Part shown: positions 1-64,000 of the stretch, piece after piece
Layout of the letters: each line of letters opens with the position of its first letter
How positions within the stretch are numbered: position 1 is the stretch's first letter
Sequence record: OR999189.1
Source of the DNA: Enterobacteria phage P922
Direction: 5' to 3' (one strand)
DNA: 64,000 bases
The notes under the pieces: generated by a model
The model's input: the letters and a program-made list of their open reading frames with translations, nothing else
The model's database searches: none
Told to the model about the DNA's origin: nothing
Program-made: the position numbers and the translations under genes

Positions 1-2178
1 ATGATTATCACCACTGAAAAAGAAACAATTCTTGGCAATGGTTCTAAATCAAAAGCATTTAGCATCACAGCATCTCCTAAAGTATTTAAAATTCTGTCAT
101 CTGATTTGTATACAAACAAGATTCGTGCAGTAGTCCGTGAATTAATTACTAATATGATTGATGCCCATGCACTTAATGGAAATCCTGAAAAATTTATCAT
201 ACAAGTTCCAGGACGATTAGATCCGCGATTTGTTTGTCGAGATTTTGGTCCGGGTATGAGTGATTTTGATATTCAGGGTGATGATAATTCTCCTGGGTTA
301 TATAATTCATACTTCAGTTCATCTAAGGCTGAATCTAATGACTTTATTGGCGGGTTTGGTTTAGGTTCTAAATCTCCGTTTAGTTATACTGATACATTTA
401 GTATTACTTCGTATCATAAAGGTGAAATTCGTGGTTATGTAGCTTACATGGATGGTGATGGTCCACAGATTAAACCTACATTCGTAAAAGAAATGGGTCC
501 AGATGATAAAACTGGTATTGAAATCGTAGTTCCAGTTGAAGAAAAAGACTTTAGAAACTTTGCTTATGAAGTTTCTTATATCATGCGACCATTCAAAGAT
601 TTGGCTATCATTAATGGTCTTGACCGCGAAATTGATTATTTTCCGGATTTTGATGACTATTACGGTGTAAATCCAGAAAGATACTGGCCTGATCGTGGTG
701 GATTATATGCTATCTATGGCGGTATTGTTTATCCTATCGATGGTGTTATTAGAGACCGTAACTGGCTAAGCATTCGCAATGAAGTGAATTACATTAAGTT
801 TCCAATGGGTTCACTTGATATTGCTCCATCTCGCGAGGCTCTTTCACTGGATGATCGTACTCGTAAAAATATTATTGAACGAGTTAAAGAACTCAGTGAG
901 AAAGCATTTAATGAAGATGTAAAACGATTTAAAGAATCCACATCTCCCCGTCATACATATCGTGAATTGATGAAGATGGGGTATTCTGCTCGAGATTATA
1001 TGATTAGTAATTCAGTCAAATTTACGACTAAAAATCTGTCATATAAGAAGATGCAAAGCATGTTTGAACCTGATAGTAAGTTATGCAATGCAGGAGTTGT
1101 GTATGAAGTAAATCTTGACCCTCGACTGAAGCGCATTAAGCAAAGTCATGAAACTTCAGCCGTTGCATCAAGTTATCGTCTGTTTGGTATTAATGCAACA
1201 AAAATTAATATCGTTATTGATAATATTAAAAATCGTGTTAATATTGTCCGTGGATTAGCACATGCGTTAGATGATAGTGAATTTAATAACACTTTGAATA
1301 TTCATCACAACGAACGCCTTCTGTTTATTAATCCAGAAGTAGAATCGCAGATTGATTTGCTTCCTGATATTATGGCGATGTTTGAAAGTGATGAAGTTAA
1401 CATTCATTATTTGTCAGAAATTGAGGCTTTAGTTAAAAGTTATATTCCAAAGGCAGTAAAAAGTACAGCTCCTCGTCCTAAAACTGCTACTGCATTTAAG
1501 TTTGAAATTAAAGACGGGCGCTGGGAAAAAGAGGAACTGTTTACGCTCACATCAGAAGCAGATGAAATTACTGGTTATGTAGCATACATGCATCGTTCTG
1601 ATATTTTCTCTATGGATGGTACTACATCGCTTTGTCATCCATCTACGAATATTTTGATTCGTATAGCTAATCTTATTGGCATTAATGAATTTTATGTTAT
1701 TCGTCCGCTTTTACAGAAAAAGGTAAAAGAACTTGGTCAGTGCCAATGTATTTTTGAAACTCTGCGTGATTTATATGTAGATGCTTTTGATGATGTAGAT
1801 TATGATAAGTATGTAGGTTATTCAAGTTCAGCTAAACGATATATTGATAAAATTATCAAGTATCCTGAACTAGATTTTATGATGAAGTACTTCAGTGTAG
1901 ATGAAGTTTCTGAAGAATATACACGACTCGCTAATATGGTTAGTTCATTACAGGGTGTATATTTCAACGGTGGAAAAGATACCATCGGTCATGACATCTG
2001 GACAGTAACTAATCTTTTTGATGTATTATCAAATAATGCTTCAAAAAACAGTGATAAAATGGTTGCTGAGTTTACCAAGAAATTCCGTATTGTTTCCGAC
2101 TTCATCGGTTATCGCAACTCTTTAAGTGATGATGAAGTTTCTCAAATCGCTAAAACTATGAAGGCCCTTGCGGCCTAA
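1..2178 (+). CDS. rIIA: rIIA protein (lysis inhibition / exclusion, membrane-associated)
   Basis: 725 aa ORF, same length as T4 rIIA; immediately upstream of an ORF beginning MYNIKCLTKNEQAEIVK (rIIB). Confidence 0.9.
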
Positions 2179-2189
2179 TAAGGAAAATT

Positions 2190-3128
2190 ATGTACAATAT
2201 TAAATGCCTGACCAAAAACGAACAAGCTGAAATTGTTAAGCTGTATTCAAGTGGTAATTACACCCAACAGGAATTGGCTGATTGGCAAGGTGTATCGGTT
2301 GACACAATCCGTCGTGTTTTGAAAAATGCTGAAGAAGCTAAACGCTCTAAAGTTACTATTAGCGGTGATATTACAGTTAAAGTTAATAGCGATGTAGTTA
2401 TTGCTCCAGTTGCTAAATCTGACATTATTTGGAATGCATCTAAAAAATTCATTTCAATTACTGTTGACGGTGTAACTTATAACGCAACTCCTAATACTCA
2501 TTCAAACTTCCAGGAAATTCTTAATCTGCTTGTAGCGGATAAGTTGGAAGAAGCGGCACAAAAAATTAATGTTCGTCGCGCTGTTGAAAAATATATTTCC
2601 GGCGATGTTCGAATTGAAGGTGGAAGCTTGTTCTATCAAAATATTGAATTGCGATCTGGTTTGGTTGATCGTATTCTTGACTCGATGGAAAAAGGCGAAA
2701 ACTTTGAATTCTATTTTCCATTCTTGGAAAATCTGTTGGAAAACCCAAGCCAAAAAGCGGTATCTCGACTCTTTGATTTCTTGGTAGCAAACGATATTGA
2801 AATTACAGAAGATGGTTACTTCTATGCTTGGAAAGTAGTTCGCAGTAATTACTTTGACTGTCATTCAAATACTTTTGATAACAGTCCTGGTAAAGTAGTT
2901 AAAATGCCACGTACTCGTGTAAATGACGATGATACACAAACTTGTTCTCGTGGTCTGCATGTGTGTTCTAAATCTTATATTCGTCACTTTGGTAGTTCAA
3001 CCAGTCGAGTTGTAAAAGTTAAAGTGCATCCGCGTGATGTAGTATCAATTCCGATTGATTACAACGACGCTAAAATGCGTACCTGCCAATACGAAGTAGT
3101 TGAAGACGTTACTGAACAATTTAAATAA
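2190..3128 (+). CDS. rIIB: rIIB protein
   Basis: 312 aa; N-terminus MYNIKCLTKNEQAEIVKLYSSGNY matches T4 rIIB as recalled; classic AAGGAAAATTATG start context. Confidence 0.9.
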   Translation: MYNIKCLTKNEQAEIVKLYSSGNYTQQELADWQGVSVDTIRRVLKNAEEAKRSKVTISGDITVKVNSDVVIAPVAKSDIIWNASKKFISITVDGVTYNATPNTHSNFQEILNLLVADKLEEAAQKINVRRAVEKYISGDVRIEGGSLFYQNIELRSGLVDRILDSMEKGENFEFYFPFLENLLENPSQKAVSRLFDFLVANDIEITEDGYFYAWKVVRSNYFDCHSNTFDNSPGKVVKMPRTRVNDDDTQTCSRGLHVCSKSYIRHFGSSTSRVVKVKVHPRDVVSIPIDYNDAKMRTCQYEVVEDVTEQFK

Positions 3129-3140
3129 GGGCTTCGGCCC
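3129..3140 (+). promoter_or_regulatory. intercistronic stem-loop GGGC-TTCG-GCCC followed by GAGG Shine-Dalgarno, no U-run
   Basis: perfect 4 bp stem with UUCG tetraloop 1 nt after rIIB stop; same cassette recurs near 41879 and 58896. Confidence 0.5.
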
Positions 3141-3156
3141 TTAACTGAGGAAAATT

Positions 3157-3351
3157 ATGTTAGGTTATCAAGCACGAGTAAAAGAAGAATACGATCAATT
3201 AATGCTCAAAATTAATGCACTGAGCAAATTTTTAGAAAGCGCAAAGTTTCTAACAGTTAATGCAGTTGAGCAAGAACTGTTACTTTCGCAGTTTATCTCA
3301 ATGAAATCTTATGCTGAATGTCTAGAGAAAAGAATTGCACAATTCAAATAA
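3157..3351 (+). CDS. hypothetical small protein (64 aa)
   Basis: ATG preceded by GAGGAAAAT; ORF followed by terminator hairpin. Confidence 0.5.
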   Translation: MLGYQARVKEEYDQLMLKINALSKFLESAKFLTVNAVEQELLLSQFISMKSYAECLEKRIAQFK

Positions 3352-3354
3352 AAT

Positions 3355-3377
3355 AAGGGCTTCGGCCCTTTTGTTTT
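3355..3377 (+). terminator. rho-independent terminator (GGGCTTCGGCCC plus T-run)
   Basis: GC stem with UUCG loop followed by TTTTGTTTT. Confidence 0.6.
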
Positions 3378-3437
3378 AAGAGAAATTATGATTTATTATA
3401 TGAATACCAGTGATTCAGACATAAAAGGAAAGTTTAA

Positions 3438-3995
3438 ATGCAGAAAACGAATCCGGGGTTACAGAGACTATTTCAGATTCCGACATTTACCCTATCGAAC
3501 AGTGACTTGACTAGTGAAATGAAGGTCAAAATTGTTGATACTGCAAGATACTCTTTAAAACAAAACCCAAATCAGGATAAGGCAGAAGTTATCGAAAGAT
3601 GCCGTATCGCTGTGTACGCAGAGTTTTTTGTAGCAGATTGGCTGAGCGGGTATGTTAACAAAGGTCAAGAAGATGTCGATGATCCGTACACATATGCATG
3701 GGATGTATTGGCGCATCCAAGATACTGCGGGCTTCGTGTAGAAGTTAAGACACATCAAACTGACTCACGTTGGATTTCGGTGACAACAGGATGCAGCGGA
3801 GAGTATCCATATGGTTCTGGAATAAATCTAGGGCCCATTCTAAATCATCAAGTCGCTGACTGTATAATTATATTCAACACTAAAGAAATTCATCCAGGTG
3901 TCATCCAATACACTCCGAAGTTCATCGGTGATAGAGAAGACCTTCGTAAGGTTGTAAGAAAAAGCAACTACAGCGGATGGTATCTTTCCATTTAA
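3438..3995 (+). CDS. denB: endonuclease IV (dC-specific ssDNA endonuclease)
   Basis: 185 aa, same length and genomic position as T4 DenB (between rIIB and ndd). Confidence 0.8.
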   Translation: MQKTNPGLQRLFQIPTFTLSNSDLTSEMKVKIVDTARYSLKQNPNQDKAEVIERCRIAVYAEFFVADWLSGYVNKGQEDVDDPYTYAWDVLAHPRYCGLRVEVKTHQTDSRWISVTTGCSGEYPYGSGINLGPILNHQVADCIIIFNTKEIHPGVIQYTPKFIGDREDLRKVVRKSNYSGWYLSI

Positions 3996-4055
3996 AAAAT
4001 TTCACAAAATGGTTTACATACCACAAGGACCGTGGTACTATACAACTATCAACTG
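3995..4055 (+). promoter_or_regulatory. T4-type early promoter (GTTTAC -35, TGGTACTATAC -10 region)
   Basis: AAAAAATTTCACAAAATGGTTTACA...GTGGTACTATACAACTATCAACT; near-identical copies at approx 7660 and 24570. Confidence 0.55.
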
Positions 4056-4075
4056 ATACGGATTTGGAGAGTAAA

Positions 4076-4339
4076 ATGAAATTTAAATTTTATTACGCTA
4101 AACATAAAATAACTGATGAGTTTGTGTCAGTTGAATATTCTAGCGATGATGAAGGCATGATTTATACTCGCTTAGGATTATCGCATTGGGAGTCTGATAC
4201 GCCTTATTTTTCAACTCCCGAAGAAATTACACGCTTAGTTAATGGTCATATGAATGACCACTGGAATGTAATTCTTTCGGATAGTCTTAAAAATGCTATT
4301 AACAATAATGAAATGAAAATCGCTGAGATTGAACTATGA
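4076..4339 (+). CDS. hypothetical protein (87 aa)
   Basis: internal ATG with GGAGAGTAAA SD; the longer track ORF (3977) would include the promoter and overlap denB. Confidence 0.45.
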   Translation: MKFKFYYAKHKITDEFVSVEYSSDDEGMIYTRLGLSHWESDTPYFSTPEEITRLVNGHMNDHWNVILSDSLKNAINNNEMKIAEIEL

Positions 4340-4422
4340 GTTCATTATGGTGGTGTTTTGTTTGGTTAATTAGTATTCCATTAATTTGTTTAACATTTAC
4401 TTTTGTAATGAGGTTATTATGA
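4336..4422 (+). CDS. tiny hydrophobic peptide (28 aa)
   Basis: ATGA overlap with upstream ORF; W/C/F-rich; hand-translated, not in ORF track. Confidence 0.25.
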   Translation: MSSLWWCFVWLISIPLICLTFTFVMRLL

Positions 4423-4517
4423 AAATTTTGAATTCTGTACTTATTGCTTGTGCGTGGTGGGTTGCACAGGTTTCAGCGGTAGTAGTTGGTATTCACATTT
4501 ATTACGAATATTTTTAA
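4419..4517 (+). CDS. tiny hydrophobic peptide (32 aa)
   Basis: GAGG SD, start overlaps previous stop; single predicted TM segment. Confidence 0.3.
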   Translation: MKILNSVLIACAWWVAQVSAVVVGIHIYYEYF

Positions 4518-4519
4518 AA

Positions 4520-4560
4520 AAAGTTGTTTACAAGACTGTTCTTCCGTGGTACTATTACCC
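4520..4560 (+). promoter_or_regulatory. T4-type early promoter
   Basis: AAAAAAAGTTGTTTACAAG...GTGGTACTATTACCCTATCAACT. Confidence 0.5.
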
Positions 4561-4583
4561 TATCAACTACGGAGGAACAGAAA

Positions 4584-4697
4584 ATGAAAAAGATTGTTAA
4601 AGCTATATGGAATGTAGTTATAATACTAGTAGTTTTGAGTATATTCCTAATCGTTTTAATGATTGATGTATTAAACGCTTACTTTGGATTTATGTGA
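4584..4697 (+). CDS. small membrane peptide (37 aa)
   Basis: GGAGGAACAGAAAATG start; hydrophobic core. Confidence 0.35.
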   Translation: MKKIVKAIWNVVIILVVLSIFLIVLMIDVLNAYFGFM

Positions 4698-4704
4698 GGA
4701 AAAT

Positions 4705-4902
4705 ATGAAGCGTAAACGCAGTGCTTTTACATTTATTGAATGGTTTTTCGATAATATTTTTCCAGCTTTATTCATTTTCATGTTGATTTTCGCCTTGGGT
4801 TCAGTTGTAGTTGGAATTTATTTGATGGCAGTTGTCGGAATGGACATTCATCAAAATGGCTTAAAATCTGTGGTTGAAACAATTTGGAATGGTGTAAAAT
4901 GA
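4705..4902 (+). CDS. small membrane protein (65 aa)
   Basis: GAGGAAAATATG start; two hydrophobic segments. Confidence 0.4.
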   Translation: MKRKRSAFTFIEWFFDNIFPALFIFMLIFALGSVVVGIYLMAVVGMDIHQNGLKSVVETIWNGVK

Positions 4903-5009
4903 TGAATTTGCTGAGTGGTTGGTTTTATATTCTTATGTTTTACATTGGTGCAAATTTCCCATACTGGATGGGATGGTCAACAACTGCGTTTGGATTTTAT
5001 ACTCCTTGA
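4899..5009 (+). CDS. tiny hydrophobic peptide (36 aa)
   Basis: ATGA overlap with previous ORF; hand-translated. Confidence 0.3.
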   Translation: MMNLLSGWFYILMFYIGANFPYWMGWSTTAFGFYTP

Positions 5010-5017
5010 GGTGAATT

Positions 5018-5233
5018 ATGAAAAGTTTTAAAGATGTAAAAGTTGGTGAAATTTTTTGTTTAGATAACGGTGATCAGTTAATTCGTATTTCACCTCTTAA
5101 GAGCACTAGCGAAAAAATGACAGTTAATGCTACTTTAGCAAATAACAGTAATGAACGTTTCTGTATTGAAAATGATACTGAAACTTATACCGTAGAAGAG
5201 TTTTGGGAATTGAGCGTCGACTGCGACGATTAA
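5018..5233 (+). CDS. hypothetical protein (71 aa)
   Basis: GAGGTGAATTATG start; followed by a GC-rich hairpin. Confidence 0.45.
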   Translation: MKSFKDVKVGEIFCLDNGDQLIRISPLKSTSEKMTVNATLANNSNERFCIENDTETYTVEEFWELSVDCDD

Positions 5234-5295
5234 TTTAATGGCCGCGTGTATTCTCATGCGGCCTTGGAGTAGAAAATAATTTAGAGGAAATTAAT

Positions 5296-5754
5296 ATGAA
5301 ATACATGACTGTTACTGATCTGAATAATGCAGGCGCTACTGTTATTGGTACAATCAAGGGTGGTGAGTGGTTTTTGGGAACTCCGCATAAAGATATTTTA
5401 TCTAAACCTGGATTTTATTTTTTAGTAAGTAAATTAGATGGTCGTCCATTTAGTAATCCATGTGTGTCTGCACGATTTTATGTAGGTAATCAGCGTTCTA
5501 AGCAAGGATTCAGTGCAGTTCTAAGTCATATTCGTCAACGTCGGTCTCAGCTTGCACGTACTATTGCAAATAACAATATGGTATACACAGTATTTTATCT
5601 GCCTGCTTCTAAGATGAAACCTCTGACGACGGGATTTGGAAAAGGACAGTTAGCTTTAGCGTTTACTCGTAATCATCATTCTGAGTATCAAACACTTGAA
5701 GAAATGAACCGTATGTTGGCTGATAATTTTAAATTCGTTTTGCAGGCATATTAA
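5296..5754 (+). CDS. ndd: nucleoid disruption protein
   Basis: 152 aa; size and position (upstream of stp/ac/52) as in T4. Confidence 0.8.
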
Positions 5755-5834
5755 TGAGTAATTTCCACAACGAACACGTGATGCAGTTCTATCGTAATAA
5801 TCTTAAAACTAAAGGCGTCTTCGGACGCCAGTGA
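5754..5834 (+). CDS. stp: Stp peptide (26 aa; restriction inhibitor / PrrC anticodon nuclease activator)
   Basis: hand translation [26 protein letters not shown] matches T4 Stp as recalled; TAATG overlap with ndd. Confidence 0.8.
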
Positions 5835-5841
5835 GGAAAAT

Positions 5842-6000
5842 ATGAATATCGCAAAATTATTAGGAGTTATTTCATTTATTTGTTGGATAGTAGCATGTGT
5901 TTTAACTATCTGTATTGATGCCAGCAGTGTGTTTTCGCAAGCTTTAGCTCAGGGTATGTGTGCATATTTAACATTTGTGTTGTTATCTACTAATGATTAA
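5842..6000 (+). CDS. ac: acridine-resistance membrane protein
   Basis: 52 aa hydrophobic ORF directly after stp with GAGGAAAATATG start; T4 ac is about 51 aa at this position. Confidence 0.6.
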   Translation: MNIAKLLGVISFICWIVACVLTICIDASSVFSQALAQGMCAYLTFVLLSTND

Positions 6001-6133
6001 GAAAATCTTGGGCTATTCATTAGCCCTTGCTATTTTATTGATAGCATTATATTACGGAATAATGTTCGGATTAATTCAAGTCGTGCTTTTCATTTCTGAT
6101 GTTATTATGGCACTACATTCACTAGTATGGTAA
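5993..6133 (+). CDS. small membrane peptide (46 aa)
   Basis: overlaps ac stop; hydrophobic; ends 4 nt before gene 52. Confidence 0.35.
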   Translation: MIKKILGYSLALAILLIALYYGIMFGLIQVVLFISDVIMALHSLVW

Positions 6134-6137
6134 ATTT

Positions 6138-7466
6138 ATGCAACTGAATAATCGCGATTTAAAAAGTATCATTGATAATGAAGCATTGGCTTATGCTATG
6201 TACACGGTTGAAAATCGTGCCATTCCAAATATGATTGACGGATTTAAGCCAGTTCAACGATTTGTTATTGCTCGAGCTCTTGATTTGGCACGAGGAAATA
6301 AAGATAAGTTTCACAAACTCGCTTCTATCGCAGGCGGTGTAGCGGACCTTGGATATCATCATGGTGAAAACTCTGCGCAAGACGCAGGTGCTTTGATGGC
6401 TAACACTTGGAATAATAACTTTCCTCTGTTAGACGGTCAAGGAAACTTTGGTTCTCGTACTGTTCAAAAAGCAGCGGCAAGTCGTTATATTTTTGCTCGT
6501 GTAAGTAAAAATTTCTATAACGTATATAAAGATACTGAATATGCTCCGGTACATCAAGATAAAGAACACATTCCTCCTGCTTTCTATTTGCCTATTATTC
6601 CTACTGTTCTTCTTAATGGTGTTTCCGGTATTGCAACTGGTTATGCAACTTACATTCTTCCTCATAGTGTTTCTTCTGTCAAGAAAGCTGTACTACAAGC
6701 TCTTCAAGGAAAGAAAGTAACTAAACCGAAGGTAGAATTCCCAGAATTTCGTGGTGAAGTCGTTGAAATTGATGGCCAATATGAAATTCGTGGAACGTAC
6801 AAGTTTACTTCACGAACCCAAATGCATATCACTGAGATTCCATATAAGTATGATCGTGAAACTTATGTGAGTAAAATCTTAGACCCGCTTGAAGATAAAG
6901 GCTTCATTACATGGGATGATGCTTGTGGTGAGCATGGCTTTGGCTTTAAAGTTAAATTCCGCAAAGAATACTCTTTGAGCGATAACGAAGAAGAACGTCA
7001 CGCGAAAATTATGAAAGACTTCGGGTTGATTGAGCGTCGTTCCCAGAATATTACCGTTATTAATGAGAAAGGAAAGCTGCAAGTTTACGACAACGTAGTT
7101 GATTTAATCAAAGACTTCGTTGAAGTTCGTAAAACTTATGTCCAAAAACGAATTGATAACAAAATCAAAGAAACTGAATCAGCATTTCGTCTAGCCTTTG
7201 CCAAGGCACATTTCATTAAGAAAGTAATTTCAGGTGAAATTGTGGTGCAGGGTAAAACTCGCAAAGAACTGACCGAAGAACTTTCTAAAATTGATATGTA
7301 TTCTTCTTATGTCGATAAACTAGTCGGAATGAATATTTTTCATATGACTTCTGATGAAGCAAAGAAACTTGCTGAAGAAGCTAAAGCTAAGAAAGAAGAA
7401 AACGAATATTGGAAAACTACTGATGTAGTTACAGAATACACCAAAGATTTAGAGGAAATCAAATGA
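6138..7466 (+). CDS. 52: DNA topoisomerase II medium subunit
   Basis: 442 aa; type II topoisomerase breakage-reunion motifs (PNMIDGFKPVQRF...); same length as T4 gp52. Confidence 0.9.
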   Translation: MQLNNRDLKSIIDNEALAYAMYTVENRAIPNMIDGFKPVQRFVIARALDLARGNKDKFHKLASIAGGVADLGYHHGENSAQDAGALMANTWNNNFPLLDGQGNFGSRTVQKAAASRYIFARVSKNFYNVYKDTEYAPVHQDKEHIPPAFYLPIIPTVLLNGVSGIATGYATYILPHSVSSVKKAVLQALQGKKVTKPKVEFPEFRGEVVEIDGQYEIRGTYKFTSRTQMHITEIPYKYDRETYVSKILDPLEDKGFITWDDACGEHGFGFKVKFRKEYSLSDNEEERHAKIMKDFGLIERRSQNITVINEKGKLQVYDNVVDLIKDFVEVRKTYVQKRIDNKIKETESAFRLAFAKAHFIKKVISGEIVVQGKTRKELTEELSKIDMYSSYVDKLVGMNIFHMTSDEAKKLAEEAKAKKEENEYWKTTDVVTEYTKDLEEIK

Positions 7467-7609
7467 GTCCATTCATAGGTATTACAAGCGCGGCATTAGT
7501 ATCTGGCGGCATTTTACTAGCGGGGGTAGGTGTTGTTCCTGCCGTAGCAGGAGGTCTTCTTGCGTTCGGAATTCAACGTGTTATCATGACAGTTATCACA
7601 GTCATGTAG
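7463..7609 (+). CDS. small Gly/Val-rich membrane peptide (48 aa)
   Basis: ATGA overlap with gene 52 stop; followed by terminator. Confidence 0.4.
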   Translation: MSPFIGITSAALVSGGILLAGVGVVPAVAGGLLAFGIQRVIMTVITVM

Positions 7610-7617
7610 TAATTTTA

Positions 7618-7644
7618 GGGAGAGCCTCGGCTCTCCCTTTTTTA
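7618..7644 (+). terminator. rho-independent terminator
   Basis: GGGAGAGCC-TCGG-CTCTCCC followed by TTTTTT. Confidence 0.65.
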
Positions 7645-7659
7645 TTTCAAAATTTTTTT

Positions 7660-7705
7660 CACAAAACGGTTTACAACCAAAGCATACTGTGGTACTATAC
7701 AACTA
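7660..7705 (+). promoter_or_regulatory. T4-type early promoter upstream of motA
   Basis: CACAAAACGGTTTACAACC...GTGGTACTATACAACTATCAACT. Confidence 0.55.
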
Positions 7706-7739
7706 TCAACTACTGATACAGAATTACGGAGATTAGAAA

Positions 7740-8375
7740 ATGTCTAAAGTAACTTACATCATCAAAGCTTCTAACGATGTTCTGAATGAAAAAACTGCTG
7801 CGATTTTAATTACCATTGCTAAGAAAGATTTCATTGCAGCTGCAGAAGTTCGTGAGGTGCATCCAGATTTAGGTAATGCAGTAGTTAATAGTAATATTGG
7901 GGTATTGATTAAAAAAGGCCTAGTAGAGAAATCTGGTGATGGATTAATCATTACTGGTGAAGCTCAGGATATTATTTCAAATGCAGCAACTTTATACGCA
8001 CAGGAAAACGCTCCTGAACTGCTGAAAAAACGAGCAACTCGTAAAGCTCGCGAGATTACTTCTGATATGGAAGAAGATAAAGACTTTATGTTAAAACTTT
8101 TAGATGAAAATGGATTTGTTCTTAAAAAGGTTGAAACTTATCGTAGTAACTATCTCGCTATTTTAGAAAAACGCACTCACGGAATTCGTAATTTTGAAAT
8201 TAACAACAATGGAAATATGCGAATTTTTGGATACAAAATGATGGAACATCATATTCAGAAATTTATTGATATCGGAATGTCATGTAAAATCGCTAAAAAC
8301 GGTAATGTGTATCTTGACATTAAACGCTCAGCAGAAAACATTGAAGCTGTAATCACCGTAGCATCTGAACTATGA
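7740..8375 (+). CDS. motA: middle-promoter transcription activator MotA
   Basis: 211 aa, same as T4 MotA; position between 52 and asiA. Confidence 0.9.
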   Translation: MSKVTYIIKASNDVLNEKTAAILITIAKKDFIAAAEVREVHPDLGNAVVNSNIGVLIKKGLVEKSGDGLIITGEAQDIISNAATLYAQENAPELLKKRATRKAREITSDMEEDKDFMLKLLDENGFVLKKVETYRSNYLAILEKRTHGIRNFEINNNGNMRIFGYKMMEHHIQKFIDIGMSCKIAKNGNVYLDIKRSAENIEAVITVASEL

Positions 8376-8385
8376 GGAATAAATA

Positions 8386-8715
8386 ATGAACAAGTTAGAA
8401 ATTATCAATGAACTTCGTCGTTGTGCAGAACCTACTCAAGAGGGTTGGGATATTTGGTACCATGGAGCTTATCTTGGAACTATTGTAAAGATTAAGACTG
8501 GTAAATACATGATTATTCGTGAAAGTAAAGATGCTCCAGTAGGTATTCGCAATAATTTTATGGCAGCAATAAGTTCATTTACAGATGCAGCTTACGAAAT
8601 TTACCTTGCTGATTATAAAGAATTCCAGGAATCTCAACCAGTTATTCGCTCAATTGGTGTTAACAAAGCTCAGCAGAAAACTTTGTGGCAGCGTATTAAA
8701 GGATGGTTTAAATGA
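8386..8715 (+). CDS. hypothetical protein (109 aa)
   Basis: ORF with SD; in the motA-arn accessory cluster. Confidence 0.5.
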
Positions 8716-9173
8716 ATCCATTTATTAATCGTTTAAAAATGTTGAATGTTCCTTTATCTCGTGAAACTCCAGAAAGTCTTGTTGAAAAATTTAAAGCACA
8801 TGGTTATAAATGCACAGAAGAAGATATTCTAAAAGAAGTTCCTGAAATCTGTTGGCAGACCGCATATTGGGACGAAAACCAAAAGTATCAACGACGAATT
8901 GTTTGCGCAGCCAACCGTTTTAAATTAAAAGATGGACGAACTCTTATTATTCCGGGTGCTCGTCATTATTCTAAAGATATGGCAGAAGTTTTAGATGTAG
9001 TTAAACCTCAATTAGTTACTCAGCAAGTTTGTGATGATGATCAAGGGTTTATTGACCAATATAGCAATTACTGGACACGTGAAGAAGCAATGATTATTGC
9101 AACTTACGCTGGACAAGTGCGTATTGAACGTGGTGGTAGTGAAAAAGAACTTTACTCTGAGGACCTTTACTAA
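8712..9173 (+). CDS. hypothetical protein (153 aa)
   Basis: ATGA-coupled to upstream ORF. Confidence 0.5.
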
Positions 9174-9469
9174 TGAATATTAAAAAGTTTCAAATTGATG
9201 GAATTACTAATCAAATCCAGGCGTTGGAATATGCCAATAAAATGATGTCAACCAATTGGGGAATTTATGCTAATGAACCTGCATTTCAGTTTTGTGATAT
9301 GGAATTCACTAAAAAGCTCGTAGGAAAAGATTATGTATGCCCATTTAGTTATCCAGTAAATGGAATGCTAAAACTTGCTTTACGCGATCTTTATATTGCG
9401 ATGAACGAAGAGATGATAAAAGAGCTAAAACGCCAACTGAAGGTGATTCAATTTGGCCAGGGAAATTAA
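9173..9469 (+). CDS. hypothetical protein (98 aa)
   Basis: TAATG-coupled to upstream ORF. Confidence 0.5.
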   Translation: MNIKKFQIDGITNQIQALEYANKMMSTNWGIYANEPAFQFCDMEFTKKLVGKDYVCPFSYPVNGMLKLALRDLYIAMNEEMIKELKRQLKVIQFGQGN

Positions 9470-9671
9470 TTCAAAATCCGATTATTTTAATTCTCTCAAC
9501 GATAAAGATAAAAATCTAATACGGCATTTTATTGTTGAGATGGGATATACCGATACACGCGATTTAAGAGAACATATATTTGAATGTGGTGTAGCTAAAA
9601 AGTTTTCATTCACATGCAAATGTTTAAGAGAGGTAATTCAGCACTATGAACAATTTAGTCGCAAAGCATAA
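9453..9671 (+). CDS. hypothetical protein (72 aa from TTG; 43 aa if first ATG is used)
   Basis: track start is TTG; first in-frame ATG is 87 nt downstream; start uncertain. Confidence 0.3.
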   Translation: MAREINSKSDYFNSLNDKDKNLIRHFIVEMGYTDTRDLREHIFECGVAKKFSFTCKCLREVIQHYEQFSRKA

Positions 9672-9754
9672 TTTTAATAAAGCTTCTGTTCATAAGGATA
9701 AGAAGAAAGCGTTTAAAGAATCTAATCGCAAACAGAAACATAAGGGGAAGGTCT

Positions 9755-10033
9755 ATGATTATTGATTCTCAGTCCGTGGTTCAATACACAATCAAAATTG
9801 ATATTCTAGAAAAGCTATATAAGTTTCTACCAAACCTATACCATTCAATTGTCAATGAATTAGTTGAAGAGTTACATCTTGAGAATAATGATTTCTTGAT
9901 TGGAACTTATAAAGACCTCTCAAAAGCAGGATATTTTTACGTAATTCCAGCTCCAGGAAAAAGTATTGATGATGTATTAGAAACTATAATGATTTATGTC
10001 CATGATTACGAAATTGAAGATTATTTCGAATGA
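9755..10033 (+). CDS. arn: anti-restriction nuclease (McrBC inhibitor)
   Basis: 92 aa acidic protein immediately upstream of asiA, as T4 Arn. Confidence 0.7.
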   Translation: MIIDSQSVVQYTIKIDILEKLYKFLPNLYHSIVNELVEELHLENNDFLIGTYKDLSKAGYFYVIPAPGKSIDDVLETIMIYVHDYEIEDYFE

Positions 10034-10182
10034 GTCATAATCTTGAAAAGGTAATCGAGCATAATGTAGCTCAGGAACGCGAGTCGTTCAAGGAATTCGT
10101 AGAAAAAATTTTTGAAGAAAATAACACAGACCAGTTTACAAATCAAGCGTCTGATGATATTATAACAAAGTCAACTAATTGA
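10030..10182 (+). CDS. small acidic protein (50 aa)
   Basis: ATGA overlap with arn stop; hand-translated; below track size cutoff. Confidence 0.3.
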   Translation: MSHNLEKVIEHNVAQERESFKEFVEKIFEENNTDQFTNQASDDIITKSTN

Positions 10183-10194
10183 GTGGTATAGTTA

Positions 10195-10467
10195 ATGAAT
10201 AAAAACATTGATACAGTTCGTGAAATTATTACTGTTGCATCTATTTTGATTAAATTTTCCAGAGAAGATATTGTTGAGAATCGTGCTAATTTTATTGCAT
10301 TTCTTAATGAGATTGAAGTAACGCATGAAGGTAGAAAGTTAAATCAGAATTCATTTCGTAAAATTGTTTCTGAATTAACTCAAGAAGATAAGAAAACCCT
10401 CATCGATGAATTCAACGAGGGTTTTGAGGGTGTATATCGATATCTAGAAATGTATACGAACAAATAA
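10195..10467 (+). CDS. asiA: anti-sigma-70 factor AsiA
   Basis: 90 aa; begins MNKNIDTVREIITVASILIKF; same length as T4 AsiA. Confidence 0.9.
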   Translation: MNKNIDTVREIITVASILIKFSREDIVENRANFIAFLNEIEVTHEGRKLNQNSFRKIVSELTQEDKKTLIDEFNEGFEGVYRYLEMYTNK

Positions 10468-11124
10468 TTATTTAGCCCTTCCTAATATTCTGGCCGCCTG
10501 AGCACATATTGATTCAAGGCGGTCATTACTTATATGATCATTTCTATACCAGTACATGGTTATCGTTCCAGCATAGATATTATCCAAATTAAAATATGGA
10601 CAACTGTACATGTAGTTTATTTCGGGAGTAGGCTTTTTAGTTGGTAAAAAAGCAAATTTTGAGTCGGAATAATAATGACGTCCATTTAAATGAACTGTAT
10701 ATTCATCCATAGTTTTATCAACAGGATATCCTCCAAGTGATTTTTCACTTATTGTTGAAGGTAATTTTCCTTCATATGCTATAATATCAACAAAATAGTT
10801 TAAGTTTTTAGGGCGGAAAGAATACACCGCACTAAAGTCTGCCTCAGATGATATATGAACTATCTGGAGTTGTTCCAGGGCGACAGATTCAAAGCGTGCA
10901 TTTCTTTCCTTTTCAATAATTTCACTGTATGTTTCATACTTTGATTGCTTATAGTACTCAAAGAAACTATCTCCCCTATACCAAACAATCGCCATCATAA
11001 ATAAAAGAATTACGACAGCTACTCGGGAAGCAAGAACCTTCCCGGTAGCGTTATCTTTGAACAAGCGATCTAGAACACCAAACAGAATATCAGAGGGCGA
11101 AAATGATATTCTAGGTGCTGCCAT
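10468..11124 (-). CDS. t: holin / lysis inhibition protein T
   Basis: 218 aa with one N-terminal TM segment and large periplasmic domain; same length as T4 holin T. Confidence 0.9.
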   Translation of the reverse strand: MAAPRISFSPSDILFGVLDRLFKDNATGKVLASRVAVVILLFMMAIVWYRGDSFFEYYKQSKYETYSEIIEKERNARFESVALEQLQIVHISSEADFSAVYSFRPKNLNYFVDIIAYEGKLPSTISEKSLGGYPVDKTMDEYTVHLNGRHYYSDSKFAFLPTKKPTPEINYMYSCPYFNLDNIYAGTITMYWYRNDHISNDRLESICAQAARILGRAK

Positions 11125-11142
11125 AGACCCTCCTTTTAAGGG

Positions 11143-11150
11143 TATTTATT
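11143..11150 (-). promoter_or_regulatory. possible late promoter (AATAAATA variant) for gene t
   Basis: reverse complement GAATAAATACC located 18 nt upstream of t start, followed by AAGGAGGG SD. Confidence 0.3.
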
Positions 11151-11154
11151 CACA

Positions 11155-11937
11155 TTATACTCTTGGACCATATATTGCTCCAACATTTTGCCACGTTGGA
11201 GCAGACCCTATGACAGCATAACCAGCAGCGCCGCCATTATATTCAGATCCTTGACCGCGAATATTGCATCTACCTCCCGCGGAACCTACTTCACCACCGT
11301 TTCCACCATTATAGATACCATTCACGGATCCTGAGCCAGGTGCAGAAATAGTACCAGCAGTTGCGCCTGATTGCATATCAATAGATCCGCCAGGTGCACC
11401 AAACGGACGCCCACCACCACCGCCAAAGGTTAATCTCATTTGTGAAAAAGGAGAATAATATCCGCCGCCACCGCCACCGCCACCGCCAGCAATAGCTCCA
11501 CCATTATTAATTCTTAGTCTCCCACCAATATCGTTTTGAATACAATGACCTCCAGCTGAGCCAGGACTATTGCTACCACCATTACCGCCACGTCCATACA
11601 TCGTTACGCCATGTATATTTAACTGAACATATTCATTTGGTGTATCTCCGTACATGAAGAATAAAGGAACATCTTTAGAATATGATACTAAATCACCTGT
11701 AATATTAAACACTATAGGTGCACTACCTGCCTCAAAACATCTATCTCGGAACCATTGACCATTGAAGTTATGGTCTGCTCCAAGCGTGTGAATAATTTCT
11801 CGTGAGCGACCTGCAAATTGACTCATCCAGCAAGGAACACCCAATCTTAATTGACCAGCCGCTTGACTCATCCAGCGCTGTCCCGTTTCATTTACGGCTG
11901 AACTTCCAATCCAGCCAGGAACTCCAACTACTGCCAT
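11155..11937 (-). CDS. 38: gp38, T2/T6-type long tail fiber tip adhesin with glycine-rich motifs
   Basis: 260 aa; several poly-Gly blocks ([25 protein letters not shown]) separated by variable segments; T4-type gp38 would be about 183 aa without these. Confidence 0.8.
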
Positions 11938-11951
11938 AATTTATACTCCAA

Positions 11952-11967
11952 AGGGGGAAATTTCCCC
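11952..11967 (-). promoter_or_regulatory. perfect 16 bp palindrome GGGGGAAATTTCCCCC between genes 37 and 38
   Basis: lies between gene 37 stop and the gene 38 SD (GGAG). Confidence 0.5.
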
Positions 11968-11974
11968 CTTGCTG

Positions 11975-14923
11975 TTAGAATTTAAAATATTTACTAATTT
12001 TGCGAGCAATTTTAGTAAAGAGAGGCGTTTTCAATTCTTTAATTTCTTCATTCATTTCCTGAATAGCCTTAATTAAAAGAGCATTCACAGCAGAGTTAGA
12101 AATTGTCAGAACATCAGATCCATCAACTTCAACTTTAGATACAGCTTCCGGTAATTCCTTTTCAAGGTCCTGAGCAATAATACCAACTTCACGTTTAATA
12201 ACACTACGGTCTTTAATAGACTTAACTTTATCGTAAATATAAACTTTCAGTCGGCAAACTTTTTCGACCGCTCCATATTCTAATTCTTCTTTATTAATCT
12301 TGAGACGGGAGTCAGAACGAATATACACATCGCTAAAGCTACCATTTCCTGGTGTATAAAAGAATCCATCATGATGGAATTCAAACACAGCTTGTGGGTG
12401 TCCAGCATCAGGAGAAGCCTCCGTGGATCCGACACGAATGATTGCTTGCCCCCACTGTGATGGAATACGACGCATACCAAAGTCAACGGCGGTGCTATAT
12501 CCTTGATTGGTTATAACGCTTCTTGCTTTAAGAATAGGATAATAACTATCTTGACCAACATAACCATGATCAACGAATAATGGAGCTTCTACTCGCCATT
12601 GGTTGCCCCAATCACCCGGTTGTCTAGCAATCCATCCAGAACCGTTAATGTGTACACGGTCGCGGTTAACGTTAACCATTGCGGTATTTTGCGGGTTTAA
12701 CGCAATCTCACCATTGTTTGTGATATGTACTGCCGCCTGAGAAGCATAGCTATAAAATGCTAGCGAATTATCAGCACCACCCTTGCCAATATACCAGTTA
12801 CCAGTCCCGTCTATGTCACCGCGAATATGCAAAGAATTACTAGCAGTTGTTGATAATACAATAGAATCATTAGGTGCATTGATTGTTAACCGACCTGTCA
12901 TCGTATCACCGCTTTTACCTACGCGAGTATTCAAAGCAGCGTCTAAGTTGGTTGCATTGTTGTATTTCTTCCAGATTGAACCAGCAATGTTACCATCAGT
13001 GTTCAAGAATGCTGCGCCAGCATAAACTCGACTTTGTGACATGAATCGGCCAGACGGCAAGAAACGCCATGTAGCTAATTCATTAGCTGTAGTTCCAGTA
13101 GCGGATAAATCACCTTGAGCAATGATACGATATTCTGAACTAGCAATATCCATACCAGAAGCCATAGTAATATTTGTTACAGTGTTTTTCTGTTTTACAA
13201 TAGGAGCAAACTGGTTTTTATTTGAATCGTCAATGGCCTGATATAATGGTGCAATGGTAGTATTCTGATTCGCGTAAGTATTAGAACCAGAACCGCTAGC
13301 AGGGGCTTGAATATATGCTCCTGGAGCAAGTGAAATTTTCTGATTAGCACCAAGATTAACAGCAGCAGTGATATTCAACAATCCCCTAAAGTTTTGTTGA
13401 GCAGTCCAAGTATGTGATCCGTCTTCAAGAACAACACGGCGACAAGTGTTAGTCCTGTTTCCTGGATTTCCAGCTATACGCACAACAAAATAACGGTAGT
13501 TTGTCTGGGATACAGTACCACGCCAAACCTGAACAGTACGTCCTGTGCCAGTATGTTCGCTAGGACCAACAGAAAACATAATTAAGTTTCCGTCAATCGT
13601 ACCCCAATCCATATTAGCTGGCATGTTCTTTATTTTGTTCAAAGGAACGCTAAACATACTACCAGGAACAAAATCAAAGGTTTGCCAATCTAACTCCGCT
13701 AATTGAGCTTTAATACCACCCATACCCAAAGTAATTGGCAGAGAATAAGATGTATATACTTCGTTCCATGCACCCCACGCACCACCAGTATATGCACGCT
13801 CAAAAATACGATCGCGAGTAGTTGCACCCGTTCCTGCGGTAGTGAAACGTTGGAAAATAGCACCGCCAGAAGCACGCTGTTTAACTTCCAGCAAACCAAC
13901 AATAACAGTCGGCAAACCTTCACCTGTAGGACAGTTAATAACGGCATCAGTGCCTAAAATATTATATAACCCGGGAGTTTTAAAATCATTCAGATCTCCA
14001 TCATAGAAAGTCGCTGGTGTGCCATGACCAACCTGCTTCCATTCCTCCCACTTAGGTGCACTAGCATCCCATGCAGCAGCGAGACAACGAGTATAAACCA
14101 TACCCATGCGGGTAGTATAACGCTGAGTTCTCGTGTATAAACCACCTTCAAATATTTCTAAAAATCCTTGTGCGGCTGATCCTTCTTCTGGATAATGGCG
14201 ATCAAATGATGCGATTGCGCTTGAACTGTTTCGCCATAAGCCACAATGTTCTAATTCTCCCAAGCTATCAAGGTCAATCGTTTGTGAAAGTGGACGAGTT
14301 GACGCTTGAACATTACGCCACACACCCCATGGACCATCGACGCCATTCCATTTAGCAGATAAGGAACGAATATAGACGTTACCAGATCTTACAGTATAAC
14401 GCTGAGTGCCAGCAAATTGGCCGGCCACAAACACTTCTAGTACACCTACGGCATTTTCTTCTGGGAATTTATTTGCTGGTTGCGCATTTGTTGAAGTAGA
14501 TTTCGACCAAACACCAAGATATTCTTCAATGGGCCCATACGTATCTAAATTAGCATCAGTAGGTAATTCGCCATTATTTTTTATAAATGTTGTGCTATTG
14601 ACATTTATGTCAGATGGAGTTAAGGTAATGTCCTTTGACCCATCAAAAGATATACCATTAATTTTCCTAGGTGTTTGCAATTTAGTAGCTGTGCTAGAAT
14701 TTCCAATTAAAGTTCCAGTTATATTTTCTGTAACCTCTAAAGACCCATTTATAGTTCCTCCATATTTTAAACCTAATTCTATAACACTACCTGAGTCATC
14801 TTTTGTGAAAATTGTTTTATCTTTTAAGTTTATAGCCAATTCACCTTCGGCTAATACTGAAGCAGCAGGACGTTGACCTGCAGTTTTGCTTCTTTTAAAT
14901 TGTATTTGTTTTAAAGTAGCCAT
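11975..14923 (-). CDS. 37: gp37 long tail fiber distal subunit
   Basis: 982 aa; N-terminus [13 protein letters not shown]... matches T4 gp37; C-terminal region diverges and ends in a chaperone-like domain (...[25 protein letters not shown]). Confidence 0.85.
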
Positions 14924-14931
14924 AAGTCCTC

Positions 14932-15582
14932 TTAATAATAGCCGAAATCTTGAACAGAATCCTTAATTACGATTTGGTCAAATCGTGGAACGTGTGAAGG
15001 TTGAGATGCAGGATTCTGTGAAAAAAGGTTTGGCGCAGTTAAATTTCCTGTCATAGTGTCTCCAGAGCGTAATACCCTAGAGTTTGCATTTGCTGTAACA
15101 GTATTTATTGCTCCATCAACATAATCTTTGCGAGTAACATCAGATGCTGCGGAAGGAGTAGATGTAACAGTTACCGATGGAGCCGTTACAGCCCTGGTAA
15201 ATGTTGTCAAACCTTCTGGCGTAATAGTAATTTGTCCAGTAGTGATTTCACTACCTGCTGGTCTAAAACTAATACCGCCAGAAGAGCCACCAACTACAAG
15301 AGTATTACCAGTGCCGCCACCAGAACGAATTCGGATAGGGGTTTCATTATTACTTAATTGAAGATAACTATTTACCCCGTAATTAATAGTAATTGGACCG
15401 GCGTAAGTACCACCATTAGCTTTAGAAACGAAATCGTTATCAGCTGCCTGCGGTTTATTATATTCTGAATATATTTTAAATGATTTGTAGAGTACATCGT
15501 CACCGGCTGAATTCAATGGAAAATTTCCTTGATGCCAAATGACAGATCCACCCACAGTTGAACCTACTTTTAAATCAGCCAT
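14932..15582 (-). CDS. 36: gp36 long tail fiber hinge connector
   Basis: 216 aa; position between 35 and 37. Confidence 0.8.
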
Positions 15583-15605
15583 TATATGCCCCTTTATTTT
15601 AATAT

Positions 15606-15613
15606 TATTTATA
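15606..15613 (-). promoter_or_regulatory. late promoter TATAAATA upstream of gene 36
   Basis: reverse complement reads TATAAATA 24 nt upstream of gene 36 start. Confidence 0.55.
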
Positions 15614-15620
15614 AAGAAAA

Positions 15621-15640
15621 AGGGAACCCGAAGGCTCCCT
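15621..15640 (-). terminator. terminator hairpin downstream of gene 35
   Basis: minus-strand GGGAGCC-UUCG-GGUUCCC followed by U-run. Confidence 0.55.
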
Positions 15641-15644
15641 CAGT

Positions 15645-16760
15645 TTAAACTTCTCTAAATTCCTGTCCAAACACTTTGCCAGTTTTAGAAGAGGCTTGTG
15701 TAGGAAGTACCATTATATCTGGAGGTGAAGCCGATTCACAGACATAATTAACGCGAATACCGTTGACGCCAAATTCGGCAGGTTTTGAAATGCCGCCATT
15801 TCTTGATACTTCAGAAAAACTTAAATTTCTCATGCCGCCTTGACCTGCTTGAGCAGTTCTTTGTGCATATATCGTAAATCCTACGGCGTTTTCTGGAACA
15901 ACTACATAGTCTTCTTTTAATTCCCAAGACCCAGCTTGCCCAGTAAACTCAGCTTGGGTCGAGGAAATATATCCATTTGATGCATCATAAAAACGAATAG
16001 ATATATTTGTAGTTCCAAGATCAAGTAAATCAGCATCAGCATATAGTTGTGCTTTAAGATAAAGAACATCACCAGGAATTAAATTGTAGTCAGAAAGTTT
16101 ACTTATAGCAGCTGAAGTTGGCAATCGCGCAATTTCATTATTAGTTCCTCCAACCGCAGACATAAATTGCTCAACGCTTTCGTATGTTCTTTTAGGAAAT
16201 CCTGTAGCTCCGACGTCTTCTAAACTATCAAATACAACATCTAAAATAGTTTGATAATCATCTGTGCTTTTTCTATTACTTAGTTTAACATGCTCTAATG
16301 CAATAGCTCTTTTAGAAGAAGTATAAAAAGCAGCATATGATACGTCAAATCTTGACAATACTGAATCTGATGGAAAAACTGAAGTTCCTGCTCCCCTTAA
16401 CCAAGATACCACTTCAGGAGGAAAATTAACCTTTCCGCTAGTTAATATAGCAACAAGTCTATTGTTTGACAAAGAATTCATGAAACTGACAAAAGCGGCA
16501 GATGTTGTATTGTTTGAAGCAGAAAAAGCATATGACTTGCTATCAACTAATGCTCCCGTAGAAGGGTCAAAAACTCTTAAATGAAGACCTGCACTAAATG
16601 TTTGATTTCCAACGGGATTATCCTGAAATTTAACATATGGCCCCGCAGTAGAAAGCGGGCAAGAACCCGCTATGCTTATTTTATATCTTACTGAATTGCT
16701 TTCCGATAAAAATGGCGTTTGGACATATCCTTGTCCAAACTCTGCCATAAATTTTTCCAT
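15645..16760 (-). CDS. 35: gp35 long tail fiber hinge
   Basis: 371 aa (T4 gp35 is 372 aa); position. Confidence 0.8.
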   Translation of the reverse strand: MEKFMAEFGQGYVQTPFLSESNSVRYKISIAGSCPLSTAGPYVKFQDNPVGNQTFSAGLHLRVFDPSTGALVDSKSYAFSASNNTTSAAFVSFMNSLSNNRLVAILTSGKVNFPPEVVSWLRGAGTSVFPSDSVLSRFDVSYAAFYTSSKRAIALEHVKLSNRKSTDDYQTILDVVFDSLEDVGATGFPKRTYESVEQFMSAVGGTNNEIARLPTSAAISKLSDYNLIPGDVLYLKAQLYADADLLDLGTTNISIRFYDASNGYISSTQAEFTGQAGSWELKEDYVVVPENAVGFTIYAQRTAQAGQGGMRNLSFSEVSRNGGISKPAEFGVNGIRVNYVCESASPPDIMVLPTQASSKTGKVFGQEFREV

Positions 16761-16768
16761 AATACCTC

Positions 16769-19700
16769 TTATTCAACCCATTCAAATTTAACAGTTTTAT
16801 TCACTGGGTCAGGAATAATGCGAACATTACCAATTCGTAAGAAATCGCGAATAGTAAGATTACCTATTATTCCATTATCAGATGGGATCGCTCCTATATC
16901 TGAAGGTTGAGGAGGGTTACCTCCGTCAAATACCTGAACAAAACTTGACCAAGAGTTTTTGGTTTTCTGCCATGTACGTGTCCAGCGAGTGGTACGTGCT
17001 TCTGGGGTCGTTGGATAAGTAATCCAATCTTGGTAAAGTGAATCAAGTGTGTTACCAAACTGAGTCAATGTACCAGGAGATTTAACTTCTTCACCACGTT
17101 CTAAGTATGGAAGTCCAGTAACTTCATTAGTTTTTTCAACCATTTTAAAATAACCCGGGAACTGGTTATAAGTGGCTGAATCATTAATATCGATTGACCA
17201 GAATCCTACAGTATCAGATGTCGGCGCACGGGTATATAAATCAGATGTTTTAACACCTTGAGAACGAATTCTCGAGTTAACAGTTAAACCACCTGAATTT
17301 ATAGTAGCACCTTTAGCAATGATCAAGCTTTCACCAATTGTGACCTGCCCAGATTGATTATTAATGGACAATGGACGTAATCCATTAAATCCACCAGTTT
17401 GATTGCCTGATGCAGTAAGCATAAAATTCGTTACTGACCCGTCATTACGAATAATGAAACCATAATTTCCATTAATAGCACGGAAAGCATTTGCGCTTCG
17501 AGAAATAATTTCACCAGTTGCAGTGACTGAATTACCAAATGTAGCAACGCCATTCGCATTCAATGTTCCTGAAGCATTAACATTTATCGGTGTTACTGTA
17601 CCGTTGATATTAAATGTTATATTTCCAGCTTTATTACGCTGAGAATAAAAATGACTAGACGTTTCATCACTAACTTCAAATACGGTAGAACGTGTTGTGT
17701 CTGATTCCCCACTAAATTGATTTCCCCACACTCTGACTGTCATCGTTTGAGCCGGGTTTGTTCCAGTTTGAGGTCCTTTCTCAAAAATCAGACGAGTTGC
17801 CGTTCCAGTATTAGAAATAGTTAATGTACTATTTGCTGAAACTGATCCACCGAATGTAGCAGTACTAGATGATACAAGAGGGGCACCCAGATTCGTTTGT
17901 TGGGTTAAGGTTAGTGAACCATTAACTGTTTGTGCAATGTCCCTACGAATGAACTGGAGCGAATCTAGACCATCTAATAAATTACTATCTACGGCTTTTG
18001 CTTTTAATGGCAAATAATTTGCTAATACGCGATTTAATTCATATGGTGATACTGCATAACCATTTTTCTCATATGATTCTAATGGCTGTGTTGAACCAGC
18101 TGTATCATTACCAACGAATGTAATTGAGCCAGACGAAGTTTTAACAAAACCTCTTATCGCAGTAGTCGCTGCCCAAGTAGGTTCACTCTGCACAATCCAT
18201 TTTAAATTTTTTGGAGATACAGCAGTATTTGCTGACGTTCCAGCTACAGTTTCAGACCGAGTTGCAACTTTAATAACGCCTTCCTGTGCTTCAGTAGATT
18301 TAGTACCTAAAAGCTTTTTAGGAGTTATTAGAACATTATCCAATGTTCCTGCAGCAGCTTCAACTTGTGTAGCTACACGAAGTGTACCACGCTGTGTCTC
18401 ATTTGCTTCAAGAATATTAAGGGTATAATGGTCCCAGAGAGTTCCTGATTCAACTAATCCAGATAGAGCAACAACAGAAGTACGATCAGTACTATTAAAT
18501 CTGGTTTTAATTTTTAATGGTGTAGAGATACGAGTATCGTCGACGCCTGCGTCGAATTCAACTTGCGTAGCAATTTCAGCTATACCACTTAAACTTTCAG
18601 TTGCTCTACGGTCATTTAAAGTTTTAGGAGTGACTGCGCGAGTATAATCAGTTCCTGTATTAACTTCGCTTTGCGTAGCAATTTCAATTAAACCAATTCT
18701 TCCATCAGTTGATGTCTTTTTATGTAACGTTTCTGGTGTTACAACCGCATTTGCCCATCCTTCTTGGCTTTGTCCAGCAATTACTTCACTTTCAACTGCT
18801 AAAATTACTGCGCCTTGTTGCGTTGGAGTAGCTTTATACTGATCCAAAGCTTTAGGTGAAACAACTAAATTATTAGTGTTTTTATTATAAACATTTGTAC
18901 CATTTAATTCACGACTAGAAGCTGGAGTAGCTCCTGCAGTAGATACAAAAGTTACAATACCCGATAATGTTTCAGAACCTTGACGAGCTTGAAGCTTTTT
19001 AGGAGTGATGATTGTAGTATCATCGATACCTGTATTAGTTTCCTGCTGCGTAGCAATTTCAGCAACACCTCTGCGAGTTTCTGTAGCAGTTCTTTCATTC
19101 AGCTTTTTAGGAGTGATGATAAGGTCATCTGCAAAAGAGAATGTAGTGTTCTGATTTACTTGAGCAGTAGTTGCTATTCTTGCAATACCTCTGCGAGTTT
19201 CAGTAGCAGTACGATTAGCTAACGTTTCTGGAGTAATTGCTAATTCTTTTTGTGGAGAATTTTCTAAATCAGCATTTGCTTGAGCTTGTGTAGCTAAAGC
19301 AATTACGCCTAATCTTGCTCTAGTAGAATTATTTAAAGAATCGACTCTTTCAACTGTTGGAACGTTTTGCTGTACAACCCAGTATTTTCCATCAGAATCT
19401 TCTATATAAGCAAGTTGCAAAACTGGTACATAATTAGTTTCACCATTAAAAACTAATTCTTGAACTGTTACCCATTCAGCTTCAGGTGGATATTCTGAAC
19501 GTTTTGGGAATTGCAGCAATTGAACTGAAGAAGCAATTTTATCTTCACCAGCAGCTTTGATTTTAACTGTTTGTCCTTTTCTCATGTAATTCATGGAAAT
19601 TTTAACAGTATCACCAATGGAAATATCGGTTGGAAGTTGAAGTTCAATTGTTTGGGCTGTTCCGTTATTCGCACCAAATACCATAACTTCTTCATTTGGA

Positions 19701-20638
19701 CGAATATTAAAATTAGTTGTTATAATGCGTAAACGTGCTTTACTATCCCCGTCAAACAATCTCCATAATTTTTCATTATCGTCAAACATCAAGAAACCGT
19801 CAATCGATGTACGGCCTTCAATAGAATGAGTTCCAACTTCTTGTACTGAAGTTGTTTCATCATATGTCGTGACAATTGTATGATAAAGTGGATTTAATTT
19901 ATCTAAATCAACGAAATTAATAATATCGCCATGATTAGCAAATCTCGGAAGTTTAATATTAATCGGCGCAGCGGAAGTAAATCTACGCACGATAAAATCA
20001 TTAGATTGTGCTTGATATGCAGTCGATGGAGTAACAATCGCAGCTTCTCTGCTATAATCAGCAACATACATTTGCCACAAACGATTATTAAAAATGAATA
20101 TCATCTGTGACTTTGGATGAGTCATTAGAACTGAACGTACTTGTTCACCTCTAAAATTAACAATACTCTGATTTGAAGAATTTATTTTAACCTGATTTAT
20201 ACCAGGTTTTCCACCAATATCTTGAATTATTACGGTTTCTCCATCAAGCGGAGAAGGCGGTAAATTAAACTCAATGTCATTACCAACTGATGTATCTACT
20301 GAAATTGCTTCTCCGGATTTTAATTGATATGGTCCAGATGATACGGTTGTATATACGGCATCAGTACGTAATGCTTTCCAACGAATTCTATTAAAACTTC
20401 CAGCAGGTTTTGGAATATTATCCGTTGCTGCCCAAAAACGATTATTATAAATGATTACAAAATCTTTTAAATATCCACGAGTTGGATCATATTGTTGAAC
20501 TGTGTTTTCTTGAATTAAGTAATCAACGTTAACACCGTCAGTTCCTACGGTACGATCAGCTAAAGCTACGTTGATTATTTTATCGCCACCTGCGTCCAGA
20601 CCGTCTTCTGCTCTGAACTTTCTTTTAATCTCGGCCAT
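16769..20638 (-). CDS. 34: gp34 long tail fiber proximal subunit
   Basis: 1289 aa, identical in length to T4 gp34; internal approx 40 aa repeats (TPKKL...ATE..RGI..IAT). Confidence 0.9.
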   Translation of the reverse strand: MAEIKRKFRAEDGLDAGGDKIINVALADRTVGTDGVNVDYLIQENTVQQYDPTRGYLKDFVIIYNNRFWAATDNIPKPAGSFNRIRWKALRTDAVYTTVSSGPYQLKSGEAISVDTSVGNDIEFNLPPSPLDGETVIIQDIGGKPGINQVKINSSNQSIVNFRGEQVRSVLMTHPKSQMIFIFNNRLWQMYVADYSREAAIVTPSTAYQAQSNDFIVRRFTSAAPINIKLPRFANHGDIINFVDLDKLNPLYHTIVTTYDETTSVQEVGTHSIEGRTSIDGFLMFDDNEKLWRLFDGDSKARLRIITTNFNIRPNEEVMVFGANNGTAQTIELQLPTDISIGDTVKISMNYMRKGQTVKIKAAGEDKIASSVQLLQFPKRSEYPPEAEWVTVQELVFNGETNYVPVLQLAYIEDSDGKYWVVQQNVPTVERVDSLNNSTRARLGVIALATQAQANADLENSPQKELAITPETLANRTATETRRGIARIATTAQVNQNTTFSFADDLIITPKKLNERTATETRRGVAEIATQQETNTGIDDTTIITPKKLQARQGSETLSGIVTFVSTAGATPASSRELNGTNVYNKNTNNLVVSPKALDQYKATPTQQGAVILAVESEVIAGQSQEGWANAVVTPETLHKKTSTDGRIGLIEIATQSEVNTGTDYTRAVTPKTLNDRRATESLSGIAEIATQVEFDAGVDDTRISTPLKIKTRFNSTDRTSVVALSGLVESGTLWDHYTLNILEANETQRGTLRVATQVEAAAGTLDNVLITPKKLLGTKSTEAQEGVIKVATRSETVAGTSANTAVSPKNLKWIVQSEPTWAATTAIRGFVKTSSGSITFVGNDTAGSTQPLESYEKNGYAVSPYELNRVLANYLPLKAKAVDSNLLDGLDSLQFIRRDIAQTVNGSLTLTQQTNLGAPLVSSSTATFGGSVSANSTLTISNTGTATRLIFEKGPQTGTNPAQTMTVRVWGNQFSGESDTTRSTVFEVSDETSSHFYSQRNKAGNITFNINGTVTPINVNASGTLNANGVATFGNSVTATGEIISRSANAFRAINGNYGFIIRNDGSVTNFMLTASGNQTGGFNGLRPLSINNQSGQVTIGESLIIAKGATINSGGLTVNSRIRSQGVKTSDLYTRAPTSDTVGFWSIDINDSATYNQFPGYFKMVEKTNEVTGLPYLERGEEVKSPGTLTQFGNTLDSLYQDWITYPTTPEARTTRWTRTWQKTKNSWSSFVQVFDGGNPPQPSDIGAIPSDNGIIGNLTIRDFLRIGNVRIIPDPVNKTVKFEWVE

Positions 20639-20672
20639 TCTCCCGGGCTCCTATTGTGTTTTCAATAATAAG

Positions 20673-20680
20673 TATTTATA
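20673..20680 (-). promoter_or_regulatory. late promoter TATAAATA upstream of gene 34
   Basis: reverse complement TATAAATA approx 35 nt upstream of gene 34 ATG. Confidence 0.55.
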
Positions 20681-20742
20681 CTTGTTTACTTTAAGATTTG
20701 GATAGTATATAATAGAAATCTCACTAATTGAACGAGGTTCAT

Positions 20743-21660
20743 ATGGATTTAGAAATGATGCTGGATGAAGATTACAAAGAAGGAATCTGCTTAATTGACT
20801 TTAGTCAAATTGCGCTTTCAACTGCTTTGGTAAACTTCCCAGATAAAGAAAAAATTAATTTATCAATGGTTCGTCATTTGATATTGAACTCAATTAAGTT
20901 TAATGTCAAAAAAGCGAAAACTCTTGGATACACTAAAATTGTATTGTGTATTGATAACGCGAAATCTGGATACTGGCGTCGTGATTTCGCTTATTATTAT
21001 AAGAAAAACCGTGGAAAAGCACGAGAAGAATCTACTTGGGACTGGGAAGGTTATTTTGAATCCAGTCATAAAGTTATAGATGAATTGAAAGCTTATATGC
21101 CATACATCGTTATGGATATTGATAAGTATGAAGCAGATGATCATATCGCTGTTCTTGTTAAAAAGTTCTCTTTAGAAGGACACAAGATTTTAATCATTTC
21201 ATCGGATGGTGACTTTACTCAACTTCACAAATACCCAAATGTTAAGCAGTGGTCACCGATGCACAAGAAATGGGTTAAAATTAAAAGCGGTTCTGCTGAA
21301 ATTGACTGTATGACTAAAATCCTTAAAGGTGATAAAAAGGATAACGTTGCTTCAGTTAAAGTACGATCTGACTTTTGGTTTACCAGAGTTGAAGGTGAAC
21401 GAACTCCTTCAATGAAAACATCTGTTGTTGAAGCTATTGCTAATGACCGTGAGCAAGCTAAGGTGCTTCTCACTGAATCTGAATATAATCGATATAAAGA
21501 AAATTTAGTTCTAATTGATTTTGATTATATTCCTGATAATATTGCTTCAAACATTGTGAATTACTATAATTCATATAAATTACCACCGCGTGGCAAAATT
21601 TATTCATATTTTGTAAAAGCGGGTCTTTCTAAATTAACTAATAGCATTAATGAATTTTGA
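20743..21660 (+). CDS. rnh: RNase H (5'-3' exonuclease / flap endonuclease)
   Basis: 305 aa from ATG (track start is TTG); MDLEMMLDEDYKEGICLIDFSQIA matches T4 RNase H. Confidence 0.9.
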   Translation: MDLEMMLDEDYKEGICLIDFSQIALSTALVNFPDKEKINLSMVRHLILNSIKFNVKKAKTLGYTKIVLCIDNAKSGYWRRDFAYYYKKNRGKAREESTWDWEGYFESSHKVIDELKAYMPYIVMDIDKYEADDHIAVLVKKFSLEGHKILIISSDGDFTQLHKYPNVKQWSPMHKKWVKIKSGSAEIDCMTKILKGDKKDNVASVKVRSDFWFTRVEGERTPSMKTSVVEAIANDREQAKVLLTESEYNRYKENLVLIDFDYIPDNIASNIVNYYNSYKLPPRGKIYSYFVKAGLSKLTNSINEF

Positions 21661-21668
21661 GGTGAATA

Positions 21669-21938
21669 ATGGCTAAAAAAGAAATGGTTGAATTTGATGA
21701 AGCTATCCATGGCGAAGACTTGGCCAAATTTATCAAAGAAGCATCTGATCATAAACTGAAAATTTCTGGTTATAATGAATTGATTAAAGATATTCGAATT
21801 CGTGCTAAAGATGAACTTGGCGTTGATGGAAAGATGTTTAATCGTCTGTTAGCTTTGTATCATAAAGATAACCGTGATGTGTTTGAAGCTGAAACCGAAG
21901 AGGTAGTTGAACTTTATGACACAGTTTTCTCTAAATGA
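21669..21938 (+). CDS. dsbA: dsDNA-binding protein DsbA (late transcription)
   Basis: 89 aa; position between rnh and 33. Confidence 0.8.
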   Translation: MAKKEMVEFDEAIHGEDLAKFIKEASDHKLKISGYNELIKDIRIRAKDELGVDGKMFNRLLALYHKDNRDVFEAETEEVVELYDTVFSK

Positions 21939-22254
21939 TATTCGTCCGGTCGATGAGACCGGTCTTTCAGAAAAAGAACTTTCAATTAAGAAAGAAAAGG
22001 ATGAAATAGCAAAGCTTCTTGACCGCCAAGAAAATGGATTTATTATCGAAAAAATGGTAGAAGAGTTTGGAATGAGTTATCTTGAAGCTACAACAGCATT
22101 CTTGGAAGAAAATTCTATTCCTGAAACTCAATTTGCTAAATTTATTCCTTCGGGTATAATTGAAAAAATTCAGTCAGAAGCTATTGACGAAAATCTTTTA
22201 CGTCCTTCTGTTGTTCGTTGTGAAAAAACTAATACATTAGATTTTCTATTATGA
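21916..22254 (+). CDS. 33: gp33 late transcription co-activator
   Basis: 112 aa from ATG (MTQFSLNDIRPVDE...), matches T4 gp33. Confidence 0.85.
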   Translation: MTQFSLNDIRPVDETGLSEKELSIKKEKDEIAKLLDRQENGFIIEKMVEEFGMSYLEATTAFLEENSIPETQFAKFIPSGIIEKIQSEAIDENLLRPSVVRCEKTNTLDFLL

Positions 22255-22904
22255 TTAAACTCCGCATGCCTGCTGGTGGTGAAAGATATATTGATGGTAA
22301 ATCAGTTTATAAATTATACTTAATGATAAAACAACATATGAATGGAAAGTATGATGTAATTAAGTATAATTGGTGCATGCGGGTGTCTGATGCCGCTTAT
22401 CAAAAGCGAAGGGATAAGTATTTTTTCCAGAAGTTATCAGAAAAATATAAATTAAAGGAACTTGCTTTAATCTTTATAAGCAATCTTGTTGCTAACCAGG
22501 ATGCTTGGATTGGTGACATCTCTGACGCTGATGCACTTGTGTTTTATCGTGAATATATCGGACGCTTAAAGCAAATTAAATTTAAGTTTGAAGAAGATAT
22601 TCGCAATATTTACTATTTTAGTAAAAAAGTTGAAGTTTCTGCTTTTAAAGAAATCTTTGAATATAATCCAAAAGTTCAATCAAGTTATATTTTTAAACTA
22701 CTTCAATCGAATATAATTTCGTTTGAAACGTTTATCTTGCTTGATTCGTTTTTAAATATAATTGATAAACATGATGAACAGACTGATAATTTAGTCTGGA
22801 ATAATTATTCTATAAAGTTAAAGGCTTATAGAAAAATTTTAAATATTGATTCACAGAAAGCTAAAAGTGTTTTCATTGAAACTGTGAAATCTTGTAAGTA
22901 TTAA
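22251..22904 (+). CDS. 59: gp59 helicase loader
   Basis: 217 aa; MIKLRMPAGGERYIDGKSVYKLYLMIKQH matches T4 gp59. Confidence 0.9.
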   Translation: MIKLRMPAGGERYIDGKSVYKLYLMIKQHMNGKYDVIKYNWCMRVSDAAYQKRRDKYFFQKLSEKYKLKELALIFISNLVANQDAWIGDISDADALVFYREYIGRLKQIKFKFEEDIRNIYYFSKKVEVSAFKEIFEYNPKVQSSYIFKLLQSNIISFETFILLDSFLNIIDKHDEQTDNLVWNNYSIKLKAYRKILNIDSQKAKSVFIETVKSCKY

Positions 22905-22905
22905 T

Positions 22906-23538
22906 ATGAATATAGTATATTGGTTTACATTTGAAGACCGTGTCAAAAATAAGACTCCGCCGTACTACTATATCGGCAGTAAATTAAATTGCTCATTTGA
23001 GAATGGAATAATATATGACTCTTCCGGAAAGGAATACTGGAGTTCGTGTAAACAAAAAAGATTTTTAAATGCGGTAATGCTTCAAAAACCGAGCGTTAAA
23101 ATAATTCAAATTGATGATGATTTGGATGTTATTGAAGCAGAGCGAAAATACCAACTTGAAGTAAATGCCAGAGATAATCCAGACTATTTTAATCTGGTAT
23201 ATGCCGGTGGCGGATTTGGTGTGAGTGGTGAAACTCATCCAGCCAAAGACCCGGAAGTTAGAGAGCATATGAGATTGGCTAATTATATGAACCGTGACGA
23301 TTTTAGACCTTGGAAAACATCACGAGCTAATATAGAGTCTTGGAAATTATCTCATATTGCTTACGAGAATTATGTGTTATTATTATCCTCTAATCTGTAC
23401 GGTAAAACTCCTGGATGGCGAAGAGTTAAAGGTAATATAAATATAACTGATACAACTGCTAAATCGATGGTAAAGTATTTCAACTCAGGTTGGATACCTC
23501 TCGAAGACCCAGAGTATTGCGAATTATGCCAGCTATGA
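22906..23538 (+). CDS. segG: GIY-YIG homing endonuclease SegG
   Basis: 210 aa; GIY-YIG-like motif (VYWFTF...YYYIGSK); located between 59 and 32 as T4 segG. Confidence 0.75.
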   Translation: MNIVYWFTFEDRVKNKTPPYYYIGSKLNCSFENGIIYDSSGKEYWSSCKQKRFLNAVMLQKPSVKIIQIDDDLDVIEAERKYQLEVNARDNPDYFNLVYAGGGFGVSGETHPAKDPEVREHMRLANYMNRDDFRPWKTSRANIESWKLSHIAYENYVLLLSSNLYGKTPGWRRVKGNINITDTTAKSMVKYFNSGWIPLEDPEYCELCQL

Positions 23539-23593
23539 GGTAAAGTGTCATAGCACCAACTGTTAATTAAATTAAATTAAAAAGGAAATAAAA
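23539..23593 (+). promoter_or_regulatory. gene 32 translational operator (autoregulatory leader with pseudoknot region and A/U-rich tract)
   Basis: UGAGGUAAAGUGUCAUAGCACC followed by UUAAAUUAAAUUAAAAAGGAAAUAAAAAUG, as in the T4 gene 32 leader. Confidence 0.75.
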
Positions 23594-24502
23594 ATGTTTA
23601 AACGTAAATCTACTGCTGAACTCGCTGCACAAATGGCTAAACTGGCTGGAAATAAAGGTGGTTTTTCTTCTGAAGATAAAGGCGAGTGGAAACTGAAACT
23701 CGACAATGCGGGTAACGGTCAAGCAGTAATTCGTTTTCTTCCGTCTAAAAATGATGAACAAGCACCATTTGCACTTCTTGTAAATCACGGTTTCAAGAAA
23801 AATGGTAAATGGTATATCGAAACATGCTCATCTACCTACGGTGATTACGATTCTTGTCCAGTATGTCAGTACATCAGTAAAAATGATTTGTACAATACTG
23901 ACAATAAAGAGTATGGTCTTGTTAAACGTAAAACTTCTTACTGGGCTAACATTCTTGTAGTAAAAGACCCAGCTGCTCCAGAAAATGAAGGTAAAGTATT
24001 TAAATACCGTTTCGGTAAGAAAATCTGGGATAAAATCAATGCAATGATTGCAGTTGATGTTGAAATGGGTGAAACTCCGGTTGATGTAACTTGTCCGTGG
24101 GAAGGTGCTAACTTTGTACTGAAAGTTAAACAAGTTTCTGGTTTTAGTAACTACGACGAATCTAAATTCCTGAATCAATCTGCGATTCCAAACATTGATG
24201 ATGAATCTTTCCAGAAAGAACTGTTCGAACAAATGGTTGACCTTTCTGAAATGACTTCTAAAGATAAATTCAAATCGTTTGAAGAACTGAGCACTAAGTT
24301 CAGTCAAGTTATGGGAACTGCTGCTATGGGTGGTGCCGCAGCAACTGCCGCTAAGAAAGCTGATAAAGTTGCTGATGATTTGGATGCATTCAATGTTGAT
24401 GACTTCAAAACAAAAACTGAAGATGATTTTATGAGCTCAAGCTCTGGCAGTTCATCTAGTGCTGATGACACGGACCTGGATGACCTTTTGAATGACCTTT
24501 AA
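23594..24502 (+). CDS. 32: gp32 single-stranded DNA-binding protein
   Basis: 302 aa; [17 protein letters not shown]..., acidic Ser/Asp-rich C-terminus. Confidence 0.95.
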
Positions 24503-24524
24503 TAGATTATATTACTAATTAATT

Positions 24525-24550
24525 GGGGACCCTAGAGGTCCCCTTTTTTA
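24525..24550 (+). terminator. rho-independent terminator after gene 32
   Basis: GGGGACC-CTAGA-GGTCCCC followed by TTTTTT. Confidence 0.65.
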
Positions 24551-24569
24551 TTTCAAAAATTTTTCACAA

Positions 24570-24610
24570 AACTGTTTACATCTCTGTTCTTCTATGGTAC
24601 TATACAACTA
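24570..24610 (+). promoter_or_regulatory. T4-type early promoter
   Basis: TTTTTCACAAAACTGTTTACA...ATGGTACTATACAACTATC. Confidence 0.55.
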
Positions 24611-24646
24611 TCGGCAATACTGCTGACGGTTAAAGAGGAAAACAAT

Positions 24647-24874
24647 ATGGCTAAAGTTGATATTGACATCGTTGATTTTGAATATATTGAAGAAATTATT
24701 CGTAATCGTTATCCTGAACTTAGTATCACAAGCGTACAAGATTCTAAGTTTTGGAGTATTCAAATCGTTATTGAAGGTCCTTTAGAAGTTCTTGAGCGAT
24801 TTATGGCTAATGAATATTGTGATGGCATGGATGCTGAAGACGCAGAATTTTACATGGGACTGATTGAACAATAA
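24647..24874 (+). CDS. hypothetical acidic protein (75 aa)
   Basis: AGAGGAAAACAATATG start. Confidence 0.5.
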
Positions 24875-24919
24875 CTATCAAGGGGCTGTCAGGCCCTTAT
24901 TAAAATGAGGAAAATCAAA

Positions 24920-25306
24920 ATGGAAATCGGCAAAAAATATGAGTTAAATCCACATCGTATTAAATCTTTCATTGATATTAGTTCATCAAATGCTAATATG
25001 GTCGGTATCATTCAAGAAAATGGTGGTTGGTTTGAAGTTAAATCAATATCAAGTTTAGATGGCTTTGATTATGTAACCGAAATCATTTGTGCTAATGGCG
25101 AAATCTATTATAATGATGGCATAGGTGATGATTATTTTGAACTTAGTGAAGAAGAGTTTTATTGTTTCCGCGAGTATAAAGAACCGACTTCTGAAGAAGA
25201 TGAAGTCGAAGACAAGATTTCTGGCGTAACAAAAATTCACTGCATTGTAGACGAAAACAATGTAGATGAAATCATTGAACTTTTGCGAAAAACTTTCAAA
25301 AAGTAG
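24920..25306 (+). CDS. hypothetical protein (128 aa)
   Basis: second ATG preferred: TGAGGAAAATCAAAATG. Confidence 0.45.
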   Translation: MEIGKKYELNPHRIKSFIDISSSNANMVGIIQENGGWFEVKSISSLDGFDYVTEIICANGEIYYNDGIGDDYFELSEEEFYCFREYKEPTSEEDEVEDKISGVTKIHCIVDENNVDEIIELLRKTFKK

Positions 25307-25311
25307 TTTAC

Positions 25312-25350
25312 AGTAGGGTAGTAGTGTGATACTATTACCCTATCAACTAA
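25312..25350 (+). promoter_or_regulatory. T4-type early promoter
   Basis: GTAGTTTACAGTAGGGTAGTAGTGTGATACTATTACCCTATC; -10 region flanked by inverted repeat GGGTA/TACCC. Confidence 0.5.
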
Positions 25351-25360
25351 GGAGAATAAA

Positions 25361-25603
25361 ATGAGATTACAACGTCAGAGCATTAAAGATTCAGAAGTTA
25401 GGGGTAAATGGTATTTTAATATCATCGGTAAAGATTCTGAACTCGTTGAAAAAGCTGAACATCTTTTACGTGATATGGGATGGGAAGATGAATGTGATGG
25501 ATGCCCTCTTTATGAGGATGGAGAAAGCGCAGGGTTCTGGATTTATCATTCTGACGTCGATCAGTTTAAAGCTGATTGGAAAATTGTGAAAAAGTCTGTT
25601 TGA
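25361..25603 (+). CDS. hypothetical protein (80 aa)
   Basis: AAGGAGAATAAAATG start. Confidence 0.5.
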   Translation: MRLQRQSIKDSEVRGKWYFNIIGKDSELVEKAEHLLRDMGWEDECDGCPLYEDGESAGFWIYHSDVDQFKADWKIVKKSV

Positions 25604-25613
25604 GGAAAATATT

Positions 25614-25949
25614 ATGTCTGACATTCACGTAACTGGAATTGCCCAAGTAAACATCCGTTGCCAATTTAAAACTGTACCTGGGGTGACTCATATTACTTTA
25701 TCACACGACCCATATTCTCGTGGAAGACAGTTGACTGGTGCAATTAAGTTTTTTGGTGGAATTGGCGGAAACGAATTTACTATAGGCGATGACGAAATTG
25801 TTGGTTGTAAATTAAAAGTTCAGAAGGGAGTGTTAGAACTTTTTAGTGATGAAATTTTTAATGAAATCTCACAAGCAGTTAATAAAGGACTGCTAACGTT
25901 AATTAAAATGATTAAAGCCAGTGGATATGTTCCCGATCCTTTATATTAG
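25614..25949 (+). CDS. hypothetical protein (111 aa)
   Basis: GAGGAAAATATTATG start. Confidence 0.5.
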   Translation: MSDIHVTGIAQVNIRCQFKTVPGVTHITLSHDPYSRGRQLTGAIKFFGGIGGNEFTIGDDEIVGCKLKVQKGVLELFSDEIFNEISQAVNKGLLTLIKMIKASGYVPDPLY

Positions 25950-25957
25950 GAGATAAT

Positions 25958-26986
<1,029 letters not shown>

Positions 26987-26987
<1 letters not shown>

Positions 26988-27847
26988 TGAAACAATACCA
27001 ATTTTTAATTAAAGATATCCTGGAAAATGGTTACGAAACCGATGACCGAACAGGCACAGGAACAATTGCTTTGTTTGGTACTAAATTACGCTGGGATTTA
27101 ACTAAAGGTTTTCCTGCGGTAACAACTAAAAAATTAGCATGGAAAGCCTGTATTGCTGAGCTAATATGGTTTTTATCGGGAAGCACAAATGTCAATGATT
27201 TGCGATTAATTCAACATGATTCATTAATTCAAGGCAAAACAGTCTGGGATGAAAATTACGAAAATCAAGCAAAAGATTTAGGATATCATAGTGGTGAACT
27301 TGGTCCAATTTATGGAAAACAATGGCGTGATTTTGGCGGTGTAGACCAAATTATAGAAGTTGTTGATCGTATTAAAAAACTACCAAATGATAGGCGTCAA
27401 ATTGTTTCTGCATGGAATCCAGCTGAACTTAAATATATGGCATTACCGCCTTGTCATATGTTCTATCAGTTTAATGTGCGTAATGGCTATTTGGATTTGC
27501 AGTGGTATCAACGTTCGGTAGATGTTTTCCTCGGTCTTCCATTTAATATTGCATCATATGCTGCATTAGTTCATATTGTAGCTAAGATGTGTAATCTTAT
27601 TCCAGGAGATTTGATATTTTCTGGCGGTAATACTCATATCTATATGAATCACGTAGAACAATGTAAAGAAATTTTGCGTCGTGAACCTAAAGAGCTTTGT
27701 GAACTGGTAATAGGCGGATTGCCTTATAAATTCCGCTATCTTTCTACTAAAGAACAATTGGAATATGTTCTTAAACTCAGGCCTAAAGATTTCGTTCTCA
27801 AAGATTATCAGTCCCATGGTGTCTTGAAAGGAAAAATGGCGGTGTAA
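26987..27847 (+). CDS. td: thymidylate synthase, uninterrupted (no group I intron)
   Basis: 286 aa continuous ORF from ATG (track start is TTG); MKQYQ...; full ThyA fold including the catalytic PPCH motif. Confidence 0.9.
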
Positions 27848-27870
27848 TTAATTATTAATTGTGAGGATAT

Positions 27871-28134
27871 ATGATTTTACGATTTAAAGATACTTCTGGT
27901 GTAGTTCTTTTTACACTTCCTAACCCAAGCGAGTTAGAAGTTCCAGGACCAAATCAGCCTATTGTCATTTATGGCAAAAAATATTATACTCATAAAATGA
28001 CTCGTGAGTATTTTGATAATAAAATTTCCACAGTTAAAACTTCTTCAGATTGTTACTATGATATTACTGTTTTAACGGAAAAACAATATGACGAATTATC
28101 ACCGCGCGGGCCGTCTATGCCAGGTAGTGAATAA
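27871..28134 (+). CDS. hypothetical protein (87 aa)
   Basis: ORF between td and nrdA. Confidence 0.5.
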
Positions 28135-28414
28135 ATATAAATCCGACTTTGATGTTAATATTCACCGTGGTACATTTTGGGGAAATTACGTCGGTAAAGA
28201 TGCTGGCAGCCGGGAGGCTGCCATTGAATTATTCAAAAAAGATTTTATACGTCGAATTAAATCCGGAGAAATAACTAAAGCACATTTAGAGCCTTTACGT
28301 GGAATGAGGCTAGGATGCACATGTAAACCAAAGCCGTGTCATGGTGATATAATAGCTCATATAGTTAACCGATTGTTTAAAGACGATTTTCAAGTTGAGG
28401 ACTTATGCAATTAA
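28088..28414 (+). CDS. hypothetical protein (108 aa; start uncertain)
   Basis: ORF between td and nrdA overlapping the nrdA start. Confidence 0.45.
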
Positions 28415-30669
28415 TTAATGTTATCAAAAGTAGTGGTGTTTCTCAAAGCTTTGACCCGCAAAAAATTATTAAAGTTTTATCTTGGGCAGCTGAAGGAACA
28501 TCTGTAGATCCTTATGAATTATATGAAAATATTAAATCATATCTCCGTGATGGAATGACCACTGATGACATTCAAACCATTGTAATTAAGGCTGCTGCGA
28601 ATTCTATTTCAGTTGAAGAGCCTGATTATCAATATGTAGCTGCACGCTGTTTAATGTTTGCTCTTCGTAAGCATGTTTACGGACAGTATGAGCCCCGTTC
28701 ATTTATTGACCATATTTCTTACTGTGTAAATGAAGGTAAATACGACCCTGAATTGTTGTCAAAATATTCAGCAGAAGAAATTACATTTTTAGAATCAAAA
28801 ATTAAGCATGAGCGGGATATGGAATTTACTTATTCCGGGGCGATGCAATTAAAAGAAAAATATCTCGTTAAAGATAAAACCACTGGTCAAATTTATGAAA
28901 CTCCCCAGTTTGCATTTATGACTATTGGAATGGCATTACATCAAGATGAACCTGTTGATAGATTAAAACATGTTATTCGTTTTTATGAAGCAGTATCTAC
29001 TCGACAGATTTCACTGCCTACTCCTATTATGGCTGGATGTCGTACTCCGACTCGGCAATTTAGTTCATGCGTTGTTATTGAGGCAGGCGATTCGCTGAAG
29101 TCTATCAATAAGGCTTCTGCTTCAATTGTTGAGTATATTTCAAAACGAGCTGGAATCGGTATTAACGTTGGTATGATTCGTGCCGAAGGTTCTAAGATTG
29201 GCACAGGTGAAGTACGCCATACTGGTGTTATTCCTTTTTGGAAACATTTTCAGACTGCTGTTAAATCATGTTCACAGGGCGGAATTCGTGGCGGCGCTGC
29301 TACTGCTTATTATCCTATTTGGCATTTGGAAGTTGAAAATCTTCTCGTTTTGAAAAATAACAAAGGTGTAGAAGAAAACCGTATCCGTCATATGGATTAT
29401 GGCGTCCAGTTGAATGATTTGATGATGGAACGTTTTGGAAAGAACGATTACATTACTTTGTTCAGTCCGCATGAAATGGGTGGTGAGCTTTATTATTCTT
29501 ATTTTAAAGACCAAGACCGTTTCTGCGAATTATACGAAGCAGCAGAAAAAGACCCTAATATTCGCAAAAAGCGTATTAAAGCCCGTGAACTATTTGAATT
29601 ACTCATGACTGAACGATCAGGAACAGCAAGGATTTATGTGCAGTTCATTGATAATACGAATAACTATACTCCGTTTATTCGTGAAAAGGCGCCTATTCGC
29701 CAGAGTAACTTGTGTTGTGAAATTGCTATTCCAACAAATGATGTGAATAGTCCTGATGCTGAAATTGGATTGTGCACGTTATCTGCATTTGTGTTGGATA
29801 ACTTCGATTGGCAAGACCAAGATAAAATTAATGAATTAGCAGAAGTTCAAGTACGTGCACTTGATAACCTGTTAGACTATCAAGATTATCCGGTTCCAGA
29901 AGCTTTAAAAGCTAAAAAGCGTCGTAATCTCGGTGTTGGTGTTACGAACTATGCAGCTTGGCTGGCAAGTAACTTTGCTTCTTATGAAGATGCTAACGAT
30001 TTAACACATGAACTATTTGAGAGATTACAGTATGGGCTCATTAAAGCATCCATTAAGCTCGCCAAAGAAAAAGGACCTTGCGAATATTATTCAGACACTC
30101 GTTGGTCTCGAGGCGAATTACCTATCGACTGGTACAATAAAAAGATTGACCAAATCGCAGCTCCAAAATACGTTTGTGACTGGTCGTCGCTGCGGGAAGA
30201 CCTTAAGCTCTTTGGCATCCGTAATAGCACATTATCAGCACTTATGCCATGTGAGTCATCTTCCCAAGTTTCTAACAGTACAAACGGTATCGAGCCTCCA
30301 CGTGGACCAGTCTCTGTTAAAGAATCAAAAGAGGGTTCCTTTAATCAAGTCGTGCCCAATATTGAGCATAACATAGACCTCTATGATTATACGTGGAAAT
30401 TAGCTAAGAAAGGCAATAAACCTTATCTTACGCAGGTAGCTATTATGCTGAAATGGGTATGTCAATCAGCTTCAGCGAATACATATTATGACCCGCAGAT
30501 TTTTCCAAAAGGAAAGGTTCCAATGTCTGTAATGATTGATGACATGCTATACGGATGGTATTATGGCATTAAAAACTTCTATTATCATAATACTCGTGAT
30601 GGTTCCGGTACTGATGATTACGAAATAGAAACTCCAAAAGCCGATGATTGCGCAGCGTGTAAATTGTAA
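28405..30669 (+). CDS. nrdA: aerobic ribonucleotide reductase large subunit
   Basis: 754 aa, same length as T4 NrdA; class Ia RNR motifs. Confidence 0.95.
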   Translation: MQLINVIKSSGVSQSFDPQKIIKVLSWAAEGTSVDPYELYENIKSYLRDGMTTDDIQTIVIKAAANSISVEEPDYQYVAARCLMFALRKHVYGQYEPRSFIDHISYCVNEGKYDPELLSKYSAEEITFLESKIKHERDMEFTYSGAMQLKEKYLVKDKTTGQIYETPQFAFMTIGMALHQDEPVDRLKHVIRFYEAVSTRQISLPTPIMAGCRTPTRQFSSCVVIEAGDSLKSINKASASIVEYISKRAGIGINVGMIRAEGSKIGTGEVRHTGVIPFWKHFQTAVKSCSQGGIRGGAATAYYPIWHLEVENLLVLKNNKGVEENRIRHMDYGVQLNDLMMERFGKNDYITLFSPHEMGGELYYSYFKDQDRFCELYEAAEKDPNIRKKRIKARELFELLMTERSGTARIYVQFIDNTNNYTPFIREKAPIRQSNLCCEIAIPTNDVNSPDAEIGLCTLSAFVLDNFDWQDQDKINELAEVQVRALDNLLDYQDYPVPEALKAKKRRNLGVGVTNYAAWLASNFASYEDANDLTHELFERLQYGLIKASIKLAKEKGPCEYYSDTRWSRGELPIDWYNKKIDQIAAPKYVCDWSSLREDLKLFGIRNSTLSALMPCESSSQVSNSTNGIEPPRGPVSVKESKEGSFNQVVPNIEHNIDLYDYTWKLAKKGNKPYLTQVAIMLKWVCQSASANTYYDPQIFPKGKVPMSVMIDDMLYGWYYGIKNFYYHNTRDGSGTDDYEIETPKADDCAACKL

Positions 30670-31400
30670 TGAATTATCAAAAAATCTATAATGACCTAAT
30701 TTCCCGAGCTCAGGCTCGGGAATCTTTATCAGAATATAAAGAGACACATCATATAATCCCTAGATGTATGGGAGGTTCTGATGATAAGGAAAATTTAGTT
30801 GAATTAACAGCCAGAGAACATTTTATAGCTCATTTACTACTATGTAAGATAAATGAAGGCCATTTTGGGCTTGCCTCTGCGTTAACGTTAATGGCAACAG
30901 ATAAAGCTGGCAATAGAATTAATAACAGATTGTACAGCTTACACAGAAAATTATTTGCTAAAGCTAATTCTGAGTTCTTTAAGAAATATTGGAAAAATAA
31001 TCCTCATCCTAAAGGAATGTTAGGCAAGCACCATAAAAGCGAAACTAAACAGCATGTATCAAACGTGAATAGATATGCATGCCCATCTATAGAAATACAT
31101 AAATTCTCATTAGATGGGGATTTCATAGAAACCTTTCACTCTATTGCGGCAGCGTCCCGGTCAGTTAATGGAAACGGGTCAAATATCAAATATTGTGCCG
31201 AGGGTAAATTTCAATATGCTTATGGATTTAGATGGTCATATCAACTTGATGCAAAGTTTGACAAAATAAAACCAAGAGATTATAAAGGAATCCGCGGTAA
31301 GAAATGGATTAATAATGGAAGTGAATGCACGCTTATAGGTAAAGATGATATTATACCGCCAGGTTGGAAACACGGCAGAATTTTAAAGAGGAAAAATTAA
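30669..31400 (+). CDS. mobE: HNH homing endonuclease (MobE-like) between nrdA and nrdB
   Basis: 243 aa; HNH motif HHIIPRCMGGSDDKENLVELTAREHFIAH; position between nrdA and nrdB where T4 carries mobE. Confidence 0.7.
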   Translation: MNYQKIYNDLISRAQARESLSEYKETHHIIPRCMGGSDDKENLVELTAREHFIAHLLLCKINEGHFGLASALTLMATDKAGNRINNRLYSLHRKLFAKANSEFFKKYWKNNPHPKGMLGKHHKSETKQHVSNVNRYACPSIEIHKFSLDGDFIETFHSIAAASRSVNGNGSNIKYCAEGKFQYAYGFRWSYQLDAKFDKIKPRDYKGIRGKKWINNGSECTLIGKDDIIPPGWKHGRILKRKN

Positions 31401-32578
31401 TGTCTACAGTTTTTAATACAAACCCAGTTGATGTTTTAAAAGAACCTATGTTCTTCGGTTCAGGTCTTGGTATTGCGCGTTATGATATTCAACGTCATAA
31501 AGTTTTTGAAGATTTAACCGAAAAGCAGTTGTCATTTTTCTGGCGTCCTGAAGAAGTAAACTTAATGATGGATGCTGCACAATTTAACAAGCTTCCTCAG
31601 TATCAGCAAGATATTTTTACTAACAACCTGAAGTATCAATCACTTCTAGATAGCATTCAGGGTCGTGCACCGTCTGCAGTACTTATGTCATTAATTTCAG
31701 ACCCAAGTCTTGATACATGGGTTGCTACATGGACTTTTAGTGAAACTATTCATAGCCGTTCATATACCCATATCATGCGAAATCTTTATACTGATCCATC
31801 GAAGGTATTTGATGAGATTGTACTAGATGAAGCTATCATGAAACGTGCTGAATCTATCGGTCGCTATTATGATGATGTTCTGACTAAAACCCGTGAATGG
31901 GAAAATGCTAAAGAATTTACAGAACTAGCTAAAGAATCTCCTGATGCTGTTTTTCGTTTAAATCGAGCTATTAAACAAGAAGCCGAAGCTAAACGAGCAC
32001 TAATGAAATCTCTTTACCTCTGTTTGCACGTTATTAATGCCTTAGAAGCTATTCGTTTTTATGTATCTTTTGCATGTACCTTTAACTTCCATAAGAACAT
32101 GGAAATCATGGAAGGTAATGCCAAGATTATGAAGTTCATTGCACGTGATGAGCAGCTTCACCTTAAAGGCACCCAATATATTATTCGTCAACTTCAATCC
32201 GGTACTGATGGCGGCGAATGGGTTAAAATTGCTCAAGAGTGTGAACAAGAAGCAGTTGATATTTTCATGGAAGTTAACCGCCAAGAAAAAGATTGGGCAG
32301 TTCATTTATTTAAAGATGGCGATGTTCCTGGATTAAATACAAATAGCATGTGGAGCTTTATTGATTACTTAACTGTATCTCGTATGAAACAGTGCGGTCT
32401 TCCATGCCCAATTACCGATGCTCCGGTTAAACATCCATATCCTTGGATTCGTGAATACCTTAATTCTGATAATGTTCAATCCGCGCCACAAGAAGTAGAA
32501 CTGTCATCTTACCTTGTTGCACAGATTGATAATGATGTTGATGATAAAGTTATGATGAGTTTTAAAAAATACTTTTAA
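31400..32578 (+). CDS. nrdB: aerobic ribonucleotide reductase small subunit, uninterrupted
   Basis: 392 aa continuous from ATG (track start is TTG); di-iron/tyrosyl radical family. Confidence 0.9.
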   Translation: MSTVFNTNPVDVLKEPMFFGSGLGIARYDIQRHKVFEDLTEKQLSFFWRPEEVNLMMDAAQFNKLPQYQQDIFTNNLKYQSLLDSIQGRAPSAVLMSLISDPSLDTWVATWTFSETIHSRSYTHIMRNLYTDPSKVFDEIVLDEAIMKRAESIGRYYDDVLTKTREWENAKEFTELAKESPDAVFRLNRAIKQEAEAKRALMKSLYLCLHVINALEAIRFYVSFACTFNFHKNMEIMEGNAKIMKFIARDEQLHLKGTQYIIRQLQSGTDGGEWVKIAQECEQEAVDIFMEVNRQEKDWAVHLFKDGDVPGLNTNSMWSFIDYLTVSRMKQCGLPCPITDAPVKHPYPWIREYLNSDNVQSAPQEVELSSYLVAQIDNDVDDKVMMSFKKYF

Positions 32579-32583
32579 GGAGT

Positions 32584-32597
32584 GGGCCGCAAGGCCC
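32584..32597 (+). promoter_or_regulatory. stem-loop GGGCC-GCAA-GGCCC between the AAGGAG SD and the denA start codon
   Basis: hairpin sits between SD (AAGGAG) and the first ATG of the denA reading frame. Confidence 0.45.
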
Positions 32598-32605
32598 ATT
32601 TTATT

Positions 32606-34191
<1,586 letters not shown>

Positions 34192-34193
<2 letters not shown>

Positions 34194-34250
34194 CTGTTTA
34201 CAAGTCCCTCGTGTTGTGTTATAGTAGACTTACTGACATAACATGAGGGC
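34192..34250 (+). promoter_or_regulatory. T4-type early promoter plus structured leader (duplicate of cassette at 50004)
   Basis: GTTTACAAGTCCCTCGTGTTGTGTTATA...ACATAACATGAGGG; 28 nt identical to 50005 region. Confidence 0.55.
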
Positions 34251-34253
34251 TTT

Positions 34254-34760
34254 ATGATGGATTTACAGCTTATTACTACTGAAATGGTCGTTGAAGCATA
34301 TGGTGATACTACAGATGGGATTTCTGTATTTAAAGGAAATCGTCGAGTTGGATATATCACCGATCTTAAGAAAGATTTAGCTAAGCAAGTCAAGCGGAAA
34401 ACGACCATTAAAGAATATCGAAATCGTCGTCTTGAGCAAGCCCGTGATATGCTTCCTGATGCGGTTGAGGAGATGAAAGTCTTTTTAGAAAATCAGCTTG
34501 CGAAATATGATTGCGAAGTATTCATTAATCAGACTCAACCTAATGTTCACATTAATAGCTGTAAATGCTACATCATCGTTAATCCTTTGACGGGAAAACA
34601 TCGTCTTGGAATTAGCAATCCAAATCGTAGTGCATCAGATATGGCAGAAGATGTTGAGGCATGCTTTAAAATTTCTAAATCTCCAGCTGAACATCATATT
34701 TTAATTAACGGTCTTTCTCAAGACGATATTGTAGAGGTTATTAAAACTTTATGCATGTAA
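34254..34760 (+). CDS. alc: Alc (blocks host transcription elongation on dC-DNA)
   Basis: 168 aa; size and position between rnlA and pseT cluster as T4 alc. Confidence 0.65.
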   Translation: MMDLQLITTEMVVEAYGDTTDGISVFKGNRRVGYITDLKKDLAKQVKRKTTIKEYRNRRLEQARDMLPDAVEEMKVFLENQLAKYDCEVFINQTQPNVHINSCKCYIIVNPLTGKHRLGISNPNRSASDMAEDVEACFKISKSPAEHHILINGLSQDDIVEVIKTLCM

Positions 34761-35104
34761 GTAATTTTACAGCTGGATTGCTATTACTTGTAATAGCATT
34801 TGGCGGAACTTCTTTAATTTTAAAAAGTAAAATTGAAAGATTAGAAACGTCTGTTGTAGAAATTACAAAAACGGCCAATGAAAACGCTTTAGCATTAAAT
34901 AATTTGCGAATTCAGTATAATTATATTGATGCGATGAATAATAAAAATCGTGAGGCAATTGCTGCTATTGAGCGTGAAAATGAAAAACTGCGCAAAGATG
35001 CAAAGAAGGCGGATGTGGTGGCTAATAAGCCAGGATTGGTTGAAAAACAAATCAACAACTCCTTCAACAAGTTCGCAGAAGACATCCAGGACCTTTCTAA
35101 ATGA
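34751..35104 (+). CDS. membrane-anchored coiled-coil protein (117 aa)
   Basis: N-terminal TM segment (GLLLLVIAFGGTSLIL). Confidence 0.5.
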   Translation: MHVSNFTAGLLLLVIAFGGTSLILKSKIERLETSVVEITKTANENALALNNLRIQYNYIDAMNNKNREAIAAIERENEKLRKDAKKADVVANKPGLVEKQINNSFNKFAEDIQDLSK

Positions 35105-35400
35105 TTAAACTATCAGCAGTAATATTATCTATTGGTCTTCTAGTTGGTTGTTCGACAAAGCCTCTAGAAGTAAAGAAAGAAACAGTTCATCCTAATTGGC
35201 CTGTGCAAATAAAGTCATATGACGAAGCTAAACTATCTTGGCAAGTTAAAGTTATTGATGGTAAAGCTTGGGTCGGTATGCCATTCGAAGATTCTCAGGA
35301 ATTTCGTATTTGGCTTAATGATGTAAAACGATATGTACATGACCAAAAAACTATGATATGTTATTATCGTCAAGAGCTAAAAGAGGATAAATGTAAATGA
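35101..35400 (+). CDS. predicted lipoprotein (99 aa)
   Basis: signal peptide with lipobox LLVGC. Confidence 0.5.
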   Translation: MIKLSAVILSIGLLVGCSTKPLEVKKETVHPNWPVQIKSYDEAKLSWQVKVIDGKAWVGMPFEDSQEFRIWLNDVKRYVHDQKTMICYYRQELKEDKCK

Positions 35401-35623
35401 TTTCATGGCATCAATTTGAACATCTCAAAGGATTGATTTATGAATCTGAGATGGCTGCAATGATTTATGGACGCCAGATTCAACGATTAGAATCTTTACC
35501 TCCAACTAATGATGTTTTATTAGCTCAATCACGTGCTAATCTCAAAAATGAATATCAAAATAAGTGGGGCAAAGCATCTAAAGACCTGCATGATTATATT
35601 CAATCATTGGTTGAGAAAAATAA

Positions 35624-35627
<4 letters not shown>
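35397..35627 (+). CDS. hypothetical protein (76 aa)
   Basis: ATGA-coupled ORF. Confidence 0.45.
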
Positions 35628-36845
<1,218 letters not shown>

Positions 36846-36846
<1 letters not shown>

Positions 36847-37043
36847 TGGCTTGGCATCATGAAACTTGGTCTATTGTTATTGTAAATAGCGGTTTAGTTG
36901 GTACTAGTAATGGGCAATTTTGTGTTTTCACTAGTGAAAACAGAGCTTGGGAGGAATGTCTTAAATTAAGAGAAAAGAATCCTGATGTTGAACTAACAGT
37001 AAAGAAAACTAAACTGCCTTTACCATGGAAAACTTATGAATAA
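36846..37043 (+). CDS. hypothetical protein (65 aa)
   Basis: TAATG-coupled to pseT. Confidence 0.4.
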
Positions 37044-37236
37044 TCTAGAAAAGATTTATCGACTTTGTGATAAAATTGAAAAAGAAAAGAAATATCTATT
37101 TTGTTTATGGCCTATTGTAGATGGAAGAGTAGGCTTAGATGTTCTTGATTATGAAACAGAAGACAAAGTAGATGGTTCAATTTTTGATAACGCTTTGGAT
37201 GTTATTGATTGGCTTGAAGAAAATTATGTGAGGTAA
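37036..37236 (+). CDS. hypothetical acidic protein (66 aa)
   Basis: coupled ORF. Confidence 0.4.
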   Translation: MNNLEKIYRLCDKIEKEKKYLFCLWPIVDGRVGLDVLDYETEDKVDGSIFDNALDVIDWLEENYVR

Positions 37237-37238
37237 AT

Positions 37239-37514
37239 ATGTTTCCGACTTACTCTAAAATCGTAGAAGTAGTGTTTAGCCAAATTATCGCTAATAACAT
37301 GTTTGAAAAGCTTGATAACGCAGCTGAGCTTCGAATTCATGCTCAAGTGACTCATGTATTGAACGCTTTGCTTCCAGACCAAGTGGATTCTATTGCAATT
37401 ACGCTGTATCCAGGTTCCGCGCATATCATTGTCGTATTCGGTCTTGATGCTGAGCTAGTCATCAAAGGCGATATTCGTTTTGAATCGCAGACAGCAGAAT
37501 TCAAAGCAATTTAA
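37239..37514 (+). CDS. hypothetical protein (91 aa)
   Basis: ORF with SD. Confidence 0.4.
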   Translation: MFPTYSKIVEVVFSQIIANNMFEKLDNAAELRIHAQVTHVLNALLPDQVDSIAITLYPGSAHIIVVFGLDAELVIKGDIRFESQTAEFKAI

Positions 37515-37550
37515 CAGTTTACTTTAAGGTAGAGTTGTGATATTATAGCT
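37515..37550 (+). promoter_or_regulatory. T4-type early promoter with -10 flanked by inverted repeat
   Basis: GTTTACTTTAAGGTAGAGTTGTGATATTATAGCTCTACC. Confidence 0.5.
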
Positions 37551-37576
37551 CTACCAAAACAAATGAGGAAATTGAA

Positions 37577-38104
37577 ATGAGCGAATGGTTTGAAGAAGAT
37601 AAGGTTTATCGCTTTAAAGCTGGATATAAAGATATTTTTAATGAAACTTGTGGGGCTAATAAACGAATTGCCCAGTTTATTGGGGAAAATTCATTTAAAG
37701 TAAAAATAGATCCTGCGAAAAATGTTATTAGTATTAAACGCGAAATTGACGATTGCTGGTATAAAGCTGTTGATGTAATGGGCGAATCTTATAAAGATAG
37801 CCCGCTATTTTCAATTACTTATATGTCAGAATATTATTTTTTCGAAGAAGTTCAAAAAGATGACTCTATCAGTAAATTTGAAATTAAAACTGATAAAGAA
37901 ATTAAGTGGAAAGTAGTAGGTATTACTGGTTGTATGTTTTATATCTATGCTCAAACTGATACGAAGGAAGAAGCTAAAAAGAAAGCTCTAGAATATCTTG
38001 AAGAGTATGAAGAAGGCCCGGTAATGATTACCCAAGATGCCGAATTAGTTTCTGTCAAATTAGTTAAAAACGTTGAAAGTAAGGAGCTAGGATCAACATG
38101 CTAA
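37577..38104 (+). CDS. hypothetical protein (175 aa)
   Basis: GAGGAAATTGAAATG start. Confidence 0.5.
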   Translation: MSEWFEEDKVYRFKAGYKDIFNETCGANKRIAQFIGENSFKVKIDPAKNVISIKREIDDCWYKAVDVMGESYKDSPLFSITYMSEYYFFEEVQKDDSISKFEIKTDKEIKWKVVGITGCMFYIYAQTDTKEEAKKKALEYLEEYEEGPVMITQDAELVSVKLVKNVESKELGSTC

Positions 38105-38334
38105 GCGAAAAACCAATTACTGTTAAAGAATTCCAAGAAAAAGTTAAACTATTTGCTCAGGAATTGGTAAATAAGGTTTCTGAACGATTTCCTGAAACAT
38201 CGGTTCGTGTTATTACCGAAACTCCTCGTTCAGTATTAGTAATTGTGAATCCAGGCGATGGTGACCAAATAACACATCTTAAACTGGATTTTGATGGATT
38301 AGTTGAAGCACAAAGGGTGTATGGCGTACTATGA
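38098..38334 (+). CDS. hypothetical protein (78 aa)
   Basis: coupled ORF. Confidence 0.45.
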   Translation: MLSEKPITVKEFQEKVKLFAQELVNKVSERFPETSVRVITETPRSVLVIVNPGDGDQITHLKLDFDGLVEAQRVYGVL

Positions 38335-38669
38335 TGAATTTAACTGATATAATTGATAATTGTCTTGAAAATGATACTGGCGATCATAGAGCGCTTGATT
38401 CTGAAACAGCACAGTTCATTAGAATAACTTTAATGAATGATACTCTAGTGAATAGTATTCATCCTTCTGTGTATGATGCTATTATTGTGACGAAGTATCC
38501 AGTTGAGCTTCACAAAAAGATGGCTGGTGCAATTTTTATTGATAAGAAAAACCGCTTTAAAGATGGGCAGAATATAATTAGTTCTGTTATTAAAAGTATA
38601 ACTAAACTTCGCCACGAAATTTATCGTGTTGAAACTGCTAAATCTGCTTATCTGGTGATTATGAAATGA
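38331..38669 (+). CDS. hypothetical protein (112 aa)
   Basis: coupled ORF. Confidence 0.45.
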   Translation: MMNLTDIIDNCLENDTGDHRALDSETAQFIRITLMNDTLVNSIHPSVYDAIIVTKYPVELHKKMAGAIFIDKKNRFKDGQNIISSVIKSITKLRHEIYRVETAKSAYLVIMK

Positions 38670-39247
38670 AAGCGAGTACAGTACTTCAAATTGCATATTT
38701 AGTATCACAAGAATCAAAATGTTGCTCCTGGAAGGTAGGAGCAGTAATTGAAAAGAATGGACGTATTATTTCTACCGGATATAATGGTTCACCTGCAGGT
38801 GGTGTGAACTGTTGTGATTATGCTGCTGAGCAAGGTTGGTTGCTGAATAAACCTAAACATACTATCATTCAAGGTCATAAGCCCGAATGTGTATCATTTG
38901 GTTCAACGGATCGTTTTGTCTTAGCGAAAGAACACCGTAGTGCTCACTCTGAATGGTCGTCTAAAAATGAAATTCATGCTGAACTAAATGCGATTTTGTT
39001 TGCTGCACGAAACGGTTCTTCAATTGAAGGTGCTACTATGTATGTAACACTTTCTCCTTGCCCAGATTGTGCAAAAGCGATAGCTCAATCTGGTATTAAA
39101 AAGCTGGTTTATTGCGAAACATACGATAAAAATAAACCTGGCTGGGATGATATTCTGCGAAATGCGGGTATTGAAGTGTTTAATGTTCCTAAGAAAAACT
39201 TAAATAAGTTAAATTGGGAAAATATCAACGAATTCTGTGGTGAATAA
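38666..39247 (+). CDS. cd: dCMP deaminase
   Basis: 193 aa; zinc-binding HAE...PCxxC deaminase motifs (HAELNAI, SPCPDCAK). Confidence 0.9.
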   Translation: MKASTVLQIAYLVSQESKCCSWKVGAVIEKNGRIISTGYNGSPAGGVNCCDYAAEQGWLLNKPKHTIIQGHKPECVSFGSTDRFVLAKEHRSAHSEWSSKNEIHAELNAILFAARNGSSIEGATMYVTLSPCPDCAKAIAQSGIKKLVYCETYDKNKPGWDDILRNAGIEVFNVPKKNLNKLNWENINEFCGE

Positions 39248-39483
39248 TGAAATTTCGTTTGGTACAGCTCACAGCAATTAGTTCTTATTCTAACGAGAAC
39301 ATTTCATTTGCTGTAGAGTATAAGAAATATTTTTTCTCTAAATGGAAGCAGTATTATAAGTCAGAATGGGTTTGTATTGATAGACCGTATAGTTGGAAAT
39401 CTGATTTAGAAAAATGCCAAAAATTGCTTTCCACTCTTAAAGAACGTGGAACAACTCATATTAAAACTGTAATAGGTAAATAA
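39247..39483 (+). CDS. hypothetical protein (78 aa)
   Basis: TAATG-coupled to cd. Confidence 0.45.
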   Translation: MKFRLVQLTAISSYSNENISFAVEYKKYFFSKWKQYYKSEWVCIDRPYSWKSDLEKCQKLLSTLKERGTTHIKTVIGK

Positions 39484-39792
39484 ATGAAACTGACAACTGA
39501 ACAGAAAGTAGCAATTCGTGAAATTTTGAAAACTAAATTGTCCATGGGTATTTCAAACGTGGTTTTTGAAAAGTCTGATGGTACTATTCGTACTATGAAA
39601 GGCACTCGTGATGCTGACTTTATGCCAACTATGCAAACCGGTAAATTGACTGAATCTACTCGGAAAGAATCTACTGATATGATTCCGGTATTTGATGTTG
39701 AGCTCGGTGCATGGCGAGGTTTTTCTATTGACAAATTGATTTCCGTTAATGGTATGAAAGTTGAGCATTTGCTTCAATTTATTGGTAAATAA
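39484..39792 (+). CDS. hypothetical protein (102 aa)
   Basis: ORF directly after previous stop. Confidence 0.45.
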   Translation: MKLTTEQKVAIREILKTKLSMGISNVVFEKSDGTIRTMKGTRDADFMPTMQTGKLTESTRKESTDMIPVFDVELGAWRGFSIDKLISVNGMKVEHLLQFIGK

Positions 39793-39848
39793 ATGCTTTA
39801 AGAATTATTTGTTATTATTAATTCATCTGTTAACAAAAAGGAAAAACG

Positions 39849-40184
39849 ATGTCTGAAGTACAACAGCTACCAATTCGTGCTGTCGGTGAATATGTTATTT
39901 TAGTTTCTGAACCTGCGCAAGCCGGTGATGAAGAAGTTACAGAATCAGGACTTATTATCGGTAAACGTGTTCAAGGTGAAGTTCCTGAACTGTGTGTAGT
40001 TCACTCCGTTGGTCCTGATGTTCCTGAAGGTTTCTGCGAAGTTGGTGATTTGACTTCTCTTCCAGTTGGTCAAATTCGAAACGTTCCGCATCCTTTTGTA
40101 GCTCTGGGACTTAAGCAGCCAAAAGAAATTAAACAAAAATTCGTTACCTGTCACTATAAAGCTATTCCGTGTCTTTATAAGTGA
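39849..40184 (+). CDS. 31: gp31 co-chaperonin (GroES homologue)
   Basis: 111 aa; same length and position as T4 gp31. Confidence 0.85.
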
Positions 40185-40331
40185 TATAAATAATAATATG
40201 AATTGGGTGTCGGAATAATAAGTTAACCGAACAATTCTACGTGGTAGTCTACAACTGAGAGATCTGTCGAAAGAAGATGAAATTCAGAAGAACGTGACTA
40301 CCGAGTTTTAATCTCTAACGAGAATTTTTAA

Positions 40332-40580
40332 ATGATTAAACAATTACAACACGCTCTTGAACTGCAACGAAACGCATGGAATAATGGTCACGAAAACTAT
40401 GGCGCATCTATTGATGTTGAAGCCGAAGCTCTTGAAATCCTGCGTTATTTCAAACATCTGAATCCTGCTCAAACTGCATTAGCTGCTGAGCTTCAGGAAA
40501 AAGATGAACTTAAATATGCTAAGCCTTTGGCTTCTGCCGCACGAAAAGCAGTTCGTCACTTTGTGGTAACACTGAAGTAA
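40332..40580 (+). CDS. rIII: rIII lysis inhibition accessory protein
   Basis: 82 aa, same as T4 RIII; position next to 31. Confidence 0.8.
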   Translation: MIKQLQHALELQRNAWNNGHENYGASIDVEAEALEILRYFKHLNPAQTALAAELQEKDELKYAKPLASAARKAVRHFVVTLK

Positions 40581-40818
40581 TTTATTGGAGATTCACTGCC
40601 TTAGTGTGAGCTAAAATCGAGGAGCCGTCGAACTGTCTGATTAATGATTTGCGAATCATTATAGTTTTAAGACCCCGACAGTTTTACGGTGTACCTCTTG
40701 AATGTTGACGAGGTTTATGGTTATCCTGTCGGTAAATATTCAAAACCTAAGTACCCCTTGAGGGCTTTCGCAGGCAATGCCAATAAGTCCTGCATTTTCA
40801 TTTAAAAGAGAATTTATA

Positions 40819-40995
40819 ATGGCAAAACAAGCTAAAGCAAAGAAAGCAGTTGAAAAGAAAGTTGGTGATTCTAAACGCGCTGGCTACAAGCGTGGGTCGA
40901 ACTCTCGTATCAATCAAACTGTTGAGAAGATCATGCGCCGAGCACGTGCGGTTCTTCGAGATGATGCTTCTCGTTTTGGTAAGCAGAAAGCATAA
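40819..40995 (+). CDS. small basic protein (58 aa)
   Basis: AAAAGAGAATTTATAATG start; Lys/Arg-rich. Confidence 0.4.
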   Translation: MAKQAKAKKAVEKKVGDSKRAGYKRGSNSRINQTVEKIMRRARAVLRDDASRFGKQKA

Positions 40996-40998
40996 GTT

Positions 40999-41029
40999 GA
41001 GGACTCCTTCGGGAGTCCTTTTTTATTTT
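40999..41029 (+). terminator. rho-independent terminator
   Basis: GGACTCC-TTCG-GGAGTCC followed by TTTTTTATTTT. Confidence 0.65.
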
Positions 41030-41044
41030 CCAAAGATTGCACAA

Positions 41045-41085
41045 AGTTGTTTACAGTATGGTTCCTTTGTGATAGTATTATCTTA
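41045..41085 (+). promoter_or_regulatory. T4-type early promoter
   Basis: GTTGTTTACAGTATGGTTCCTTTGTGATAGTATTATCTTACA. Confidence 0.5.
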
Positions 41086-41105
41086 CACAAACAAAGGAGA
41101 ATAAA

Positions 41106-41429
41106 ATGAAAACGATTAATCTGAACGCTACAGTTAAAACTAAATGCTTCAATGGTAAATATGATGAAACTATGTGGTTCTTAATGGCAGTTGAAGGTGA
41201 TATTATTGAAGTAGAAACAACAGAAGGTATGGGAACAGATTTCACCTTTACAATTCAAGTTCATAATTTCTTTACTGGTTGGATTTATGAATTGAATACA
41301 GTAATCGTTGGAAAAATTGAACAAAATGAATTAGGTGAATGGTATTATGTTACAGCGCGCCAACGTGCCGAACGCTTAATTGAGAAGATGAAAAAGTTGG
41401 TAAACTTGACATGCAGCACTGGAAAGTAG
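41106..41429 (+). CDS. hypothetical protein (107 aa)
   Basis: AAGGAGAATAAAATG start. Confidence 0.45.
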   Translation: MKTINLNATVKTKCFNGKYDETMWFLMAVEGDIIEVETTEGMGTDFTFTIQVHNFFTGWIYELNTVIVGKIEQNELGEWYYVTARQRAERLIEKMKKLVNLTCSTGK

Positions 41430-41437
41430 TAAAATAA

Positions 41438-41478
41438 TTGTTTACTTTGGTACAGGATATGATATTATATACCTGTAC
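41438..41478 (+). promoter_or_regulatory. T4-type early promoter; -10 enclosed by perfect 8 bp inverted repeat GGTACAGG/CCTGTACC
   Basis: TTGTTTACTTTGGTACAGGATATGATATTATATACCTGTACC. Confidence 0.5.
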
Positions 41479-41504
41479 CGCAATTAAACATCTCGGAGAA
41501 TAAA

Positions 41505-41870
41505 ATGAACTACATCAACTTTGAACGTAAATATGTTTCTAACGGTATTGCAGGTTCTATTGATACTATCTGCCTTTGGAAACATCAAAATGGATCAGTA
41601 TGCGAAATTGAACAGTATATGACTCCTAATTACGTTTATATGCGATTTGAAAATGGCATCACGGTTTCAATCACGAAAGAAGGTTCTTCTTTTAAAATCG
41701 CATTAGATGATGATTTTCGTCAACGTGATTTAGGTACCCATCCTTGCTGGAACGGCGTTAATCGTAAGCTTCTGGTTAAAACTTGGATTCGTCATATTCT
41801 GAGTAACAGAGCTAAACCTGAGCATCTTGAAGCAATCTTTGATGTAGTTCTTAACGAATTTGATATTTAA
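41505..41870 (+). CDS. hypothetical protein (121 aa)
   Basis: GGAGAATAAAATG start. Confidence 0.45.
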   Translation: MNYINFERKYVSNGIAGSIDTICLWKHQNGSVCEIEQYMTPNYVYMRFENGITVSITKEGSSFKIALDDDFRQRDLGTHPCWNGVNRKLLVKTWIRHILSNRAKPEHLEAIFDVVLNEFDI

Positions 41871-41878
41871 AATAAAAC

Positions 41879-41897
41879 AGGGGCTTCGGCCCCTTAC
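41879..41897 (+). promoter_or_regulatory. intercistronic stem-loop GGGGC-TTCG-GCCCC followed by GAGG SD
   Basis: same cassette as at 3129. Confidence 0.5.
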
Positions 41898-41910
41898 TGA
41901 GGAAAATACT

Positions 41911-42198
41911 ATGTTTATGACTACTTATTTTGATACCCGCAAAAATTTCTGTGAAGTAGTTTTCTCTAAGGCGCCTAAAGACCTTCCTGCTCATTTGCAG
42001 CCTACCAGTGAATCGATTAAAAACTACGTTAATGTAGTCTGCCCTTTAGAGTTCCGTACTGTAAATGGGCGTGATACTCTAGCTATCACTAAACTCAATC
42101 GTGAAATTGACATTGACCCTTCAATTGCGCATGAAATTAATATTTCTGACATTGGTGGTGGTAATGTTAAATCGCACGGATTTCAGATGAGGTTCTAA
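41911..42198 (+). CDS. hypothetical protein (95 aa)
   Basis: ATG after hairpin and GAGGAAAATACT; the longer track ORF would read through the hairpin. Confidence 0.4.
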   Translation: MFMTTYFDTRKNFCEVVFSKAPKDLPAHLQPTSESIKNYVNVVCPLEFRTVNGRDTLAITKLNREIDIDPSIAHEINISDIGGGNVKSHGFQMRF

Positions 42199-42395
42199 TG
42201 AAATTCTTTTTGGGTCAAACTGTTGAATTAAAGGGAGTCGGTATACCTGGATTAATTTCTAAGGTTTTGCCTGCATTTAAATGGAGAGACGTTCAAATAA
42301 AAGAAGCTTATATTGTTTCTTGGGTAGATGGAAATGAAGACCTTCGTATGGGCGATGAATTATCTCCTATCTATGGATTAAAGGAATTAGTATGA
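42198..42395 (+). CDS. hypothetical protein (65 aa)
   Basis: TAATG-coupled. Confidence 0.4.
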   Translation: MKFFLGQTVELKGVGIPGLISKVLPAFKWRDVQIKEAYIVSWVDGNEDLRMGDELSPIYGLKELV

Positions 42396-42598
42396 ATATA
42401 ATTAATAAGATTTTTGGAATTCAGTACATTAAGGTCACATATAAAGTAACATATAAAGGTCCGTATACCGATGAACATGAAGAACCACAAGTTAAGTCTA
42501 TTATATTAGAAAAGGACCCTAACTGGCCAGTTGAATTTCGTCTTCCTTGCTATGGTCATTGGGCTGATGTTGAAATTATAAGTATTGAAAATGTCTGA
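42392..42598 (+). CDS. hypothetical protein (68 aa)
   Basis: ATGA-coupled. Confidence 0.4.
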   Translation: MNIINKIFGIQYIKVTYKVTYKGPYTDEHEEPQVKSIILEKDPNWPVEFRLPCYGHWADVEIISIENV

Positions 42599-43049
42599 GC
42601 TAGAGATAAGAAGCAATTTTAGATGGCCATCATGTGCATTAAGCAATTTCGCTCAATGGCCTTTCGTTATGGATGGTATCCAATTTGGAGGTCTCGAAGG
42701 ATTCCTCCAAGGATGTAAGGTGAAAAATGTTGAGCAGCAAAGACGTATATTTGGGATGTCCGGGCTTGCCGCCCAACAAGCTGGAAGGTCTTATGCTAGA
42801 GCTCAGGACCGTGGGACCCTCTTTTGGCTTGGAGTTCCATTTTCAAGATACTCTCCAGCATGGAAAGAATTATACACAAATGCATATTTTGAAGCAGCAA
42901 TCCAAAACAGGGGCTTTCGTGATGCATTACAAGCCTCAAAAGGAAAAGTTTTGAAGCACAGCATGGCTAGTGGTCTAACAAAAGATGATACAATACTAAC
43001 CGAAGCTGAATTTATTGATGTGTTAAACCTATTAAGAGACTCTCTATGA
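42585..43049 (+). CDS. NADAR / YbiA-like (DUF1768) domain protein
   Basis: 154 aa; SNFAQWPF...GIQFGGLEGFLQGCK resembles the YbiA/NADAR N-glycosidase family; call from pattern memory, not searched. Confidence 0.55.
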   Translation: MKMSELEIRSNFRWPSCALSNFAQWPFVMDGIQFGGLEGFLQGCKVKNVEQQRRIFGMSGLAAQQAGRSYARAQDRGTLFWLGVPFSRYSPAWKELYTNAYFEAAIQNRGFRDALQASKGKVLKHSMASGLTKDDTILTEAEFIDVLNLLRDSL

Positions 43050-43885
43050 AGCCAACTATTTTAACTGATATTGATGGAGTATGTTTAAGCTGGCAATCAG
43101 GCCTTCCTTATTTTGCTCAGAAATATAATCTTCCATTAGAACATATTTTAAAAATGATCCAAGATGAGAAATTTATTTCTCCGGGTAAACTCTTTAATTG
43201 TGACGAAGAACTTGGCGTCAAGTTAATTGAAAAATACAATCGTTCAGATTTTATTCGTTACTTGTCTCCGTATAAAGATGCCCTGTGTGTAATTAACAAA
43301 TTAAAAGAAGATTATAATTTTGTAGCTGTTACAGCATTGGGTGATTCTATTGACGCTCTGTTGAATCGTCAATTTAATTTGAATGCTCTTTTTCCTGGTG
43401 CTTTCTCGGAAGTAATGATGTGTGGTCATGATTCTTCAAAAGAAGAGCTGTTCAAAAAGGCAAAAGAGAAATATAACGTAATTTGTTATATTGACGATCT
43501 CGCTCATCACTGCGATCATGCGAGTGAAATATTAAATGTTCCAGTTTATTGGATGGCTCGAGGAGAGCGTGACAATATTCCAAAAACTGCGCAGCGAGTT
43601 TATACATGGAATGATGTAGAAAATAAGCTTTTTTCACCAAAGGAAAATAAAGAAAGTTTTGATAGTGAAAAAGCTATAAAAGATTTAATTGAGAAGATGG
43701 TTAAAAACGATTCTTTTCCTTGGAACACTACCTGGAGAACGCCTGGATTAAATCCTTATAATCATCTATATCATCCATATCAGACACATCCGTTTCAGAC
43801 ATGGAACTATATTAAACCTGGTGGCATAGAGTATTTGTATAATAGACCTACTAGTGGTGATAATATTTTTCAAGGAGCATTCTAA
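43046..43885 (+). CDS. HAD-superfamily phosphatase-like protein
   Basis: 279 aa; N-terminal LTDIDGV motif typical of HAD hydrolases/nucleotidases. Confidence 0.5.
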   Translation: MKPTILTDIDGVCLSWQSGLPYFAQKYNLPLEHILKMIQDEKFISPGKLFNCDEELGVKLIEKYNRSDFIRYLSPYKDALCVINKLKEDYNFVAVTALGDSIDALLNRQFNLNALFPGAFSEVMMCGHDSSKEELFKKAKEKYNVICYIDDLAHHCDHASEILNVPVYWMARGERDNIPKTAQRVYTWNDVENKLFSPKENKESFDSEKAIKDLIEKMVKNDSFPWNTTWRTPGLNPYNHLYHPYQTHPFQTWNYIKPGGIEYLYNRPTSGDNIFQGAF

Positions 43886-44154
43886 TGTTTGTTGTTCATA
43901 CTATTTATGAAAATGAAGGTAATACTACACGTGATTACGGCCACGTAAATCAATTTTTTAGATGCAATCCAGAATTCCGAGCTCAAAAAGACGAACGAAT
44001 TTTTAAAAAATGTGTAGAACAAGGTTTCATTTACGTCAAGCACTGGATGCAAGGAAATAAAGTTAGAACTACATATCATAAGTCTTTGCCTGAGCTTAAT
44101 GATGAATTGATTTATAATAGAGCTGTAAACCAAACCCTGAAGGATGAGCAATGA
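43885..44154 (+). CDS. hypothetical protein (89 aa)
   Basis: coupled ORF upstream of ligase. Confidence 0.45.
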   Translation: MFVVHTIYENEGNTTRDYGHVNQFFRCNPEFRAQKDERIFKKCVEQGFIYVKHWMQGNKVRTTYHKSLPELNDELIYNRAVNQTLKDEQ

Positions 44155-45611
44155 TTCTTAAAATTCTGAATGAAATAGCATCTATTGGATCAACTAAACA
44201 GAAGCAAGCAATTCTTGAAAAGAATAAAGATAATGAATTGCTTAAACGAGTATATCGTCTGACTTATTCTCGTGGGTTACAGTATTATATCAAGAAATGG
44301 CCTAAACCTGGTATTGCTACCCAGAGTTTTGGAATGCTGACTATTACTGATATGCTTGACTTCATTGAATTCACGTTAGCTACTCGGAAATTAACTGGCA
44401 ATGCAGCAATTGAGGAATTAACTGGATATATCACCGATGGTAAAAAGGATGATGTTGAAGTTTTGCGTCGAGTTATGATGCGAGACCTTGAATGTGGTGC
44501 TTCAGTATCTATTGCAAACAAAGTTTGGCCAGGTTTAATTCCTGAACAACCTCAAATGCTGGCAAGTTCTTATGATGAAAAAGGCATTAGTAAGAATATC
44601 AAGTTTCCAGCCTTTGCGCAGTTAAAAGCAGACGGAGCTCGGTGTTTTGCTGAAGTCCGAGGCGATGAATTAGATGATGTTCGTCTTTTATCACGAGCTG
44701 GTAATGAATATCTAGGATTAGATCTTCTTAAGGAAGAGTTAATCAAAATGACTGCTGAAGCCCGCCAGATTCATCCAGAAGGTGTGTTAATTGATGGCGA
44801 ATTGGTATACCATGAGCAAGTTGAAAAGGAACCAGAAGGCCTAGATTTTCTTTTTGATGCTACTGAAATCAGTAAAGCTAAAGACTTCACAGAAGTAGCT
44901 GAATCTCGTACTGCTTCTAATGGAATCGCTAATAAATCTTTAAAGGGAACCATTTCTGAAAAAGAAGCCAAATGCATGAAGTTTCAGGTCTGGGATTATG
45001 TCCCGTTGGTAGAAATATACGGTCTTCCGGCGTTTCGTTTAAAATATGATGTACGTTTTTCTAAACTAGAACAAATGACATCAGGATATGATAAAGTAAT
45101 TTTAATTGAAAACCAGGTAGTAAATAACCTAGATGAAGCTAAGGTAATTTATAAAAAATATATTGACCGAGGTCTTGAAGGTATTATTCTCAAAAATACC
45201 GATGGATTGTGGGAAAATGCTCGTTCAAAAAATCTCTATAAATTTAAAGAAGTAATTGATGTTGATTTAAAAATTGTAGGAATTTATCCTCACCGTAAAG
45301 ACCCTACTAAAGCAGGTGGATTTATTCTTGAATCAGAATGCGGAAAAATTAAAGTAAACGCTGGTTCAGGTTTAAAAGATAAAGCTGGTGTAAAATCACA
45401 TGAACTTGACCGTACTCGCATTATGGAAAACCAAAATTATTATATTGGAAAAATTCTAGAGTGCGAATGCAATGGTTGGTTAAAATCTGATGGCCGCACT
45501 GATTACGTTAAATTATTTCTTCCAATTGCGATTCGTTTACGTGAAGATAAAACTAAAGCTAATACATTCGAGGATGTATTTGGTGATTTTCATGAGGTAA
45601 CTGGTCTATGA
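44151..45611 (+). CDS. 30: ATP-dependent DNA ligase
   Basis: 486 aa; MILKILNEIASIGSTKQKQAILEK...; adenylation lysine motif KADGAR. Confidence 0.9.
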   Translation: MILKILNEIASIGSTKQKQAILEKNKDNELLKRVYRLTYSRGLQYYIKKWPKPGIATQSFGMLTITDMLDFIEFTLATRKLTGNAAIEELTGYITDGKKDDVEVLRRVMMRDLECGASVSIANKVWPGLIPEQPQMLASSYDEKGISKNIKFPAFAQLKADGARCFAEVRGDELDDVRLLSRAGNEYLGLDLLKEELIKMTAEARQIHPEGVLIDGELVYHEQVEKEPEGLDFLFDATEISKAKDFTEVAESRTASNGIANKSLKGTISEKEAKCMKFQVWDYVPLVEIYGLPAFRLKYDVRFSKLEQMTSGYDKVILIENQVVNNLDEAKVIYKKYIDRGLEGIILKNTDGLWENARSKNLYKFKEVIDVDLKIVGIYPHRKDPTKAGGFILESECGKIKVNAGSGLKDKAGVKSHELDRTRIMENQNYYIGKILECECNGWLKSDGRTDYVKLFLPIAIRLREDKTKANTFEDVFGDFHEVTGL

Positions 45612-45796
45612 AAGCTTACTTAGAAACAATTGTCGTTGCTCAAAAAGAAGGTGGAGATGTTTCTACTTCTGTATCACAAATCGTTCTTGAATTTGTAGAT
45701 GCATATGCTTATAATAAATTTACAGAAACATTTGATGCCTATGAAAAAGGTCCGAAGTTTGAAATATACCGTACTCTCTTACCACTAGATTATTAA
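45608..45796 (+). CDS. hypothetical protein (62 aa)
   Basis: ATGA-coupled to ligase; followed by hairpin. Confidence 0.4.
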   Translation: MKAYLETIVVAQKEGGDVSTSVSQIVLEFVDAYAYNKFTETFDAYEKGPKFEIYRTLLPLDY

Positions 45797-45812
45797 AGGC
45801 CTTCGGGCCTTT
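45796..45812 (+). terminator. stem-loop AAAGGCC-TTCG-GGCCTTT (weak terminator or RNA stability element)
   Basis: perfect 7 bp stem with UUCG loop; A/T-rich after. Confidence 0.45.
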
Positions 45813-45848
45813 AATTTTATAAATAGAATAAACACTAGAGAGGATATG

Positions 45849-47942
45849 ATGGAACTCATTACAGAATTATTTGACGAAGATACTACTCTTCCGATTACAA
45901 ACTTAAATCCAAAGAAGAAAATACCGCAAATTTTTTCAGTTCATGTTGATGACGCAATTGAACAACCAGGCTTTCGTTTATGTACCTATACATCTGGAGG
46001 TGATACTAATCGCGATTTAAAAATGGGCGATAAAATGATGCATATTGTTCCTTTTACATTAACTGCTAAAGGTTCAATTGCTAAATTAAAAGGTCTCGGT
46101 CCAAGCCCAATTAATTATATCAATTCAGTTTTTACTGTTGCAATGCAGACGATGCGTCAGTATAAAATTGATGCCTGTATGCTCCGTATTCTTAAGTCTA
46201 AAACTGCTGGTCAAGCTCGACAAATTCAAGTTATTGCTGATAGACTTATCCGTAGTCGTTCAGGTGGCAGATACGTCCTTCTTAAGGAACTCTGGGATTA
46301 CGATAAAAAGTATGCATATATTCTTATACATCGCAAAAATGTATCACTAGAAGACATTCCAGGAGTTCCGGAAATTAGTACCGAGCTCTTTACTAAAGTT
46401 GAATCGAAAGTCGGCGATGTTTATATCAATAAAGATACTGGTGCTCAAGTAACTAAAAATGAGGCAATTGCAGCATCTATTGCGCAAGAAAATGATAAAC
46501 GCTCTGACCAAGCTGTAATCGTTAAAGTTAAAATTTCCCGTAGAGCAATTGCGCAAAGTCAATCATTAGAATCTTCTAGATTTGAAAGCGAATTATTCCA
46601 GAAGTATGAATCTACTGCAGCTAATTTCAATAAACCTGCTACTGCTCCTTTAATTCCAGAAGCAGAAGAAATGAAGCTTGGAATTAATTCATTAGCTTCT
46701 AAAACTAAGGCAGCAAAAATTATTGCTGAAGGAACTGCAGATGAACTTCACTATGACTATAAATTCTTTTCAAAAAGTGAGGTTAATGAAGTTTCTGAAA
46801 AAATTAAAGATGTAATTCTTAATGCGATTAAAAATGAACCAACTACTTCAATAAAATGTTTAGAGAAATACGCAGCAGCTGTTAATAAATTCTTTGAAGA
46901 ATACAAAGATAAATGGCTTGATAAACATAATAAAACCCGTAAAGGACAGCCAGATGAAGTCTGGGAAGAAATAACTAAAAATTCCTGGAACGCAGCAAAA
47001 ACTAAATTCCTCAAACGAATGATTTATAGTTTTTCTGGAATTGGTGCAGGTCCAATGATTGATATTACCATTGCACGCGATGGTTCTAAATATACTCCAT
47101 CGCAAAAGCGCGGCATTAGAGAGTATTGTGGATCAGGATATACTGACATCAATAATCTTCTTTTAGGCCGCTACAATCCAGAACGATATGATGTAATGAG
47201 TGAAAAAGAAATTGAATCTGCTATAAATAACTTAGATTCAGCTTTTGAAAATGGTGACCGTATACCAGAAGGCATTACAGTTTATCGTGCTCAAAGTATG
47301 ACTGCTCCTATATACGAAGCACTAGTTAAAAATAAAGTGTTCTATTTCAGAAATTTTGTATCTACTTCTTTAACTCCTATCATTTTTGGACGTTTTGGAA
47401 TTACACATGCTGGTATTGGTCTTTTAGAACCAGAAGCTCGTAATGAATTGACAGTTGATAAAAATGAAGAAGGAATAACTATTAATCCAAACGAAATAAG
47501 AGCGTATAAAGAAAATCCTGAATACGTTAAAGTTCAAATAGGATGGGCAATTGATGGAGCTCATAAAGTTAATGTTGTATATCCAGGAAGTCTCGGAATA
47601 GCAACAGAAGCTGAAGTTATTCTACCGCGCGGATTGATGGTCAAAGTTAATAAAATAACTGATGCTTCTAATAATGACGGAACAACATCTAATAATACAA
47701 AACTCATTCAAGCTGAAGTTATGACTACAGAAGAACTCACCGAATCAGTAATTTATGATGGAGACCATTTAATGGAAACTGGTGAAGTAGTTGCAATGAC
47801 AGGTGATATTGAAATAGAAGACAGAGTTGACTTTGCATCATTTGTTTCATCAAACGTTAAACAGAAAGTAGAATCATCTCTTGGAATTATTGCGTCTTGC
47901 ATAGATATTACAAACATGCCTTACAAGTTCGTTCAAGGATAA
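45849..47942 (+). CDS. alt: Alt ADP-ribosyltransferase (packaged, modifies host RNA polymerase)
   Basis: 697 aa from second ATG; MELITELFDEDTTLPITNL... matches T4 Alt; C-terminal R / STS / EAE ART signature. Confidence 0.85.
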   Translation: MELITELFDEDTTLPITNLNPKKKIPQIFSVHVDDAIEQPGFRLCTYTSGGDTNRDLKMGDKMMHIVPFTLTAKGSIAKLKGLGPSPINYINSVFTVAMQTMRQYKIDACMLRILKSKTAGQARQIQVIADRLIRSRSGGRYVLLKELWDYDKKYAYILIHRKNVSLEDIPGVPEISTELFTKVESKVGDVYINKDTGAQVTKNEAIAASIAQENDKRSDQAVIVKVKISRRAIAQSQSLESSRFESELFQKYESTAANFNKPATAPLIPEAEEMKLGINSLASKTKAAKIIAEGTADELHYDYKFFSKSEVNEVSEKIKDVILNAIKNEPTTSIKCLEKYAAAVNKFFEEYKDKWLDKHNKTRKGQPDEVWEEITKNSWNAAKTKFLKRMIYSFSGIGAGPMIDITIARDGSKYTPSQKRGIREYCGSGYTDINNLLLGRYNPERYDVMSEKEIESAINNLDSAFENGDRIPEGITVYRAQSMTAPIYEALVKNKVFYFRNFVSTSLTPIIFGRFGITHAGIGLLEPEARNELTVDKNEEGITINPNEIRAYKENPEYVKVQIGWAIDGAHKVNVVYPGSLGIATEAEVILPRGLMVKVNKITDASNNDGTTSNNTKLIQAEVMTTEELTESVIYDGDHLMETGEVVAMTGDIEIEDRVDFASFVSSNVKQKVESSLGIIASCIDITNMPYKFVQG

Positions 47943-47945
47943 ATC

Positions 47946-50003
47946 ATGGAACTTATTACAGAATTATTTGACGGCGCTTCGGCGCCGGTTGTTAACTTAA
48001 ACCCGAAGCATAAAATACCTCAAATTTTTGCTATTCAAGCAGGTGAAGAAAGCGTGCTTCCTGGATTTAGATTTTGTACATACACCTCTGGCGGTGATAC
48101 AAATAAAAACGTTAAGCCAGGCGATAAAATGATGCATATCGTAATGATAGGTGTCAATGAAAAGCTATCATTAGTTAAACTTAAAAACTTAGGTGGAAAT
48201 CCAATTGGTGTCATTAATGCGGTTTTTGATACTGCTCTTCAAACAATGAAACAGTATAAAATTGATGCATGCTTATTCCGCGTACTAAAGAGCAAAACAA
48301 ATGGAGCTGCTCGTCAAATGCAAGTTATTGCCGACCGTTTAGTACGTACTAAAGGAGCAGGTCGATATGTTCTTTTAAAGGAAATCTGGGACTATGATAA
48401 GAAATATGCATATATTATGGTTTACCGCAAAAATGCCAATTTAGAAGACATTCCAGGTGTACCTCCTATTTCAACTGAGTTATTCACAAAGGTTGAATCA
48501 AAGGTTGGTGATGTTTATGTAGATGTTAAAACAGGTAATGCTGTTCCTAAAGCTGTTGCTGTTGCTGCTTCTATTGCTTTAGAAAATGATAAGCGCACAG
48601 ATCAAGCTGTAATTCAGAAAACTAAAATTAGTCGTCGATTAGCAGCACAAGCTCAATACTCTACTGTCGATGCTTCACTTCAGGGTGATAGCTTCGCCGC
48701 TAAGAAATATCAAGAGTTTGAATCTAAAGTTCCGGTATATAAAGCAGAAGGACCAATGAACTCCGGCGTTATTCAGGTTGGTTCAAACTTCAGCAAAGGA
48801 GCTATCGGTGGTATGAGGAGTGCTTCTCGTTTTAAATCTAGTGATTATGAACTAGAAAGCTTCCGAAATCATATTGCATTGGCCCATGCGCGTTTACGTG
48901 ATCCATCTATTAAATTACAGAGCGATATAACATATCAAGGTTCTCAAGAATATTTAAAGAATAAAGAATTTTTTGATTATAAAACTGATAAAATTTTAAG
49001 CGATCTTGCTGACATTAATATTTCTAATAGCTTTGATGTTATTAAGAAAATTGTCAATGATTTAGTTAAAGGTTCTAAAGCCACGCCAGACGAAAAGGTA
49101 GCTATTGTTCAATTTGTCATGAATGGCATTTATAAATTGATTAATGAGTCTGCTTCTCAAGCGTATGAATATGCAAGTACTGAAGTACCCCCAAAAGGAT
49201 TAACTCAGGCTGAGTCTGATGTAATTGAAGATTATTGCGCGGATTCATATGTTGAAATGAACTCGTTCCTTTTAGGTAAACCGGATTCTACTCGTGAAGA
49301 ATACATGGAACGAGCTATTAAACACATCGAGACAATGGATTCTGCCTTTGCCAAAGGATCAGTTCTTCCTCCAGGAACTACGCTTTATCGTGGACAAGAA
49401 GTTACCTTTAAAACTTTACGTCATAATATTGAAAATAAAATGTTCTATTTTAAGAACTTCGTATCCACATCGCTTAAACCAAATATCTTCGGTGAGTATG
49501 GTAAAAACTATATGGCTCTAGATGATTCCAGTACAGTATTTTCTGGTGAAGGAGAAGGTTCAGTTGACGCAGAAGATTTGATGCATATGGGCAGTCATTC
49601 TTCTTATGCGAATGAAGATGCTGAAACTAGCGTGGGTATGGTAATTAAAGGAGCTGAGCGAATCAAAGTTATCGTTCCGGGTCATTTATCAGGATTTCCA
49701 TCAGAAGCTGAAGTTATTTTACCACGTGGAATTTTGCTGAAGATTAATAAAGTGAGTACGTACATGATGAAAGAAACTGCTTATAACAAGTATTTAATCG
49801 AAGGCACAATCGTTCCTCCTTCTGAACAATTAGAAGAATCGGTATATGATGGCGATCATCTGATGGAAACTGGTGAAGTTCGTCCAATGGCTGGGTTTAA
49901 TCAATTCCTTGTAGAAGAATCAAAAGAAGAGGAAAACGAAGTTTCTCAAATCTTAGCTTCTTTGGTTAACATCAACGGAATGTCTAAAAAGTTCAAGATG
50001 TAG
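47946..50003 (+). CDS. Alt-like ADP-ribosyltransferase paralogue
   Basis: 685 aa; N-terminus MELITELFDGASAPVVNLNPKHKIPQIF parallels Alt; conserved FVSTSL and SEAEVILPRG motifs; middle region divergent. Confidence 0.75.
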   Translation: MELITELFDGASAPVVNLNPKHKIPQIFAIQAGEESVLPGFRFCTYTSGGDTNKNVKPGDKMMHIVMIGVNEKLSLVKLKNLGGNPIGVINAVFDTALQTMKQYKIDACLFRVLKSKTNGAARQMQVIADRLVRTKGAGRYVLLKEIWDYDKKYAYIMVYRKNANLEDIPGVPPISTELFTKVESKVGDVYVDVKTGNAVPKAVAVAASIALENDKRTDQAVIQKTKISRRLAAQAQYSTVDASLQGDSFAAKKYQEFESKVPVYKAEGPMNSGVIQVGSNFSKGAIGGMRSASRFKSSDYELESFRNHIALAHARLRDPSIKLQSDITYQGSQEYLKNKEFFDYKTDKILSDLADINISNSFDVIKKIVNDLVKGSKATPDEKVAIVQFVMNGIYKLINESASQAYEYASTEVPPKGLTQAESDVIEDYCADSYVEMNSFLLGKPDSTREEYMERAIKHIETMDSAFAKGSVLPPGTTLYRGQEVTFKTLRHNIENKMFYFKNFVSTSLKPNIFGEYGKNYMALDDSSTVFSGEGEGSVDAEDLMHMGSHSSYANEDAETSVGMVIKGAERIKVIVPGHLSGFPSEAEVILPRGILLKINKVSTYMMKETAYNKYLIEGTIVPPSEQLEESVYDGDHLMETGEVRPMAGFNQFLVEESKEEENEVSQILASLVNINGMSKKFKM

Positions 50004-50062
50004 TTTACAAGTCCCTCGTGTTGTGTTATAATAATTTTACTTACATAACATGAGGAACACAA
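50004..50062 (+). promoter_or_regulatory. T4-type early promoter plus structured leader (duplicate of cassette at 34192)
   Basis: GTTTACAAGTCCCTCGTGTTGTGTTATAATAATTTTACTTACATAACATGAGG. Confidence 0.55.
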
Positions 50063-50063
50063 A

Positions 50064-50354
50064 ATGAAATCTTCTTTACGCTTTTTAGGTCAAGAGCTTG
50101 TAGTTGAAGGCGTTATTCCTGCTGATAACGCTTTTAATGAAGCAGTTTACGATGAATTTATCAAAATTTTTGGAACAGATAAAAAGTTCGGAATTTTTCC
50201 TTCTGAAAATTTCTCAAAGCCAGAACAGACTGAAAGCATTTTCCAGGGTGTAGTAACAGGTAAATTTGAGTCAGAAGCTCCGGTAAAAATTGAAGTTTAT
50301 ATTGAAGACAGTTTAGTTGCTTCAGTTGCTGCTTTTATTTCATTCCGTAAATAA
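50064..50354 (+). CDS. hypothetical protein (96 aa)
   Basis: GAGGAACACAAAATG start. Confidence 0.45.
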   Translation: MKSSLRFLGQELVVEGVIPADNAFNEAVYDEFIKIFGTDKKFGIFPSENFSKPEQTESIFQGVVTGKFESEAPVKIEVYIEDSLVASVAAFISFRK

Positions 50355-50358
50355 AAAT

Positions 50359-50380
50359 ATGGGGACCGAAAGGTCCCCAT
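50359..50380. terminator. bidirectional terminator between convergent + and - transcription units
   Basis: ATGGGGACC-GAAA-GGTCCCCAT with A-run on one side and T-rich on the other. Confidence 0.6.
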
Positions 50381-50382
50381 TG

Positions 50383-51348
50383 TTATATTGCTCCTAATAT
50401 TTTACTTTGCGAATTGACAATTCCTGTCATAGTATTAATGTTTGAAATGCTTCCCGCAGTTCCTCCTAATCTACTAAGTCGTGAAAGCGAATTAGATAGT
50501 CCAGTAACACCTCCACTATTTCCGAGAACGCTTTGAATGCCATTTATAGCAGCAGATTCAAGCCACTCAAGCGCAGCTTGTCTATCAACCGACCCAGCCT
50601 GCATGACTCTATACGCAAAAGTAACATCAAATGTAGTTATTTGGTTATCTCCATCATATGATAACTCAGGAGCACTCACTGACACTGGAATGCATCCGGT
50701 GAACATCACAGCAGTATGAGGTAATCCATTACGAGCATGAAGATTAACCTGAATGTCTGCCTCGACATCTTGCGGCAAAGCACGCAGTCCAGTTACTGGG
50801 TCTTGAACAGCATTAACCCAGTCTTGCATTGCACGATAGTTACAAGCTTCTGAATCCATCCTAAATGAAATAACCAAAGGGTCTAATTCTCTCCCAGTTA
50901 TACGAATATTAGGAGAATTATAGTTCCAGTCAGTTTCATAGGATAATCTATTCTCTGGCATTTTTACGGAATATATCATCAATCCAGATGAGTTATATGC
51001 CATGTTAAAGAAGTCAATTAAATATGTACCAACTGTAAATGAGCCCAATAAACTTTGAACTGTACGTTGACTCATGGCACCAATAAGATATTTACTAACC
51101 CCTGATTTTCTTATCAGTTTTTGTGTGCCAGCGGTAATTAGCGTGGTAATTCCCTGATTAATATCGCCTTGAGTCAATCCTAACCAATCTGAATTTAGAC
51201 CCAAGTTATTATAAGAAAAGTTGCTAATTGAACTTATCAACGAAGAGCTTTTAGTTGATGGAGCTGTCGCAAAAACGCAGCTAAACATATTATTACGCTG
51301 GAAATCTGCGTTTATTGCTTGATTATTAAATTCCTCTAAAGAATACAT
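50383..51348 (-). CDS. 54: gp54 baseplate tail tube initiator
   Basis: 321 aa; size and position as T4 gp54. Confidence 0.85.
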   Translation of the reverse strand: MYSLEEFNNQAINADFQRNNMFSCVFATAPSTKSSSLISSISNFSYNNLGLNSDWLGLTQGDINQGITTLITAGTQKLIRKSGVSKYLIGAMSQRTVQSLLGSFTVGTYLIDFFNMAYNSSGLMIYSVKMPENRLSYETDWNYNSPNIRITGRELDPLVISFRMDSEACNYRAMQDWVNAVQDPVTGLRALPQDVEADIQVNLHARNGLPHTAVMFTGCIPVSVSAPELSYDGDNQITTFDVTFAYRVMQAGSVDRQAALEWLESAAINGIQSVLGNSGGVTGLSNSLSRLSRLGGTAGSISNINTMTGIVNSQSKILGAI

Positions 51349-52442
51349 TAAAAAGTCCCCGCATATAAAGAAGCACGGTTTAACGTGATAATTTCTCTCA
51401 TAGTAATCTCGAGAGTAAATGTACTAGGGAGGTTTGGAGCAATAGCTAATCCGTTAAAGTTACCATTAGGTGTTTTATCAAATCTGATGCTTTGTATTTG
51501 GCATGGGCCAAATATTTCTGTTTTTCCATCAAACTTAGATGTTGCACCAAAGTTTTTCACCATCCAAATTGTCGGGTTTGAAACTACTAGAACGTTAGTT
51601 AAACTCGATGTCATTTTCTCAAATAGTGTTTTATTTTTAGCTGCGTCTTCCGGAGATAAAGGTTCAATTAACGTAGAACGATACCAATCATCTAAATACC
51701 CCTTTATTTCAGCAGCATATTGAGATTTGCCAGTTTCACCATAAGAAAAATAGTTAAAATATTGATAGATATTAATAATAGCCATTAAATCTTCTGTGGA
51801 ACGTGGAGTCAAATCCCATGTAAACACTTTAGTTCTATTTTCAGCGCCACCATACATACTTCTGGCTGTCGTATAAATCTGTTCATTATTATCAGCCATT
51901 ATACCTTGTGTTATACTTTCCAGTGCCCCAAATACTGCAGTTGAAGCAATATTACTTAGCACACCAGTAGCAGTACCTCCGCCTCTGCTGATAAGACTTT
52001 CTTGAACATCATTAAATCTATGTGACGACGTATCAACGTCAGATTTAGATCTCGGTAAAAGAATGTTTGCGACAGGAGCTTTACTTATTGTTCCTGAATT
52101 ATTATCTGATATTAATCCATTTGACAGTTTTGATACTGTATTACTGATAGTGTTTCTGGCTGTACGTAAAATACTCGAAGATGAAGAAGAGTAGTTAGAT
52201 CTCATCGATCTAAGACTTCCAGAATCCCTAGATGACATATTGTATGCAGTAAATAATAATCCATTCTTATATAGATCTGTTACCTGGAAGTCTCCTGTAG
52301 TGTCATTACCACTAGCACGCCCAGTTGGAAACTGGGCAGTGTATGTTTTAGTTGCTACTTCTGATTTAGTACTCTGTCCGGCTGAAATTTTCTCACCGGA
52401 CTTTTTAATTAAATCAGCAGTTATTTCTTTAACAATTGCCAT
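51348..52442 (-). CDS. 48: gp48 baseplate tail tube cap
   Basis: 364 aa, same as T4 gp48. Confidence 0.85.
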   Translation of the reverse strand: MAIVKEITADLIKKSGEKISAGQSTKSEVATKTYTAQFPTGRASGNDTTGDFQVTDLYKNGLLFTAYNMSSRDSGSLRSMRSNYSSSSSSILRTARNTISNTVSKLSNGLISDNNSGTISKAPVANILLPRSKSDVDTSSHRFNDVQESLISRGGGTATGVLSNIASTAVFGALESITQGIMADNNEQIYTTARSMYGGAENRTKVFTWDLTPRSTEDLMAIINIYQYFNYFSYGETGKSQYAAEIKGYLDDWYRSTLIEPLSPEDAAKNKTLFEKMTSSLTNVLVVSNPTIWMVKNFGATSKFDGKTEIFGPCQIQSIRFDKTPNGNFNGLAIAPNLPSTFTLEITMREIITLNRASLYAGTF

Positions 52443-52450
52443 ATTATTCC

Positions 52451-54223
52451 TTAATTAACTCCAGTCGCATCAAATACACCGGGAGCAGTCGTGCTCGTTA
52501 CGGGTGTCATATTATGAACGACAGTATTTTTCTTAATAACATTATTAGTATTATTGATCGAAGGAGATGCTTGTTGAGCAGGAGCTTGCTGTGCTTTGTT
52601 CTTTTCTATTACCTGGACTTGTTTTGCTTCTGGCGATTTAGCAGAAGTTTCAGGTTTGGCATTAGGCTGATTTTTCTTGAGCTCTTGATAAGTAGCGTCA
52701 ATTTTAGAAAATCTAGCAGCAAGTTCTTTTTTAACTGCCGGTGAATTATTTAAATCCGGGTCATCCATCCGTTTTTTAAGGTCTTCATAGGCAGCTTCAA
52801 CTGATTTAACTGTTGAGTCTTTACTCATATCAGCTGAATCAGCATATTTTTCAAAGCGAATCATTGCGGCACGGGCTTCATTAGCCTTCATTAAAGCATT
52901 TTTTCTTTCTTCAGGTGAAAGTTGCTTTAATTTTTCTTCTTCTGCTGCACGTTCTTCGTCAGTAGTTAGTGCTTCTTTATTATCAACCCCACGAATCCAG
53001 TTAGATGCACGAGTTTTCCAATTAGCAATTTTGTCTAGTCCTTCTGCTATCGGACCAAGGTCTCCATTCATTCGTTTATCTTGATAATTCGCAACTTTTT
53101 CCTGGTCTTCTTTATTGAGAGATGCTCCAGTAGAATTTTGGAAATTTTCTAGTGCTCTTCCTTCTACTTCATCAGCAGTATCCTTCATACCAGGAATAAC
53201 TCGAAGAATTGCAGCAGATAATTTAGCCATTCCAAGCTGAATAAGTTCTCCTAAATTATAAAGAACTTTTCCAAGCCCTTCTACAATAGCTACCGTCAAA
53301 CCGCCCCAATCTCCCGCTTCCCAGAATTTTTTAATTTCATCAATAGAACTAAAGATGCTCTGTAATAAAGGACCCCATGTTCCGGTTTCGCTAGAGAATT
53401 TAGTAAAGTCTGCACTAAACAAATCCCAAGCCTGCGAAAATTTATCTGACCAATATTTAAAGTGAACCATCAGCAGATCTATTCCAACAACAACAGCCAA
53501 TATCATTGCAGTCATTTTAGCGGCTTCAATAGCAGCACTGACAGTATACTTAAATAACATGCTTGATATTTTATCAGTAATTGAAATAGATTTCTTAAAT
53601 CCAAAATCAACAGTCTTCGTTAATTTATCTAAAGCTTGAGATAATTTTAAGTTAAATGCGTCTTTTTTCTGTTTTTCTTCTGGCGATTCTTGTTTAGGTT
53701 CAACTGGCTGAGGGGTAGGGAAAAAATCAGCATCAGGATCATTATTAACTGCTTCAGGAGCTGGTAATAAAGGACCAACAGATTCAGCTGTATCATCCTC
53801 AACGACTTTAACAGGAATAGCGCTTTCAACAGTGGCTAAACTGGTTCCTGTTTGTTGAATTCCAGCTGTCTGAATTTTTTGCTCTAATAAACTCGTTAAT
53901 TTATCTAATTTACTCCCGAGCGATTCACCGATTTCTTTATTAATATTGTTGCCAATTTCGACAGTTTCAGCAATTAACTCAGAACCAGCAGTATTATCAC
54001 TCACTGCGTTTTCGACGTTGTCAATTGCTCCAATTATTTCATTCGATTTTTCTTCGACAGTTTGAGCAATTAATTCAGAAGCAGCTTGAGCATCATCCAA
54101 TTTCGTAGATATATCGTTAAGTCCAGATAAAGTATTGGAAGCGGATTTAGCCGCTTCCTGTGTTGGTTTATTATCTGAAATAACTTTTCTACGCATCGTT
54201 TGCATTTCTTGTGGCTTTTTCAT
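52451..54223 (-). CDS. 29: gp29 tail tape measure / baseplate hub protein
   Basis: 590 aa, same as T4 gp29. Confidence 0.85.
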   Translation of the reverse strand: MKKPQEMQTMRRKVISDNKPTQEAAKSASNTLSGLNDISTKLDDAQAASELIAQTVEEKSNEIIGAIDNVENAVSDNTAGSELIAETVEIGNNINKEIGESLGSKLDKLTSLLEQKIQTAGIQQTGTSLATVESAIPVKVVEDDTAESVGPLLPAPEAVNNDPDADFFPTPQPVEPKQESPEEKQKKDAFNLKLSQALDKLTKTVDFGFKKSISITDKISSMLFKYTVSAAIEAAKMTAMILAVVVGIDLLMVHFKYWSDKFSQAWDLFSADFTKFSSETGTWGPLLQSIFSSIDEIKKFWEAGDWGGLTVAIVEGLGKVLYNLGELIQLGMAKLSAAILRVIPGMKDTADEVEGRALENFQNSTGASLNKEDQEKVANYQDKRMNGDLGPIAEGLDKIANWKTRASNWIRGVDNKEALTTDEERAAEEEKLKQLSPEERKNALMKANEARAAMIRFEKYADSADMSKDSTVKSVEAAYEDLKKRMDDPDLNNSPAVKKELAARFSKIDATYQELKKNQPNAKPETSAKSPEAKQVQVIEKNKAQQAPAQQASPSINNTNNVIKKNTVVHNMTPVTSTTAPGVFDATGVN

Positions 54224-54753
54224 TCAAATAATCCAATAATATTGCCAATTCCGGTTATTGGACCATTAGGGCCAGGAATTGCTAAAGTTGTAAAAATGTC
54301 ATTTGCCCATTTTAAAACGAATGCTGGCATCTCAAGAAAATTAATTTCTTTAACTTCATCATTGATCTTAAGCAAGCATTTGGATAACATATCGCTCACA
54401 GTTAAAAATTGTTCAAATTTTCCAGGAGGTCTAAAATAAAATGTATTTCCTTGGTATTGAAATTCCAATCTTTGACATACATAAACATCATTAATGTCAT
54501 AAGTATAACCATCTATTTCTTTACGAGATTTAATTTTTCCATTAAATTCCAATAAATGAATAGAAACGAAATCAACTTCTGCCGGTGATAAATTCGGACA
54601 AATAGAATCAATAAGAAGTTTTAAATTTTCATCAGGACCTTTAACATCTTTTAAAATGTTATAATGTTTAAGACCCATTTTAGGAATAGAAACTTCTTTA
54701 TTGCTTATTGGAAGAACTACTTTCTTCAGTGGTAGTATCAGATTTAAATTCAT
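54220..54753 (-). CDS. 28: gp28 baseplate hub distal subunit
   Basis: 177 aa, same as T4 gp28; overlaps gene 27 3' end. Confidence 0.8.
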
Positions 54754-55873
54754 TTTTAACCTTAACTGGGTCTATTGTTTCCAGTTTCGTTGCATTAGTG
54801 AACATATATAGATGAGTTACTGAATTATTATTGGATAATTCATGGATGACTTCATCAACGTAAAATTCTGTTTTAAATTGGTTTTTACTATCATTAAAAA
54901 TAATTTTAACGCCAGGAGTTAAGTTAAAATTACCGACAGTAGAACATTTAGCATAGCCATCGTATTGCGCCATAGTTTGAAGACGAATAGCTTCTTCATA
55001 TCCATTCCTATAAGTCATTTCAGAATAAGCACCTGACCTTGACACTACAATAGAGTTTTCGCCCTTTCCTGTAGTAATCATTGGCAATGAAGAATCTAAA
55101 AATGAATGCGCATAGATAGTAGCGTTTTTCATTGGGTCACGTTTGTGAGGATTCGATTTAGTCAACCAAACGAAATCATATGCTAATGGATATTTTAATT
55201 CTTGGATGAATTGACCTATTAAAGATGGCTCACCGACAATCATTGGATATGGTTCTTGATTTATCATCATATCATAGTCCATCATGTTAACTCCCATGAT
55301 GTCTTGCCACACAAATACAAATTTGTCACTTCCTACAGCTAGAGCAACTTCTCTGACATATGACAAATAGTTTTCAAATGTACTAGTCCATGGAATATCA
55401 GGAACATAAGCATTTATAGCATTTATCGCTGGAGTTAATAATGTGCGATCTTGATAGATGACGCCAAGCATTTCCTTTATAGATTCACCTGCATCAGGGA
55501 AAAACGGTCTGCCAAATTTAAGATTTTCTATAGAATGAATAGTTCCCAATTCAATAGCAATGATGTTATCACCCTTTGAATCTACTGACACGGAAAAATG
55601 CTTACATCCATAAATTCGTGTTTTAACATTATTAATATCGTTTGCATTAGCTACAGAAATCTGAATTATTTCATTTCCATCCATTTTTGTATGGATGTTT
55701 TTAGAATCATAAAACTGCAGCATTCCTTCATTTCGGCCATAAAGAGAATCCCGCATAGTTAATGTGGTAATAGTAGCAGCTAATTCAACAAATCTATTAT
55801 TACTCCAAGCGTCGTAGCTATCAAATAATTTAACGCTGAGATTTGGATATCCTGGGCGTTGCAACATACTCAT
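54698..55873 (-). CDS. 27: gp27 baseplate hub subunit
   Basis: 391 aa, same as T4 gp27. Confidence 0.85.
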
Positions 55874-56622
55874 TATTGTTTATCCTTCTCAATCAGTTTT
55901 AATACGAATCCGCGCTCGGCAGGAATCATTTTCATTATTGAATTTAAGCTATAATTACTTTTTACAAGTGTGTGATTAATTTGATAAAAAGTAAATATCT
56001 CATCTGGGTTAACTAATAGCTTAAACACATCTACTATATCAGTGTATTTTTTTACATACTTGTCGCAGCAGGACATATGTAGCGTTAAATTAATAGGATT
56101 CATTGCATCAAGAATTTTTTCTAATGTTTCTATCTCGATGGCATCAACAAGTTCTATTTGACTTGATTCGCTAATTTCCTTCCAATCATACCATGTTTCA
56201 TCTACTTGAACAGAATGAATATTTTCAGTAATCATCTTTGCTTTATTTTCATAAAACTCAGAAGGAAACTTTAATTTAATTTTAACATTAGCTACATCAA
56301 AAACAGGTTCCTTTAATTCTTTTTGATATATTTCAAATGGAACTGTCTTTTCTTTTTTACATTTTGGACATACAAATGTGACCGGTACTTTAGTTTTACC
56401 TATTGACCCTACAAATACCTGCAAAAATATAAATGGTTGCCAAGTCTTCGGATAGTCTCCAAAATAATCAGCAATTAAATCAGCAATTATTTCTTTTTGT
56501 TCTTGTGGTGACCGATGTTCTATATCGTTTCGAACTAACAAAAAATCTCGATAATCTTCTACCGTAAATGGTTTAAAACGATGAACACCATCTGGTAATT
56601 TACAACGAATAATGTTTGCCAT
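55873..56622 (-). CDS. 51: gp51 baseplate hub assembly catalyst
   Basis: 249 aa, same as T4 gp51. Confidence 0.8.
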
Positions 56623-56639
56623 AGATGCTCCTTTTATTC

Positions 56640-56651
56640 TATTTATAAATA
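56640..56651. promoter_or_regulatory. overlapping divergent late promoters (palindromic TATTTATAAATA) for genes 51 and 26
   Basis: TATAAATA readable on both strands, each followed by AAGGAG and an ATG at suitable spacing. Confidence 0.55.
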
Positions 56652-56672
56652 TGATAAATAAAGGAGCTAAAT

Positions 56673-57299
56673 ATGTATGAATACAAATTTGATGTGAGAG
56701 TTGGTTCTAAAATAATCAACTGTCGCGCATTTACTCTTAAAGAATATCTAGAACTTATTACTGCTAAAAAGAACGGTTCAGTCGAAGAGATCGTTAAAAA
56801 GCTAATCAAAGACTGTACAAATGCAAAAGATTTAAACCGCCAAGAATCAGAACTACTATTGATTCATTTATGGGCGCATTCTCTTGGAGAAGTTAATCAC
56901 GAAAACTCCTGGAAGTGCACCTGTGGAACTGAAATACCAACCCATATAAATCTATTACATACGCAAATAGATGCACCAGAAGACCTCTGGTATACACTGG
57001 GTGACATTAAAATTAAGTTCCATTACCCTAAAATTTTTGATGATAAAAATATAGCCCACATGATAGTATCGTGTATAGAAACGATTCATGCTAACGGGGA
57101 AAGCATTCCAATTGAAGACTTAAATGAAAAAGAGTTGGAAGATTTATATTCTATCATCACAGAGTCAGATATTGTAGCTATAAAAGATATGCTTTTAAAG
57201 CCTACTGTTTATTTGGCTGTTCCAATTAAGTGTCCAGAGTGTGGAAAAACTCACGCTCATGTAATAAGAGGACTCAAAGAATTCTTTGAGCTATTGTAA
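56673..57299 (+). CDS. 26: gp26 baseplate hub subunit
   Basis: 208 aa, same as T4 gp26. Confidence 0.8.
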
Positions 57300-57697
57300 T
57301 GGCAAATATTAATAAGCTTTATTCTGACATTGACCCAGAAATGAAAATGGATTGGGACAAAGACGTTTCCAGATCTCTTGGATTAAGGTCAATTAAAAAT
57401 AGTCTTTTAGGAATTATTACAACCAGGAAAGGGTCAAGGCCATTTGACCCAGAATTTGGATGCGATTTATCTGATCAGCTTTTTGAGAATATGACTCCTC
57501 TTACTGCTGATACAGTTGAGCGTAACATTGAAAGCGCAGTAAGAAACTATGAGCCACGTATTGATAAATTAGCAGTTAATGTAATACCAGTTTATGATGA
57601 TTATACTCTTATAGTAGAAATACGCTTTTCGGTCATCGATAACCCTGATGATATTGAGCAGATAAAACTGCAACTGGCTTCTAGTAATAGAGTATAA
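57299..57697 (+). CDS. 25: gp25 baseplate wedge subunit
   Basis: 132 aa; [22 protein letters not shown] matches T4 gp25. Confidence 0.85.
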   Translation: MANINKLYSDIDPEMKMDWDKDVSRSLGLRSIKNSLLGIITTRKGSRPFDPEFGCDLSDQLFENMTPLTADTVERNIESAVRNYEPRIDKLAVNVIPVYDDYTLIVEIRFSVIDNPDDIEQIKLQLASSNRV

Positions 57698-57725
57698 TGC
57701 TTCACGTGTAAACGTGGTATAATGA
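57695..57725 (+). promoter_or_regulatory. middle promoter for uvsY (MotA box ATGCTTCA plus TATAAT)
   Basis: TAATGCTTCACGTGTAAACGTGGTATAATG, 13 nt between MotA box and -10. Confidence 0.7.
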
Positions 57726-57763
57726 ATCTAAGTCCATCCAATAACAATTGAATAGAGAACAAT

Positions 57764-58177
57764 ATGAAATTAGAAGATCTTCAAGAAGAATTGAAGAAAG
57801 ATGTGTTTATAGATTCGACTAAATTACAGTATGAAGCAGCTAATAATGTGATGTTATATAGTAAATGGCTTAATAAGCATTCAAGTATTAAAAAGGAAAT
57901 GCTTAGAATTGAAGCACAGAAAAAAGTTGCTCTTAAAGCTAAATTAGACTACTACTCGGGACGAGGAGATGGTGATGAATTTAGTATGGATCGTTATGAA
58001 AAATCAGAAATGAAGACAGTTCTATCAGCTGATAAGGACGTTTTAAAAGTTGATACTTCATTGCAATATTGGGGAATTTTATTAGATTTCTGTAGCGGAG
58101 CTCTTGATGCTATTAAATCACGTGGATTTGCTATTAAGCATATTCAAGACATGCGAGCATTTGAGGCTGGAAAATAA
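57764..58177 (+). CDS. uvsY: UvsY recombination mediator
   Basis: 137 aa; matches T4 UvsY as recalled. Confidence 0.9.
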   Translation: MKLEDLQEELKKDVFIDSTKLQYEAANNVMLYSKWLNKHSSIKKEMLRIEAQKKVALKAKLDYYSGRGDGDEFSMDRYEKSEMKTVLSADKDVLKVDTSLQYWGILLDFCSGALDAIKSRGFAIKHIQDMRAFEAGK

Positions 58178-58401
58178 TGAAATATAGCATTGATGATGCT
58201 TTTAATTATGAAGAAGAATTCGAAACGGAAATTCAATTCTTAATGAAAAAGTATAATCTCAAGCGTCAGGATATTCGTATCCTGGCTGACCACCCATGCG
58301 GTGAAGATGTACTTTACATTAAAGGAAAATTTGCCGGATATCTTGATGAATATTTTTATTCTAAAGATATGGGCATTGATATGCATATGAGAGTTATATA
58401 A
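58177..58401 (+). CDS. hypothetical protein (74 aa)
   Basis: TAATG-coupled to uvsY. Confidence 0.45.
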   Translation: MKYSIDDAFNYEEEFETEIQFLMKKYNLKRQDIRILADHPCGEDVLYIKGKFAGYLDEYFYSKDMGIDMHMRVI

Positions 58402-58429
58402 ATAGATATATAATTTAGAGGAGACAATC

Positions 58430-58597
58430 ATGTCAGATAAGATTTGTGTTGTCTGTAAAACTCCAATCGATTCTGCATTGGTTGTTGAAACAGACAAAGG
58501 TCCTGTACATCCTGGGCCTTGCTATAATTACATTAAAGAACTACCAGTTTCAGAAAGTTCGGAAGAACAATTAAATGAAACACAACTTTTGCTATAG
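58430..58597 (+). CDS. small Cys-containing protein (55 aa), possible zinc ribbon
   Basis: GAGGAGACAATCATG start; CVVC...PGPC; hand-translated. Confidence 0.35.
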   Translation: MSDKICVVCKTPIDSALVVETDKGPVHPGPCYNYIKELPVSESSEEQLNETQLLL

Positions 58598-58616
58598 TGT
58601 GACCTTTAGTCTATAG

Positions 58617-58650
58617 TTTTGGCCCTTCCTTTTTGGTTGGGCCTTTTTTT
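58617..58650. terminator. bidirectional terminator region
   Basis: GGCCC...GGGCC stem followed by TTTTTTT; lies between convergent ORFs. Confidence 0.5.
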
Positions 58651-58653
58651 AAT

Positions 58654-58896
58654 TTAAAAGCTTTCTTCTACTTCATCGTCTGAATCTTCTAATTCAGCTC
58701 TTTTTCCTGCCAAAGCATCTCTAACTGAGATGTCATCAGTATCTTTTAATTCAGTTTCTTTAACTCTTTTCTTATAATAAGCTTCAAGTTCTTCTAAACC
58801 TTCTAATGTTTGGCATGATGCAATTTTACCCATAAATTCATCAATAGAAGCTTCATAAAGAAATTGTTTAAATTCTAGTAACATCTTTTTCTCCAA
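58654..58896 (-). CDS. UvsW.1-like acidic protein
   Basis: 80 aa directly downstream of uvsW on the minus strand. Confidence 0.6.
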   Translation of the reverse strand: MEKKMLLEFKQFLYEASIDEFMGKIASCQTLEGLEELEAYYKKRVKETELKDTDDISVRDALAGKRAELEDSDDEVEESF

Positions 58897-58911
58897 AGGG
58901 CCGAAGCCCTT
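58896..58911 (-). promoter_or_regulatory. intercistronic stem-loop (GGGCUUCGGCCC) between uvsW and downstream ORF
   Basis: overlaps uvsW stop; followed on minus strand by GGAG SD. Confidence 0.45.
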
Positions 58912-60418
58912 ATAAATTAACTGTTTTCATTACGTAATTAAATTTTTCATCTGCGTAGCGCTGAATACGATCAATGCCGTGTTTTAAAAGATAGTTCAAA
59001 TGAACATATTTCTTTTTCGTATTAGCAGATTTTGGCTTAACACCGCAATCATCAATGAGGTCCCAGACCGTTGCGATTGTTTTAGAACCATGCTTACGTA
59101 ATACACGACCTATTGTTTGCAATACAATAATTTTAGATTTAACGCCGTGCGCTAAAACAACGTGATGCAGATTTTTAACTGAAATACCAGTAGAAAATAC
59201 ACCATAACTAGCTACTATAATTATTCCTTTACCGTTTTCAGCTAAGGTTTTCATTACATTGCGTGTTTCAGTATCAACTTCCCCTGATACGTAATAAACT
59301 TTATCGTATTCATTTTTAATTAAATCGAAAATAGCTTTACCATGTGATACATGTTTAAACATGACAAAAGCGTTTTCATCTTTTTGCGCAAGTTTAATAG
59401 CTAATTTAGCGATCCATTTATTTCTTTTACTGAGCCCAGTAATAATTTTTATTTCTTCTTGGTAAGTTTTTCCCTTTAATTTAGTAGTGAACTCATCGGG
59501 ATAACGAAGAAAAATACTATTAATTTTTAACTCAGTTACTTGTCCATCTTCCATTAATTTAGAAGTCGTTACTGGCTTAAATATTTCACCAAACATTCCA
59601 ACATACTGCATGATATTGGCTTTGCCATCACGTAATGAACCAGACAAACCGAATTTGAACATGCAGTTATTTAAACCTGATATGATAGATGAAATACTTT
59701 TTCCTGTAGCAAGATGGCATTCATCATTCATCATCATTCCAAACTGTGAGAACCATTCTTTTGGTTGTTTTACTACAGTTTGCCATGTACCAACAATTAC
59801 CGGTGCATCATTTTTATATTTATCATCTTTTGATGCTCCGCCGCCAATTTTCTTTATCATTGCATGACTGAATAAACGATAATCAACAAAGTCATCAGCC
59901 ATCTGAGTTGTCAGAGCAGTTGTTGGAACAATGATAAGAATTTTACCTTCATAATTTTCCAAATAATAACGTGCAAGCAAAGCTTGAATTAAAGATTTAC
60001 CTGCGGATGTTGGAAGATTAAGAATTCTACGACGATTAACTAATCCTTCGAACACTGCATCTTTTTGATACCAGTGTGGTTCAATTCTTTTATTTCCTGA
60101 ATAGATTTCTAATTTAGAAAGCCATTCATCAAAATCTTTTCTTGATAATTCTTCTTTTTCGTTAATCTGTGGGTCAATCCAAGCTTTATAGCCAAAGTTA
60201 TCACAGAACTTTTTAATTTGCCCGACTAAGCCGAATGGAAGAAGGCGATTATAATCTAAAAGACGGATTCGTCCATCCCAGTTGCCATATCTGAAGCGAG
60301 GATTAAACCTATATCCATCGGCCTCAAACGAAAAGAAATCTCTTAATTCGTGGAACGTGCTCTCTTCACAATCGATGCGTACATGACTGAAGTCGTGAAA
60401 ATGTACTTTAATATCCAT
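58910..60418 (-). CDS. uvsW: UvsW DNA/RNA helicase
   Basis: 502 aa; SF2 helicase motifs (PTSAGKS, DECH). Confidence 0.9.
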   Translation of the reverse strand: MDIKVHFHDFSHVRIDCEESTFHELRDFFSFEADGYRFNPRFRYGNWDGRIRLLDYNRLLPFGLVGQIKKFCDNFGYKAWIDPQINEKEELSRKDFDEWLSKLEIYSGNKRIEPHWYQKDAVFEGLVNRRRILNLPTSAGKSLIQALLARYYLENYEGKILIIVPTTALTTQMADDFVDYRLFSHAMIKKIGGGASKDDKYKNDAPVIVGTWQTVVKQPKEWFSQFGMMMNDECHLATGKSISSIISGLNNCMFKFGLSGSLRDGKANIMQYVGMFGEIFKPVTTSKLMEDGQVTELKINSIFLRYPDEFTTKLKGKTYQEEIKIITGLSKRNKWIAKLAIKLAQKDENAFVMFKHVSHGKAIFDLIKNEYDKVYYVSGEVDTETRNVMKTLAENGKGIIIVASYGVFSTGISVKNLHHVVLAHGVKSKIIVLQTIGRVLRKHGSKTIATVWDLIDDCGVKPKSANTKKKYVHLNYLLKHGIDRIQRYADEKFNYVMKTVNL

Positions 60419-60420
60419 AA

Positions 60421-61038
60421 TTATGCCTTACTAAATTTGCCTTTAGAATCTCTTTTCATGAGACGACCTTTAATAAATCCGTCGGGAATAATACCGTCTG
60501 GTTGTATTAATTTATTTATTGCGCCATTATTGACCCAAAAAGTTCCTGTTGTAGTCGGTTTGACTTTACATCCTTTTCTGGACTTTCTATTAGGATGAAC
60601 CATCCCTTTTACAAATCCTTCTGGAACAAGTTCTCCAGGCTTAATAAAAATATTTTTAGTTCCATTAGTGTAACAAGTTGTACCTAATACCGTGCCCGGT
60701 GAGTTTTCAAATCTCTTAGCGGAAGATTCTTTCATCTTTGCTATAACCTCTGTAGTCATAACAATTCCACCAATTCCACCAGGTTTCATATTATAATAAT
60801 TTTTGCTTTTTATTAGTTCAGGAGTTATAATTTCTTCTTCATACATGTACGCTTCTTCGGAAGTTTTAAACTCTTTTAGTATTTTTCTAGAGAAATTGTT
60901 TTCACCATATTTCTTTATAGCCTGCTGAATTGCCTTACCGGAACCAATGTAGCCATCATTCAGGTCGTCAGTAGAGTGCTTTCCTATATACTTTTTACCA
61001 TTTATTAGATTTGTTGTTTCATATACAAAGTGGTACAT
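60421..61038 (-). CDS. segF: GIY-YIG homing endonuclease (SegF-like)
   Basis: 205 aa; GIY-YIG motif HFVYETTNLINGKKYIGKHS; position between uvsW and inh as T4 segF. Confidence 0.7.
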   Translation of the reverse strand: MYHFVYETTNLINGKKYIGKHSTDDLNDGYIGSGKAIQQAIKKYGENNFSRKILKEFKTSEEAYMYEEEIITPELIKSKNYYNMKPGGIGGIVMTTEVIAKMKESSAKRFENSPGTVLGTTCYTNGTKNIFIKPGELVPEGFVKGMVHPNRKSRKGCKVKPTTTGTFWVNNGAINKLIQPDGIIPDGFIKGRLMKRDSKGKFSKA

Positions 61039-61066
61039 ACTATTTTCCGAGTAATAAATATATCTA

Positions 61067-61074
61067 TATTTATA
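61067..61074 (-). promoter_or_regulatory. candidate late promoter TATAAATA upstream of segF
   Basis: reverse complement TATAAATA 28 nt upstream of segF ATG. Confidence 0.35.
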
Positions 61075-61087
61075 CTGAGGAAATATT

Positions 61088-61768
61088 ATGATAGATAAAG
61101 ATTATATTGCAGAGCTGAAGGCTCTTGATGATAATAAAGAAGCTAAGGCTAAATTAGCTGAATATGCTGAACAGTTTGGTATAAAGGTCAAAAAGAATAA
61201 ATCTTTTGATAATATTGTTATTGATATTGAAGAAGCCCTCCAGAAGCTCGCTAGTGAACCTATGCCAGAGACTGATGGGTTATCTATTAAAGACTTAATT
61301 GATGCTGCTGATGCTGCAGAGGGATTAAAATATGACGATGAAGAGGTCAATCCAGAAGCAGCACTTCTGATTGATTCTCCGGTTAAATCTGATATTAAAA
61401 TTGAAGTAGTCGAAACGGATAAAATTCCTGAAAATACCGATGTTTTGATTGAAGATACTCCTTTTGTTGAAGAAAAATTTGAGCAGGCTGTAGCTGAGAT
61501 TATTGAATCTGAAAAGCCGTCTGTATTTACTCTTCCGGAAAACTTTAGTCCGAATCTTCAGCTGATTGGAAAAAATCCAGGATTCTACACTGTTCCTTGG
61601 TGGATTTACCAGTGGATTGCTGAAACTCCGGATTGGAAATCTCACCCAACTAGTTTTGAACACGCGTCAGCACACCAAACTTTATTTAGCTTAATTTACT
61701 ACATTAACCGTGACGGATCAGTTTTAATTCGTGAAACACGCAACTCTTCTTTCGTAACATTAAAATAA
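61088..61768 (+). CDS. inh: Inh, inhibitor of prohead protease gp21
   Basis: 226 aa acidic protein immediately upstream of hoc; size and position as T4 inh. Confidence 0.65.
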   Translation: MIDKDYIAELKALDDNKEAKAKLAEYAEQFGIKVKKNKSFDNIVIDIEEALQKLASEPMPETDGLSIKDLIDAADAAEGLKYDDEEVNPEAALLIDSPVKSDIKIEVVETDKIPENTDVLIEDTPFVEEKFEQAVAEIIESEKPSVFTLPENFSPNLQLIGKNPGFYTVPWWIYQWIAETPDWKSHPTSFEHASAHQTLFSLIYYINRDGSVLIRETRNSSFVTLK

Positions 61769-61777
61769 GGATAACTT

Positions 61778-62908
61778 ATGGCTTTTACAGTTGATATAAC
61801 TCCTAAAACACCAACAGGGGTTATTGATGAAACCAAGCAGTTTACTGCTACACCCAGTGGTGAAACTGGAGGTGGAACTATTACCTATGCTTGGAGCGTA
61901 GATAATGCTCCCCAAGAAGGATCAGCAGCAACTTTTGATTATGTATTAAAAGGACCTGCTGGTCAAAAGACTATTAAGGTAGTTGCAACAAATACTATTC
62001 CTGATTCTGAAGCTGAAACAGCTGAAATTAGTACAACTATCACAGTTCAAAATAAGACACAGACAACTACCTTAGCTGTAACTCCTAATAGTCCTCCAGA
62101 AGGAGTAATCGGAACAGCCGTTGAATTTACTGCTGCCTTAGCTTCACAGCCATCGGGCGCATCCGCTACGTATCAATGGTACGTTGACGGTTCTCCTGTG
62201 GGCGAAGCAACTTCTGCTGCATTCAATTATACTCCTACTACAAGCGGAGTTAAAAAAATTAAATGCGTAGCCCAAGTAACTGCAGAAAATTATAATGAAA
62301 AGGAAGTTACTTCCAATGAAGTATCATTGACAGTTAATAAGAAGACAATGAATCCACAGGTTACATTGACTCCTCCTTCTATTAATGTTCAGCAAGATGC
62401 TTCGGCTACATTTACTGCTAATGTTACTGGCGCACCTGAAGCAGCACAAATTACTTACTCATGGAAGAAAGATTCTTCTCCTGTAGAAGGGTCAACTAAT
62501 GTATACACCGTTGATACATCATCTATTGGAAGTCAAACTATTGAAGTTACTGCAACTGTTACTGCCACTGATTATGATAGCAAAACTATTACAGCAGAAG
62601 GTCAAGTTCAGGTAACTGATAAAGTTGCTCCGGAACCAGAAGGTGAATTGCCTTATGTTCATCCTCTTCCACATCGTACTTCAGCTTATATCTGGTGCGG
62701 TTGGTGGGTTATGGATGAAATCCAAAAAATGACTGAAGAAGGTAAAGATTGGAAAACTGACGACCCAGATAGTAAGTACTACTTGCATCGTTACACTCTT
62801 CAAAAGATGATGAAAGACTATCCAGAAGTTGATGTTCAAGAATCGCGCAATGGATACATCATTCATAAAACTGCTTTAGAAACTGGTATCATCTATACCT
62901 ATCCATAA
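61778..62908 (+). CDS. hoc: Hoc, highly immunogenic outer capsid protein
   Basis: 376 aa; three Ig-like repeats and C-terminal capsid-binding domain; same length as T4 Hoc. Confidence 0.85.
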   Translation: MAFTVDITPKTPTGVIDETKQFTATPSGETGGGTITYAWSVDNAPQEGSAATFDYVLKGPAGQKTIKVVATNTIPDSEAETAEISTTITVQNKTQTTTLAVTPNSPPEGVIGTAVEFTAALASQPSGASATYQWYVDGSPVGEATSAAFNYTPTTSGVKKIKCVAQVTAENYNEKEVTSNEVSLTVNKKTMNPQVTLTPPSINVQQDASATFTANVTGAPEAAQITYSWKKDSSPVEGSTNVYTVDTSSIGSQTIEVTATVTATDYDSKTITAEGQVQVTDKVAPEPEGELPYVHPLPHRTSAYIWCGWWVMDEIQKMTEEGKDWKTDDPDSKYYLHRYTLQKMMKDYPEVDVQESRNGYIIHKTALETGIIYTYP

Positions 62909-62912
62909 TCAT

Positions 62913-62938
62913 AAGGGGCTTCGGCCCCTTTCTTCATT
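62913..62938 (+). terminator. rho-independent terminator after hoc
   Basis: AAGGGGC-TTCG-GCCCCTT followed by T-rich tract. Confidence 0.6.
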
Positions 62939-62997
62939 TTGAAAGCACACAAAACACAATCAGAAAACGATGTATATAATGGCACCAACTCGATAAC

Positions 62998-63213
62998 ATG
63001 AGATTGATTATGAGAACTGAGGTTGTGGTGTTTACACTCCATGAGTCTGGAAAGTCATTCATTGAAATTGCTCGTGAATTGAACTTACAGGCAAAAGAAG
63101 TGGCTGTATTATGGGCTCGAGCTATGACTGCTAAGAATAAATTTGAGACTCGAGAAAAAGTTGTCTATAGAAAAAGACATATTAATAAAAAGGTGAAAAA
63201 TGGAACAGTATGA
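62998..63213 (+). CDS. hypothetical protein (71 aa)
   Basis: ORF between hoc and rnlB. Confidence 0.4.
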   Translation: MRLIMRTEVVVFTLHESGKSFIEIARELNLQAKEVAVLWARAMTAKNKFETREKVVYRKRHINKKVKNGTV

Positions 63214-63478
63214 TCTTTATGAAAATGAATCTTTTGCTAATCAATTACGTGAAAAAGCACTTAAAAGTAAACAGTTTAAACTAGAGTGTTTTATTAAAGA
63301 TTTTTCGGAACTTGCTAATAAAGCAGCTGAACAAGGTAAAACATATTTTAGTTATTATTGCACTGCTCGTGATAAATTGATTACTGAAGAAATTGGTGAT
63401 TGGCTGAGAAAAGAAGGATTTAGCTTTAAAGTCAATAGTGATCAGCGTGATGGTGATTGGTTAGAAATTACATTTTGA
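63200..63478 (+). CDS. hypothetical protein (92 aa)
   Basis: ORF between hoc and rnlB. Confidence 0.45.
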   Translation: MEQYDLYENESFANQLREKALKSKQFKLECFIKDFSELANKAAEQGKTYFSYYCTARDKLITEEIGDWLRKEGFSFKVNSDQRDGDWLEITF

Positions 63479-63487
63479 GGATTAATT

Positions 63488-64000
63488 ATGTTTAAAAAGT
63501 ATAGCAGTCTTGAAAATCATTACAATTCTAAATTCATTGAAAAACTTTACAGTTTAGGATTGACTGGCGGCGAATGGGTAGCTCGTGAAAAGATTCATGG
63601 CACAAATTTCTCACTGATTATTGAACGCGATAAAGCAACTTGTGCTAAACGTACTGGACCGATTCTTCCTGCTGAAGATTTCTTTGGGTATGAAATTATT
63701 CTAAAGAATTACGCTGATTCCATTAAAGCAGTACAAGATATTATGGAAACTTCGGCAATTGTATCTTATCAAGTCTTCGGCGAATTCGCTGGACCTGGCA
63801 TTCAGAAGAATGTCGATTATGGCGATAAAGATTTTTATGTATTTGACATTATTGTTACTACCGAAAGTGGTGATGTGACTTATGTCGATGATTATATGAT
63901 GGAATCATTCTGTAATACATTTAAATTTAAAATGGCTCCACTTTTGGGTCGTGGTAAATTTGAAGAACTTATTAAATTGCCAAATGATTTAGATTCTGTC
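63488..64000 (+). CDS. rnlB: RNA ligase 2, 5' portion (runs off the window end)
   Basis: hand translation [43 protein letters not shown] matches T4 Rnl2 N-terminus; no stop within window. Confidence 0.85.

Follow-up and report, generated by a model that had tools for sequence, protein, structure and literature searches.

Introduction

Patchy introns and free-standing homing endonucleases are textbook features of the T-even phages. The question raised by the nrdA-nrdB neighborhood of Enterobacteria phage P922 is what to make of a genome in which td and nrdB are each a single uninterrupted gene while endonuclease genes stand close by. In the initial annotation these endonucleases were described as "retained", and the genome was proposed to be a recipient rather than a donor in intron homing. 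The window, meaning the whole stretch of DNA that was analyzed, comprises 64,000 nucleotides of sequence record OR999189.1. The explanation that very probably covers the whole arrangement is a combination of T2-like, intron-less td and nrdB genes with an RB3-type allele of mobE, segG and segE genes that should be functional, and empty homing sites that appear to be usable. The arrangement itself is well understood and very little in it is new; the nrdA-mobE-nrdB configuration is already in GenBank many times, in dozens of relatives.

Gene Order and the Free-Standing Endonuclease Genes

Judged by its alignment to T4, the window is part of a Tequatrovirus (T4-like phage) genome that is collinear with T4, extending in T4 terms from rIIA (T4 ~2189) backwards to T4 ~109128. 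The region of interest is the frd-td-nrdA-nrdB-denA nucleotide-metabolism cluster, ordinary for a T4-like phage. Three genes of the window, namely mobE, segG and segE, encode free-standing homing endonucleases (Table 1). The small ORF between frd and td has no Pfam family, and no T4 match was found for 26785-26985. Further endonuclease genes were sought in the window segments that have no T4 counterpart (37577-38104, 46656-49983 and others) and none were found there; these segments contain a second alt paralogue and small ORFs of unassigned function.

The GIY-YIG genes had been assigned to the segG and segF positions. The first assignment holds, while the second gene is segE; there is no segF in the window, its 56/soc locus (T4 15.6-16.3 kb) lying outside the span covered. 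The GIY-YIG ORF directly after nrdB was considered as a seg or homing gene and rejected, as it is denA, encoding a host-DNA degradation enzyme. With the "segF" gene renamed and denA kept apart from the seg genes, two points of annotation are corrected, and no GIY-YIG ORFs beyond segG, segE and denA were found in the window. The products of segG and segE, being nearly identical to their T4 copies, should function as they do in T4.

Table 1. Genes, homing sites and signals of the P922 window discussed in the text.
Feature	Position	Strand	Basis and remarks
segG, free-standing GIY-YIG homing endonuclease gene, 210 aa	22906..23538	+	between genes 59 and 32 as in T4; 209/210 residues as T4 SegG; phrog_7504 "homing endonuclease", E 2e-133
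ORF of unassigned function, 68 aa	26781..26987	+	between frd and td, absent from T4; phrog_9550, E 1e-45
td, thymidylate synthase, uninterrupted, 286 aa	26987..27847	+	full-length match to Pfam Thymidylat_synt, E 2e-93; collinear with the T4 exons when joined
Empty I-TevI homing site	27509..27547	+	aligned to the T4 intron-less junction; CAACG at 27509-27513, insertion point 27535/27536
nrdA, ribonucleotide reductase large subunit	28405..30669	+	Pfam ATP-cone, Ribonuc_red_lgN, Ribonuc_red_lgC; 745/754 residues as T4 NrdA
mobE, RB3-type allele, free-standing HNH homing endonuclease gene, 243 aa	30669..31400	+	phrog_655, E 5e-58; fills the nrdA-nrdB gap
Terminator-like hairpin in the mobE 5' end	30701..30722	+	terminator scan; TTCCCGAGC-TCAG-GCTCGGGAA, then TCTTTAT; same sequence and position in T4
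HNH catalytic motif, mobE codons 24-55 (H27, H28, N42, H51, H55)	30738..30833	+	THHIIPRCMGGSDDKENLVELTAREHFIAH; residues invariant in 37 homologues
nrdB, ribonucleotide reductase small subunit, uninterrupted, 392 aa	31400..32578	+	Pfam Ribonuc_red_sm; collinear with the joined T4/RB3 exons
nrdB segment corresponding to the T4 MobE target	31513..31555	+	polymorphic block nt 114-131; nick nt 122-126 (31521-31525); FFWRPEE-coding block nt 136-156
Empty I-TevIII homing site	32036..32115	+	insertion point 32075/32076; cuts expected 14 and 16 bp upstream
denA, endonuclease II, GIY-YIG nuclease	32582..33016	+	135/136 residues as T4 DenA; Pfam GIY-YIG; phrog_1111
segE, free-standing GIY-YIG homing endonuclease gene, 205 aa	60421..61038	-	between inh and uvsW as in T4; 201/205 residues as T4 SegE

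An RB3-Type mobE Allele

The HNH ORF between nrdA and nrdB is where it had been reported, and by sequence it is mobE, in the form of the RB3-type allele and not the T4 allele. In its HNH head (residues 1-55) a single residue departs from T4 MobE (54/55 identical), and high DNA identity to T4 stops at 30833, the position of codon 55. At the protein level the similarity to T4 MobE fades after about residue 105, and the tail that follows is different. It is this tail, for which there is no orthology to that of T4, that marks the allele as a distinct one of the RB3 type. The proposed kinship with T4 MobE was therefore right as to homology, although the allele is another one. The T4 gene nrdB.1 was considered as a match to the tail of the 243-aa protein and rejected, there being no similarity between them. 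From the sequence, nrdB.1 is best read as the frameshifted, real C-terminus of T4's own MobE, and the split of the T4 reference into mobE and nrdB.1 is probably a sequencing artefact.

The Pfam HNH model scores 20.8 bits on the protein, slightly below its cut-off of 21.4, and NUMOD1 scores 25.9 bits (cut-off 22.8) at residues 147-177. The C-terminal region also has a NUMOD3-like GKHHKSETKQHVS motif, and the predicted structure is made up of separate small modules. A sequence search of the PDB with MobE returned marginal HNH hits only.

The mobE start codon overlaps the nrdA stop in the sequence TAATGA (30666-30671), identical in T4, and the nrdB start codon overlaps the mobE stop (TAATG). The promoterless T4 mobE, with its UAAUGA overlap and 5' hairpin, has been described (PMC2988022, PMC2790892), and in T4 the equivalent hairpin stops about 30% of transcripts (PMC2790892). 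If the RB3-type gene behaves like T4 mobE, its protein would be produced in small amounts from transcripts that read through from nrdA, by way of the overlapping stop and start codons and past a weak internal terminator. Near its 3' end, some 45 nt ahead of nrdB, mobE contains a MotA-box-like motif followed by TATTAT (31330-31354); a MotA-type middle promoter for nrdB is not claimed here because the motif match is weak.

In a mixed infection, a relative that has no mobE would be nicked or cut by MobE in its nrdA-nrdB region, and recombinational repair off the mobE-bearing genome would copy mobE and its flanks into that relative. The published MobE experiments found in the literature were done with the T4 allele in all cases, and for the RB3-type protein we infer its enzymatic activity, its target and the outcome of crosses. 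A near-identical block of about 6.7 kb, centered on mobE, is common to the window and an otherwise diverged phage; from the sequence this fits a recent conversion, but ordinary recombination gives the same pattern.

The nrdB Target and the Question of Self-Immunity

Nucleotides 91-170 of nrdB are 100% identical to those of T2, which means that the sequence nicked by T4 MobE in T2 is present here unchanged; T4 MobE nicks the T2 substrate in vivo (PMC2790892). The phage thus carries a mobE gene next to a T2-type, nickable nrdB that has none of the protective changes, a poor fit with the model drawn from T4 in which the host genome is immune through target polymorphisms. A search of IMG/VR for related nrdB loci gave 27 loci, mostly from other genera and too diverged for a linkage test. 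Among them, nrdB nt 114-135 is polymorphic in lineages that have no mobE as well, and this makes it harder to regard the T4 substitutions as solely a matter of "immunity". Since the tail of the RB3-type MobE is not that of T4, the enzyme may have a target other than the mapped nrdB site.

A further idea can be put forward tentatively, although we would rate it as somewhat unlikely. At least three mobE alleles (the RB3 type of 243 aa, the T4 type of 232 aa and a 213-aa type), sharing one catalytic HNH head (residues 1-55) but differing in their DNA-binding tails, may compete for the nrdA-nrdB slot of the T-even phages. As the mapped T4 MobE nick site is unprotected in the nrdB of P922, a T4-type phage in a mixed infection might nick this genome, replace the RB3-type mobE with its own allele and, if the donor carries the nrdB intron as T4 does, drag that in as well. 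If true, this would be the replacement of one homing endonuclease allele by another and not the invasion of an empty site, and the RB3-type enzyme would have to recognize a different site or tolerate self-nicking.

Self-nicking is also a rival reading in its own right. It would have the RB3-type MobE share the nrdB target of T4 MobE and nick its own genome, with the damage tolerated by virtue of the many genome copies available for repair. There are precedents of a kind, as Sandegren and colleagues are said to have found in 2005 that SegH and Hef cut their own DNA. The head of the protein is nearly that of T4, and recognition of the nick region was assigned to the HNH head by Wilson and Edgell (PMC2790892); moreover, in four of the seven RB3-type carriers examined, nrdB nt 91-170 do not differ from T2. 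The DNA-binding tail, the part expected to anchor the enzyme, is nevertheless unrelated to that of T4 beyond about residue 105, so that an identical target is not expected, and on the whole a shared target seems rather unlikely.

It has also to be asked whether the RB3-type mobE is mobile at all, since it could be an inactive relic, or a gene kept for nrdB expression signals or as a DNA-binding regulator. An unprotected T2-type nrdB would be harmless if the enzyme were inactive, and the MotA-box-like motif and TATTAT lie within the gene itself. In T4, loss of mobE is proposed to be selected against on account of the nrdB middle promoter that lies inside it (PMC2790892), and a regulatory role for MobE was left open by Wilson and Edgell. 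Against this stands the strength and spread of the conservation. The dN/dS ratio is about 0.10, in head and tail alike, indicating purifying selection across the whole protein including the HNH head, whereas a promoter carrier or relic would not be expected to conserve catalytic residues. H27, H28, N42 and H51 are invariant throughout the 37 homologues, which range down to 33% identity, and no frameshifts were seen in the seven full-length alleles compared, which come from two phage genera. The near-identical block around mobE in a diverged phage points the same way, with the reservation already made about recombination. Loss of mobility is consequently considered quite improbable, and the reading of mobE as a gene for a probably active, mobile endonuclease is kept.

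Intron-Less td and nrdB as Potential Recipients

That td and nrdB are continuous ORFs, and that the T4 group I introns with I-TevI and I-TevIII are absent, was claimed from the outset and is borne out on both counts. At 861 nt, td has the length of the intron-less T2 gene, and at 1179 nt so does nrdB. The alignment of td to T4 breaks at 27535/27536, where about 1016 nt of T4 are skipped, exactly the T4 td intron, and that of nrdB breaks at 32073/32076, where the 598 nt skipped are exactly the T4 nrdB intron. In alignments to T4, T2 and RB3 there are no extra bases at 27535/27536 or 32075/32076. A scan with the Rfam gathering threshold had no hits in the window but was discarded as evidence because it misses the genuine T4 and RB3 introns as well. 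RF00028 at a permissive threshold detects both T4 introns as a positive control (E 9e-8 and 2e-6) and no group I intron in the window at 26700-33100. The view that either gene still harbors an overlooked group I intron, intact or degenerate, could appeal to the uninformative gathering-threshold scan. Yet both ORFs have exactly the T2 length and align to the joined T4 exons with no added sequence, and the permissive search is negative; this view has practically no chance of being correct and is already refuted by the alignments. The state is a common one, with about 60% of comparable phage records lacking the td intron and about 75% the nrdB intron, and patchy intron presence among T-even phages has been recognized since 1987-89 (PMC2988022).

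Aligning the insertion sites with T4, as was suggested at the start, suggests that the recognition sequences are in usable condition. The cuts made by I-TevI fall 23 and 25 nt upstream of the insertion site, with a preference for CXXXG (PMC2988022), and here its CAACG cleavage motif stands at -27 to -23 of the td insertion site, with correct spacing. The 39-bp I-TevI site is identical to the T4 intron-less site at 33 positions and different at 6; T2 has an equal count, mostly at the same positions. In crosses, T2 acquires the td intron with high frequency (PMC2790892, Table 2). The 40 nt on either side of the nrdB insertion site contain one difference from the joined exons of T4 and RB3 (nt 675, A for G), which T2 also has; the I-TevIII cut positions are taken from PMC1865063. 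Since both sites appear usable and are similar to those in T2, for which uptake of the td intron has been demonstrated, to call this genome a potential intron recipient seems reasonable.

The word "retained" finds no support as a statement about descent from a T4-like, intron-bearing state, for the td exon flanks carry T2-like polymorphisms and not the co-converted T4-like flanks of the intron-bearing RB3. In this lineage td and nrdB simply have no introns, just as in T2. The features needed by I-TevI and I-TevIII are preserved at the two empty sites, so that co-infection with a T4- or RB3-like phage could make the genome intron-plus. The proposal of a recipient rather than a donor was thus sound in its first half, for two introns; the contrast itself is a false one, as the phage is likely to be a donor of mobE, segG and segE too.

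With its mobE slot occupied, its nrdB target of the T2 type and its td and nrdB intron sites empty, this phage is a natural test substrate, one that bears on the displacement of one mobE allele by another and on the model that target polymorphism gives self-immunity for MobE.

Comparison with Known Systems

One system for comparison is I-HmuI of Bacillus phage SPO1 (PDB 1U3E), an HNH nicking homing endonuclease and the best PDB match of the predicted MobE model (1u3e, E 4.8e-3, probability 0.94), a match that is weak globally (TM 0.21-0.28, 13% identity). In each protein an HNH core leads into a long series of small DNA-binding modules; I-HmuI is intron-encoded. In the model, the resemblance appears to be at the level of architecture and not that of one close family.

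T4 MobE (Wilson and Edgell 2009, PMC2790892) is found at the same locus, with the same UAAUGA overlap and internal hairpin. Its tail has NUMOD3 repeats and a C-terminal zinc-finger-like CPHC...H...C motif, whereas that of the window has one NUMOD3-like motif, the NUMOD1 domain and a WINNG...PPGWKHGR end. The 5' end of T4 nrdB has many substitutions around the nick site that are missing from the nrdB of the window, and T4, unlike the window, has the nrdB intron downstream of mobE.

The RB3-type allele is present in 54 phage records. Phages SF2-1, G28 and PYps55T have it together with an nrdB of the T2 type. In RB3 itself (AY262130 / KM606994) the gene is annotated as mobE and occupies the same nrdA-nrdB slot with the same 732 nt and the same overlaps, its protein being 96.7% identical; unlike the window, RB3 has introns in both td (with I-TevI) and nrdB (with an intact I-TevIII). 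Closer still is Shigella phage SF2-1 (PQ571308), in which the nrdA-mobE-nrdB stretch is 100% identical, with mobE of 732 nt in the same slot and with the same overlaps. SF2-1 is intron-less too, but has a different frd-td ORF and a td that is more T2-like than that of the window.

T2 (NC_054931) shares with the window the intron-less td and nrdB, the identical nrdB nt 91-170 and similar I-TevI site variants. It differs in having no mobE (a 51-nt spacer separates nrdA and nrdB), no segG and a different nrdA 3' end. T2 is a proven recipient for both I-TevI and MobE; the nrdB intron of T4, whose I-TevIII is defunct, also enters T2 by way of MobE.

Endonuclease Genes in the P922 Window

BLAST searches against phage genomes and T4 place the window in Tequatrovirus; it is collinear with T4 but read in the opposite direction, from rIIA at window 1 (T4 coordinate ~2189) to window 64000 (T4 ~109128), with the gene order rIIA, 52, 37, 34, 32, frd, td, nrdA, nrdB, denA, rnlA, pseT, cd, 30, alt, uvsW, hoc and rnlB. 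Single segments are common to known phages. The isolate itself is new, because the best database phage identity over 25 kb is at most ~95.5%.

Five T4 homing endonuclease genes come from the same genome stretch (segE, I-TevIII, mobE, I-TevI and segG), and the window has the three free-standing ones, segE, mobE and segG, without the intron-borne I-TevI and I-TevIII. The HNH gene between nrdA and nrdB and the GIY-YIG gene at the segG position, both reported in the initial annotation, were found; the gene it had assigned to the segF position is segE, the segF locus (T4 15.6 kb) being outside the window. The GIY-YIG ORF that follows nrdB was rejected as a homing endonuclease, as it is denA. Window segments without a T4 counterpart were searched for more endonuclease genes, and none was found. 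Elsewhere in the window, two ORFs without T4 counterparts are present in the cd-pseT region, and two full-length ADP-ribosyltransferase paralogues stand in tandem where T4 has a single alt with the short remnants alt.-1 and alt.-2. UvsW is shorter than the 587 aa of the T4 reference annotation, and the T4 record itself marks sequence discrepancies in uvsW.

Positions of genes and sequence elements in the P922 window
Feature	Window position	Strand	Description
segG	22906-23538		209/210 identical to T4 SegG
frd-td ORF	26781-26987		68 aa; phrog_9550 (function unknown)
td	26987-27847		one ORF, 286 aa; Pfam match full-length
CAACG	27509-27513		-27 to -23 of td insertion site
mobE	30669-31400		HNH ORF, 243 aa; occupies nrdA-nrdB gap
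weak terminator hairpin	30701-30722		within mobE
middle-promoter-like motif	31330-31354		cGCTTATA-12 nt-TATTAT; mobE 3' end
nrdB	31400-32578		one ORF, 392 aa; Pfam match full-length
denA	32582-33016		endonuclease II, directly after nrdB; 135/136 identical to T4
106-aa ORF	35624-35944		no T4 counterpart
175-aa ORF	37577-38104		no T4 counterpart
alt paralogues	45846-50003		698 and 685 aa
uvsW	58910-60418	minus	502 aa
segE	60421-61038	minus	201/205 identical to T4 SegE

Intron-Free td and nrdB and Their Homing Sites

The td and nrdB introns are absent, and both genes are continuous, as first described, with exactly the lengths of the intron-less T2 genes. The alignment to T4 breaks from window 27535/T4 144564 to window 27536/T4 143546 in td and from window 32073/T4 139058 to window 32076/T4 138457 in nrdB, and the sole T4 sequence missing at those breaks is the td intron (~1016 nt) and the nrdB intron (598 nt). 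An Rfam scan at the gathering threshold was uninformative, being empty in the window and missing the true T4 and RB3 introns too. At a permissive threshold RF00028 detected both T4 introns as a positive control (E 9e-8 and 2e-6), and gave no group I intron match in window 26700-33100.

Phages differ in what lies at the frd-td spot, which makes it a small variable slot ahead of td. T4 has no spacer at the place of the window's 68-aa ORF, RB3 (phrog_1928) and SF2-1 each have an unrelated 115-aa ORF, and T2 has ~410 unannotated bases.

The two I-TevI cuts fall 23 and 25 nt before the insertion site, and the enzyme favours CXXXG and accepts many substitutions (PMC2988022); in the window CAACG is in place. 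The 39-bp site has six differences from the T4 intron-less site, as does that of T2, and five of the window's six are at positions varying in T2. In crosses with T2, I-TevI was inherited at ~2x the input ratio (PMC2790892, Table 2). Within 40 nt on either side of the nrdB insertion site, one base (nrdB nt 675) is unlike the T4 and RB3 exons, a difference common to T2. With these features conserved both sites look usable, and the phage may fairly be inferred to be a potential recipient of both introns. Its td exon flanks carry T2-like polymorphisms, whereas those of the intron-bearing RB3 are T4-like, so there is no indication that this td allele ever held the intron.

An RB3-Type mobE Allele

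At both ends mobE overlaps its neighbours, its ATG with the nrdA stop (TAATGA) and its stop with the nrdB ATG. The proposed likeness to T4 MobE holds for the head of the protein, where 54 of residues 1-55 are identical, and fails for the tail; DNA identity to T4 (~95%) spans nrdA to window 30833, the exact end of codon 55, and then ceases, and protein similarity is weak as far as ~residue 105, with none beyond. The 243-aa protein is 100% identical to that of Shigella phage SF2-1 and 96.7% identical to that of RB3, where it is annotated mobE, and this allele is in 54 phage records (diagnostic query covered at least 80%).

The product has a NUMOD1 domain (Pfam, over cut-off) and a NUMOD3-like motif, and at its C-terminus is WINNG...PPGWKHGR, a type of motif with which SegE also ends. 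H27, H28, N42, H51 and H55 are invariant among 37 homologues (lowest identity 33%). The protein is under purifying selection, as dN/dS (Nei-Gojobori) is ~0.10 for head and tail alike, both within Tequatrovirus and against a Gaprivervirus homologue, the synonymous sites of the inter-genus comparison being saturated (dS ~2). An AlphaFold model from the 37-sequence alignment (mean pLDDT 88.9) has as its top PDB match I-HmuI, an HNH nicking homing endonuclease (E 4.8e-3, probability 0.94); the low global TM-score (0.21-0.28) would be expected for modules joined by flexible linkers.

The weak terminator hairpin inside T4 mobE (PMC2790892) is unchanged in the window. T4 also has an nrdB middle promoter inside mobE. 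In the window a motif resembling a T4 middle promoter, conserved across Tequatrovirus RB3-type alleles, precedes the nrdB start by ~45 nt and may be the counterpart of that promoter.

mobE Alleles in Other Phages

At least three mobE alleles occupy the nrdA-nrdB slot in the sampled phages, with the HNH head common to all. Besides the RB3 type there is a T4 type with NUMOD3 repeats and a zinc-finger-like end, its ECO4 version being 232 aa long. A 213-aa type (e.g., vB_ECOLIGBLB0003) has an end matching that of the T4 type, and 213 aa is also the length of the HY03 and Ge15 homologues, which carry NUMOD3. T2 has a 51-nt nrdA-nrdB spacer instead of mobE. The T4-type diagnostic query was covered in only 21 records, mostly T4 itself.

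In the T4 reference (NC_000866 139716-140416) mobE is annotated as 141 aa with a separate 83-aa nrdB.1, while ECO4 (locus 735-1433) and a re-sequenced T4 strain (T4 'wild', KJ477684) have one 232-aa ORF across this stretch; two additional single bases, 87 nt apart, distinguish the reference from them. An old sequencing error probably accounts for the split, nrdB.1 being the zinc-finger-like MobE C-terminus. The one CDS that KJ477684 annotates in this stretch lies where nrdB.1 does (note 'Nrd.1'), leaving the full ORF unannotated.

Shigella phage CT01 is a natural mobE-loss derivative, in which a 629-nt deletion between 8-nt direct repeats (CT01 locus 4770-4921; window equivalent 30805-31433) takes most of mobE and nrdB codons 1-11 and leaves an in-frame MobE(1-45)::NrdB fusion. 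Its nrdA, 99.9% identical to that of the window, is annotated in two parts (CT01 locus 2922-3878) around an insert with a 318-aa opposite-strand ORF, which may be another mobile element.

Predicted Nicking, Possible Exchange and Comparison with Known Phages

T4 MobE nicks T2 nrdB at nt 122-126, codon 42 (AAG), and Wilson and Edgell proposed that substitutions at nt 114-131 shield mobE-bearing genomes (PMC2790892). Over nrdB nt 91-170 the window is 100% identical to T2, and T4-type MobE is therefore predicted to nick its genome; SF2-1, G28 and PYps55T, with the same mobE allele, are also 100% identical to T2 there, and RB3 and JoYop have 3-5 silent changes. The divergent nrdB block is in T4 and ECO4, both with the T4-type allele. 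Over nt 1-200, T4 nrdB has only 80-90% identity to ~480 of 559 records, and that of the window has 93-97% identity to mobE-less phages picked from all along the ranking. T4-like substitutions in the block also occur in some mobE-less phages of other genera and are thus not purely an immunity signature. The window's own MobE would either have another target site, its tail being different, or nick its own genome, with the nicks being tolerated. It is possible, though less likely than not, that mobE alleles compete for the nrdA-nrdB slot and replace one another there.

Against SF2-1 the window has zero mismatches over ~28000-32750 and fewer than 10 as far as ~34700. Divergence is 5-10% on either side of this block, in td and past pseT.3, and mobE with the nrdB 5' end lies near its middle. 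The pattern would fit endonuclease-driven co-conversion and is a possible sign of recent exchange, but ordinary recombination among mosaic phages would look the same.

The observation in the initial annotation was real, the segF label apart, and its interpretation reasonable though not new. Among ~487 phage records covering at least 80% of the 8.3-kb region, the td intron is nearly full-length in 197 and the nrdB intron is present in 129 (85 of them with the long RB3 form), so intron-free at both sites is the majority state. The region is a well-understood, often-sequenced configuration, and the review literature had noted T4 as the exception in its endonuclease load (PMC2988022).

Follow-up and report, generated by a model that had tools for sequence, protein, structure and literature searches.

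The timing of gene expression in phage T4 is usually put down to the class of the promoter, to cleavage by RegB and to hairpins at a small number of late genes, and the extended consensus of its early promoters (UP/-35/TGn/-10) leaves the spacer unspecified. Two kinds of element described in T4-like phages come closest to the loci studied here. One is the hairpin that sequesters a ribosome-binding site (RBS) and contains an internal promoter, which has been reported for T4 genes e, soc, 49, 39, 25 and 26, the I-Tev genes (I-TevI/II/III), segB and Aeh1 mobE (PMC3014915; PMC2988022). At gene e, the hairpin represses about 100-fold (PMC3014915). All genes that these reviews list as RBS-sequestration cases are late (PMC3014915; PMC2988022), although an earlier description of the alc and alt.-3 hairpins may exist. 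The other is the PeSL cassette, the promoter-early stem-loop of T4-like phages, described in RB49/phi1 and PST/T4 (Arbiol 2010; Comeau 2014), in which a stop codon, an early promoter, a stem-loop, a Shine-Dalgarno sequence (SD) and an ATG form a repeated unit that mediates recombination (PMC2839356; PMC4122927). PeSL stems are compact, lie upstream of, overlapping or between the -35 and -10 elements or just before the transcription start site, and were read as terminators or attenuators; translation is not mentioned in either PeSL paper (PMC2839356; PMC4122927).

In this study, we analysed a stretch of 64,000 nt from Enterobacteria phage P922 (OR999189.1), referred to as the window. The window belongs to Tequatrovirus and is a relative of T4: megablast searches with both regions of interest returned about 500 Tequatrovirus genomes at 95-99.8% identity, and Shigella phage SF2-1 was the closest. 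A first-pass annotation, made from the letters alone, had proposed that an identical 28-nt block occurs upstream of alc and, at about 50005, upstream of a 96-codon ORF that follows the Alt genes. The results showed that both the identity and the location are correct. The block (GTTTACAAGTCCCTCGTGTTGTGTTATA) is present in exactly two copies, both on the + strand, at 34196-34223 and 50003-50030. No third copy was found in the 64-kb window with up to 3 mismatches allowed, and 100 shuffles of the window gave an expectation of 0 copies, even with ≤3 mismatches. A further 13 nt (ACATAACATGAGG) are identical between the alc and alt.-3 copies. Over the whole 54-nt tract the copies differ at 5 positions, all of them inside the 12 nt that separate the -10 from the 3' arm. 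In T4, the two cassettes are identical at 53 of 54 nt, and their flanks are unrelated.

Each copy occupies a 60-nt intergenic region that holds a stop codon, a promoter, a stem-loop, an SD and an ATG, all on the + strand. At the first locus, rnlA (gene 63; ORF 33033-34193, annotated as RNA ligase in relatives) ends with a TAG at 34191-34193, 2 nt 5' of the promoter, and the repeat lies between this stop and the alc ATG at 34254. The -35 TTTACA (34197-34202; GTTTAC, the T4 early type) is invariant in alignments A2 and A3, and the promoter scan placed a TGn extended -10 with its hexamer (TGT TATAGT) at 34217-34225. The 5' arm of the stem, CCCTCGTGTTGTGTT (34206-34220), occupies the promoter spacer in the minimum free energy structure, and the 3' arm, GACATAACATGAGGG (34235-34249), contains the SD GAGG(G) at 34245-34249. 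Transcription is predicted to start at the A at 34232, the 7th nt after the -10, on the basis of a conserved CTTAC motif and standard sigma-70 spacing. The gene that follows, alc (34254-34760; Pfam ALC, E 8e-93), encodes the inhibitor of host transcription. At the second locus, the stop TAG of a second alt paralog (ORF 47946-50003) lies at 50001-50003, and its last base is both the first base of the repeat and the G of GTTTAC. The promoter scan identified the -35 TTTACA at 50004-50009 and the TGn with the -10 hexamer (TGT TATAAT) at 50024-50032. Folding placed the 5' arm CCTCGTGTTGTGT (50014-50026) inside the spacer, the 3' arm (50043-50055; the 13-nt tract ACATAACATGAGG) contains the SD GAGG at 50052-50055, and the predicted start, again from sequence and spacing, is the A at 50039, 7 nt after the -10. 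The downstream gene (50064-50354; 96 aa, DUF5498) was assigned as the alt.-3 homologue from its likeness to T4 alt.-3. In most cassettes a YTTAC/CTAC motif is conserved 3-8 nt after the -10 (34226-34234 and 50033-50041 in the window, and in relatives); its A falls at the expected +1, and the region of initiation may therefore be conserved among these early promoters.

We then assessed the promoters and the folding of the two leaders. Both copies scored as sigma-70 promoters with a TG extended -10 (TTTACA-17-TATAGT at alc and TTTACA-17-TATAAT at alt.-3), and both carry the features of T4 early promoters, namely GTTTAC, a 17-nt spacer, TGn, a TATAAT-like -10 and + strand orientation, confirming the proposal that they are early-promoter and leader cassettes. 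The late promoter TATAAATA is absent from both cassettes, and no promoter features are annotated in the T4 records. In each copy, the spacer pairs with the GAGG SD 40 nt further 3'. At alc, 34206-34220 pairs with 34235-34249 over 15 bp, including 3 G.U pairs, and at alt.-3, 50014-50026 pairs with 50043-50055 over 13 bp, with GAGG in the 3' arm and the -10 in the hairpin loop in both cases. The inverted repeat that the first-pass annotation had paired with the RBS is therefore real, and longer than first stated. With the 5' arm present, the leaders folded at -26.5 kcal/mol (z -4.5) for alc and -19.0 kcal/mol (z -3.5) for alt.-3, compared with -9.6±2.6 and -5.8±2.7 kcal/mol, respectively, when the 17-nt spacer was shuffled. 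Folded from the predicted start, the leaders were essentially unstructured (-3.2 kcal/mol for alc and -2.2 kcal/mol for alt.-3). The SD was thus buried only when the 5' arm was present, as had been anticipated. With the spacer as 5' arm and the -10 placed in the loop, RNA from the local promoter would lack the 5' arm by geometry.

An intrinsic terminator was also considered at each copy and was rejected: no T-run follows the stem, the next bases being CUUUAUGAUG in one copy and AACACAAAAUG in the other, and the terminator scan flagged neither hairpin, whereas the same scan did find terminators at 50359-50380. Rfam searches gave no match anywhere in the 64-kb window.

These features place the element between the two described systems. 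Like the T4 e/soc/49/I-TevI class, it buries the SD in a stable, covarying helix on upstream-started RNA (-26.5/-19.0 kcal/mol), and, as in the gene e class, the promoter lies inside the helix, so that transcripts from its predicted start would lack the 5' arm and translation would, by analogy, depend on the start site. In the cases that the reviews list for the gene e class, a late or middle promoter serves a late gene, whereas at alc and alt.-3 the promoter is a sigma-70 early promoter whose spacer is itself the 5' arm, and the predicted outcome is early-only translation. The comparison with gene e made by the first-pass annotation therefore holds for the folding, in which the SD is buried only with the 5' arm, but not for the timing, which is inverted because the internal promoter here is early. 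Like PeSL cassettes, the element combines an intergenic stop codon, a sigma-70-like promoter, a stem-loop, an SD and a start codon within about 100 bp. It is likewise repeated in the genome and conserved beyond the promoter hexamers (28 nt exactly plus 13 nt, with related cassettes at 4527 and 41050), and it is tied to recombination, here through cassette exchange between alc and alt.-3 and through an alt paralog deletion adjoining it in T4. Unlike the five stem positions described for PeSLs, the alc/alt.-3 stem starts in the spacer and extends as far as the SD, with the -10 and the predicted start enclosed by it, and no T-run comes after it. It also differs from the T4 early promoter consensus in that the spacer is identical in both copies and complementary to the SD. 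The alc/alt.-3 element combines a PeSL cassette with an RBS-sequestering hairpin and departs from each in one defining feature.

To place the two copies among the other early promoters, we scanned the 64-kb window for GTTTAC-N16-18-TAnnnT followed by an SD and an ATG. The scan found 11 early promoters, all on the + strand, and the spacers of the other nine all differ from the GTTTACAAGTCCCTCGTGTTGTGTTATA spacer. Four of the 11 bury the SD far beyond shuffled-spacer controls, namely those at 4527, 34197, 41050 (gene 30.8) and 50004, and a covariance model of the alc helix also matched 4527 and 41050. The cassette at 4527-4586 (+ strand; GTTTACA-17-TACTAT) has the same design, with spacer CTGTTCTTCCGT pairing with the SD-containing ACGGAGGAACAG at -22.7 kcal/mol; the gene concerned is a small ORF at 4584. 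The cassette at 41050-41108 (+ strand), upstream of gene 30.8, also shares the design, with spacer TTCCTTTGT pairing with ACAAAGGAG at -12.1 kcal/mol. Three further promoters (25307-25361, 37518-37577 and 41441-41505) carry stems of 12-15 bp at -16 to -17 kcal/mol, again with the spacer as 5' arm but with a 3' arm that stops just beyond the -10, so that the SD stays free; the alc stems of Tegunavirus and Acinetobacter Lazarusvirus share this geometry. Because they stop short of the SD, these three stems point to a more general role of such structures. One of the remaining promoters has a small spacer hairpin and two have no significant structure. The promoter at 24575 (frd.3) was dropped as an SD-paired candidate, with -13.6 kcal/mol against -14.5 kcal/mol for shuffled spacers. 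Promoter-embedded stems are common in the window, and SD pairing is one frequent form of them.

A separate observation concerns the T4 homologue of the promoter at 37518. According to the T4 record AF158101, 14 bp at 133300-133313 (locus L078, 10601-10614) are inverted and complementary relative to the sequence published before, a change that "corrects early promoter Pe133295". These 14 bp appear to form the loop of a promoter-embedded hairpin; either the loop really inverted between its flanking inverted repeats, or the older sequence contained an error.

To assess conservation, we collected rnlA-alc junctions from phages of 13 other genera in GenBank together with 40 IMG/VR contigs, which gave 37 distinct sequences. 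A helix reaching from just after the -35 to the SD was found in 29 of these 37 distinct Straboviridae alc upstream sequences, in Tequatrovirus, Gelderlandvirus, Karamvirus, Jiaodavirus, Dhakavirus, Kanagawavirus, Winklervirus, Kagamiyamavirus, Marfavirus and two further lineages. Its arms fall into eight sequence classes, e.g., CCATTTGG/CCAAATGG, CATCAG/CTGATG and CTCTCGTTTTTG/CAAAAACGAGAG. Covariation was counted in a gap-free MAFFT alignment (A3) of 14 distinct sequences that had been fitted to no structure; the alignment from the covariance-model search (A4) mixed reverse-strand and unrelated hits and was not used for counts. In A3, 95.6% of cells paired, compared with 35-53% when the 3' partner was slid by 1-3 columns. 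Eight of the 13 pairs varied on both sides (29 cells vs 8.8 in shuffles), and the observed covariation score was reached in none of 500 shuffles. RNAalifold independently predicted the same helix. The SD core itself covaries (columns 9-51 and 10-50), with lineages using GGAG carrying CUCC after the -35 and lineages using GAGG carrying CCUC. Across the eight arm classes, own arms paired at -20.4 kcal/mol, compared with -11.1±3.1 kcal/mol when the arms were combined across lineages. Of 8 arm substitutions seen within Tequatrovirus, 7 leave pairing intact or strengthen it, a test that is small at 8 substitutions, as is the metagenome scan at 5 loci with few from IMG/VR. The first-pass annotation had named loss of pairing in relatives as the outcome that would speak against it, and the results showed the opposite, with the alc helix kept by compensatory changes. 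The repeat and its hairpin are real, non-random and strongly conserved, and the alc hairpin is conserved across Tevenvirinae with strong compensatory covariation.

The remaining lineages have other arrangements at alc. In Mosigvirus the SD is free and the spacer contains no more than a small hairpin, and Tegunavirus, one further lineage and Acinetobacter Lazarusvirus have long stems that stop before the SD. Gaprivervirus has a different SD-pairing stem together with a G4/C4 terminator, and in Aeromonas phages the alc upstream region differs altogether. We also observed in Gaprivervirus VR26 (locus L020, 289-603; also L048, L049 and L075) an extra alc-like ORF of 78 codons between rnlA and alc, which represents a partial alc duplication. 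This ORF is preceded by a GGGG..CCCC stem with a T-run overlapping the -35, as well as by a different SD-pairing stem (GGTTCCATCA...TGATGAGGACC).

The second copy has a different history. We examined the alt.-3 promoter in seven other phages from seven genera, where the stop and promoter again read TAG-TTTACA. Pairing between spacer and SD was found in none of these seven non-Tequatrovirus phages, the SD being free in the majority, and most of them have only a 4-6 bp hairpin inside the spacer, e.g., CCACAAGGATGTGG. Relative to these seven phages, the SD-pairing cassette at alt.-3 is, as judged from the sequences, specific to Tequatrovirus. Because the other genera have a different promoter at alt.-3, the alt.-3 cassette is best read as a transplanted alc cassette, and it ends in the shared motifs GTTTACA and ATGAGGA. 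The duplication proposed by the first-pass annotation thus stands, but the two copies are not of equal age, since the hairpin is ancestral at alc and moved to alt.-3 only in Tequatrovirus. The small spacer hairpins have stems of 4-6 bp and loops such as AAGGA, ACGGA and TGGA (loci L031-L037, at about 440-500; Mosigvirus alc, L022 and L060), and their stems differ by genus (GCAC/GTGC, CACA/TGTG, CCACA/TGTGG and ATCC/GGAT), so that they may form a second, likewise conserved class of structure embedded in promoters.

We next compared the alc and alt.-3 cassettes with each other by genus. Identity was 81-89% in Tequatrovirus and 79% in Mosigvirus, which has the small-hairpin type at both loci. For alc of Dhakavirus VR5 and alt.-3 of Bp7 it was 82%, with the 3' half identical and the 5' half different, and in five other same-phage pairs it was 55-64%. 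These identities indicate that the two loci swapped promoter cassettes several times and in different directions. Of the recombination suggested for the exact repeats, what is seen is cassette exchange between the two loci; the direct repeats flank essential genes (30 and 31), so no loss of the intervening DNA is to be expected. Beside the second copy, the window has an intact second alt paralog of 685 aa (47946-50003), while T4 alt.-2/alt.-1 (locus L001, 13066-13451) retain an N-terminal part and the same last codons (..KKFKM*) before the alt.-3 cassette. The retained parts make T4 alt.-1/-2 look like an internal deletion of the second alt paralog, and this deletion ends adjoining the alt.-3 cassette. 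Both arrangements occur among close relatives (T4-like in L015 and L016, window-like in L013, L014 and L017).

On this evidence, the element probably gates translation by transcript origin, and early-only, promoter-autonomous expression of Alc and Alt.-3 is its most likely function. Under this proposal, the 17-nt promoter spacer would double as an anti-SD sequence. A polymerase arriving from upstream would copy the spacer, and its RNA would form the 13-15 bp hairpin, burying the SD and leaving the gene untranslated. For alc, such RNA might come from middle or early promoters before nrdB, denA and rnlA, and for alt.-3 from the late promoter of alt. RNA from the gene's own promoter would begin in the hairpin loop, lack the 5' arm, keep its SD free and be translated. 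Since the internal promoter is early, synthesis would be confined to the first minutes of infection, and the gate would insulate alc and alt.-3 from read-through of neighbours needed later (gp63/RnlA and the head-packaged Alt). The alc cassette would have reached alt.-3 through recombination or gene conversion at the GTTTACA and ATGAGGA ends that both loci share. Of these steps, we infer the start site, the presence and amount of read-through RNA, and the translation block.

The surroundings of the two loci and the published T4 timing data bear on this proposal. Just upstream of alt, at 45795-45825 (+ strand), an intrinsic terminator (AAAGGCC-TTCG-GGCCTTT with a T-run) is followed by a late promoter (TATAAATA), and RNA reaching the second copy is therefore likely to be late. 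In time-resolved T4 data, alc, alt.-3 and 30.8 have early RNA and early protein, rnlA has early RNA but late protein, alt.-1/-2 RNA is middle, and the Alt protein accumulates late (PMC9697503 supplement). Middle promoters have been published upstream of nrdB and nrdA in T4 (PMC2988021), and these could feed read-through into rnlA and alc. A candidate middle promoter was also observed just 5' of rnlA at 33018-33043, where a MotA-box-like TGCTT and a TACTAT 15 nt further on are spaced as in middle promoters; the published T4 table of such promoters does not list it (PMC2988021). Some considerations weigh against the gating proposal. There is no obvious reason why late Alc synthesis should be harmful, and the gate is dispensable, because Mosigvirus, Tegunavirus, Acinetobacter and Aeromonas phages lack SD pairing at alc, as do the seven genera at alt.-3.

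Other functions of the stem have to be weighed against gating. The main alternative is a generic PeSL stem-loop, which on upstream transcripts could attenuate or terminate transcription, stabilise 3' ends or block processing, with SD pairing being secondary. Published PeSL stems between or overlapping the -35 and -10 cut lacZ expression like a strong terminator (PMC2839356; PMC4122927), and the stems at 25307, 37518 and 41441 in the window, those at alc in Tegunavirus and Lazarusvirus, and the small spacer hairpins that recur at the alt.-3 promoters of other genera would all suit such a role without reaching the SD. We nevertheless consider this explanation unlikely: no T-run follows the stem in any genus, the sequence 3' of it being A-rich; neither hairpin is terminator-like by a scan that flagged true terminators nearby; and the SD bases are always paired and covary with the spacer in both the alignment and the RNAalifold prediction, which a pure terminator or stabiliser would not need. 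In a version that links it with gating, the untranslated read-through RNA would become a target of Rho, making occlusion and attenuation one event.

The element might instead act at the DNA level, as a cruciform or single-strand DNA hairpin serving, e.g., as a hotspot of recombination or gene conversion by which promoter cassettes move, or as a modulator of promoter activity, with the RNA fold as a by-product. Consistent with this, sense and antisense folds are equally stable across genera (means of -19.7 and -19.1 kcal/mol, respectively), for which reason covariation alone does not prove RNA-level over DNA-level structure, and strand asymmetry was set aside as an uninformative test across genera. 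Tequatrovirus, Mosigvirus and Dhakavirus all show exchange of cassettes between alc and alt.-3, mini-circles formed by PeSLs and recombination inside them are on record (PMC2839356), and at a related promoter hairpin the T4 record mentions an inversion of 14 bp in the loop. However, a DNA hairpin has no reason to end exactly on the SD or to track the GGAG/GAGG switches, exchange needs only shared sequence and no palindrome, and the sense strand of Tequatrovirus, owing to its three G.U pairs, folds about 9 kcal/mol more stably than the antisense strand. A purely DNA-level function is accordingly improbable. Translational coupling, in which a ribosome ending at the rnlA or alt stop on read-through RNA would open the lowest pairs of the stem and free the SD, making downstream translation proportional to upstream translation, is the least credible explanation and in our judgement very improbable. 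The stop codon does overlap or abut the -35 in nearly all genera (TAGTTTACA), and in Dhakavirus, Kanagawavirus and Winklervirus only about 10 nt separate the first base of the stop from the start of the stem, within reach of the ribosome. By contrast, the main alc stem begins 16 nt after the first base of the stop in the window and in T4, and 13 nt after it in Karamvirus and Gelderlandvirus. The leading edge of a ribosome reaches roughly 12 nt according to established footprint sizes, and because these stems start beyond it, a terminating ribosome would open at most the outer 1-3 of 13-15 pairs.

Returning to gating by transcript origin, its wider form can be put forward only tentatively. T4-like phages may widely use the spacers of strong early promoters as anti-SD sequences, in the window at alc, alt.-3, 30.8 and the ORF at 4584; translation of these immediate-early genes would then depend on the origin of the transcript, as a time-inverted counterpart of e and soc, on a mobile cassette that carries the gate between loci. 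If true, the conserved anti-SD spacer would add a cis rule, by which a gene is translated solely from its own early promoter. Such a rule would explain strictly early proteins encoded directly 3' of later-expressed genes (gp63 and Alt), and, in long polycistronic early units, it would prevent read-through from affecting the dosage of each gene. As the 54-nt cassette includes the gate, promoter swapping between loci would carry translational control as well. For synthetic biology, the cassette might be of use as a small, transferable module that joins a promoter to an insulator against transcripts from upstream.

Two further observations were made in the window. The first 10 nt of pseT.3, which encodes an Rz-like spanin, are also the last 10 nt of alc (34751-34760). 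If alc is indeed untranslated on read-through RNA, translation of the downstream spanin genes may change too, through coupling. In addition, an inverted repeat, GCTCCTTTATT...AATAAAAGGAGC, lies at 56624-56671 on both strands (T4 locus L001, 6431-6478), between the late genes 26 and 51, which diverge from it. RBS sequestration has been published for gene 26 (PMC3014915; PMC2988022). This repeat holds TATAAATA in both directions, and the two divergent SDs are automatically complementary.

Follow-up and report, generated by a model that had tools for sequence, protein, structure and literature searches.

The gene order rIII–30.9 raises the question of what the stretch between the two genes encodes. 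In the window, which is the whole stretch of 64,000 nucleotides of Enterobacteria phage P922 DNA that was analysed, the stop codon of rIII occupies positions 40578–40580 and the ATG of 30.9 is located at 40819. The spacer between them, 40581–40818 on the + strand, is 238 nt long and free of open reading frames, in agreement with the original prediction of an ORF-free gap of about 240 nt. Both flanking genes are of the T4 type, and the same gap is found in T4 and in 773 phage records. Few genomes have been annotated as thoroughly as that of T4, but its gap of approximately 240 nt (130,558–130,801, complement) carries no annotation. The papers searched, which comprised reviews, a T4 omics paper and a T4 dRNA-seq/NAD-cap preprint with its supplement, contained neither a description of the rIII–30.9 spacer nor RNA-seq or end-mapping data for it. 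The gap had also been regarded as the longest gene-free stretch on the early strand of the window. This is not supported: a crude scan for ATG-initiated ORFs of at least 45 aa on both strands showed longer ORF-poor stretches at 4340–4704 and 9470–9754.

The minimum free energy of the spacer is −61.6 kcal/mol, with a z-score of −2.2. Perfect 8-bp hairpins occur 28 times in the whole window versus 12.4 ± 4.4 times in dinucleotide shuffles, and from the latter about 0.05 such hairpins are expected per 238 nt. The strongest evidence that the spacer is more than chance sequence is provided by the comparative data. Between genera, its module B shows 97–98% identity (to Dhakavirus and Yersinia phages) and its pseudoknot D approximately 90%, versus 64–66% at the third codon positions of rIII. 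The conservation of the spacer is far above that of synonymous sites. The spacers of the relatives fall into size classes of 120, 238–245, 262–297 and 352–398 nt, and each is a mosaic of RNA modules, the order of which is permuted between the T-even genera. A covariation analysis across T-even genomes, proposed together with the original prediction, supports the pseudoknot D, the helices B0–B3 and the small hairpin A. The modules and their coordinates are listed in Table 1.

Table 1. Coordinates of the features in the rIII–30.9 spacer and of the downstream gene (positions in the window)
Feature	Position	Strand	Basis or remark
GGAG motif	40587–40590	+	directly 3′ of the rIII stop; weak candidate RegB site
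Module A, small hairpin UCAC.GC / GU.GUGA, loop CUUA	40593–40609	+	independent RNAalifold prediction
Module B, interrupted 17-bp helix	40616–40697	+	covariation; RNAalifold recovers the same helices
Helix B0	40619–22 with 40694–97	+	part of module B
Second GGAG motif	40621–40624	+	inside helix B0/B1; weak candidate RegB site
Helix B1	40624–28 with 40686–90	+	part of module B
Helix B2	40630–37 with 40677–84	+	part of module B
B3 hairpin TAATGATT-TGCG-AATCATTA	40642–40661; stem 40642–49 with 40654–61	+	inside module B
Junction UUGAAUGUU	40698–40706	+	variable insert site in relatives; empty in the window
Module D, H-type pseudoknot, ~50 nt	40701–40756	+	covariation, covariance model
Stem S1 of D	40707–09 + 40711–13 paired with 40725–27 + 40728–30	+	G40710 bulged
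Stem S2 of D	40719–22 paired with 40744–47	+	possible extension U40715/U40716 to G40751/A40750
Module E, small hairpin CCC-UUGA-GGG, then conserved CUU(U/G)CG	40755–40764	+	stem variants in relatives
Module F, hairpin GCAGG / CCUGC, conserved 14-nt loop CAAUGCCAAUAAGU, then U-rich run	40770–40793	+	comparison
SD hairpin AUUUUC / GAGAAU	40794–40813	+	masks the 30.9 Shine-Dalgarno sequence GAGAA (40808–40812)
Gene 30.9	40819–40995	+	58-aa Lys/Arg-rich protein, downstream neighbour

ORFs of 25–50 aa are annotated in this place in several records, and the window contains a 19-codon ATG ORF (40703–40762). Small ORFs on both strands were considered and rejected, including this 19-codon ORF: its frame stops after 5–10 codons in Merlin and Mineola, and its start is missing in the Karamvirus-type spacers. 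It had seemed conserved at first, with compensating −1/+1 indels in T4. The gap is considered non-coding, because 1-nt indels distinguish module D of T4 from that of the window, no frame is common to the genera, and no PHROG family was found for the peptides of three other gap ORFs or of two ORFs annotated in relatives. Every frame is interrupted by indels and none of the ORFs is conserved, in line with the original statement that no ORF with a credible start fits the gap. A Shine-Dalgarno sequence is not consistently present, and the substitutions are compensatory in helices and not 3-periodic. A signal at the DNA level, such as a promoter, an origin or an endonuclease site, is opposed by the lack of a promoter-like site in the gap and by G·U pairs that indicate a + strand RNA. 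Of all the explanations, we regard this one, be it a small protein gene, the decayed pseudogene of one or a signal in the DNA itself, as the least credible, with hardly any probability. The terminator scan gave no terminator-like site on the + strand of the gap, and its single call there lies on the minus strand; the actual terminator is located 3′ of 30.9, at 40999–41020. Module F is not called a terminator because its 14-nt loop is too long (the stem has 5 bp). The gap encodes no protein, no promoter and no simple terminator.

The gap also does not correspond to a known RNA family. The suggested Rfam/Infernal scan (Rfam 15) gave no match inside 40581–40818 at E-values up to 10, no match in the longer spacer variants that carry domain X or a 50-nt hairpin, and no match at gathering score in the whole window. 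On the distant contigs bearing module D nothing relevant was detected. The sub-threshold matches to Atu_C8 and Phe_leader are just the terminator of 30.9. ARAGORN, applied to the spacers of T4, KNP5, SV76, JS98 and YenM_P8, predicted neither a tRNA nor a tmRNA. A remnant of a group I or group II intron, suggested by the insert-in-loop architecture, was rejected, as no model matches and the modules are permuted between genera.

About one third of the gap is occupied by module B, which encloses, besides the B3 hairpin, the conserved strand UUUUAAGACCCC. Its helices are paired in 98.9% of the cells, and six pairs are changed on both sides; the compensatory changes include G-C to A-U in B1 and two instances of C-G to U-A in B2, and a further two pairs are affected in B3. 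G·U pairs are present at 9–80 and 15–74 in 24 of 24 sequences, and U·G at 21–68 in 14. Since these wobble pairs fit the + strand only, the spacer RNA is read from this strand. Module B is restricted to the T4-, Mosig-, Dhaka- and Yersinia-type phages. It is truncated in Gelderlandvirus and, together with module A, missing in the JoYop-type Tequatrovirus spacer. Because of this lineage restriction and its absence from some Tequatrovirus genomes, module B is dispensable, which counts against the small-RNA reading proposed below. When an exact 17-mer of module B was used as a probe, most of the matches were in unrelated GC-rich phages.

The three sequence features named in the original prediction are all located in the gap, but only one of the pairings proposed for them survives the comparison. 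The perfect local hairpin corresponds to B3, which is paired in 99.5% of the cells. The long-range pairing of CCGACAG (40675–40681) with CTGTCGG (40726–40732) is paired in only 83%, and it fails exactly at the positions where its strands covary with other partners. The GACAG strand covaries with CUGUC at 40632–40636, and the CUGUC strand of CTGTCGG covaries with GAC(G)AGG at 40707–40713. As each strand has a different covariation partner, this pairing is unsupported. The stem ACCTC (40693–40697)/GAGGT (40710–40714) is pairable in 100% of the sequences, but it shows zero covariation and overlaps a better-supported helix: its 3′ strand, GAGGT, is the 5′ strand of the pseudoknot stem S1. The fold proposed originally is thus largely wrong.

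The universal core of the spacer is module D, which was found in 54 of 54 distinct T-even-type spacers. The strands follow each other in the order S1-5′, S2-5′, S1-3′, S2-3′, and compensatory changes are seen in both helices, which places D among the H-type pseudoknots. S1 is paired in 89.6% and S2 in 77% of the cells, with both-side changes in four pairs of each helix. The covariation score of 0.387 compares with 0.153 in shuffles, none of 500 of which reaches 0.387, and it drops to at most 0.13 when the partners are slid. The pair 10–32 is AU in 16, UA in 16 and GC in 1 of the sequences, the pair 11–31 is CG in 23, GC in 7 and UA in 3, and the pair 21–50 is GC in 24 and AU in 9. In a pooled set of 43 D sequences, 84.8% of the cells are paired versus at most 53% with slid partners. 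The covariance model of D gives 67.2 bits and an E-value of 1e-12, which is a rough estimate as all E-values of this model are, for its sole match in the window. Near-invariant unpaired nucleotides are GUU (40713–15), UAUC (40722–25), CG.UAAAU (40730–37) and the A-run (40742–45), and an invariant G opens S1.

The remaining modules vary between lineages. Module A is found in Tequatro-, Mosig-, Gelderland-, Jiaoda- and Karamvirus spacers at a position that depends on the genus; its pair 15–28 is AU in 7 and GC in 5 sequences, 13–30 is UA or UG, and 18–26 is GU, AU or GC. The junction upstream of D contains nothing, a 6-nt filler (T4), a hairpin of 50–57 nt, or the RNA domain X. Domain X, missing from the window and from T4, is present at this same site in many relatives; it measures approximately 135 nt within an insert of 150–159 nt and has a complex fold with kissing loops and a GNRA tetraloop of the kind seen in ribozymes and riboswitches. 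The stem of module E appears as CCCU/AGGG (L007), GCCU/AGGC (L075) or CCUC/GAGG (L050), and in Karamvirus-type spacers this module lies upstream of D. The stem of module F is AACUGG/CCAGUU in Gelderlandvirus, where the loop is preserved (CAGUGUCAAUAAGA), and a G·U variant occurs in L065. RNAalifold offers the alternative GGGCUU with AAGUCC for module F, which is weakened in Gelderlandvirus. An equivalent of the hairpin between anti-SD and SD is found in every genus with differing sequences (UCUCC/GGA(A)GA, AUUCU/AGAAU, CCUC/GAGG).

The 17-bp helix of module B with its single-nucleotide bulges might suggest a region of RNA processing or stability. Intercistronic RNase III sites of other phages resemble a bulged helix of this kind. 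Helix B and the hairpins would then be sites of cleavage or protection (by RNase III, an RNase E-type enzyme or RegB), by which the rIII message is separated from that of 30.9 or the 3′ end of rIII is shielded. Two GGAG motifs, the U-run behind module F and the terminator-like hairpin before the SD in Karamvirus-type spacers are in line with this explanation. However, the contexts of the GGAG motifs are poor. The consensus of RegB and S1 is a single-stranded 11-nt GGAGRAYARAA (PMC1702504); the candidates GGAGAUUCACU and GGAGCCGUCGA match few of its positions 5–11, and the second of them lies in helix B0/B1. In Mosigvirus-type relatives, GGUG replaces the GGAG that follows rIII. Module B is missing or truncated in several lineages, a mere nuclease barrier does not need the strictly conserved unpaired nucleotides of D and of the F loop, and D recurs in tRNA arrays. 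We consider a processing region unlikely.

The main rival explanation is a cis-acting leader of 30.9, in which the SD is masked and D with the hairpins forms a translational operator or a ribosome standby site. S1, gp30.9 itself or RIII, for example, could bind it and set the output of 30.9 from the polycistronic mRNA. The protein gp30.9, which is small and very basic, shows high conservation, with 24 invariant residues across 8 genera. It has no Pfam family and no PDB relative, and its PHROG family has no assigned function; gene 30.9 is a possible partner of the spacer RNA. RIII binds S1 (PMC9409239). In the T-even-type genomes examined, D always lies between rIII and 30.9, upstream of the SD-sequestering hairpin, as would be expected for a leader; this counts against the small-RNA reading proposed below.

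There are precedents for such an arrangement. SD-masking hairpins are known from the T4 genes e, soc, 49 and I-TevI, and the gene 32 operator is a pseudoknot (PMC3014915). Like D, the gene 32 pseudoknot of T4, T2 and RB69 is of the H-type, belongs to an early or middle T-even mRNA, precedes a gene whose product binds nucleic acids, and is followed by an A/U-rich sequence of the UUAAA type (PMC3014915). The +42 pseudoknot of the tisB mRNA, which is essential for S1-dependent standby translation, precedes a sequestered RBS by about 100 nt (PMC7708055), a position that resembles that of D relative to the masked SD of 30.9.

The comparison with these systems also reveals clear differences. An operator of the gene 32 type has an uninterrupted, unstructured A/U-rich tract up to the RBS. 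The gene 32 pseudoknot, fixed at about 67 nt from the AUG, is the nucleation point for binding that spreads cooperatively across the RBS, whereas the distance of D from the AUG of 30.9 varies from approximately 65 to approximately 290 nt, with the structured modules E, F, A or X in between and in permuted order. There is no apparent sequence similarity between D and the gene 32 pseudoknot. The tisB element belongs to an E. coli type I toxin mRNA and has no homology to the spacer. The loops of D lack the GGA/ACA motifs of S1-selected pseudoknots (PMC1702504). D is retained in L087, a natural genome in which 30.9 is truncated to about 15 codons, and it exists in the tRNA arrays of other phages, which have neither 30.9 nor rIII, without a downstream gene or RBS. 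A cis-acting leader is on balance improbable, although it is the strongest of the competing explanations.

Copies of D outside the T-even phages are found in unrelated phage contigs, co-oriented in or near tRNA arrays or in a promoter–terminator unit of their own. In L214, D (58.5 bits) lies exactly between tRNA-Asp and tRNA-Pro and has no downstream gene. In L230 and L317 it abuts tRNA-Met, and in L306 it is placed between tRNA-Gly and tRNA-Thr within an array of 10 tRNAs. The tRNAs called in L214, L230 and L306 flank D without covering it. In L223, D follows tRNA-Ile at about 220 nt, and in Vibrio phage 501E54-1 it follows tRNA-Gly and tRNA-Ile in an ORF-poor region of 0.9 kb. In L368/L384 and L337, a co-oriented tRNA lies 0.85–1.2 kb from D. 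In L322, D is preceded by a sigma-70-like promoter and followed by a terminator-like hairpin. Among approximately 11 distinct copies, 7 have a co-oriented tRNA within 1.3 kb, and in 3 of these the tRNA abuts or encloses D; four short contigs contain no tRNA. No homologue of rIII or 30.9 was found in any of them. The copies keep both stems with new sequences, and the weakest far match has 29.9 bits. The scans of the collections are biased and incomplete, as the search pattern was built from the T-even consensus. The presence of D in tRNA arrays and in its own promoter–terminator unit, without rIII and 30.9, suggests that it is an autonomous small non-coding RNA domain.

The compact pseudoknot with near-invariant unpaired nucleotides, the invariant G that opens S1 and, in some phages, the adjacency of D to the 3′ end of a tRNA bring to mind a small self-cleaving ribozyme, or its remnant, of the pistol or theta kind, which would cut the transcript or trim the adjacent tRNAs. 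The P1 stem, the pseudoknot and the GUUAAAUA linker of the pistol ribozyme resemble D. Pistol ribozymes (RF02679; PMC4604425) are often found in phages, and as in D a hairpin loop pairs downstream and an A-rich linker follows P1. This is a similarity in topology, not homology: P2, P3, the GU junction and the 10 conserved nucleotides are not seen in D. The copies in tRNA arrays have no room for P2/P3 and the cleavage site; in L214, at most 10 nt are spare between the flanking tRNAs. Theta ribozymes are, like D, minimal pseudoknotted RNAs of approximately 50–60 nt beside tRNA genes of Caudoviricetes, with the cleavage site abutting the tRNA; many lie in non-coding regions, co-oriented with their neighbours (PMC10879173). 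D differs from them as a two-stem pseudoknot without P3/L3/P1.1. It cannot form P3/L3, because the S1 loop has 11 nt and is occupied by S2. A conserved candidate for the catalytic cytosine is also lacking, and the L3 of Merlin is free of C (AUAUAAAAAAC). HDV-like (theta) ribozymes are defined by cleavage no more than 5 nt from a tRNA 3′ end (PMC10879173), whereas S1 begins 6–10 nt past the tRNA in L230 and L214; in L223 and L243, the distance amounts to hundreds of nt. No Rfam match to pistol, HDV-like or other ribozymes was obtained at E-values up to 10 on 111 nt. A ribozyme nature of D is thus quite improbable.

Among the small aptamers, several form H-type pseudoknots whose loops are rich in A. 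D, or X in the relatives, could accordingly be the aptamer of a riboswitch, and its expression platform would consist of module F and the SD hairpin. The conserved loop nucleotides and the downstream succession of a terminator-like hairpin and the SD hairpin agree with this arrangement, but no known class matches, neither the spacing nor the order of aptamer and platform is conserved, and D occurs between tRNAs where no gene follows. A riboswitch is very unlikely.

The setting of D in the non-T-even phages is that of the T4 RNAs rnaC and rnaD (species 1 and 2), small structured non-coding RNAs of the tRNA cluster that are co-transcribed and processed with the tRNAs. In T4-type phages, D differs from them in its location in an mRNA spacer about 60 kb from the tRNA cluster. 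When the tRNA region of T4 was searched with the covariance model of D and with nhmmer profiles of the spacer and X, no match was obtained. We rejected the idea that rnaC/rnaD are homologous to the spacer or X, as the likeness seen by eye (GUUCCC..GAG..UUGCG) is not significant.

Taken together, the analysis shows the structure, selection, strand and non-coding nature of the element and the positional autonomy of its core; the gap is a structured non-coding RNA element. This is what had been expected from the sequence, and of the three options offered then, a small RNA, a processed leader or a regulatory element for the downstream genes, the small RNA is the best supported. We propose that the gap most likely encodes an unrecognised small phage RNA with an autonomous pseudoknot core, carried as a cassette in the rIII–30.9 transcript; our confidence in this proposal is about even. 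The gap would share its + strand transcript with rIII and 30.9 and would provide a cassette of independently folding RNA modules under selection. The T-even D would be carried in the polycistronic 31–rIII–30.9 transcript, from which it is probably cut out. It may act in trans, its conserved loops binding a conserved partner that would most plausibly belong to the machinery of tRNA processing or of translation. The same cassette would include module B, the SD-sequestering hairpin and the hairpins of modules A, E and F as accessory parts that vary between lineages.

We suggest, more tentatively, that D and the 135-nt X may be the founders of a family, hitherto undescribed, of small phage RNAs that act in trans and accompany tRNA arrays, although the tRNA association of D comes from few non-T-even copies, which weighs against the small-RNA reading. 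Such RNAs could be mimics or decoys of the tRNA machinery, small ribozymes or anti-defence RNAs. GOLLD and ROOL are further accessory RNAs in phage tRNA arrays. The finding links the spacer to these arrays, where the function of accessory RNAs such as rnaC and rnaD of T4 is a long-standing question.

The analysis provides a covariation-backed structure model, and stems S1 and S2 of the 50-nt pseudoknot are a target for mutation. Natural "knock-outs" and "insertions" are available in the JoYop spacer, which lacks A and B, in the window and T4, which lack X, and in one genome that lacks most of 30.9. The role of the RNA can be tested directly in T4, the best available genetic system. According to a 2010 review of post-transcriptional control in T4, functional characterisation had been achieved in this phage neither for a riboswitch nor for a regulatory RNA that acts in trans. 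If the proposal is true, T4 has always carried an unannotated functional non-coding RNA between rIII and 30.9.

The window is a segment of a T4-type (Tequatrovirus) genome, in which rIII and gene 30.9 are separated by an ORF-free spacer. The same spacer (244 nt, without annotation) is present in T4, and blastn matched it in 773 phage records. The original prediction had called this gap the longest gene-free stretch on the early strand of the window. A crude scan of the window for regions with no ATG-ORF of at least 45 aa on either strand yielded two longer ones, neither of which matches an Rfam family at gathering score. The sequences of the local hairpin, the long-range pairing and the enclosed stem described for the gap are all located where they had been placed. 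By itself the spacer is only mildly unusual, with an MFE z-score of −2.2 and one perfect 8-bp hairpin versus about 0.05 expected per 238 nt, a class of hairpin whose frequency in the window is about double that in shuffles. The comparative evidence is decisive.

Positions of the described features in the window and in other phage sequences or contigs (L-numbers)
Feature	Sequence	Position	Strand	Remarks
Gene 31	window	39849-40184	+
rIII	window	40332-40580	+
ORF-free spacer	window	40581-40818	+
Hairpin A	window	40593-40609
Interrupted helix B (B0-B3)	window	40616-40697
(A/U)UAAG(A/U)C in B	window	40666-40672
Pseudoknot D	window	40701-40756		stems S1 and S2
Hairpin E	window	40755-40764
Hairpin F	window	40770-40793
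(A/U)UAAG(A/U)C in F loop	window	40783-40789
Gene 30.9	window	40819-40995	+
Intrinsic terminator after 30.9	window	40999-41020	+	strong; GAGGACUCC-UUCG-GGAGUCCUU, then U-run
Early-type promoter	window	41050-41078	+	followed by 30.8
Longer stretches with no ATG-ORF of at least 45 aa	window	4340-4704; 9470-9754
Domain X	L004 (KIT06)	~725-885
Domain X	L002 (KNP5)	~1325-1485
Domain X	L006 (JS98)	~695-845
Domain X	L033 (Mineola)	~895-1040
Junction hairpin	L003 (SV76)	1326-1375
Inverted segment	L036	~975-1125
Spacer with reduced 30.9	L087	~1750-1900
Spacer in tRNA cluster	L088	~1290-1640
Element upstream of D	L223	~1270-1350
Element upstream of D	L243	~2255-2300

The spacer is a + strand RNA that is selected at the nucleotide level and consists of independently folding modules, the core of which is an autonomous pseudoknot. 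Fifty-four distinct rIII–30.9 spacers of Tequatro-, Mosig-, Dhaka-, Gelderland-, Karam-, Jiaoda-, Moonvirus and related phages were compared. Their size classes range from 120 to 416 nt, and they contain recognisable modules in an order that varies between genera. The T4-type order is A, B, then nothing, a 50-nt hairpin or the RNA domain X, followed by D, E and F; JoYop-type Tequatrovirus spacers have D, E and F only. The order is hairpin, D, A, X, E and a long F in Jiaodavirus, X, D, E and F in Moonvirus, and E, X or a hairpin, D, sometimes A, and a terminator-like hairpin in Karamvirus. Module B of the window is 97–98% identical to that of Dhakavirus or Yersinia phages and D about 90%, while only 64–66% of the rIII third-codon positions are identical in the same phages.

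Twenty-four aligned T4-type sequences were used to revise the fold and to compare it with that of the original prediction. In the revised model 98.9% of the cells are paired and six pairs are changed on both sides; its slid controls leave 27–59% of the cells paired. B1 covaries from G-C to A-U, with G.U and A.C intermediates, and B2 from C-G to U-A at two positions. One pair in stem S1 and two in the apical hairpin B3, the local hairpin noticed originally, are also changed on both sides, and this hairpin survives the comparison. Hairpin A, B0–B3 and stem S1 were independently recovered by RNAalifold. The abundant G.U pairs are compatible with the + strand only. The proposed long-range CCGACAG/CTGTCGG helix finds no support: it is only 83% paired and breaks exactly where GACAG covaries with an upstream CUGUC. 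ACCUC/GAGGU is pairable in all sequences but shows zero covariation; its GAGG(U) is the 5′ strand of stem S1, and CCUC is equally able to pair with GAGG at 40619–22. The suspected structured element is real, and better than suspected, but its fold had mostly been mis-drawn.

The spacer is neither coding nor a promoter. Single-nucleotide indels within D separate T4 from the window. A 19-codon frame from 40703, seemingly open in T4-type phages, meets a stop after 5–10 codons in the relatives Merlin and Mineola and lacks its start in Karamvirus-type spacers. None of five ORF peptides, three encoded in the gap and two taken from annotations of relatives, matched a PHROG family. The gap is non-coding, as originally proposed, and a consensus scan found neither a promoter-like nor a + strand terminator-like site in it. 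That the conservation reflects coding or DNA-level signals has a negligible probability. The downstream product gp30.9 (58 aa, basic) is labelled '1,4-alpha-glucan (glycogen) branching enzyme, GH-13-type' in several deposited genomes; besides the window, homologues are carried by PV390659, MZ170040, OQ689735, OR352951 and ON229909. Since gp30.9 has no Pfam family and no PDB relative, and its matching PHROG family is of unknown function, the label is evidently an annotation-pipeline artefact.

The H-type pseudoknot D was found in 54 of the 54 spacers. For S1 and S2 in this topology, 33 distinct sequences gave a covariation score of 0.387; shuffles scored 0.153 ± 0.018, none of the 500 attaining the observed value, and slid partners at most 0.13. 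Cells with double changes number 73 versus 32 in shuffles. Examples are the pairs 10–32 (AU 16, UA 16, GC 1), 11–31 (CG 23, GC 7, UA 3) and 21–50 (GC 24, AU 9). Among the unpaired nucleotides, GUU, UAUC, CGU(U/A)AA and an A-run hardly vary. The covariance model scores 67 bits at D, its sole match in the 64-kb window. D is autonomous and not tied to 30.9, because its placement is free (4 to ~280 nt from the rIII stop, ~65 to 290 nt from the 30.9 AUG), because it is retained in the 162-kb phage L087 (IMG/VR 2706796796) and because copies occur in contigs without an rIII or 30.9 homologue. In L087, only about 15 N-terminal codons of 30.9 remain, joined to unrelated sequence, and E, D, A and a terminator-like hairpin are intact.

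These far copies were recovered by searching viral, genome and metagenome collections with a pattern and filtering the matches with the covariance model. They keep S1 and S2 with altered sequence, e.g. GAGG(A)UG/CA(C)CUC and CUAUGUU/AACAUAG, and the pooled set is 84.8% paired versus at most 53% with slid partners. In L214, D occupies exactly the slot that separates tRNA-Asp from tRNA-Pro in a 12-tRNA array, and in L306 it stands between the tRNA-Gly and tRNA-Thr genes of a 10-tRNA array; it is immediately 3′ of tRNA-Met in L230/L317 and follows tRNAs in ORF-poor stretches of Vibrio phage 501E54-1 and L223. A co-oriented tRNA is located about 1 kb from D in L368/L384 and L337, and in L322 D is flanked by a sigma-70-like promoter and a terminator-like hairpin. 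Upstream of marine/low-GC copies (L223, L368, L390, L337, L243) a further conserved element, ...CCUGUAAUAAGGUCGAG.CC...GGUAA..., includes the AUAAGGUC motif and may be a second co-travelling module. The metagenomic T4-like contig L088 (IMG/VR 3300045988_074297) carries the entire T4-type spacer inside a tRNA cluster, and rIII codons ~55–82 are joined there to the ATG of 30.9. The spacer is flanked there by a 13-nt direct repeat, TTTATTGGAGATT, which takes in the first 7 nt of the next tRNA-Gln-like gene; this looks like either circle excision and re-insertion or a chimeric assembly.

We propose that in T-even phages D would be part of the 31–rIII–30.9 transcript, from which it would probably be released, and that its invariant loops would then engage a conserved partner; we give this reading roughly even chances. 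The copies in tRNA arrays would be freed by tRNA-processing enzymes. That the spacer represents processing sites is unlikely; specific evidence speaks against this reading, as it does in each case against a ribozyme, a riboswitch and coding or DNA-level signals. The main rival, a cis-acting leader, is possible, if doubtful. In every genus a pyrimidine stretch located 5′ of the 30.9 SD forms a helix with it (AUUUUC/GAGAAU in the window; UCUCC/GGAAGA, AUUCU/AGAAU or CCUC/GAGG elsewhere), and both operators of the pseudoknot type and masked SDs are already known from T4 (PMC3014915). The tisB mRNA is an example of a remote standby pseudoknot licensing a masked RBS through ribosomal protein S1 (PMC7708055), and RIII binds this protein (PMC9409239). 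Release of D and a leader function are compatible, since the SD hairpin may regulate 30.9 while D has another role.

X, which is absent from the window, is an RNA domain of about 135 nt with a covarying P1 helix as its closing stem. Many Tequatro- and Dhakavirus carry it as an insertion that separates B from D, and it occurs also in Jiaoda-, Moon- and Karamvirus spacers. It was detected in 408 phage records, with 91–95% identity across genera. Its 41-pair model is 94.3% paired, with 23 pairs changed on both sides (covariation 0.336 versus 0.139), and contains a GNRA tetraloop hairpin and a kissing loop in which GAUGG pairs with CCAUC or, by covariation, AAUGA with UCAUU and UAUGG with CCAUA. 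X has no Rfam match and is a candidate new complex-fold ncRNA. In Klebsiella phage vB_KpnM_17-11 (L036, MW239157) a segment of about 150 bp that comprises E, F and the 3′ half of X runs in the opposite orientation to that of the closely related Mineola; this would be either a real inversion destroying X or an assembly artefact. An alternative occupant of the B/D junction that receives X is a 50–57-nt hairpin, UACUAUCA...UGGUGGUA, which contains a UAAGUC strand and, further in, a CAGA/UCUG stem; it was found in SV76 and in Mosigvirus and Dhakavirus spacers (L027–L029, L061–L063). Since the junction holds this hairpin in some phages, a 6-nt filler in T4 and nothing in the window, it is an insertion/deletion hot spot. 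The strand motif (A/U)UAAG(A/U)C recurs on the 3′ side of loops in otherwise unlike hairpins, namely B, F, the 50-nt hairpin and the Karamvirus terminator-like hairpin, with examples outside the window in L031, L058 and L003; this suggests a shared protein- or RNA-binding motif.

An Rfam scan had been put forward as a check; no Rfam 15 family matched the spacer, its longer variants or, at gathering score, the whole window, and nothing relevant was matched in the far D contigs. Sub-threshold matches to Atu_C8 (31 bits) and Phe_leader at 40951–41034 are merely the terminator following 30.9. The closest known elements by setting, the T4 stable RNAs rnaC and rnaD, have zero similarity to the spacer; in topology and host the operator pseudoknot of gene 32 comes closest, but its geometry differs from that of D. 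As a lead only, D presumably resembles P1, the pseudoknot and the linker of the pistol ribozyme, but the Rfam model of the latter fails to match D and P2/P3 cannot be placed. Theta ribozymes beside phage tRNAs are closest by neighbourhood (PMC10879173), but D lacks their P3, L3, P1.1 and catalytic C; that D is a ribozyme is very improbable. Still less probable is a riboswitch. Our literature search found no published account of the rIII–30.9 spacer, and a 2010 review states that neither riboswitches nor trans-acting RNAs had been characterised in T4 (PMC3014915). D is an undescribed family within the small structured phage ncRNAs or pseudoknot elements. The best-studied phage carries an overlooked, conserved and mutable RNA element with a link to tRNA arrays; at this locus its relatives harbour a second complex RNA, X.

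Follow-up and report, generated by a model that had tools for sequence, protein, structure and literature searches.

Inverted repeats enclosing the -10 element of T4-type early promoters and their probable folding as hairpins of read-through RNA

Introduction

The early promoter of gene 30.7 in Enterobacteria phage P922 (accession OR999189.1) carries a perfect inverted repeat, with one arm on either side of its -10 element. An initial annotation of the 64,000-nucleotide stretch analyzed here (the window) counted at least four such promoters. It attributed the arrangement to selection for structure, acting either on a protein-binding palindrome or on an RNA element of read-through transcripts. 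Does the arrangement exceed chance, and is it maintained at the level of DNA or of RNA? For gene regulation in phages, the reference system is T4. In the standard accounts of T4 early promoters available to us, the only elements named are UP, -35, TGn and -10, together with "additional regions of consensus". The window comes from a Tequatrovirus; its region around gene 30.7 (40900-42100) is up to 98.7% identical to sequenced T4-like phages, with Escherichia phage KIT06 as the best match.

Results and Discussion

The inverted repeat at the gene 30.7 promoter

The elements of the locus are as follows.

41440-41446, plus strand: -35 region GTTTACT of the gene 30.7 early promoter, read from the sequence; invariant in 11 orthologues
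41449-41456, plus strand: 5' arm GGTACAGG, in the promoter spacer; all 8 columns invariant across the 30.7 orthologues
41463-41468, plus strand: -10 element TATTAT with a TG-type extension, in the hairpin loop
41472-41479, plus strand: 3' arm CCTGTACC, which holds the predicted transcription start at about 41475
41495-41498, plus strand: Shine-Dalgarno (SD) sequence GGAG of gene 30.7, outside the hairpin
41505-41870, plus strand: gene 30.7, with its ATG at 41505; Pfam PF06919

The -35 element (GTTTAC, 41440-41445) agrees with the T4 early-promoter consensus GTTTAC (PMC1524935). The repeat had been placed at 41449-41478 and is present there, with its end one nucleotide further on, as the right arm spans 41472-41479. 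The stem stops at 41479, or at 41489 when outer pairs are counted, and does not enclose the SD at 41495-41498. As RNA, the segment 41440-41510 folds with -19.4 kcal/mol (z -4.6), and none of 200 shuffled sequences is as stable. Among 11 distinct orthologues, 15 of the 16 arm columns show no variation, which matches the conservation of the -35 element; the flanks of the same orthologues diverge, with 3 of 25 columns invariant upstream and 0 of 21 in the leader. The sole change is a C to U in one relative, whose 3' arm is CTTGTACC, and it produces a G-U pair. At this site the arms are thus conserved, with no compensatory change among the 11 orthologues.

Further sites and two classes of hairpin

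The three other repeats of the initial annotation were also found, all four lying within 1-2 nt of where they had been placed and having perfect arms of 7-8 bp.

37517-37555, plus strand: early promoter at the cd.3/cd.2 position; arms GGTAGAG (37528-37534) and CTCTACC (37549-37555), -10 TATTAT (37541-37546)
25306-25343, plus strand: frd.1 early promoter; arms TAGGGTA (25314-25320) and TACCCTA (25336-25342), -10 TACTAT (25330-25335)
41049-41099, plus strand: gene 30.8 early promoter; arms TCCTTTGT (41063-41070) and ACAAAGGA (41091-41098), -10 TAGTAT (41073-41078)

The arms near 25325 are longer than first described (7 bp, not 5), as are those near 41060, which have 8 bp. In T4 itself, the repeats are identical at three of the four sites.

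The RNA of the cd.2-site promoter folds with -16.5 kcal/mol (z -4.1), and its start is predicted at the A at 37553. In the T4 record the promoter is called Pe133295; should the number denote the start coordinate, transcription would begin at the A of CTCT[A]CC, inside the 3' arm. An ORF of 175 aa without a Pfam match lies 3' of the promoter here, and in T4 cd.2 follows directly. According to a note in the T4 RefSeq record, the 14-nt loop of Pe133295 was inverted in an earlier sequence. We found no evidence for an invertible promoter: a context-aware search for inverted-loop variants (upstream GTTTAC plus a reversed -10) in 1.9 Mb of loci gave one armless chance match against 215 forward promoters, and every 30.7-type match keeps the orientation of its loop. 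A scan of IMG/VR with the "inverted" sequence matched normal sites on the other strand; since the inverted pattern of a perfect inverted repeat is the reverse complement of the normal site, that scan was uninformative.

The frd.1 site forms, as RNA, a 14-bp hairpin at 25313-25343 with the -10 element within its 3' strand (-17.8 kcal/mol, z -3.5). Its orthologues either have other arm sequences that are still complementary (three different sets) or lack the cassette; the whole promoter cassette is absent from T4 and two relatives, with the junction at CTAAGGAG. The 3' arm at gene 30.8 (identified as PF06019) overlaps the SD AAGGAG. This fold is weaker (-12.5 kcal/mol, z -1.9; z -2.8 for the segment from spacer to ATG), and a good intrinsic terminator at 40999-41020 precedes P30.8, so that read-through there should be limited.

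The count of at least four was too low, as three additional promoters in the window have stems around the -10 element.

4536-4580, plus strand: hairpin of 15 bp with one G-U pair, enclosing the -10 of promoter 4527; -22.7 kcal/mol, z -5.9
34202-34252, plus strand: long hairpin around the -10 of the alc promoter (34197); -26.5 kcal/mol, z -5.5
50011-50058, plus strand: paralogous copy of the alc promoter-hairpin cassette (promoter 50004); -19.0 kcal/mol, z -4.2

The alc gene was assigned by comparing its position and length with the T4 annotation, and the promoter 50004 cassette precedes a DUF5498 ORF (50064-50354). These two promoters, 15.8 kb apart and with unrelated flanks, have in common a 53-nt cassette extending from the -35 element to the SD. 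In the count of -10-bracketing stems, all three additional promoters have 13-14 bp with G-U pairs.

The hairpins fall into two classes. In class A (30.7, the cd.2 site and frd.1), the 3' arm directly follows the -10 element, the SD is free and there is no U-tract. In class B, the 3' arm lies over the SD; the window members are 30.8, promoter 4527 (SD GGAGG), alc (SD GAGGG) and promoter 50004, and T4 members are regB, denV, dexA and nrdC.8. Thus, the SD or start codon is enclosed at 41050, 4527, 34197 and 50004, and not at 30.7, 37518 or 25307. The strongest class A repeats of T4 outside the window are at ipI (10 bp), ipIII (8 bp) and ipII (14 bp).

Excess over chance and stability of the folds

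Window promoters (n=12) were defined by TTTAC(A/T), a spacer of 16-17 nt and TAnnnT, followed by an SD and an ATG. A perfect stem of at least 7 bp surrounds the -10 element in 4 of the 12, against 0.29 in shuffled sequences (P about 4e-4); when G-U pairs are allowed and at least 8 bp required, the count is 7 of 12 against 0.96 expected (0 of 5000 shuffles). The held-out set comprised 26 promoters from T4 1-100 kb, in sequence outside the window. In eight of these, a perfect stem reaches 7 bp or more, with 0.66 expected and a maximum of 4 in 2000 shuffles, and the summed stem length of the set has a z of about 10.7. The repeats therefore do not occur at the frequency found in shuffled promoters, and they are present at orthologous promoters; the opposite outcome on either point was what the initial annotation had named as refuting its reading.

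The predicted folds are stable as well. Six window promoters have fold z values of -3.5 to -5.9, with none of 200 shuffles as stable, and z is below -3 in 17 of 38 promoters. The same test gave -4.0 to -4.9 for the established e, 49 and soc hairpins. A z below -3 is reached by 55% of the T4 intergenic regions that contain an early promoter, compared with 20% of those without one. A search of the entire window against Rfam 15 at the gathering score gave no match.

An origin by chance, or as a by-product of an early-promoter consensus that is partly self-complementary, is scarcely credible. Consensus bases do form the inner part of some RNA stems (GTG.. with ..TACTAT) and short AT-rich repeats are common, but the shuffle and cross-pairing controls reject this explanation at the level of the set, and the arms covary (see below). 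Moreover, promoters of the same consensus without outer arms fold no better than shuffles: four of them have a z of about 0, indicating that the consensus alone is not the source of the fold, and its self-complementarity was rejected as a cause on these grounds.

We conclude that about half of the strong early promoters lie within a real inverted repeat that evolution has probably kept as an RNA hairpin. A hairpin is not required for promoter function, as it is missing from about half of the early promoters. Promoter 20685, which precedes the gene at the rnh position and diverges from the gene upstream, is the only one clearly free of upstream transcription on the same strand; it has no hairpin, although this is a single case (n=1).

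Covariation and strand asymmetry

The initial annotation took differing arms in a constant arrangement as a sign of selection for structure, and the arms do covary. In 51 IMG/VR promoters selected by their scaffold, the covariation score is 0.238 compared with 0.175±0.016 (0 of 500 shuffles), bearing in mind that kinship among the sequences inflates shuffle-based covariation statistics, and register 0 scores above every slid register. A second promoter scaffold has a stem of at least 7 bp in 16 of 60 sequences, against 3.6% of the cross-pairings. Between the T4 paralogues Pdmd and PmobD.2, two C-G pairs are exchanged for U-A and two G-U pairs are replaced by Watson-Crick pairs, with no disruptive change. 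In a mixed promoter set, the effect at fixed register is modest (47% paired versus 41.5%), because registers vary and many of the sequences are unrelated. The comparison of self with cross pairs in any register is clearer than the fixed-register test.

The pairing also distinguishes the strands. Window stem lengths sum to 104 when G-U pairs are allowed on the sense strand, compared with 81 for the antisense equivalent, A-C; in the IMG/VR set, the counts are 26 of 51 for G-U and 12 of 51 for A-C. After correction for composition, folds are more stable on the sense strand than on the antisense strand (Wilcoxon P=1.6e-4 for z, 1e-5 for dG). Together with the predicted starts in the 3' arm, these biases favor the RNA element over the protein-binding palindrome among the two options first proposed.

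There is only a very slight chance that the repeats are palindromic operators bound by a dimeric protein, from the host or the phage, that regulates the promoter, e.g., by shutting off early transcription. Bracketing of the -10 element is a typical operator position, GGTA/TACC is present in several arms, and how T4 early promoters are shut off lacks a mechanistic explanation (PMC2988021). However, arm sequence, arm length (6-14 bp), loop size (8-16 nt) and pairing register differ among promoters and even among orthologues, and what this variation keeps is pairing, not sequence. Changes of the G-U type are tolerated though they break the symmetry of the DNA, and about half of the early promoters lack a repeat. 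A protein operator with GGTA/TACC half-sites was considered and rejected, as the half-sites are 8-27 bp apart, with no fixed spacing.

The strand bias is less decisive against a hairpin of DNA. G-T mismatches are tolerated in a hairpin of the sense strand, so that the strand bias and the G-U bias would also fit a hairpin of the non-template strand, and perfect Watson-Crick arms are equally compatible with roles at the DNA level. Unwinding or supercoiling could extrude a hairpin or cruciform from the perfect repeats, which are symmetric in DNA, placing the -10 element in a single-stranded loop and either boosting or silencing the promoter. The virion RNA polymerase of phage N4 uses hairpin promoters. 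Nevertheless, we consider extrusion very improbable. Arms of 7-8 Watson-Crick bp around loops of 14-15 nt are ill suited to cruciform formation, the promoters carry the full set of sigma-70 duplex elements (UP, -35, TGn and -10), as do those without a repeat, and class B stems that reach the SD make sense only in RNA. A related and highly improbable proposal is that unwinding of the region by read-through or supercoiling allows the sense (non-template) strand to fold and the -10 element to leave the duplex, forming an off-switch independent of any factor. Were it correct, it could help to silence T4 early promoters about 3 minutes into infection (PMC2988021) and might contribute to the differences among promoters in stimulation by Alt.

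A probable hairpin of read-through RNA

The reading that we favor, as the probable one, is that these are promoter-nested hairpins of T4-type early-promoter cassettes, formed in read-through RNA. The arms occupy the stretches of the promoter in which the T4 early consensus is weakest, the 5' arm being part of the spacer and the predicted +1 falling within the 3' arm. In the proposed arrangement, the -10 element would lie in the loop or the inner stem, between a 5' arm in the spacer and a 3' arm downstream. Host sigma-70 polymerase is expected to initiate about 7 nt past the -10 element, i.e., within the 3' arm. A transcript from the promoter itself would then lack the 5' arm, as predicted for 30.7, and its leader would be open. 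The hairpin could form only in read-through transcripts: RNA from an upstream promoter would contain both arms and could form a hairpin with a stability of -16 to -26 kcal/mol. Each gene would thus have two structurally different forms of mRNA, depending on where transcription began. The lack of a U-tract, the sense-strand G-U bias and the predicted start in the 3' arm are the reasons for assigning the hairpin specifically to read-through RNA. A literature search for T4 start-site or Term-seq data returned nothing usable.

The consequences would differ between the two classes. In class B, read-through mRNA would probably be translationally silent and its GGAG shielded from cleavage by RegB, which is known to be blocked by RNA structure (PMC3014915), so that expression would be tied to the gene's own early promoter. 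More tentatively, and with somewhat less than even probability, class B hairpins may constitute a genome-wide "transcript-origin" switch that makes both translation and RegB sensitivity (of regB, alc, denV, dexA and others) strictly dependent on the own promoter. Such a switch would help to account for the abrupt drop in early protein synthesis. In class A, including 30.7, the SD is free, which makes any functional consequence a guess. The hairpin may provide an intercistronic structure in polycistronic RNA that acts as a barrier to 3' exonucleases or processing, or as a pause or attenuator. It is the counterpart of the "stem-loop" half of a cassette of the promoter-early stem-loop (PeSL) type.

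Relation to PeSL cassettes and nested promoters

The architecture itself is known from PeSLs and from nested-promoter hairpins, and our analysis is thus a consolidation, not a discovery. PeSL cassettes have been described in T4-type phages (Arbiol et al. 2010, PMC2839356; Comeau et al. 2014, PMC4122927), among them PeSLs with stem-loops that overlap the -10 element (Arbiol et al. 2010, PMC2839356). They resemble the present cassettes in having a strong early promoter of sigma-70 type, an AT-rich upstream region, a stem-loop, and then an SD and a small ORF, in being concentrated among small non-essential genes, and in their association with indels and exchanged ORFs when close relatives are compared, in our case at frd.1 and the cd.2 site. 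All four sites have GTTTAC(A/T), a spacer of 16-17 nt and TAnnnT with a TG extension, in agreement with the T4/PST PeSL consensus TTTACW-N17-TAYWAT. The class A folds (-16.5 to -19.4 kcal/mol, z -3.5 to -4.6, perfect arms of 7-8 bp) correspond to the stem-loop, and the sites precede 30.7, 30.8, frd.1 and the 175-aa ORF in clusters of small ORFs. Indels are seen as loss of the frd.1 cassette or its replacement by other arm types, the ORF insertion at the cd.2 site and the 53-nt duplication.

There are also differences. The stems of RB49 and phi1 are typically a G-run paired with a C-run, whereas the arms here are of mixed sequence and specific to each promoter. The T4/PST stem-loops are drawn just upstream of the promoter (PMC4122927), and forms that bracket the -10 element and cover the SD are not described there. 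The role published for PeSLs is that of a terminator or attenuator and of a recombination linker, while a hairpin of read-through RNA is indicated here. PeSL-like elements at the internal-protein (IP) loci of T-even phages (Repoila et al. 1994, as reported in PMC2839356) combine T4 early promoters with AT-richer stem-loops of variable size, and the strongest class A repeats of the held-out T4 sequence lie exactly at ipI, ipIII and ipII. As far as that report goes, they are presented as shuffling signals at two polymorphic loci rather than as a genome-wide feature or as sense-strand RNA.

The PeSL model treats promoter plus stem-loop as a mobile module whose conserved sequences mediate exchange, insertion and deletion of small ORFs; the hairpin would then be kept for recombination, or be recognized by a recombination protein, as a linker or target in DNA. 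The indels map exactly to the cassettes (the frd.1 loss at CTAAGGAG and the 175-aa ORF at the cd.2 site), the alc/DUF5498 cassette is duplicated between unrelated flanks, and mini-circles and shuffling have been documented for PeSLs (PMC2839356, PMC4122927). However, homologous exchange requires shared sequence rather than intramolecular complementarity, and no part of the cassette is shared less than the arms. A role in duplex DNA further predicts none of the compensatory changes, the specific tolerance of G-U or the sense-strand bias. We therefore regard recombination as an unlikely explanation of the repeats, although it is compatible with the RNA reading and the two are not exclusive.

Quite improbable, too, is the other role proposed for the PeSL stem-loop, that of a terminator or attenuator that would insulate the individual small genes against transcription arriving from upstream. 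The hairpins lie between genes, starting 8-20 nt past the upstream stop codon, and share with intrinsic terminators a GC-containing intergenic stem-loop; with one PeSL stem-loop of RB49/phi1, lacZ expression fell as much as with rrnB T1 (PMC2839356), in an assay that cannot tell termination from effects on translation or stability. Unlike intrinsic terminators, they lack a U-tract: no T-run follows any of them (the letters after the arms are gcaattaa at 30.7, aaaacaaa at the cd.2 site and tcaactaa at frd.1). A consensus scan flags the terminator at 40999-41020 but none of the hairpins that bracket a -10 element, and class B stems end at the SD, which is a better fit to translational occlusion. 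Intrinsic terminators were rejected as candidates for lack of the U-tract; in Watson-Crick terms, the loops measure 8-15 nt.

Among the closest known counterparts of the proposed hairpin of read-through RNA are the nested promoters by which T4 frees a sequestered ribosome-binding site at e, soc, 49, 39, 25, 26, I-TevI/II/III and segB (reviewed in PMC2988022). There, a late or middle promoter lies within a stable RNA hairpin, with both arms in upstream transcripts and the 5' arm missing from nested ones, and the SD lies under the 3' arm, as in class B. In contrast, the 30.7 hairpin, of class A, leaves the SD uncovered, and the nested promoter here is early by its consensus rather than late or middle as at e, soc, 49 and I-TevI. 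The known cases are all late genes (PMC2988022); with an early nested promoter, the same logic would confine translation to the first minutes instead of delaying it.

If roughly 45% of early promoters are nested in hairpins of the sense strand that are under selection, many early genes would give rise to two mRNA structures according to the starting point, and translation, RegB cleavage or RNA stability could be coupled to promoter activity in a simple manner. The principle of the hairpin-nested promoter, so far described for late genes, would reach early genes, and the PeSL stem-loop would gain a rationale at the RNA level beyond "terminator" or "recombination linker". The cassettes also bear on the annotation and engineering of T4-like therapeutic phages, as moving or deleting a small ORF at a cassette alters the leader structure of its neighbor.

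Inverted repeats at early promoters

Over 40900-42100, the window shares 98-98.7% identity with many Tequatrovirus (T4-like) genomes, and gene order along the direction of early transcription matches that of T4 (32, frd.3-frd, td, nrdA, nrdB, denA, rnlA, alc, pseT, cd, 31, rIII, 30.9-30.1). The initial annotation had reported inverted repeats around the -10 element of at least four early promoters, of which it listed four. All four were found, and their coordinates were read directly from the sequence:

41449-41456 / 41472-41479, + strand, gene 30.7 promoter, GGTACAGG / CCTGTACC, enclosing TATTAT (41463-41468)
37528-37534 / 37549-37555, + strand, promoter at the cd.2 site, GGTAGAG / CTCTACC
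25314-25320 / 25336-25342, + strand, frd.1 promoter, TAGGGTA / TACCCTA
41063-41070 / 41091-41098, + strand, gene 30.8 promoter, TCCTTTGT / ACAAAGGA

Each repeat has a GTTTAC -35 element on its 5' side and a Shine-Dalgarno (SD) sequence with ATG on its 3' side. The T4 repeats at the 30.7, 30.8 and cd.2 promoters are identical to those of the window. The ORFs downstream of the 30.7 and 30.8 promoters encode gp30.7 (PF06919) and gp30.8 (PF06019).

Early promoters were defined blind to the repeats, as TTTAC[A/T], a 16-17 nt spacer and TAnnnT, followed by SD and ATG; 12 were present on the + strand of the window. The score of each was the length of its longest gap-free stem whose 5' arm falls within the spacer and whose 3' arm falls downstream of the -10 element but before the start codon. 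Stems of at least 7 perfect pairs occur in 4/12 promoters, compared to 0.29 in shuffles (P about 4e-4), and in 1.5% of cross-pairings among window promoters. With G-U allowed, at least 8 pairs are found in 7/12, compared to 0.96 (0/5000 shuffles). The excess was replicated in T4 (1-100 kb, essentially outside the window; 26 promoters before annotated starts), where 8 promoters have at least 7 perfect pairs versus an expected 0.66 (at most 4 in any of 2000 shuffles) and the summed stem length is 160 versus 110.8±4.6. In this T4 sequence, ipII (14 bp) and mobD.2 (13 bp) have the strongest stems, followed by ipI and denV at 10 bp and by dmd at 9 bp, which becomes 13 bp once G-U is allowed.

Conservation and covariation

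Fourteen IMG/VR loci, retrieved via the gp30.7 protein, gave 11 distinct 30.7 promoter sequences together with the window. The left arm is invariant in 8/8 columns and the right arm in 7/8, the sole change being a C to T that makes a G-U pair; invariant columns number 8/8 in the -35 block, 3/25 upstream and 0/21 in the leader. In Mosigvirus-like genomes, the stem is lengthened to 10-12 bp.

IMG/VR was also scanned with scaffolds in which the promoter was fixed and the arms were left as N. The first, GTTTACA-N13-ATGGTATAGT, yielded 51 distinct sequences, 18 of them with at least 7 perfect pairs, versus 5% of cross-pairings; 9 pairs are reached by 26/51 with G-U versus 12/51 with A-C. When these sequences are aligned without gaps, covariation of the register-0 helix is 0.238 versus 0.175±0.016, with 106 double-change cells versus 80.7±7.1 (0/500 shuffles for both), and every slid register scores below this helix. 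With the second scaffold, GTTTACW-N13-GTGATAYTAT, stems of at least 7 bp occur in 16/60 sequences with an SD and ATG leader, compared to 3.6% of cross-pairings, and in 4/45 without a leader, which is near the null. The frd.1 arms are GTAGGGTAGTAGTG/TACTATTACCCTAT in the window and AGGCTATGGTA/TACTATAGCCT, shifted by one register, in 8 relatives; in two relatives, this locus is occupied by a third promoter-like element, which has a repeat of its own. Between the T4 paralogues Pdmd and PmobD.2, two C-G pairs are replaced by U-A and two G-U pairs by Watson-Crick pairs; no change is disruptive.

The repeats are thus neither as frequent in shuffled promoters nor missing from orthologous ones, the two observations that the initial annotation had set against its suggestion of selection, and the covariation that it had proposed to look for is present. 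Complementarity around the -10 element is selected and sense-biased; the early-promoter repeat is a genuine, statistically robust feature that evolution has maintained.

A probable hairpin of the sense strand

Stem lengths in the window sum to 104 with sense-strand G-U pairs, 81 with the antisense equivalent A-C and 69 with Watson-Crick pairs alone. In a set of 38 promoters, folding is better for the sense than for the antisense strand (Wilcoxon P=1e-5 for dG, 1.6e-4 for composition-corrected z), with a sense z < -3 in 17. The initial annotation had left a choice between a protein-binding palindrome and an RNA element. These results favour a hairpin in a sense-strand molecule that is single-stranded, for which RNA is the simplest candidate.

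Two classes can be distinguished. In class A, the 3' arm starts 1-5 nt past the -10 hexamer and spans the predicted transcription start (in T4: ipI, ipII, ipIII, mobD.2, dmd and motB). In class B, the 3' arm covers the SD (in T4: regB, denV, nrdC.8 and dexA).

Predicted RNA folds of window promoters (class, promoter position, folded segment, dG in kcal/mol, z)
A, 41441 (30.7), 41440-41510, -19.4, -4.6
A, 37518, 37517-37582, -16.5, -4.1
A, 25307, 25306-25366, -17.8, -3.5
B, 4527, 4526-4590, -22.7, -5.9
B, 34197 (alc), 34196-34260, -26.5, -5.5
B, 50004, 50003-50068, -19.0, -4.2
B, 41050 (30.8), 41049-41111, -12.5, -1.9

The RNA stems reach into the -10 region via G-U pairs; that of frd.1 has 14 bp and a 3-nt loop, with TACTAT paired to GTAGTG. 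The fold as a by-product of the promoter consensus is ruled out, because four arm-less promoters of the same consensus (4013, 7670, 10135 and 20685) give z about 0.

Terminator features are missing from the -10-bracketing hairpins: a terminator scan of the window called none of them terminator-like, and no T-run follows any. The same scan does call a true terminator at 40999-41020. An Rfam search gave no match.

Among T4 intergenic regions, 55% of those with an early promoter have z < -3, versus 20% of those without. This 20% includes the classic hairpins of e (z -4.9), 49 (z -4.5) and soc (z -4.0), which validates the fold measure. RNA structure in intergenic regions is general in T4. Since T4 intergenic spaces are short and the arms are placed where the early-promoter consensus is weakest, we infer that genome compaction is why promoter and hairpin overlap.

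Relation to known elements and possible function

Promoter-early stem-loops (PeSLs) of RB49/phi1 combine strong early promoters with stem-loops, one of which had terminator-like activity in a lacZ assay; modular shuffling was proposed as their role, and elements that resemble PeSLs and are built on T4 early promoters were noted at the IP loci (Arbiol et al. 2010, PMC2839356). PeSLs were later extended to T4/PST (Comeau et al. 2014, PMC4122927). There, the stem-loop is drawn upstream of the promoter, whereas the P922 arms bracket the -10 element. The drawn layout is matched at 40999-41030, immediately 5' of the 30.8 promoter, where GAGGACTCC-TTCG-GGAGTCCTT and a T-run after it make a strong intrinsic terminator. 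A late or middle promoter nested in an RBS-sequestering hairpin of a long transcript is established for e, soc, 39, 25, 26, I-TevI/II/III and segB (PMC2988022); all of these are described as late genes, in contrast to the SD-covering class B at early promoters. The early-promoter hairpins thus belong to known kinds and are an instance of an architecture already described. The cited PeSL, nested-hairpin and RegB papers make no statement on their commonness among T4 early promoters, their sense-strand bias or SD-covering versions at early promoters.

As the 5' arm lies in the spacer, it would be missing from RNA begun at the promoter itself, and the hairpin would form only in read-through RNA begun upstream. 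On such RNA, class B would silence translation and shield GGAG, where RegB cleavage is blocked by RNA structure (PMC3014915), and would thereby make expression of a gene depend on its own early promoter. The weakest link of the mechanism is the role of class A, including the 30.7 site, which could be that of a barrier to decay between cistrons or of an attenuator.

Cassette indels and duplication

The repeats are associated with cassette indels. The frd.1 promoter-hairpin cassette (25306-25352) is wholly missing in T4 and two IMG/VR relatives, which have unrelated sequence instead, up to the junction CTAAGGAG. Directly 3' of the cd.2-site promoter-hairpin, where T4 has cd.2, lies a 175-aa ORF (37577-38104) with no Pfam match. 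The leaders part just 5' of the ATG (…aaatgaggaaa|ttgaaATG in the window, …aaatgaggaaa|acaaaATG in T4), and the ORF is an insertion at the cassette boundary. A 53-nt cassette, from -35 to SD, is present in two copies about 90% identical and 15.8 kb apart (34196-34249 and 50003-50056), which precede alc and a DUF5498 ORF (after alt), respectively; their flanks are unrelated on both sides.

Additional observations

In several early promoters, the -10 element is followed at once by a conserved block, TACTAT-ACAACTATCAAC or TACTAT-TACCCTATCAAC (4036-4053, 7693-7710, 24598-24612, 4550-4567 and 25330-25347), by which the consensus is extended into the initially transcribed sequence. Where the block has the ACAACTATCAAC form, the promoter has no 5' arm complementary to it.

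A near-consensus sigma-70 promoter (TTGACA, N18, TAAAAT; 11/12 matches) lies at the end of gene 30.8 (41406-41435). Its predicted start is ~7 nt 5' of the 30.7 hairpin, so that the mRNA would carry a 5'-terminal stem-loop. It is kept in T4 and may be due to chance, because it is not conserved in Mosigvirus-like relatives.

In T4, td and nrdB are annotated as two-piece genes with the I-TevI and I-TevIII introns. Judging from ORF sizes rather than homology, P922 probably lacks both, since the td-size (26975-27847) and nrdB-size (31364-32578) ORFs look unbroken.

In the T4 record, the cd.2 promoter is called Pe133295; should 133295 be the start coordinate, transcription starts at the A in CTCT[A]CC, 7 nt past the -10 element. 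Other starts are predicted from geometry. A misc_feature of T4 RefSeq (NC_000866.4, 133300-133313; orthologous to 37535-37548) reads 'inverted complement of previously reported sequence; corrects the early promoter Pe133295'. As these 14 nt are exactly the -10-bearing loop between GGTAGAG and CTCTACC, the -10 element was flipped between the repeats in the earlier T4 sequence, either as a sequencing artefact or through an inversion that arose on cloning a toxic promoter.
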